Notes under the pieces: model-generated
Databases searched by the model: none
What the model was told of the DNA's origin: nothing
Seen by the model: the letters and a program-made list of their open reading frames with translations, nothing else
In this document: in pieces, positions 1-30,282 of the stretch
Position numbering within the stretch: position 1 is the first letter of the stretch
Layout of the letters: the number at the start of each line of letters is the position of its first letter
Translations under genes and position numbers: made by a program
Origin: Nitrospinales bacterium
GTDB lineage: Bacteria > Nitrospinota > Nitrospinia > Nitrospinales > JAJDAT01
Assembly (NCBI GenBank): GCA_046757665.1
Contig: JBHHYO010000030.1
Location: forward strand, 1 to 30,282
Length of the DNA stretch: 30,282 bases
Direction of reading: 5' to 3'

Positions 1-2
1 TT

Positions 3-605
3 ACCGGCTCCACCGACAAACTGGTTCGGCTGTGGGATGCGGAATCCGGCAGGATGCTGGCTGAAATGAAAGGCCATAAAAAACGGATCCATACCGTGCT
101 GTTCGACCACGAGGGTTCAAGGGTGGTGGCGGTGGCCGACAGCCAGGTTGCCGCGGTTTGGAAAGTGCCCGCGGAAAGCCCCAAGACGGAGGTGTTGTGG
201 TTCTACGACACGACCCACGTCCTGGAACACGACGAATCAAAAAACCGGGAAGACAAACTCCGCCTCCCCAACATATTGCCCACCAATATTCCGGCAAGAT
301 TTCTCAGAAAAGGATTGTTCAACCACCGGAAACATCAATACCTGAACTGCGGCACATGCCACGAACAGGCAGAGAAGAGCCTGTTTACGTCGGATGTTCT
401 GATCAGTCCGATCAAGGCCTGCCGCGTGTGCCATGAAAAGGAAGGCATCCAGCTTACCCAATGCGTTCATTGCCACATGTACCATCCGGAGGAAGAACGC
501 AGGATGGTGCCGGACCGTGTGGCGCTGGATAACAGCGCACCGCTGGGTTACAGTTTTTCCGGAACACCTATCGAGGAAAAATCCTTTCTTACTCGACGAC
601 CGTAA
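3..605 (+). CDS. WD40-repeat / multiheme cytochrome c (c3/c7-like) fusion protein, 5'-truncated by window edge
   Basis: The frame is open from base 3 and reads TGSTDKLVRLWDAESGRMLAEMKGHKKRIHTVLFDHEGSRVVAVADSQVAAVWKV, a WD40 signature (GH...WD/WK). It is followed by FNHRKH and three CxxCH motifs (CGTCH, CRVCH, CVHCH). Confidence 0.85.
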   Translation, partial: TGSTDKLVRLWDAESGRMLAEMKGHKKRIHTVLFDHEGSRVVAVADSQVAAVWKVPAESPKTEVLWFYDTTHVLEHDESKNREDKLRLPNILPTNIPARFLRKGLFNHRKHQYLNCGTCHEQAEKSLFTSDVLISPIKACRVCHEKEGIQLTQCVHCHMYHPEEERRMVPDRVALDNSAPLGYSFSGTPIEEKSFLTRRP

Positions 606-1050
606 TGATGATGGTGTCGGCAAGTATCGGATTGAAGGGTATGTGGTTGCCCTTGGAAAACAGCCCTCGGATAATGTGTGGGCCGGGGTCTAATCGGATG
701 ACCCCGCAGGGGGCGCCATCCGACAAATGAATGTGGTTGTCGTCGCTCGTTATTTTCGGCATCAAATCCCCTTCCCGGGGCTCCACGATAGAAGGCAGAG
801 GCATGTCGATGATGATATGGTGATGTCCTTTCCCCGGGTTCACGCCATTCGTCGCCGGTTCCAGTTCGACACCCAAAACTTCCATACAAACTTTCACCGG
901 ACTCTTGACCGTTGCGCCGGTTTGGGGTTCCTTAATAAATAAAGCCATAAGCTCCGATTGATCTTCAGGCTCTTCCGCATACGCCGCGACAACACCCCAC
1001 ACGAAAAGAAGTATCAATAAAACACCCGACTTTACGGAAATCGCTTTCAA
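589..1050 (-). CDS. Exported DUF4399-family His-rich protein
   Basis: Signal peptide ending AYA-EE; motifs FIKEPQTGATV, GHHHIIID, HIHLSDG, LDPGPH. TTG start with GGAGG upstream. Confidence 0.8.
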   Translation of the reverse strand: MKAISVKSGVLLILLFVWGVVAAYAEEPEDQSELMALFIKEPQTGATVKSPVKVCMEVLGVELEPATNGVNPGKGHHHIIIDMPLPSIVEPREGDLMPKITSDDNHIHLSDGAPCGVIRLDPGPHIIRGLFSKGNHIPFNPILADTIIITVVE

Positions 1051-1080
1051 AACGCGGGACCTCCATTAAAGAACAAATTG

Positions 1081-1539
1081 TTAAAAAGGGTTTTTCTGCC
1101 CGCCAAAATTATTTTTACCATCATTGGTGGAGCAAGAGAACAAGACCTTGTGGTTATGAACAATCTCAACCCGTAAATGATAATTATCGCCCAGGTAATG
1201 ACTCAGCCAGAAAGTCGGATCATAATTTTCCTCATCATTTTCATTGTAACGAAGATCAAAATTGTCCAAATCCAATTTAGACTCTTTATCCAAATCCAGA
1301 TTTCTCATTTCAATCAGCCCGGACCGCATCGTCACTTTTCTCTCTTTAATTTTTGAGAGAATACTCACTAAGTTTTTTGCATGTTGTTTTGCTTTATCAT
1401 ACCGGGGAAATTGATATACCGCCAAACTCGTCAATATCGTTTCCTTGTAAGGCCTTTCCTCTTCCGCAACACAAAACTCTTGTGGTATTTCTTCAAATAT
1501 ATACAGCAGATAATTTGCATTAGATGCTTTTTCCTTCAT
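1081..1539 (-). CDS. Hypothetical AT-rich protein (152 aa)
   Basis: Only long ORF covering a visibly AT-rich stretch; protein-like composition; no motif recognised. Confidence 0.6.
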   Translation of the reverse strand: MKEKASNANYLLYIFEEIPQEFCVAEEERPYKETILTSLAVYQFPRYDKAKQHAKNLVSILSKIKERKVTMRSGLIEMRNLDLDKESKLDLDNFDLRYNENDEENYDPTFWLSHYLGDNYHLRVEIVHNHKVLFSCSTNDGKNNFGGQKNPF

Positions 1540-1657
1540 GATCTACATGATAACAAATATAGCAACAATTGGTCTTTCTTTCTTAAATTTAATCCTACAA
1601 ACCTCTCCCACAGGGGCTTTGCCGCAGGCTCAGCGGGCGGCTTCTCCAAGTCATTTT

Positions 1658-1700
1658 TTGCTTGAAGCGGATGAAAATTCATATTATTCTCTTGAGAATA
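1658..1700 (+). promoter_or_regulatory. Putative sigma70 promoter (TTGCTT-N18-TATTAT) overlapped by palindromic operator TATTCTC-TT-GAGAATA
   Basis: -35 at 1658-1663, -10 at 1682-1687. A perfect 7-bp inverted repeat at 1685-1700 lies just upstream of the repressor RBS (AGGAG at 1711). Confidence 0.55.
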
Positions 1701-1721
1701 TGGCGTCAGAAGGAGAAATCA

Positions 1722-2399
1722 ATGAAGCACGCAAAGAGAAACGACCCGGATAACTCGGAGTTTGGCGAGCGCGTGAGGCGTATCAGAGGAAGCCTCAGCC
1801 AGCAGGTGTTCGGCGAGAAAATCGGCACCACCCAGGGCAATGTCTCGAAGATAGAAAGAGGAATGATCCCGGAAGGTAACATGCTGTTAAGAATCGCAAA
1901 GCATGGCCGGACCTCCGTGGAATATTTGTTGACGGGCAAGAGCGGCAGGCGGGCAAGCGTCGTTGGCTACAGCGAAAAGAACCTGCCGCCCGGCATCTCG
2001 CTAATCAAAAAACTCAAGGGCGCGGCCAGCGCCGGGTACGGTTTGAAAACCGACGATACGGTGGACGTTCAACTGGCTTTCCGGGATGACTGGCTGGAGC
2101 AGTTCGGCGGCCCGGAAAAACTTCTCGCCATGTATATTGAGGGGGACAGCATGGAGCCGACCTTGCAAGACCAGGATGTGGTGGTGATCAATAAAAACAT
2201 CCGCGAAATCAGCCCCGGCGGCGGCATCTATTCCCTCACCTGGCAAGGCAAGCGAATGATCAAACGCCTTCAGCTCAACCCGAAAACCAAGATGGTGAAA
2301 ATCAAAAGCGACAACCCGAATTACGACGACCTGGAATCCAGCCTGCACGACATCAGCATCGACGGCAAATTGATCTGGTATGGACGAGAGATGAAGTGA
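1722..2399 (+). CDS. XRE-family HTH + S24 autopeptidase repressor (phage CI/LexA-like)
   Basis: HTH region LSQQVFGEKIGTTQGNVSKIERG...VEYLLTG; Ala-Gly cleavage site (ASAG); catalytic Ser (GDSMEP) and Lys (IKRL). Start moved to ATG 1722 after the AGGAG RBS. Confidence 0.92.
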   Translation: MKHAKRNDPDNSEFGERVRRIRGSLSQQVFGEKIGTTQGNVSKIERGMIPEGNMLLRIAKHGRTSVEYLLTGKSGRRASVVGYSEKNLPPGISLIKKLKGAASAGYGLKTDDTVDVQLAFRDDWLEQFGGPEKLLAMYIEGDSMEPTLQDQDVVVINKNIREISPGGGIYSLTWQGKRMIKRLQLNPKTKMVKIKSDNPNYDDLESSLHDISIDGKLIWYGREMK

Positions 2400-2503
2400 G
2401 CCGAAATGAAAACATGTCCCCGCCATTTCCTGATCTGAGATTTTCTTTTCTTCACAGTGTTTCAAAAGTTTTTTCACGCCGCGCCGAATAAGGTCGCCTT
2501 TCG

Positions 2504-3208
2504 ATGACGCAAGACCTCATAACTTACTGGCGAAGATTTTTTTCGGATTTGCTGACGGGAACTTTCAAGCGGGCATTTCTTTTCGGCTCGCAGGGCCTGC
2601 TCGCCGGTCTGCTCGCGGCGTTTGCCTGGAAATGGGTTTATGCCGACGCTTTTTCGACGCAATGGGACGGCTGGCTGGAAGGGACGCTTCTCTTCGTCAT
2701 TTTTGGCTGGTACGGAATGTTCGGAACCGTTCACGGTTTGGCGGCATCTTTTGTTTCCACGGTCAATCGTAAATTTTCCGAAGCGGTCGGCGGACTGCAT
2801 GACTTGTTCGATTTCTTGAGCCGAAGCGTTTTACGAAATATTCCGAAAATGAACCGCACGGTCTCCAAGGAGGAGATGGCGCAAAAGTTCGACGATTTCG
2901 GCAAAACATTTTTGCGCGACCTGCGCCTGCGCAAGGGCATCGTCAGTTGGTTTGCCGGCATGGGGTTTGCCGTTGTTCTCAAGGCGTTTAAAATTTTGTT
3001 CTTGAACGACGTCGCCGAGGAGGTGTCCGGAAAACCCGGCCGGGAAATCACCCCCGCCGACATCGAAAGCGCCGTGCGGCGCGTCGGCATGGAAGCGGTT
3101 CTCGCTCCGGTCACGGATTTCCTGTTGCTGATGCACGCGATTAATTTTGCTTTGATGGTAACCAGTTTTGGAATACCCTTTTTGCTTGTCTGGGCCTTTG
3201 CTCCGTGA
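2504..3208 (+). CDS. Hypothetical membrane protein
   Basis: 234-aa ORF with two N-terminal and one or two later hydrophobic helices; no family recognised. Confidence 0.75.
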   Translation: MTQDLITYWRRFFSDLLTGTFKRAFLFGSQGLLAGLLAAFAWKWVYADAFSTQWDGWLEGTLLFVIFGWYGMFGTVHGLAASFVSTVNRKFSEAVGGLHDLFDFLSRSVLRNIPKMNRTVSKEEMAQKFDDFGKTFLRDLRLRKGIVSWFAGMGFAVVLKAFKILFLNDVAEEVSGKPGREITPADIESAVRRVGMEAVLAPVTDFLLLMHAINFALMVTSFGIPFLLVWAFAP

Positions 3209-3252
3209 ATTTTTGAATCCGCACGGATCGCCGCCGCATCGAATGACTTATA

Positions 3253-3555
3253 ATGAATCATTTAAAAACACGCCGCCGTTTTCGCCGAACGCTTATAGCC
3301 GCCTGTTTGCTGGTGGGTTTCGGAGCGATATCGGCGTTTTCTCCGTTCCTGCACAGCCACGAATTTAATCTGGCGCATGTCGAAAAAAACTGCGCGCCCT
3401 GCCACTGGGCTCAGTCCCACGCGAATTTGGAGACCCTCATTCCGAATGCGGCGGTGGCGCGGTTTTTTCAGCCCCTCCTCTTGATCCGGGAAAAAGTCTT
3501 TTTCGAGAAAATCGCGTTTTCTTTTTCCGGCCGCGGCCCTCCCGCCATTTTTTAA
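3253..3555 (+). CDS. DUF2946-family (CruR/CutF-like) leader protein
   Basis: Basic N-terminus and hydrophobic helix, HSH, CAPC(H) CxxC motif, and C-terminal RGPP three residues before the stop. Confidence 0.8.
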   Translation: MNHLKTRRRFRRTLIAACLLVGFGAISAFSPFLHSHEFNLAHVEKNCAPCHWAQSHANLETLIPNAAVARFFQPLLLIREKVFFEKIAFSFSGRGPPAIF

Positions 3556-3681
3556 TTCCGATTCCCTTATCTATTCAAGTTTCTAAACCCCGCTAGCGGA
3601 TACGCGCACTCTTTTTGTGCGCCGATGAGACTCCGTGTTTCCTCTGCTCATGCACCGGACACTGTAACGGAACAAACAACC

Positions 3682-4545
3682 ATGATTGCAAACAGGCCTT
3701 TTAAAATAATTTTTGCGCTTGCTGTTTTTCTCCTGATTTCCGAAGGCCCCACCGCATCGGGACATGAGGAAGGCGCGCCTTTTTCAGGGGCGATCGGCGA
3801 GCCCGTCCTGGTTCATCACGCGCACATCGAGGACGAACAGTTTTTAAATTTCACTTTTTTCGACAACTCCCACACCGGAAAGGAAAAGCGCGCGGCGTTT
3901 GCCAACCAGATGGAGATGGCGATTGACTGGACCGGACAATTTCGCCTGGGGTCGGAAATATTCATTCCCTTTTCAAATACCGGCATGTCCCAAGGCCAGT
4001 ATGAGCTGGGCGATATCGAGCTTCAGGCGATTAAATACGCTTTTATAAATGAGCCGGAAAGAATTTTAACGGGGATCTTCAGCGTGGGACTGCCGACGGG
4101 AAACGCCTCTCGCGGCCTGGGAACCGACGAAACCCAGCTGGGCGGGCTTTTGTTTTTCGACCAGGCCTACCGCAACTGGTATCTGGGAATCAATGCCGAG
4201 TTCACTTCCAGCGTGTCCGGCCCAACGTCCAGTAACGTGGAGGCGGGGCTGGCGCTCTCCTATTCGTTTATCCGCGAAACCGGTGAGGGCATGGCGCCTA
4301 CTCTGCCGCATCAGTTTCTGGTGCCGATTGTATCTCTGGAAATGATCGCGGAATCCGTGTTGGCCGGCAATGAATCAGGAACCGATGTGGTGACATTACT
4401 GCCGAGCTTTCAACTGTGGCAACCTTCCTCCGACTGGATATTTCTGCTCGGCGTACAGTTTCCGGTGAGCACCGACAGGGAAAACGACCTGGCGATACAC
4501 TTTCAAGTCGGCAAGCACTTCGACTGGGGCCGCTTTTTCAGGTGA
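3682..4545 (+). CDS. Putative outer-membrane beta-barrel transporter-like protein with His-rich N-terminus
   Basis: Signal peptide from ATG 3682; mature region starts near HEEG...HHAH; barrel-family motifs LGDIELQAIKY, LPTG...GLG, LGVQFPV; alternating strand pattern and aromatic C-terminus. Confidence 0.7.
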   Translation: MIANRPFKIIFALAVFLLISEGPTASGHEEGAPFSGAIGEPVLVHHAHIEDEQFLNFTFFDNSHTGKEKRAAFANQMEMAIDWTGQFRLGSEIFIPFSNTGMSQGQYELGDIELQAIKYAFINEPERILTGIFSVGLPTGNASRGLGTDETQLGGLLFFDQAYRNWYLGINAEFTSSVSGPTSSNVEAGLALSYSFIRETGEGMAPTLPHQFLVPIVSLEMIAESVLAGNESGTDVVTLLPSFQLWQPSSDWIFLLGVQFPVSTDRENDLAIHFQVGKHFDWGRFFR

Positions 4546-4656
4546 CCGGACCGCGGCGACCATCGAAAAATATTTTGACCGGTTGTTGTTTTGGCAGTTC
4601 GGACTTATCATGGAGCCATCCTGAAAAACAAAAACCAATCATCCTCGAGGGAAAAA

Positions 4657-4806
4657 ATGGGCATGAAGAAAACGATCGGGCTTGCGGTTTTAATTCTGTT
4701 TGTATGTGGATGGCTCCTCGGCGCAGTGGGATGTTCCACGGAGAATTACAGCAAGCGGGACAGGAACTACGATTCCAGCAAAAACAGGGAAGGTTCGGGC
4801 TATTAA
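4657..4806 (+). CDS. Small lipoprotein (about 49 aa)
   Basis: GAGGG RBS; MGMKK, hydrophobic core, lipobox AVGC; short polar tail. Start may be 4663. Confidence 0.65.
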   Translation: MGMKKTIGLAVLILFVCGWLLGAVGCSTENYSKRDRNYDSSKNREGSGY

Positions 4807-4818
4807 GGACAAGGACCG

Positions 4819-6597
4819 TCAGGCCGGGCTCAGCATGGCGAGGTTTTCCTCGATGTTTGCCTTTTCGTGATGGCCGAGGTAGAGCAATCCGTCGGACAGC
4901 GAATAATTTTGCGGAAACATCGCCACTTCGCGGCTCAGCATTTCCGACACCTCCCGATAAACCTCGGCGGCCTGGTCTGCCGTGAGGCCGGCGCTGATGT
5001 CATAGGAATATCCCAGGCTCAAATCGTGATGCGGCGGGTTGTAGAGCCGGGTGATGTGCCATTCCGCCGGATTTTTTTCCAGCGGCGTGCCTTTCTCCAG
5101 GTCGAACTGCGAAGGGATGCAGGAGAACCCCGGCGACTCCAGCAACCGCTGATTGTTGAGGACGAAATTCACCGAATCCATGACCTCCTCCCGCGTTTCC
5201 GTGGGAAAACCGACGATCAGGTAAAAGTGCATGGCAATGCCGATACGCAGGCATTCTTCCACCGTTTTGTCGACCACGGCCAGTTCCACGCCCTTCTTCA
5301 TGCAATCGAGAACCCGTTGGTTGTAGGACTCCAGCCCAAAGATCAGTTTTCTCAGTCCCGACCGGTACAGCAGTTCCATGCGGTTTTCCCGTAGCAGGCT
5401 TTTTTCAAACTTCAACTCGCCGGTCCATTGCACCTTCACCCCGGCGTCGATTAACTTGGCGGCGAAGGATTTCAGAAAGTTGATCGGCAGAGCCTCGTCG
5501 GTGAAGAAGAAGTAATTGCAACCGTACTTTTCCTGGAGATTTTTAAAATCGTTGACCACGTTTTCGGCGTAGCGCACGTGGAAATCCATGTGGTCGAACG
5601 GAATGGAGCAAAACGCGCACCGCTCCCAGTAACAGCCGCGGGACCCCATCACCGGCAGAACGCGCTCCGGCGTGAAATATAAATCGAAGGGCATCCCGTC
5701 GAAATCCGGTGTCGGCAGTTCGTTCAGGGCCTCCTTGACGAAGGGCCGGTTGACCTTCACTTGCCCCCTGTCCCGCCAGATCAGGTTGGGGACCTGGGCC
5801 AAATCGCCGCCGCCCCGCAATTCCTGCACCAGCCGCAACAGGGGCGTCTCGCCCTCATGCACGATAAAGCTGTCGACGAACTCGAACAAGGGCGACCCTT
5901 TCTCCAACTGGTCCACCAGCTTCGTGAAAACACTGCCGCCGACGGTGATATGGATGTCCCGGCGATGCGTCTTGACCAGATGCGCCAGCGTCAAGCCGGA
6001 CAAAACCTGTTCGACGGAGGTCACCGAAATCCCGAGAATGTCGATATCCTGCGACAAAATTCCCGGCAGGTAGATTTCCTTGTAAATGTCGTAGAAAAAA
6101 TTTTCGCCGGGGTTTTGAAACGATTCGAGAATCTCCTTTGTCGAGTACGGCGAAAAACGCATACGACTGCCGATGACCGTCAATTGCGACGGGTGGTAAG
6201 GCGCCAGAATATTGTCGAGCCACACATCAATAATCTTCAGGCTCTCCATGTAGCGTTCGACATCATAAAAATCGTCGTTGCGCAGGGACTGTTTGGCCGC
6301 GTCGATTTCATGCGCCAATTGCGGAATGATCTCATCCGCTTCGAGCAGTTTGGCGTATTTTTCGCGTTCGAATTGCGAATGCCGAGGCTTGGAGCCCAGG
6401 GTGTTCAGTTCGGAAAGAATGCGGTCGTAAAGCGGGCGGGCTTTTTCCCACGTGCACAAATGATCCAGAAGCTCGATCGCCAGGTCGCGTTGCACCACAT
6501 CGTCGATCCCATGCTGATGCAGGAAGCCCTTGAGGGCGGGCAGGCTGAGATACGGTTGCGACGGATGCCACGAAGATGGAAAGATCAAATAAACCAT
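4819..6597 (-). CDS. Cobalamin-binding-domain radical SAM protein
   Basis: CxxxCxxC in SRGCYWERCAFC; B12-binding-like segment (ILGISVT...ITVGGS...EGETP); FGLES and IVGFPTET motifs. Confidence 0.92.
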   Translation of the reverse strand: MVYLIFPSSWHPSQPYLSLPALKGFLHQHGIDDVVQRDLAIELLDHLCTWEKARPLYDRILSELNTLGSKPRHSQFEREKYAKLLEADEIIPQLAHEIDAAKQSLRNDDFYDVERYMESLKIIDVWLDNILAPYHPSQLTVIGSRMRFSPYSTKEILESFQNPGENFFYDIYKEIYLPGILSQDIDILGISVTSVEQVLSGLTLAHLVKTHRRDIHITVGGSVFTKLVDQLEKGSPLFEFVDSFIVHEGETPLLRLVQELRGGGDLAQVPNLIWRDRGQVKVNRPFVKEALNELPTPDFDGMPFDLYFTPERVLPVMGSRGCYWERCAFCSIPFDHMDFHVRYAENVVNDFKNLQEKYGCNYFFFTDEALPINFLKSFAAKLIDAGVKVQWTGELKFEKSLLRENRMELLYRSGLRKLIFGLESYNQRVLDCMKKGVELAVVDKTVEECLRIGIAMHFYLIVGFPTETREEVMDSVNFVLNNQRLLESPGFSCIPSQFDLEKGTPLEKNPAEWHITRLYNPPHHDLSLGYSYDISAGLTADQAAEVYREVSEMLSREVAMFPQNYSLSDGLLYLGHHEKANIEENLAMLSPA

Positions 6598-6615
6598 CGT
6601 AAAATTCCCTTCACC

Positions 6616-6933
6616 TCAGGGCCTGGGAGCCATGAAAACCAGCATCACCAAGTTCGCGTCGCTGTCGTTCACCACGCCATGGTCCTGGCCGGCGGGCGCC
6701 ATCGTGATTTCCCCGGCAACCAGTTCCCGCCGCTCGGAGCCGACAGTGACCGTTCCCCGGCCCTGCAAGACATAATAAACCTTGTCCGAACCCTCATGGC
6801 GATGAACCTTCTGGGACTGGCCGGGTTGCAAACAGTATAAATCGCAAAAAAATTTATCCGTATCGAAAAGAGCGACCTTGTTCAATTTTTCCGGTTTAAA
6901 CGCAACCGCGTCACCGACAGGAATAACTTTCAT
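6616..6933 (-). CDS. Cupin domain protein
   Basis: LQPGQSQKVHRH...YYVLQGRG...APAGQDHGV cupin motifs. Confidence 0.9.
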   Translation of the reverse strand: MKVIPVGDAVAFKPEKLNKVALFDTDKFFCDLYCLQPGQSQKVHRHEGSDKVYYVLQGRGTVTVGSERRELVAGEITMAPAGQDHGVVNDSDANLVMLVFMAPRP

Positions 6934-7111
6934 TGTTCATCCCACAATTAAGAGATTTATTTTACACAATACGGCTTGTCCGCGGACATCCTTTAGCATC
7001 CGCCGCCTTGCGGAGCGAAGACCGGCGCGCACCGGCGCAAACCGGGGATCGGGAGGTGCGGAAGTTTTATCATAACAAAAAGGGTTGCCGACTGCCAGAG
7101 GGTCTCAACTA

Positions 7112-7140
7112 TTGACTTCTCCGCCGGCATCCACTATTTT
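7112..7140 (+). promoter_or_regulatory. Putative sigma70 promoter for tRNA-Pro
   Basis: TTGACT-N17-TATTTT about 115 nt upstream of the tRNA. Confidence 0.55.
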
Positions 7141-7255
7141 GGAATTGAAGAGAATCCCCGTTCACTCCGGGCACGCAAAAGACACACACGACGAAACAAA
7201 CGGAGAGTGGGCGGCGGATGACTCAAACTTTTTCAAAAAACAATACCTGAAAAAT

Positions 7256-7333
7256 CGGAGCGTGGCGCAGCCTGGTTAGCGTACTTGACTGGGGGTCAAG
7301 TGGTCGGTGGTTCAAATCCACTCGCTCCGACCA
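7256..7333 (+). tRNA. tRNA-Pro (GGG)
   Basis: Acceptor stem CGGAGCG/CGCTCCG plus ACCA; anticodon arm CTTGA-CTGGGGG-TCAAG; T-arm GGTGG-TTCAAAT-CCACT. Confidence 0.97.
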
Positions 7334-7336
7334 TAT

Positions 7337-7372
7337 AAAAATGGGTTACGAAATCTCGTAGCCCATTTTTTT
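7337..7372. terminator. Intrinsic, probably bidirectional, terminator
   Basis: AAAAATGGGTTACGA-AATC-TCGTAGCCCATTTTTTT hairpin with A and T tracts, between the tRNA and the convergent MNT gene. Confidence 0.8.
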
Positions 7373-7425
7373 GTCCTTGTGTCAATGTTGCGCCGATAAC
7401 CTTGACCTGCCCAAGACGTCGCTTT

Positions 7426-7749
7426 TTAGCTGTCGGCTATCTCACCCGCGCCCAGGGGCACTTTGTCCCGTTCAACGATCTTGCGGAAACCGGGCTCGAT
7501 GGCGTTGATGTCCAGCACGTCCACTTTCCACGGCAGGTCGGAATCTTCGAAGTCCGTCTGCAAGGCGGTCAGGGTCTCGAACGACAGTTTTTCGCCATCG
7601 GCGCTTTCCAGCGCCAGGTCGAGGTCGGAATATTTCTTATCCGTCCGCCCGGCGCGGGAGCCAAATACCCATACCTTCACCTCACCCGGCAGGCGGCGGG
7701 CGAGAATTTCCCGCACGACTTTGAGCTGATCCGGTTGAATATCGATCAT
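7426..7749 (-). CDS. Minimal nucleotidyltransferase (MNT, HI0073-like antitoxin)
   Basis: FGSRA...SDLDLA (GS-x10-DxD) and LPWKVDVLD. Real start MIDIQ at 7749 overlaps the upstream stop (ATGA). Confidence 0.92.
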   Translation of the reverse strand: MIDIQPDQLKVVREILARRLPGEVKVWVFGSRAGRTDKKYSDLDLALESADGEKLSFETLTALQTDFEDSDLPWKVDVLDINAIEPGFRKIVERDKVPLGAGEIADS

Positions 7750-8177
7750 AATTTTCCCAGCCGCTCCTGAAGTTTTTCCAGCAGGTATTTCGCTTCCCGC
7801 AAGAAGCCTGGAAGAACCCTGAGCACCTCCTCCGCTTTTTTCGCGTCGTAGACGTGGCTGGTTATGCCGCGTGCCTTCCTGTAGTTTTGCCATGCGCTCA
7901 AATCCGAAAGCAGGACGTTGTTTTCGCATCCGGTGCGTATGAGATCCGCAAAAGACATGTTGTCGATTTCCGCCGGATTGGGAGAGGACATTTCCAGATA
8001 GCGTTTGAGAGTCTTCCAGCACAACTCATAGGTGAACTCAAAATTCTGAATGACGCCTGCCTTGATGAGTTCGCGTTCATCTTCCCGCAACTCCCGCATC
8101 CTGTCGGATGCCGCCATTTTCAAAGCTCGGTCAAGCAACGCAACCACTTTTTGCAAACTGCTGATATCCAACACCAT
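7746..8177 (-). CDS. HI0074-family HEPN protein (nucleotidyltransferase substrate-binding / toxin)
   Basis: GVIQNFEFTYELCWK motif and R-x4-H-x-Y (RGITSHVY). Confidence 0.92.
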   Translation of the reverse strand: MVLDISSLQKVVALLDRALKMAASDRMRELREDERELIKAGVIQNFEFTYELCWKTLKRYLEMSSPNPAEIDNMSFADLIRTGCENNVLLSDLSAWQNYRKARGITSHVYDAKKAEEVLRVLPGFLREAKYLLEKLQERLGKL

Positions 8178-8264
8178 GATAACGCCCTTTCCTCTTACTC
8201 TTTAAACATTCCCGCCAGCCGATTCATCTTATCATCAGTGGCGGCGTTTTCGCAAAATCCGGGG

Positions 8265-8747
8265 CTATGCCTTGCCTCCCTGCGCCGGGTTAAGGGTCTC
8301 TGCCGGTTGATGGTGTTCCAGGATAAAAGTCACCGGCCCGTCGTTTTGGATATCCACCAGCATGTCGGCGCCGAACTGCCCCGCCGCCACGGTCAGGCCG
8401 GCGCCGGCAATGCGGTCGATAAACAAGCGATAAAGCGTTTCGGCCTGTTCGGGCGGCGCGGCGCGGTCGAATCCGGGCCGCCGGCCGCGGGCACAGTCCG
8501 CCGCCAGGGTGAACTGCGGCACAACGAGGATTTCCCCGCGGACGTCCAGGCAGGAGCGGTTCATTTTTCCCTGTTCGTCGGGGAACATTCGCAGGTTCAC
8601 GGTTTTTTCTGCCAGGTATCGGACCTGTTCCGCTGTGTCGCCTTTTTCTGCGCCCAGGAGAATTGTCAATCCCCCGGCAATTCGCGCGATCTCCCGTCCC
8701 GCCACGCGCACCGAGGAACTCGAAACCCTCTGCAAAACAAGTTTCAT
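8265..8747 (-). CDS. dtd: D-aminoacyl-tRNA deacylase
   Basis: QRVS, QFTL, GRRP, FGADM and NDGPVT motifs. Confidence 0.96.
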   Translation of the reverse strand: MKLVLQRVSSSSVRVAGREIARIAGGLTILLGAEKGDTAEQVRYLAEKTVNLRMFPDEQGKMNRSCLDVRGEILVVPQFTLAADCARGRRPGFDRAAPPEQAETLYRLFIDRIAGAGLTVAAGQFGADMLVDIQNDGPVTFILEHHQPAETLNPAQGGKA

Positions 8748-8762
8748 GACAATGGCCCGCCG

Positions 8763-8936
8763 TCAGCGTGCCCTGAAAAACCGTGCATCCGTTCCCTCCT
8801 CGCCGATTTTAATTTTCACTACGCGAAAGCAAAGAGGGCAACGGCCTTCGTAGGCGTTTTGCTCCTTATTGACGTAAATCCTGCGATACACGTTGCAACA
8901 TTCAAAATGAACGCCCAAAAACTTCTTTTTCTCCAT
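8763..8936 (-). CDS. Small Cys-rich (zinc-ribbon-like) protein, 57 aa; not in the ORF track
   Basis: Manual translation: MEKKKFLGVHFECCNVYRRIYVNKEQNAYEGRCPLCFRVVKIKIGEEGTDARFFRAR. GAGGA RBS 6 nt upstream; fills the yjbQ-dtd gap in operon direction. Confidence 0.85.
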   Translation of the reverse strand: MEKKKFLGVHFECCNVYRRIYVNKEQNAYEGRCPLCFRVVKIKIGEEGTDARFFRAR

Positions 8937-8982
8937 TTCAAATCCTCACCGCCAACGCCGAACCCTCCCGGCAGTCCCGGAT

Positions 8983-9408
8983 TCAAGCGCCCAGAATTTG
9001 CACCCACACCCCCCTTTTGCGGGGCCGGTTGTCGAAATCGCAAAGGATGATCTGTTGCCAGGTTCCCAGCAATAACCGGCCATTCTTGAAAGGCACGGTA
9101 AAGGAAGCGCCCATCAACGCGGCGCGCACATGGGAAAACCCGTTGCCGTCGCCCCAGCGGGCGTCGTGTTCGTAATGCAAATCGACCGGCGCCTGGCGCT
9201 CAATCGCCCGTTTCAAGTCGGCCACGGCGCCGGATTCATATTCAATGGTGGTGATGCCGGCGGTCGAGCCGGGCACGAAAACCGTGGCCACTCCCGCGGA
9301 CAGGTTCGAGTCGCCCACGCTCCGGCAAACGTTTTCCGTGATGTCGAGAATGTCGCCAAAGCCGCGGGTCGCGATATGGAAAGAGTCGGTTTTAACCTGG
9401 ATGCTCAT
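8983..9408 (-). CDS. yjbQ: YjbQ/UPF0047 family protein
   Basis: TAGITTIE, YEHD...GNGFSHVRAALMG and LLLGTWQQI motifs. Confidence 0.93.
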   Translation of the reverse strand: MSIQVKTDSFHIATRGFGDILDITENVCRSVGDSNLSAGVATVFVPGSTAGITTIEYESGAVADLKRAIERQAPVDLHYEHDARWGDGNGFSHVRAALMGASFTVPFKNGRLLLGTWQQIILCDFDNRPRKRGVWVQILGA

Positions 9409-10304
9409 CGGAATTTGCCGAGGTATTTCATTTTGCAGTCGATGAAATCCTTATGGGGGATACGCATGGCCTTGGTGATACGGCGGATTTCCTCGACCTC
9501 CTCATAACCCAGGTCGCCGTCGGCCGCCGAGATTTCGAAAAAGCAGTCCATCAACTTCACTCGGTCCGGATAGGAAACCAGCCGATTGAATTCCGTAACC
9601 ACCTCATAAAAATCGAATCCCCACGCCGTCTGCTCCTCCAAAACGTCAAGGATGATTTCCAATTCCTCATCGGTAAAGGAATAATGCGCGCTTAATATCC
9701 CGCGCAACGCATTTTTTTCTTCGTCGGAAAAGGTTTCGTCCACAAAGGCCACCGACCCCAGCAGGACGCCGAACAGGCAGGCCAGATAAAGCTGGTCCTC
9801 CGACAGGCTGATTTTAGCTTTTTCCCCGTCGGCCCTCAAACCGACTTTATTGAGGACGATGTTCTTGAAATATTTTTGCAACTGCGGTTTGGTTTCGCGG
9901 GCGGGTTTAAAAATAACGCGGGCCAGCACGTTACGGATTTTCCCCAGCGTTTTTTCGGTAAAGGACGTGTCTTCGAGAAGAGCGGTCAGCCGGCGCAACA
10001 AGGCTTGTTCCCGCTCGTGGATTTCCTTATCCGCCCCGGCCATCAATTCCATGGCTTGCAGAAATTCCTTTTTGTCCCCGGGCGCGGTCACTTCGGCCGC
10101 GAATTTGCGAAACAAGTTTTCCTGTTCCTTTTCGGAAAGCGGGGCGCGCAGGTAGGGATTCAACTCCTCAATTTCCTCCGGGGACAGGTTGAACTTCCGG
10201 TAAAAGGATTTCAGGACATTCAGCTCGGACAGGGCAATTTCGCCATCCGCCCAGGCAATGACCGTCAAGATTTTCAGCAAGGTAAGTTTTTTAAAATGAG
10301 ACAT
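9405..10304 (-). CDS. Tandem TerB-like domain protein
   Basis: Two TerB modules (IAWADGEIALSE...ADKEIHERE and VAFVDETFSDEE...ISAADGDLGYEE); 4-nt overlap with yjbQ. Confidence 0.88.
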   Translation of the reverse strand: MSHFKKLTLLKILTVIAWADGEIALSELNVLKSFYRKFNLSPEEIEELNPYLRAPLSEKEQENLFRKFAAEVTAPGDKKEFLQAMELMAGADKEIHEREQALLRRLTALLEDTSFTEKTLGKIRNVLARVIFKPARETKPQLQKYFKNIVLNKVGLRADGEKAKISLSEDQLYLACLFGVLLGSVAFVDETFSDEEKNALRGILSAHYSFTDEELEIILDVLEEQTAWGFDFYEVVTEFNRLVSYPDRVKLMDCFFEISAADGDLGYEEVEEIRRITKAMRIPHKDFIDCKMKYLGKFR

Positions 10305-10337
10305 GGCCGCCTGTTTGTGAAAGTTCCACTATTTAAA

Positions 10338-10511
10338 AAGACCTTTGCATGAGTGTGCTTGTTTGATTGTCATTGCGAGGAGCGAAGCGACGAAGCAATC
10401 CAGAAATGACCCATTCCCACCGGGCGTGGCCCGGCTGGATCGCCACGCCGCTGGTCGCGGCTCGCGATGACACCGGAAGCGACGAAAAATCTCGGGTTAT
10501 GCAAAGCGCTC
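10338..10511. mobile_element. MITE-like element (174 bp) with imperfect terminal inverted repeats, 9-10 bp target duplication and an internal palindromic repeat
   Basis: Ends AAGACCTTTGCATGA / TTATGCAAAGCGCTC (11/15 inverted match). CTATTTAAA(A) is directly repeated at 10329 and 10512. Internal TGTCATTGCGAG...CTCGCGATGACA at 10368-10472. Confidence 0.75.
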
Positions 10512-11801
10512 CTATTTAAAATGATCCACCCACAACCGCCCCTTTTTGCCTTTTGAGGTGATCGCGAAAATGTCCAGGAACCCTTTATCATTGATATTGC
10601 CAAAGGTCATTTTATCGAAAGGGATGGAATAAGGAAACCGTTTGAGCGTTTCATCGGAAAATTCCCAATCTCCCTTGCCGACCAGGAAGTGCGCCCCTTT
10701 GCGGCTTAAAATAATGATATCGGGGATTCGGTTTCCATTCGCGTCCAGCAAATACACCTGGTGCGAAGGAAGGTTCGGCAACAGTTTCAGGGATTTTTTT
10801 ACGAAATGGCCCTGGCCGTCATTTTCCAGAAAATACGAGAACTCCTTCGCATAGGCGCGGAATTTCGGATCGACACCGGAGGTGACGACCAAAAGATCGT
10901 TATCTCCATCCAGATCGAAATCCGCCCAATCCGCCGCGGCGCCATGCGCCCGCACCGGCGGCAGGGAAACGCGGGAGGTATCGGAGAACTCGCCCAGGCC
11001 GTTGTTGATCAACAACGCATTCCGGCCTTTTCCATAAACGAGGAAAATGTCCGGCGCATTGTCTCCGTCATAGTCGGCGATGGCGGTTCCGGCAACCCCG
11101 GCCCGTATCGGCGGCAACAGGATAAAGGAAGAGTCCGTAAACCGTCCCCGACCGTTGTTGAGCATGAGCTGGGCCTGATTGACGGCCGGACCGCCCGCCG
11201 GGTTGCGCAGGTTTTTCCCGGTGAACAACAGGTCGAGATCGCCATCGGCGTCAAGGTCGGCCAAATCGACGCGCTCGATTCCGTTATCCAGCGGCGGCAA
11301 GGCGGGAATGCCCTTGCGGTAAAAATACCCCTTCTTATTGTTGAACAGGGACCGGGCGACACTTTTCGTGCCCGCGGTTCCCAGAAGAAGCAGATCGCTT
11401 GCCCCGTCGCCGTTCAAATCTCCGGCGGCGATGAAGTCGATCCGCATATGCCAATCGCGGTTCAATCCGCTGTTCCCGGACGGGGAAAACTTTCCCTCGC
11501 CCTGGTTGATCAACACCTTGATCCTGTTTCTTTGGTTGCGCGCCAGGGAAACCAGAATCAGGTCCGCCTGGGAATCGGCGTTCACGGGAGTCAGCAGGGC
11601 CGTACGTATTCTCGCTGGAATTTTCGGGAAGTACTGGCGCGTCCGGTCAAGATAGCTCTGAGCTTTCGGATCGTACCCCAACAGCGGTTTGTGACTGCAA
11701 TTCGATAAAAAAAGAAGGAAGAGAAAGGAGCAAAAAATCGCGTTAATCAAAAAGCGACCGGGTAATCGGTTCTTTTTCGAGATCGATCTCCATGCCTTCA
11801 T
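10512..11801 (-). CDS. FG-GAP/VCBS-repeat beta-propeller lipoprotein
   Basis: Repeated DxDxDGDxD motifs (GDLNGDGASDL, ADLDADGDLDL, ADYDGDNAPD, ADFDLDGDNDL) and NNGxGxF turns; lipobox-like LSNC. Start uncertain (ATG 11801 or TTG 11750). Confidence 0.88.
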   Translation of the reverse strand: MKAWRSISKKNRLPGRFLINAIFCSFLFLLFLSNCSHKPLLGYDPKAQSYLDRTRQYFPKIPARIRTALLTPVNADSQADLILVSLARNQRNRIKVLINQGEGKFSPSGNSGLNRDWHMRIDFIAAGDLNGDGASDLLLLGTAGTKSVARSLFNNKKGYFYRKGIPALPPLDNGIERVDLADLDADGDLDLLFTGKNLRNPAGGPAVNQAQLMLNNGRGRFTDSSFILLPPIRAGVAGTAIADYDGDNAPDIFLVYGKGRNALLINNGLGEFSDTSRVSLPPVRAHGAAADWADFDLDGDNDLLVVTSGVDPKFRAYAKEFSYFLENDGQGHFVKKSLKLLPNLPSHQVYLLDANGNRIPDIIILSRKGAHFLVGKGDWEFSDETLKRFPYSIPFDKMTFGNINDKGFLDIFAITSKGKKGRLWVDHFK

Positions 11802-12603
11802 AAGCGACCGTACTGTTGGGGAACAGTTGCCGGGTCTCTGCTTCGATTTTCTGCATGAATTTGTCATCGTGGCTGGGATCATGATGGAAAAGAATCAAGT
11901 GTTTGACGTTTGCGGCCTTGGCGATTTTCACGCCTTCCTGCATCGTGCTGTGCCCCCATCCGACACGCGACATTTGCCCGTCCTTTCCATAATATTCACT
12001 GGGGGTGAACTGGCAATCGTAAATCAACACATCAGCCCCGTCCGCCAGGGCCATCAGGTTCTCATCCAACCGGTCATCAAAGTGCTCCGTGTCGGTGGCA
12101 AGCACAATGGATTTGTCCGCCTCGTCGATACGGTAGGCATGACATCGATTGGGATGATTCAGCATGGCCAAACTAACGCGGTAACCATTACCTTCGACCA
12201 CATCTCCGAGCTTGAGATCATGAAAACGGGTGGTGGCGGCCATGATGTCCATGCCCACGGGGAAACACGGAACCGTCATCTGGTTTTTCAGAACATCTTC
12301 AATACTCAGGGGCATGGAGGACCCCCCGTAAATGTCAAATTCGTTGCCTTTTATATAAAGGGGAGTAAAAAAAGGCAGTCCCTGGATATGATCCCAATGC
12401 ACGTGGGAATAAAATATCTTGGCCTTAACGGGCAACTCCTTCATCAGTTGGACGCCGAGGTTGCGTATTCCCGTACCGCTGTCGAAAATAACCAGGTCGT
12501 TGCCGCATCGGAGTTCCAAACAGGTGGTGTTTCCGCCGACGCCCGCCGTGGAGCGGCTACCGGAAGGGACGCTACCCCTGACACCCCAGAATCTAATTTT
12601 CAT
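11743..12603 (-). CDS. Metallo-beta-lactamase-fold hydrolase (RNase Z/phosphodiesterase-like)
   Basis: FWGVRGS, GGNTTC, DSGTG, SHVHWDHIQG, GWGHST and HHDPSH motifs. Confidence 0.93.
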   Translation of the reverse strand: MKIRFWGVRGSVPSGSRSTAGVGGNTTCLELRCGNDLVIFDSGTGIRNLGVQLMKELPVKAKIFYSHVHWDHIQGLPFFTPLYIKGNEFDIYGGSSMPLSIEDVLKNQMTVPCFPVGMDIMAATTRFHDLKLGDVVEGNGYRVSLAMLNHPNRCHAYRIDEADKSIVLATDTEHFDDRLDENLMALADGADVLIYDCQFTPSEYYGKDGQMSRVGWGHSTMQEGVKIAKAANVKHLILFHHDPSHDDKFMQKIEAETRQLFPNSTVAYEGMEIDLEKEPITRSLFD

Positions 12604-12782
12604 CGGTTAACAAGTCCTTTCATACAGCGGCGCGCCAAGCATCGGGATCGCAGTCCACGCCCGCCGGATTCAGGAGTGTGTTTTGACCTCGGAGGAGAGA
12701 TGCAATACCAGAACCGGCAGGGTTCAAAAGAAGAAATATTCTACTAAAAATAGTGGCTGATGAAAACCGATTTCCGAAAAAA

Positions 12783-12839
12783 CCTTCCGACAAGTTCAAG
12801 GGTAGAAAAAACCCGCCATGCCGAGCTTGTCGAGACATG
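12783..12839. repeat. Degenerate REP-like inverted doublet
   Basis: CGACAAGTTC...GAGCTTGTCG inverted pair resembling the CTTCGACAAGCTCAG-type intergenic palindromes, directly after the lipoate ligase stop. Confidence 0.5.
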
Positions 12840-12842
12840 ATT

Positions 12843-13700
12843 CTACATGGCATCCTTGACCTTTAAAAGGACCTTATTCGTTCGGATATCATCATGATCC
12901 ACCGTGTCGAGAAACCGCCGGCGCAGTTCCAGTTCAAAGGCCGTCAGTTCGCCCCTGAACGAGCCTTCGGAAAAGCATTTGGAAAACCCGTCGCGAAACG
13001 CCTTTCGAGCCTCCTCGAACGTGACGGTTCGTCCGCAGATTTCATTCAAGGTCACCGCCGCCCGCTTCAACACCCGCAGGTGAGACCGGCTCGCCTCCGG
13101 GTTTTCAAACCGTAGCAGTGAATTCAATTGTTCCCGGTTCATGTCAATCAACACGGAGCCGTGCTGAAGAAACGCATTGTGCAACCGGCGTTGGGCGCTG
13201 CCGATGAGTTTTCCGTTTCCCACGGCGGTTTCAAACGGACGGCAGACGGCAAAGCACGCCGGACTGCCGGTTTGATCCTGCCGCCCGCCGCGACGGCTCT
13301 GCCTGTTTATGGCGGTCTCCCGGATTCCCAGTTGATCGAGGCCCCGCATCAGGGCATGGGAAATTTTGTAAAACGTTTGCCGAAGACTGCCGGAGAATCT
13401 CGGGTGCCGGATCGGCGCGACAACGCAGTAGGTCAGTTCCGCGTCATGCAAGACGGCACGGCCGCCGGTGGGGCGCCGCACGATGGGGATATTCAAATCG
13501 CGGCAACGTGCCACGTCCACCTGCAACGCCGCGTTTTGCGAATAACCGATGCTCAGCGTCGGTTGTTTCCATCCGTAAAGCCTCAGGGTCGGCGGGGCCT
13601 TGCCCTGGTTGCACGCCTGAAGCACGGCCCGGTCGGTGACCATGTTGAGCACGCCGTCATCCCTTCCTTCTTCAATAATTCTCCAGGGAACGATGGTCAT
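12843..13700 (-). CDS. Lipoate-protein ligase A / octanoyltransferase LipM-like protein
   Basis: NMVTD, PTLRLY, LSIGYSQ, VRRPTGGRAVLH, KLIGSAQ and QHGS motifs. Confidence 0.93.
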   Translation of the reverse strand: MTIVPWRIIEEGRDDGVLNMVTDRAVLQACNQGKAPPTLRLYGWKQPTLSIGYSQNAALQVDVARCRDLNIPIVRRPTGGRAVLHDAELTYCVVAPIRHPRFSGSLRQTFYKISHALMRGLDQLGIRETAINRQSRRGGRQDQTGSPACFAVCRPFETAVGNGKLIGSAQRRLHNAFLQHGSVLIDMNREQLNSLLRFENPEASRSHLRVLKRAAVTLNEICGRTVTFEEARKAFRDGFSKCFSEGSFRGELTAFELELRRRFLDTVDHDDIRTNKVLLKVKDAM

Positions 13701-15136
13701 GCTCCTTCATCAAGTATCTCGAGGGTTCCGGTATCCAAATCGTAAAACGCGCCGACGATTTGCAGTTTTTCCTGGTTGACCCTTTCATTGAGAATGGGCA
13801 TCGATTCCTTTAACTGTTTAACCACGCCGCGGACGTTTTCCCGCGCCACGTTATCGGCAACGTCGCCCGGCCGGTCTTTTGCTTTTTCAATTGCCGGCGC
13901 AAGAGCCTCGACCAGGCTACCGATGTGCCCCTCGGGAGAATTTCCGGACAAGGCGGCATTCACCGCGCCGCATCGCTTGTGGCCCAAAACCACAATCAAT
14001 TCAACCGAGAGGAACTGAACCGAATATTCCAGGCTACCCAAAATCATGTCATTCAGAACGTTCCCCGCCACCTTCAAAACAAACAAATCACCGAGTCCCT
14101 GGTCAAAAATGATTTCAGGCGAAACTCTTGAATCGGCGCAGGCAATCACGGTAGCGAACGGGTTTTGAATTTTGGCGATCTCCCGCCGCCGTTCCAGGGT
14201 TTGATGCGGATGGATACATTTCCCCGTGGTATATCTTTCATTGCCCAGGATCAGCTTTTTCAGGTTTCGGCTCTGCCCGTCAAAACTCATCAATTCGAGT
14301 TTGGCATGAGCCTTCCTCAGGTTTTCCTCCGCCAGTTTTCGTTCGTTAATATCCTCGATAATGGCAACGAAGTTTTTCGGCTGGCCATCCGCGCCGCGAA
14401 CGAGCGACAAGGTTAAATTGACCCAAACTTCCGAACCGTCCTTGCGAAGATAACGCTTTTCCTGGATAAAGTGGTCGATCTCCCCGGCCAGCAACCACTT
14501 GACGTTCACCCTGCTTTCCAGAATATCATCGGGATGGATGATTTCATAAAATGTTTTTTGCAACAGTTCCTCTTTTGTGTAACCCACAATATCGCAAAGT
14601 TTCTGATTCAGCAAAATCCAGCGGCCCTCAAGGTCCAGGTGAGCCATGCCGATAGCGGCTTGATTGAAGGAGGCGCGGAGCTGTTGCGCCTGCACCTTGA
14701 TCTCTTCTTCGGCGGCGGCCTTTTCCCGTTCCAGGGTGATTTTTTCAAAACAGCGGTCCAGGGTGGCAAAAAGTTCCGACGGATTGGTCGGTTTTCTCAG
14801 ATAATCGTAAGCGCCTTCCTTCAAGGCCCGGATGGCGGTGTCAATGGAGCCGAAGCCGGTGATCATAACGCAAAGGATTCCGGGCCGGATTTTTTTGACT
14901 TGAGAAATCAAATCGATGCCGTTGGCGGACCCCAGGCGTATGTCGAGCAAAGCCACCTGGGCATCGAATTGTTTAATCGCCGTCAGAGCCCCTTCTTCAC
15001 TATGCGCCAGGGATGTGGTATACCCTTGCAGTTTCAAAACACCGGCAAGGCTTTCCGCCACATCATGGTCGTCATCAACAATCAAAACGCGGCGGTCGGA
15101 ATCTTTTTTCTCTGAAGTCATGGCATTCTCACTCAT
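13697..15136 (-). CDS. Response regulator: REC + PAS + beta-carbonic anhydrase fusion
   Basis: REC (IVDDD, LLDIRL, ITGFG, LRKP); PAS/PAC (HPDD, RKDGSEVWV, EDINERK); beta-CA (GNERY, CADSRV, GDLFV, AGN, GHKRCGAV, YDLDTG). ATG 15136 overlaps the kinase stop (ATGA). Confidence 0.93.
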   Translation of the reverse strand: MSENAMTSEKKDSDRRVLIVDDDHDVAESLAGVLKLQGYTTSLAHSEEGALTAIKQFDAQVALLDIRLGSANGIDLISQVKKIRPGILCVMITGFGSIDTAIRALKEGAYDYLRKPTNPSELFATLDRCFEKITLEREKAAAEEEIKVQAQQLRASFNQAAIGMAHLDLEGRWILLNQKLCDIVGYTKEELLQKTFYEIIHPDDILESRVNVKWLLAGEIDHFIQEKRYLRKDGSEVWVNLTLSLVRGADGQPKNFVAIIEDINERKLAEENLRKAHAKLELMSFDGQSRNLKKLILGNERYTTGKCIHPHQTLERRREIAKIQNPFATVIACADSRVSPEIIFDQGLGDLFVLKVAGNVLNDMILGSLEYSVQFLSVELIVVLGHKRCGAVNAALSGNSPEGHIGSLVEALAPAIEKAKDRPGDVADNVARENVRGVVKQLKESMPILNERVNQEKLQIVGAFYDLDTGTLEILDEGA

Positions 15137-23885: not shown

Positions 23886-25202
23886 TCAGGCCTTGATGAT
23901 TTTATCGGAGTTAATATTGCGGCAGGCGTTGCGGGTGTCCACGACGATTTTGGAATCGGCGACGATTTTTTCGTAATCGTAGCGCGAATGGTCGGTCAAG
24001 ATCACCGTCAGGTCGAAGTCGGACAGATCGTCGAGAGGCACCTGTTTTTTCCCCACGAACCGCGGATAATCCCTTTTGGCGCCGATTTCCGGGACATACG
24101 GATCGTTATATTCGACGCACGCGCCGAAGCAGGTCAGCATATCCATGATTTTAAAACTGACGGATTCGCGGTCGTCATCGACGTCTTTTTTGTAGGCGAC
24201 GCCCAGGATCAGGATACGACTGCCGTTCAGGCTTTTCCCGGCCCGGTTCAGGCCGGTCAGTATTTTCCGGAAAACGTACTCGGGCATGGAAACGTTGATT
24301 TCGCCCGCCAGTTCGATAAACCGGGTTGGGATATCGTATTCCCTGGCTTTCCAGGCCAGGTAAAACGGGTCGATGGGGATGCAGTGCCCCCCCAGGCCGG
24401 GGCCGGGATAAAAGGGCATGTAACCGAACGGCTTGGTGGCGGCGGCGGCGACCACTTCCCAGACATCGATCCCCATGGCGTCCAGAATAATTTTCATTTC
24501 ATTGACCAGGGCGATGTTGACCGAGCGAAAGATATTTTCCATCAACTTGGTCGCCTCGGCGGTGCGGGTATCGGAAACCGGCACGGTTTTTTTGACGATG
24601 GACCGATAAAGCGCATCGGCGACAGCCAGTTCCTGCGCGGAATCCGCGCCCACCACCTTGGGAATCGTCGCTGTGGCGTACTGTTTGTTGTTCGGGTCCT
24701 CCCGCTCGGGAGAGTACGCGACGAAAAAATCCCGGCCCGCCTGCAACCCGGAGGCAGACTCCAGTTCCGGCGCCAGCACTTCCTGCGTCGTGCCGGGATA
24801 AGTGGTGGACTCCAGCACCACCAACTGGCCCTTGGCCAGGTACGGCGAAACCTGCCGGGCGGTGGAAACGATATAAGTCAGATTGGGAGACCGGTTGCGG
24901 TTCAAGGGTGTCGGCACGCAGATCAAAATGCAATCCCAACCCGAAACCGCGGCAAACTCCGTACCCAGTTCCAATCGGCCGCTTTCGACCAGCGGACGGA
25001 TGGCCTCGTCGGGAATGTGCCTGATATAACTTTGGCCCCTGGACAGCCGGGCGATTTTTTCCGGGTCGAGGTCCAGTCCGGCCACGGGAAACCCCGCCTT
25101 GCCGAACTCCAGCATCAGCGGCAGTCCCACATAGCCCAGCCCGATAACACCGATGCGTGCCTTTTTTTGCTTTATTTTTTCAATCAGCACGTTTTTTTCC
25201 AA
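23886..25202 (-). CDS. Nucleotide-sugar (UDP-GlcNAc-type, WbpA-like) 6-dehydrogenase
   Basis: GLGYVGLP, ICVPTP, LESTTYPGTT, SPEREDP, GGHCIPIDP and DDRES motifs; TTG start. Confidence 0.95.
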   Translation of the reverse strand: MEKNVLIEKIKQKKARIGVIGLGYVGLPLMLEFGKAGFPVAGLDLDPEKIARLSRGQSYIRHIPDEAIRPLVESGRLELGTEFAAVSGWDCILICVPTPLNRNRSPNLTYIVSTARQVSPYLAKGQLVVLESTTYPGTTQEVLAPELESASGLQAGRDFFVAYSPEREDPNNKQYATATIPKVVGADSAQELAVADALYRSIVKKTVPVSDTRTAEATKLMENIFRSVNIALVNEMKIILDAMGIDVWEVVAAAATKPFGYMPFYPGPGLGGHCIPIDPFYLAWKAREYDIPTRFIELAGEINVSMPEYVFRKILTGLNRAGKSLNGSRILILGVAYKKDVDDDRESVSFKIMDMLTCFGACVEYNDPYVPEIGAKRDYPRFVGKKQVPLDDLSDFDLTVILTDHSRYDYEKIVADSKIVVDTRNACRNINSDKIIKA

Positions 25203-26016
25203 TAGCCCAAATATTGTTGCTGAACATATAATTCAACGGCGGGACCAAGGAGACAGGGAAAGCGTGGCAAACGACCTGGCGGCAAACTTCCATCACTTGC
25301 ATGACTGCGGAATCTTTTTTCACCGGCAGAACGTATTCAGAACCAAGCCAGATTTTAGGCTGAAAACCGGCAGTCACAAAATATTTTTTCAGGCTCACAA
25401 CCGTGTGCTCGTTCACATGAACCTTCAAATCCATTTCGTTGCGGATGGGCCGCGTTAACAGGTTTTGCCCAAAAAATTTATTAAGAAATTTGTTAATTGG
25501 CCTTTCCCACAGGGGATAACCGATGTCGTTGTACCACCGGTTTGGCGAGGTATGAACGATCAGTCTGCCGCCGGTTTGCAACACCCGGTGGCATTCCAAA
25601 AACGTCCGGCGCAACTGATCGGGATACAAATGCTCCGCGATGTCCATCATAAACACGCAATTAAACGTCTGACCGGAAAACCCCAGCCGGGTGGCATCAG
25701 AACGCAACAGCTTGATGTTCTTTTGCCCCTGTTTCGGCCTCTGGTCGAGCGCTTTTTTGGCGATTTCGACGGCGCCGGCGGCATAATCGATCCCCACCAC
25801 GTCAGCGCCAGCCTCAGCCAAAGCAAGGGCCAAGTCGCCTCGACCGCACCCCAGGTCAAGCACACGGTCGCCTTCCCGGAGATTCGACAACCGAACGGCT
25901 TTCAAAAATTTCGGCGCCGTTTGATTTGCCTGAAAATAATCCGCACCATCCGTCGCCTCAAAATACTCTTTATCGTAGACGCTCGAGTCGACGGTTTGAT
26001 TTTCCTGGTCACGCAT
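25180..26016 (-). CDS. Class I SAM-dependent methyltransferase
   Basis: VLDLGCGRG, GIDY, DIAEHL and RVLQTGG motifs. Start trimmed to MRDQEN (26016), just after the HNH stop. Confidence 0.9.
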   Translation of the reverse strand: MRDQENQTVDSSVYDKEYFEATDGADYFQANQTAPKFLKAVRLSNLREGDRVLDLGCGRGDLALALAEAGADVVGIDYAAGAVEIAKKALDQRPKQGQKNIKLLRSDATRLGFSGQTFNCVFMMDIAEHLYPDQLRRTFLECHRVLQTGGRLIVHTSPNRWYNDIGYPLWERPINKFLNKFFGQNLLTRPIRNEMDLKVHVNEHTVVSLKKYFVTAGFQPKIWLGSEYVLPVKKDSAVMQVMEVCRQVVCHAFPVSLVPPLNYMFSNNIWAIGKKRAD

Positions 26017-26020
26017 CTTT

Positions 26021-26392
26021 TTAAAAAACGATTTCCTCGTTGAAATGATTTTGCAGGATGATTTCGGCGGGCGTGTAATATTTTTTGTCGTGGTTGCAGG
26101 GCCGGCAGGAGACGACGACATTGCCCTTGACGCTTCTTCCTCCCCGGGCCAAGGGGACGACATGGTCCATCGTCAGTTCGGAGCGGGGGAATTTTTTGCC
26201 GCAGTAGTGGCACGTGCCGGCGCTCAGCTTGGCCTGCCACCATTGCGATTTCTTCAATTTCCAGACTTTTTCTTTCTCACGGCGGATTAGCCGGACGGGT
26301 GGTTTTTCCAAAATGGTCGCCATGACGGGTCCGGGCATGGATTCTGAAACCGCCGACTCCACCGGCGTCTCAAAATTTCGGATTCCCATCAT
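26021..26392 (-). CDS. HNH endonuclease-family protein
   Basis: CHYCG...LTMDHVVPLARGG...NVVVSCRPCN. Start may be 26323. Confidence 0.92.
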   Translation of the reverse strand: MMGIRNFETPVESAVSESMPGPVMATILEKPPVRLIRREKEKVWKLKKSQWWQAKLSAGTCHYCGKKFPRSELTMDHVVPLARGGRSVKGNVVVSCRPCNHDKKYYTPAEIILQNHFNEEIVF

Positions 26393-26849
26393 CCTTTCTC
26401 TTTAAGTTATAAAACGACAACAGCTTAAACTGGTTCATCTCAAGCCGTACGGCACGCACGGAAGCCGACTCGCTACCCCGGGGATACCAACGGATGTCGC
26501 CCACGTCGAACTCGAAAGCCAGCGCCGCCGACAAGCGCGTCCGACTGGTCCAAAAACAACTGCCGTAACTGAACTCGAACAACGGGTCGATGTGCAAGGT
26601 GTACCGTCTGCCGCGGGACTCGAAGGTCTTGCCCAGCTCATAGATGCTTTGAACCTCCATTCTGCCGGGCATCCGCCAGTCGTCGTAACCGCCGAGTCTT
26701 TTCCGGTTCAACTCGCGGACGTAATCCTCGGCCTCGTACCAGCTCAGGTAGTTGCCGTTTTGCGCGTACGAGTCGCTCTCCTGCCACATCAATCCGGTGA
26801 AACGGTCGGTAATCGTCCCGTCATCGTTGTCAGCGTAGCGGTCGGACAT
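26370..26849 (-). CDS. DUF1566 (Lcl C-terminal) domain protein
   Basis: DNDDGTITDRFTGLMWQ, GGYDDWRMP, FWTS and VRAVR motifs. Confidence 0.9.
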   Translation of the reverse strand: MSDRYADNDDGTITDRFTGLMWQESDSYAQNGNYLSWYEAEDYVRELNRKRLGGYDDWRMPGRMEVQSIYELGKTFESRGRRYTLHIDPLFEFSYGSCFWTSRTRLSAALAFEFDVGDIRWYPRGSESASVRAVRLEMNQFKLLSFYNLKRKDDGNPKF

Positions 26850-26973
26850 GGACCCGATTCAGCAAAAACAGCGCTTTTTCTTTCGCCTCAAAACGGCGGG
26901 ACCGGCGCGCCGAACGGCGGCCAGCCCGACTCTTTAGGTTTACCATATGAACAGAATACCGTCAAAACGAATT

Positions 26974-27288
26974 TTACGCAAACGTGTAGCCGCATTCCTC
27001 GACATCGTCCCTCTCCCAGGGATAACGATAACACAGAAGAGGTTTTTGCGGCGTGTTATGAACCCGGCACCGGTTGTCCGGCGTCAGTTGCCGGCAAGGA
27101 ACATCGAGGGAATAAAAAAGAAGGTTGTTTTTTTCGTCCTCCCCCACCACCCGAATCCCCCGGTAGGAAAGGTAAAGTTTCAATTCGTCCAGGCTTCGAT
27201 GTTGCGCCAGGGCGACATCCCGCACGGCGGTGATGTTCACGGTTTGACAACATACGCCGCACCGCGTGCATTCTCCCATTCGGTTCAT
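26974..27288 (-). CDS. YkgJ-family cysteine-cluster (CxxCxxCC) protein
   Basis: CTRCGVCC...CRQL...CRVH...KPLLCYRYP. Start 27288 or 27333. Confidence 0.85.
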   Translation of the reverse strand: MNRMGECTRCGVCCQTVNITAVRDVALAQHRSLDELKLYLSYRGIRVVGEDEKNNLLFYSLDVPCRQLTPDNRCRVHNTPQKPLLCYRYPWERDDVEECGYTFA

Positions 27289-27377
27289 TTTCCAAAAATC
27301 TCCCGATAAGCGTTGCCGGGCGGATGAAATCATTGTTCCGCCACTGTGGCGAGTTTGAAATGGTTTGCCGCCGGATT

Positions 27378-27770
27378 TTATCCCGGTTTTTTCCGGAGCG
27401 GTTTTTTGCGTTTCCTCGGCGCCTGATACTCGGCGGTCACCGTCGTGTGGATTCCGCCGCGCACATAAAAATCCCCTGCCACCGTCATTTTTCTGGGCTT
27501 GCAGGCAGAGGCCAGGTCGTCGAGAATTTTGTTGACCACCGCCTCGTGAAACGCCCCCTCGTTCCGGTAAGACCACAAATATAACTTCAATGATTTCAAT
27601 TCAATACATAGACGATCGGGCACGTAGCAGATGTCCAGGACGGCAAAATCCGGCTGGCCGGTGCGGGGGCACAGGCAGGTGAACTCCGGGCACTCCATGT
27701 GGATTTCATAATCCCTTTCCGGATTGGGATTGAGGAACATCTCCAACTTTTTTTCCGGCTTTTTTTTCAT
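27378..27770 (-). CDS. queF: NADPH-dependent 7-cyano-7-deazaguanine reductase (type I)
   Basis: [26 protein letters not shown] and RGGI motifs. Confidence 0.96.
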
Positions 27771-27867
27771 CCCGCCATTCCGCTCGATTTTTCTCCGCCT
27801 GATCCCGGCTTTTCCGACCCGGTTTCGTCAAAAATCAAAAAAAATGCAATTTTTTTCGGATCGGAAC

Positions 27868-27895
27868 TTGCTTTTTCAAAAATCGGTCTTATTAT
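27868..27895 (+). promoter_or_regulatory. Putative sigma70 promoter of groES-groEL
   Basis: TTGCTT-N16-TATTAT immediately upstream of the CIRCE. Confidence 0.5.
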
Positions 27896-27903
27896 TTTAA
27901 CTA

Positions 27904-27930
27904 CTAGCACTCACCACAAAAGAGTGCCAA
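27904..27930. promoter_or_regulatory. CIRCE operator (HrcA binding site)
   Basis: CTAGCACTC-ACCACAAAA-GAGTGCCAA versus consensus TTAGCACTC-N9-GAGTGCTAA, upstream of groES. Confidence 0.93.
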
Positions 27931-28087
27931 TAATCTGTTTTCCCATGATTTTCAGGTTCCAAGGGCTCGCAGTGGAGGGGTAAAAGCCTTTTTCAACCGC
28001 GATATCCAACGAAAAAAGCCCCAACGGCCCAATCAGGGTCACAAGTGGCTTAAGTTTAACATTTTTTTCATTCAAAAGGAGATGTTT

Positions 28088-28378
28088 ATGAAAATTCGTC
28101 CTTTGCAAGATCGGATTCTTGTCCAGCCCATCCTTGAAAAGGAAGTCATGAAAGGTGGAATTATTATTCCTGATTCCGCCAAGGAAAAACCCATCGAAGG
28201 CCGCGTCAAGGCCGTCGGCGAAGGGAAAGTCAACGAAAACGGATCCCGCACCAAGCCCGAACTGAAAGTGGGCGACAAGGTTCTTTACGGCAAATATGCC
28301 GGCACGGAAATCAAGGTGGATGGCGAAGATTACCTGCTCATGCGGGAAGACGACGTTCTCGGTATTATCGAAAAGTAA
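28088..28378 (+). CDS. groES: Co-chaperonin GroES
   Basis: [25 protein letters not shown] and KYAGTEIK motifs; AGGAG RBS 6 nt before ATG 28088. Confidence 0.98.
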
Positions 28379-28421
28379 ACCGACCCTTCACAAACCGATT
28401 CAAACCATTTTCCAAATATAA

Positions 28422-30086
<1,665 letters not shown>

Positions 30087-30141
30087 CGGCGTCGCGACGC
30101 CGCAGAGGTTGAGCATTTGTCACCCTGCTCGAATCAACACC

Positions 30142-30172
30142 AAAACCCCGGCCCCAGGGCCGGGGTTTTTTT
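30142..30172 (+). terminator. Intrinsic terminator of the groESL operon
   Basis: AAAACCCCGGCC-CCAG-GGCCGGGGTTTTTTT. Confidence 0.92.
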
Positions 30173-30282
30173 AATTTAACAGAAGGTCAAGAGATGCCAG
30201 GAAAAAGGCGAGTTACCGAAACCGCTGAATTTAACTCTAGTTTTGCATTTTTTTAAGCAAGTTTATGGCATAAAAAAAGCTC

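Follow-up and report, generated by a model that had tools for sequence, protein, structure and literature searches.

A gene joining receiver, PAS and β-carbonic anhydrase domains in a vent Nitrospinales bacterium, a possible phosphorylation-gated carbonic anhydrase

The effector of a response regulator is normally the domain that follows the receiver (REC) on its C-terminal side, and the enzymatic outputs counted in Galperin's censuses reportedly include the methylesterase CheB, the GGDEF proteins PleD and WspR, the HD-GYP protein RpfG and PP2C. In receivers of the NtrC1 and DctD type, phosphorylation re-arranges the dimer and thereby releases the output domain. Bacterial carbonic anhydrases (CAs) are known to be controlled through transcription, pH and bicarbonate allostery, and we know of none that is controlled by a phosphorelay. 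The active sites of β-CAs are located at the dimer interface. The nearest solved relative of the CA described here, Rv3588c (CanB) of M. tuberculosis (1YM3, 2A5V), is a stand-alone, pH-switched protein of about 200 amino acids, for which a passage in PMC10357428 (citing Covarrubias 2006) gives a pH-dependent inactive dimer and an active tetramer. Gene pairs and fusions of SulP and CA have also been described (Felce and Saier 2004, as cited in a passage of PMC6458275). No published example of a receiver with a CA output was found in the literature; in the passages concerned of PMC4395418 and PMC3183031, carbonic anhydrase is a size marker beside text on a response regulator or receiver, and that of PMC7691447 deals with a CA gene under transcriptional control.

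The window, which is the whole stretch of 30,282 nucleotides analysed here, belongs to a contig from a vent bacterium of the Nitrospinales. Translation of its reverse strand gives a single stop-free frame of 479 amino acids, in which REC (residues 17–126), PAS (152–268) and β-CA (about 300–476) follow one another, with Pfam matches that are all far beyond chance, as expected from the original prediction of one uninterrupted REC-PAS-CA frame. The fusion shows all three domains over the curated cut-offs, with the catalytic residues of receiver and CA intact, and it is thus confirmed that a single gene joins a receiver, a PAS domain and an apparently intact β-CA (Table 1). An in-frame GTG upstream (15169) and Met6 downstream, where the public gene call P0002 (474 aa) begins, are alternative start codons, and the domain architecture is unaffected by either choice.

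Table 1. Features of the REC-PAS-CA locus, with positions counted from the first letter of the window.
Feature	Position	Strand	Basis or remark
Unknown-family protein, 326 aa, first of module	17497..18477	(-)	No Pfam/NCBIfam match
Sensor histidine kinase, 784 aa	15133..17487	(-)	TM, extracytoplasmic sensor, TM, HAMP, PAS, HisKA, HATPase_c
REC-PAS-β-CA gene	13697..15136	(-)	479 aa + stop; ATG overlaps kinase stop (ATGA)
Receiver domain, residues 17–126	14759..15088	(-)	Pfam Response_reg, E 2.2e-23
Phospho-acceptor Asp65 codon	14942-14944	(-)	LLD65IR motif
Long helix, residues 119–159, receiver alpha-5 into PAS N-cap	14660..14782	(-)	AlphaFold2
PAS domain, residues 152–268, ends DINERK	14333..14683	(-)	Pfam, TIGR00229
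Joint, residues 269–299	14240..14332	(-)	Homology borders and model
β-CA domain, residues 300–479	13700..14239	(-)	Pfam Pro_CA, Rv3588c alignment
CA codons	Cys333 14138-14140, Asp335 14132-14134, Arg337 14126-14128, His386 13979-13981, Cys389 13970-13972	(-)	
LplA/LipB-type lipoate-protein ligase catalytic-domain protein, 285 aa	12843..13700	(-)	LplA-B_cat, E 8.4e-35

The receiver scores 83 bits with Response_reg (PF00072; cut-off 30.2), and residues 17–126 cover profile positions 1–110 of 111. It is complete, as had been predicted: the acidic pocket (D20–D22), D65 (LLD65IR), T93 (MITG), and Y112 and K115 (YLRKP) were all located, with positions judged from motif spacing and from matches to NtrC-type receivers, and all are identical in an 86% identical homologue on a second metagenome contig (L021). 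Among solved receivers, those of the NtrC/NtrX/DctD type are nearest (1zit, E 2.6e-21; also 4d6x, 3dzd, 5m7n and 1l5y), and the best solved matches, NtrC1, NtrC4, DctD and NtrX (1ny5, 3dzd, 1zit, 1l5y, 4d6x), range from E 2.6e-21 to 5e-16. In NtrC-type proteins, as here, a long helix follows the receiver, whereas the fusion carries no AAA+ or DNA-binding domain. This helix is modelled with block pLDDT values of 91–96 (AlphaFold2) and leads into the PAS domain, where PAS_3, PAS, PAS_9 and PAS_4 match residues 152–267 with E-values between 1.5e-16 and 5e-12, each above its cut-off. PAS_3 reaches 60.9 bits (cut-off 25.6) and TIGR00229 104.7 bits (cut-off 22.9; E 3.5e-30), with PF08447/PF00989 and TIGR00229 as the family references. 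In the model, residues 163–262 of the PAS domain form a sheet of five strands flanked by helices (pLDDT 97–98); among solved structures the best match, 3ewk, is a weak one (E 1.3e-7), and no cofactor motif was recognised in the PAS sequence.

Residues 328–471 match Pro_CA (PF00484) at E 2.4e-42, scoring 145.3 bits (cut-off 25.7) over profile positions 1–155 of 156. The predicted zinc ligands and catalytic dyad are present in the motifs C333-A-D335-S-R337 and H386-K-R-C389, and in the alignment with Rv3588c (1ym3/2a5v, E 5e-41), which shares the Cys-x-Asp-x-Arg and His-x-x-Cys motifs, CADSR and GHxxCGAV are identical letter for letter. The homologue on L021 also keeps the zinc ligands and the Asp-Arg dyad, although its motif reads CSDSR. 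With Foldseek the CA model superposes on 2a5v with a TM-score (by target) of 0.88 and an rmsd of 2.0 over 195 columns at 42% identity. A homodimer was predicted with a score of 0.85, the best of three controls reaching 0.29; this mark is reached by 20 of 30 solved one-chain pairs and by 1 of 23 solved single chains, counts that are approximate because a custom alignment was used. At least 74% of the contacts agree between the runs, with a partner pLDDT of at least 80, and the confident contacts all lie inside residues 305–470, none coming from REC or PAS. They include contacts of residues 334–337 with residues 348–355 of the other copy, which place the predicted CA active site at the interface. 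Since β-CA dimers have already been solved, the homodimer prediction may owe its score to likeness with those structures.

Compared with regulators of the CheB, PleD and RpfG class, the locus likewise has an N-terminal receiver, a C-terminal enzyme and an adjacent gene for a cognate kinase. The outputs of that class act on a signalling molecule or a protein, whereas a CA acts on a bulk metabolite pair; Rv3588c stands alone, whereas the present CA is the last domain of a chain that begins with a receiver and a PAS domain. The nearest kin of residues 1–275 are REC-PAS-HisKA-HATPase proteins (P0016, P0018, P0023 and locus L036 in genome G019; 47–51% identity). In addition, the same genome holds a paralogous module consisting of an unknown protein, a kinase and a REC-PAS regulator (64, 60 and 45% identity, respectively) without a CA. 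Its REC-PAS protein (L020:4758-5570) has 270 amino acids and ends after the PAS domain without an output domain, so that the REC-PAS unit is evidently able to signal alone. Receiver, long helix and a PAS domain with DIxxRK at its end are common to the fusion, these REC-PAS-kinases and the paralogue; thereafter the kinases run on into a kinase core and the paralogue stops, whereas in the fusion the helix enters the CA.

The fusion gene is the third gene of a module. The 326-aa protein encoded first has a hydrophobic N-terminus and no family match in Pfam or NCBIfam; its Atlas look-alikes are unnamed hypothetical clusters, which serve as a lead only, and 9 bp separate the end of its gene from the kinase gene downstream. 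The kinase carries HAMP (349–397), PAS (401–515), HisKA (557–619) and HATPase_c (661–778) domains according to Pfam. Its N-terminal helical sensor matches 4HB_MCP_1 below threshold (E 0.013), and its Atlas look-alikes, again only leads, are 4HB_MCP/CHASE3/TarH domains at 0.91–0.92. The predicted ATGA overlap of the kinase stop with the ATG of the fusion gene is read directly in the DNA (...GTATGAGT...), and the two genes are, to judge from it, translationally coupled; the start of the LplA-like gene overlaps the stop of the fusion gene in the same way (ATGA). Over positions 12300–19000, terminator-like sites are not enriched (9, against 10.6 expected in shuffles) and promoter-like sites number 8 against 3.1 expected, none of them informative for the operon.

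The fusion is a genuine gene and is maintained. The second contig, L021, has the same order of 326-aa protein, kinase, REC-PAS-CA and LplA-like genes, with protein identities of 83, 81, 86 and 84%, respectively, the last over 117 residues; there the LplA-like gene follows a gap of 66 nt, unlike the overlap in the window. The dN/dS between the window and L021 is 0.11 for REC, 0.15 for PAS, 0.19 for the joint and 0.14 for the CA (dS about 0.55), which points to purifying selection in every domain including the joint. Logan contigs from two runs each span positions 13400–15600 unbroken with zero differences (word depth 16 and 13); both runs come from a single study, as separate samples from which the window DNA may itself derive, and so are not fully independent. 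An artefact, whether an assembly chimera or a frameshifted gene pair, draws on the fact that the window is a metagenome-assembled contig, found no other support and is most improbable, a chimera at the junction (a concern of the original prediction) being ruled out by these spanning contigs, by the uninterrupted, selected frame of L021, an independent contig taken from a different collection, and by a library protein of the same architecture (P0003).

The fusion is also, as far as the searches reach, very rare and confined to two close lineages, and could for that reason be young and dispensable. It was found in none of the 119 other genomes of the phylum, and one relative (87%) is present in large protein collections. 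In a library of 1.84 billion representatives, P0003 alone, among the 150 matches listed, spans residues 6–476 in one stretch; this whole-protein search is dominated by multi-PAS proteins, and the matches listed score above about 300 bits. A scan of the genome contigs with the whole protein gave six loci, all receiver-only or PAS-only relatives. The rarity that had been predicted, with no characterised example, thus agrees with both the genome counts and the literature. A metagenome protein of 552 amino acids (P0070), with two HisKA-like segments lacking the conserved His, a REC and a Pro_CA domain, likewise has a receiver followed by an intact β-CA (CADSR, HSGCG) in one chain. It differs in having no PAS domain, a receiver that is 28% identical and a CA that falls in another, strongly supported clade (98*) with CAs named cyanobacterial by their sources, and is probably an independent receiver-CA fusion.

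We give a probability of roughly 55% to the reading that the fusion is a cytoplasmic, phosphorylation-gated carbonic anhydrase serving as the output of a two-component system. In this model, the membrane kinase (4HB/CHASE3-like sensor, HAMP, PAS, HisKA and HATPase) would phosphorylate Asp65 of the NtrC-type receiver. The resulting change in the receiver dimer would reach the PAS domain by way of the 40-residue helix. There a ligand may provide a second input, and what remains of the PAS signalling helix would hand the signal on to the N-terminal arm of the CA. Because β-CA sites lie at the dimer interface and the Rv3588c dimer is inactive and the tetramer active, re-pairing of the CA domains would open or close the zinc site. 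What the analysis shows is the domain layout, the intact residues, their conservation, the operon and the predicted CA-CA dimer; phosphotransfer, coupling, the direction in which the switch works and its signal are inferences. The cell could thus switch its sole β-CA on or off within seconds, and interconversion of CO2 and HCO3- could be matched to the CO2-using ferredoxin oxidoreductases of the reverse TCA cycle and to HCO3--using biotin carboxylases.

The autotrophic context presumed from the outset is plausible. The genome encodes an ATP-citrate-lyase citrate-binding domain, three 2-oxoacid:ferredoxin oxidoreductase alpha domains and one pyruvate-carboxylase/oxaloacetate-decarboxylase subunit, whereas no RuBisCO, CdhC or PEP carboxylase was found in it, and its carbon-fixation genes are consistent with the reverse TCA cycle. 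In cyanobacterial carbon-concentrating mechanisms, uncontrolled cytosolic CA is harmful to bicarbonate-accumulating cells. Because uncontrolled CA can do harm, a fast switch would be sensible for an autotroph in steep hydrothermal-vent gradients of CO2 and pH. The CA of the fusion is the only Pro_CA match in this genome, which is 97.6% complete, and no alpha-CA was found there. A gamma-CA-like gene is present (216 bits against NF050158, below the cut-off of 250); it may supply housekeeping CA activity, which would count against the phosphorylation-gated reading.

The CA could instead be an input, which binds or turns over CO2/HCO3- and so alters phosphorylation of the REC-PAS part or its binding to a partner; signalling proper would then fall to the REC-PAS part, acting for instance as phosphate sink or protein-protein switch. 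This agrees with the paralogous module, which ends in the output-less REC-PAS protein, and intact catalytic residues would be needed by a CO2/HCO3--binding sensor as well. Moreover, in two chemoreceptors a CA from a neighbouring clade precedes the sensor module in the chain: P0354 (Pro_CA 81–227, MCPsignal 588–744) and P0366 (Pro_CA 82–230, 4HB_MCP 332–507, HAMP, MCPsignal). The position of the CA, C-terminal to REC, is however the one normally taken by an effector, and a purely sensory role for the genome's only β-CA would leave only the gamma-CA-like protein for catalysis. In the tree, the fusion CA groups with stand-alone CAs of related genomes, two of them in the enzymatic context of a SulP gene, with a support of 91 that is not decisive. 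We consider a role as input unlikely.

Alternatively, a constitutively active CA may be merely co-expressed or co-localised with REC-PAS without allosteric coupling, any regulation residing in transcription or in localisation near the kinase. The structure of the joint bears on this point. Similarity to the REC-PAS-kinase relatives stops at about residues 274–275 and similarity to stand-alone CAs starts at 288–298, and within the joint the leftover part of the signalling helix that ends the PAS domain (264–282) is followed by a break (283–289), after which the N-terminal helix of the CA begins (290–303). In the model, pLDDT is 76 and 60 in the blocks of residues 271–290, the break itself being of low confidence (about 60), and in the full-length model (pTM 0.57) REC, PAS and CA are placed relative to one another without confidence. 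A passive fusion would explain both this break, which if flexible would transmit force poorly, and the absence of confident inter-domain contacts from the models, and CAs of this clade are commonly fused to unrelated partners (among 120 listed of 239: SulP, iron permease, LysM, zinc ribbons and DUF6805). It is less easily reconciled with the constraint on the joint, which is as strong as that on the domains (dN/dS 0.19; 84% identity to L021 over 31 residues), or with the retention of about 10–19 signalling-helix residues ahead of the CA N-terminal arm, leaving a gap of about 7 residues between the helices. On balance, a passive fusion seems improbable. An internal start at Met292, just before the CA, was also considered; its 15 upstream nucleotides contain no Shine-Dalgarno sequence, so that separate translation of the CA is unlikely.

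If the coupling proposed in the phosphorylation-gated reading is real, the fusion would represent a new output class of response regulators. It would also provide a compact model for a coiled-coil signal that reaches an oligomeric metalloenzyme, a candidate inorganic-carbon sensor and possibly a part for engineered switchable CO2 hydration. Without such coupling, the gene would still be a clean natural case in which a REC-PAS regulator lacking an output has recently acquired a further domain.

More tentatively, the extracytoplasmic 4HB/CHASE3-type sensor of the kinase may report a signal related to inorganic carbon or pH and, by way of the phosphorylated receiver, gate the only β-CA post-translationally, the PAS domain contributing another input. 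The direct output of such a two-component system would be inorganic-carbon chemistry, and no signal-switched bacterial CA would have preceded it. In three related genomes (G010, G007 and G011) the orthologous stand-alone CA lies next to a SulP(-STAS) transporter; in G007 and G010, where larger regions were examined, the CA is flanked both by this SulP-STAS transporter and by the sensor homologue described below. The SulP-associated CAs belong to the same clade as the fusion CA (support 91), but the fusion CA itself has no SulP neighbour: the window contains no SulP gene, and the sole SulP match of the genome lies on contig C60 among unrelated genes, with no CA beside it. No 326-aa, LplA-like, MBL or FG-GAP neighbour was found next to the CA at the related loci, most of which cover about 1.5 kb on each side. 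In G007, G010 and G016, a stand-alone CA (48–51% identity) directly adjoins a 4HB_MCP/CHASE3-HAMP protein, and these neighbours are homologous to the kinase sensor (25–26% identity over about 344–401 residues, E 4e-33 to 3e-30, values computed against small databases). This neighbourhood is an independent piece of context in favour of the phosphorylation-gated reading. CA genes thus occur with sensors that are homologous or alike in three different settings, namely as neighbours in these three related genomes, as the kinase followed by REC-PAS-CA in the window and as CA-4HB-MCP fusions elsewhere, which, if this more tentative reading holds, would mark these sensors as a family dedicated to CO2/bicarbonate.

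The gene at 13697-15136 is translated without interruption, and the single ORF with a receiver (REC), a PAS domain and an intact carbonic anhydrase (CA) put forward in the original prediction was confirmed by translation, Pfam, NCBIfam and motif location. All three domains lie far above the curated Pfam cut-offs, and in NCBIfam the same 479-residue protein scores 104.7 bits with the PAS S-box and also matches receivers of the NtrX/NtrC/FixJ type and a carbonic anhydrase family entry. The CA motifs are identical letter for letter to those of Rv3588c (CanB) of M. tuberculosis, the closest solved relative (1ym3/2a5v alignment, E 5e-41). Judged from its sequence, REC-PAS-CA has every property of its three domain classes (receiver, PAS and beta-CA) that can be checked computationally. 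Its ATG overlaps the TGA of the upstream gene, which encodes a histidine kinase (784 aa, HAMP-PAS-HisKA-HATPase); the ATGA coupling of the original prediction is read directly in the sequence. Another ATGA overlap couples the LplA-type ligase gene downstream translationally to the REC-PAS-CA gene; alternative starts of the ORF are GTG 15169 and Met6.

Positions of the features of REC-PAS-CA, of its surroundings and of related loci in the same genome
Feature	Position	Strand	Remarks
REC-PAS-CA gene	window 13697-15136	-	479 residues
Receiver	residues 17-126		Pfam E 2.2e-23
PAS	residues 152-267		four Pfam PAS models, E 1.5e-16 to 5e-12
Beta-class CA (Pro_CA)	residues 328-471		Pfam E 2.4e-42
Receiver key residues	D20-D22, D65 in LLDIR, T93, Y112, K115		motif location
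CA key residues	C333-A-D335-S-R337, H386-K-R-C389		motif location
Receiver	residues 16-118		AlphaFold2 model
Single long helix	residues 119-159		AlphaFold2 model
PAS	residues 163-262		AlphaFold2 model
Helix	residues 264-282		AlphaFold2 model, confidence drops to 76 then 60
Break	residues 283-289		AlphaFold2 model
CA	from helix 290-303 onward		AlphaFold2 model
HTH plus S24 peptidase (LexA/CI-like) gene	window 1662-2399	+	
B12-binding radical SAM protein	window 4819-6597	-	
TerB-domain protein	window 9405-10304	-	
MBL-fold gene	window 11743-12603	-	
LplA/LipB-type ligase catalytic-domain gene	window 12843-13700	-	
326-aa protein	window 17497-18477	-	
Phage CI-repressor HTH gene	window 18901-19290	+	
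Glycosylation cluster	window 20753-25202	-	PMT-type glycosyltransferase, DegT aminotransferase with N-terminal extension, UDP-sugar dehydrogenase
GroEL	window 28437-30086	+	
Paralogous module	contig C2, locus L020 1431-8865		three genes
320-aa unknown protein	contig C2 module		64% identity to window counterpart
788-aa HAMP-PAS kinase	contig C2 module		60% identity to window counterpart
270-aa REC-PAS protein	contig C2 module		45% identity; ATGA-coupled to own kinase
Gamma-CA-like hexapeptide protein	contig C31, locus L031 292-795	+	167 aa

The AlphaFold2 model (mean pLDDT 91.8, pTM 0.57) was built from a noisy 46-row alignment with partial homologues mixed in, and its placement of REC and PAS is of low confidence. 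Foldseek superposes the CA on Rv3588c in its tetrameric form, with 42% identity, a TM by target of 0.88 and an rmsd of 2.0 over 195 columns. Prediction of a two-copy complex gave a score of 0.85, against 0.29 for the best of three controls. The mark was attained by 20 of 30 same-chain solved pairs and one of 23 solved single chains, counts that hold approximately, since an own alignment was used. The runs agreed in at least 74% of contacts with a partner pLDDT of at least 80, and the confident contacts all lie within 305-470, including those of zinc-site residues 334-337 with 348-355 in the partner copy. Because beta-CA dimers have already been solved, the predicted CA-CA pairing shows likeness, short of proof.

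The reading that we prefer, with a probability of roughly 55%, is that REC-PAS-CA is a phosphorylation-gated CA, for which the parts, their integrity, their conservation and the operon are seen directly and the CA-CA interface is predicted. Its receiver is of the NtrC1/DctD/NtrX type, in which phosphorylation re-arranges a coiled-coil-held receiver dimer, so that the output domain is released and can assemble anew. Rv3588c is summarized in PMC10357428 (citing Covarrubias 2006) as dimeric and mostly inactive at neutral pH, and as tetrameric and active at pH 8.4. On these two grounds a stepwise switch is proposed, in which D65 would be phosphorylated by the kinase, register or partner would shift in the receiver/helix/PAS dimer, the shift would be relayed via the short joint (residues 269-299, between PAS and CA) to the N-terminal arm of the CA, and CA pairing would be altered such that the zinc site is opened or closed. 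What we infer here are the phosphotransfer, the coupling with its sign, and the signals to which the kinase and the PAS domain respond. As a combination of domains, REC-PAS-CA can be placed among the response regulators with enzymatic outputs, a broad class; in agreement with the original prediction, which knew of no characterised example, no description of a CA in this output role was found in the literature searched.

Alternatively, the CA might supply a CO2/HCO3- input to a REC-PAS regulator that is otherwise self-sufficient, a reading that we regard as unlikely. It is favored by a paralogous three-gene module in the same genome, whose 270-aa REC-PAS protein lacks an output domain and ends right behind DIADRKQA, a PAS motif, and by chemoreceptor-CA fusions, as in two metagenomic chemoreceptors (one with 4HB_MCP) that carry a neighboring-clade CA ahead of the sensor module. 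The gene that follows the 270-aa paralogue encodes a 1053-aa protein with Pyr_redox_3, two cNMP-binding and 4Fe-4S ferredoxin domains. It is also doubtful that the fusion is a passive tether, an arrangement permitted by the low-confidence break at the joint.

That the fusion is an artefact is very improbable, given its one-piece recovery from Logan contigs, the same four genes on a second contig and low dN/dS throughout, joint included. In two Logan runs, 13400-15600 is found each time in one piece with zero differences (word depth 16 and 13); these are two samples of one hydrothermal vent metagenome study, possibly the source of this DNA, and are not fully independent. The weightier evidence is L021, a 5.7-kb contig of a separate metagenome collection, which encodes in the same order the unknown 326-aa protein (83% identity), the kinase (81%), REC-PAS-CA (86%) and the LplA-like protein (84%). 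This speaks against an assembly chimera at the PAS-CA junction, which the original prediction named as a refuting outcome. At a dS of ~0.55 between the two copies, dN/dS comes to 0.11 (REC), 0.13 (REC-PAS helix), 0.15 (PAS), 0.19 (31-residue joint) and 0.14 (CA); these low values indicate purifying selection on all parts, joint included, as a single protein.

REC-PAS-CA is rare, being found in two close lineages, with one independent receiver-CA analogue besides, and is well conserved. In a whole-protein word-indexed search (7999 scored candidates), a receiver and Pro_CA occur together in three of the best 120 of 1598 significant matches, which among the matches listed are the window protein, P0003 (87%, the product encoded on L021) and P0070. 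With the CA domain as query against 263-839-aa proteins, a receiver is present in two of the best 120 of 239 significant matches, and the one match among 1076 longer candidates is a chemoreceptor. P0003 is the sole end-to-end match among the best 150 from a library of 1.84 billion representatives, and in 41 related genomes a match running across all three domains occurs in the window's genome alone. A joint probe (residues 230-340) gave 32 matches in 28 of the 120 available genomes of the phylum, of which one (the window) crosses the joint, 20 cover the CA side only and 11 the PAS side only.

P0070 (552 aa, metagenomic) shares with the window protein a receiver (28% identical) and an intact beta-CA, but its receiver is preceded by two HisKA-like segments that lack the conserved His, it has no PAS, and its CA comes from a different clade. 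In a FastTree analysis of 160 CA-domain rows (HSPs below 150 of 190 query residues dropped; P0002, a public gene call identical to the query, omitted), the P0070 CA lies inside a well-supported 14-row set (98*) together with CAs that carry the source names Anabaena and Pseudanabaenaceae. A 12-row group, at a support of 91 that is not decisive, unites the window CA and P0003 (100*) with ten CAs from related genomes. Because of these separate positions, the receiver-CA fusion probably arose at least twice, and the window CA appears to have been inherited vertically and fused in place. Residues 1-275 share 47-51% identity with ~510-aa REC-PAS-HisKA-HATPase proteins; in a related genus, the genes for these come after those for two single-domain receivers and a CHASE8-HAMP kinase. 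Since REC-PAS homology stops at about residue 275 and stand-alone CA homology starts at residues 288-298, the alignments indicate that the fusion retains some ten residues of the signalling helix at the PAS C-terminus and connects them to the N-terminal arm of the CA via about a dozen unique residues.

In the assembly (2.97 Mb, 160 contigs, 97.6% complete), the fusion gene is the sole Pro_CA match, alpha-CA was not found, and the gamma-CA-like protein scores 216 bits with NF050158, below the 250-bit cut-off, so the fusion is the only beta-CA, though perhaps not the only CA. The gamma-CA-like gene shares its contig with one 2-oxoacid:ferredoxin oxidoreductase gene. The genome search found no RuBisCO, CdhC or PEP carboxylase; it found an ATP-citrate-lyase citrate-binding domain, three 2-oxoacid:ferredoxin oxidoreductase alpha domains and a pyruvate-carboxylase/oxaloacetate-decarboxylase subunit, a set that fits a putative reverse-TCA autotroph needing both CO2 and HCO3-.

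Two genomes of a related genus (G010 and G007) have a stand-alone CA (220-aa frame, 48-51% identity) with a SulP-STAS transporter upstream, a 394-aa 4HB_MCP/CHASE3-HAMP protein downstream and, beyond it on the opposite strand, a REC-HisKA-HATPase protein; in G016, of the same genus, the CA adjoins the same sensor on a shorter locus. The 394-aa protein shares homology with the sensor and HAMP segment of the window kinase and as query in the window's genome matches the two paralogous kinases only (25-26%, E 4e-33 and 1e-27, small database); the window kinase itself is below threshold with 4HB_MCP_1 (E 0.013). The recurrence of CA genes beside 4HB-type helical sensors is suggestive, although 4HB sensors are very common. 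In G011, of another family, SulP overlaps the CA gene. Juxtaposition and fusion of SulP and can are a bicarbonate transport theme, as recounted in PMC6458275 (citing Felce and Saier 2004); this module occurs in relatives of the window CA but not at the window CA, and the SulP gene of its genome lies on contig C60 amid unrelated genes.

The two metagenomic chemoreceptors, P0354 (830 aa) and P0366 (976 aa), have an N-terminal beta-CA followed by a transmembrane/4HB sensor, HAMP and an MCP signalling domain, possibly a CO2/bicarbonate chemoreceptor; P0354 begins with a segment resembling a signal peptide, which would place its CA in the periplasm. Tandem double beta-CAs with two Pro_CA in 437-543 aa account for many of the best CA matches (P0004-P0013, P0019, P0058, P0144, P0157 and P0270), some with signal-peptide-like N-termini.

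The 326-aa protein, whose N-terminus is hydrophobic and which matches no family, is encoded immediately upstream of the kinase in the window, the paralogous module and L021 alike, and may be an accessory of the kinase sensor. The LplA/LipB-type gene also follows the fusion gene in L021, and the MBL-fold gene lies 239 bp beyond it in the window. The LexA/CI-like and CI-repressor genes are possible mobile-element remnants flanking the region, and GC is low (0.43) in segment 1001-2000.
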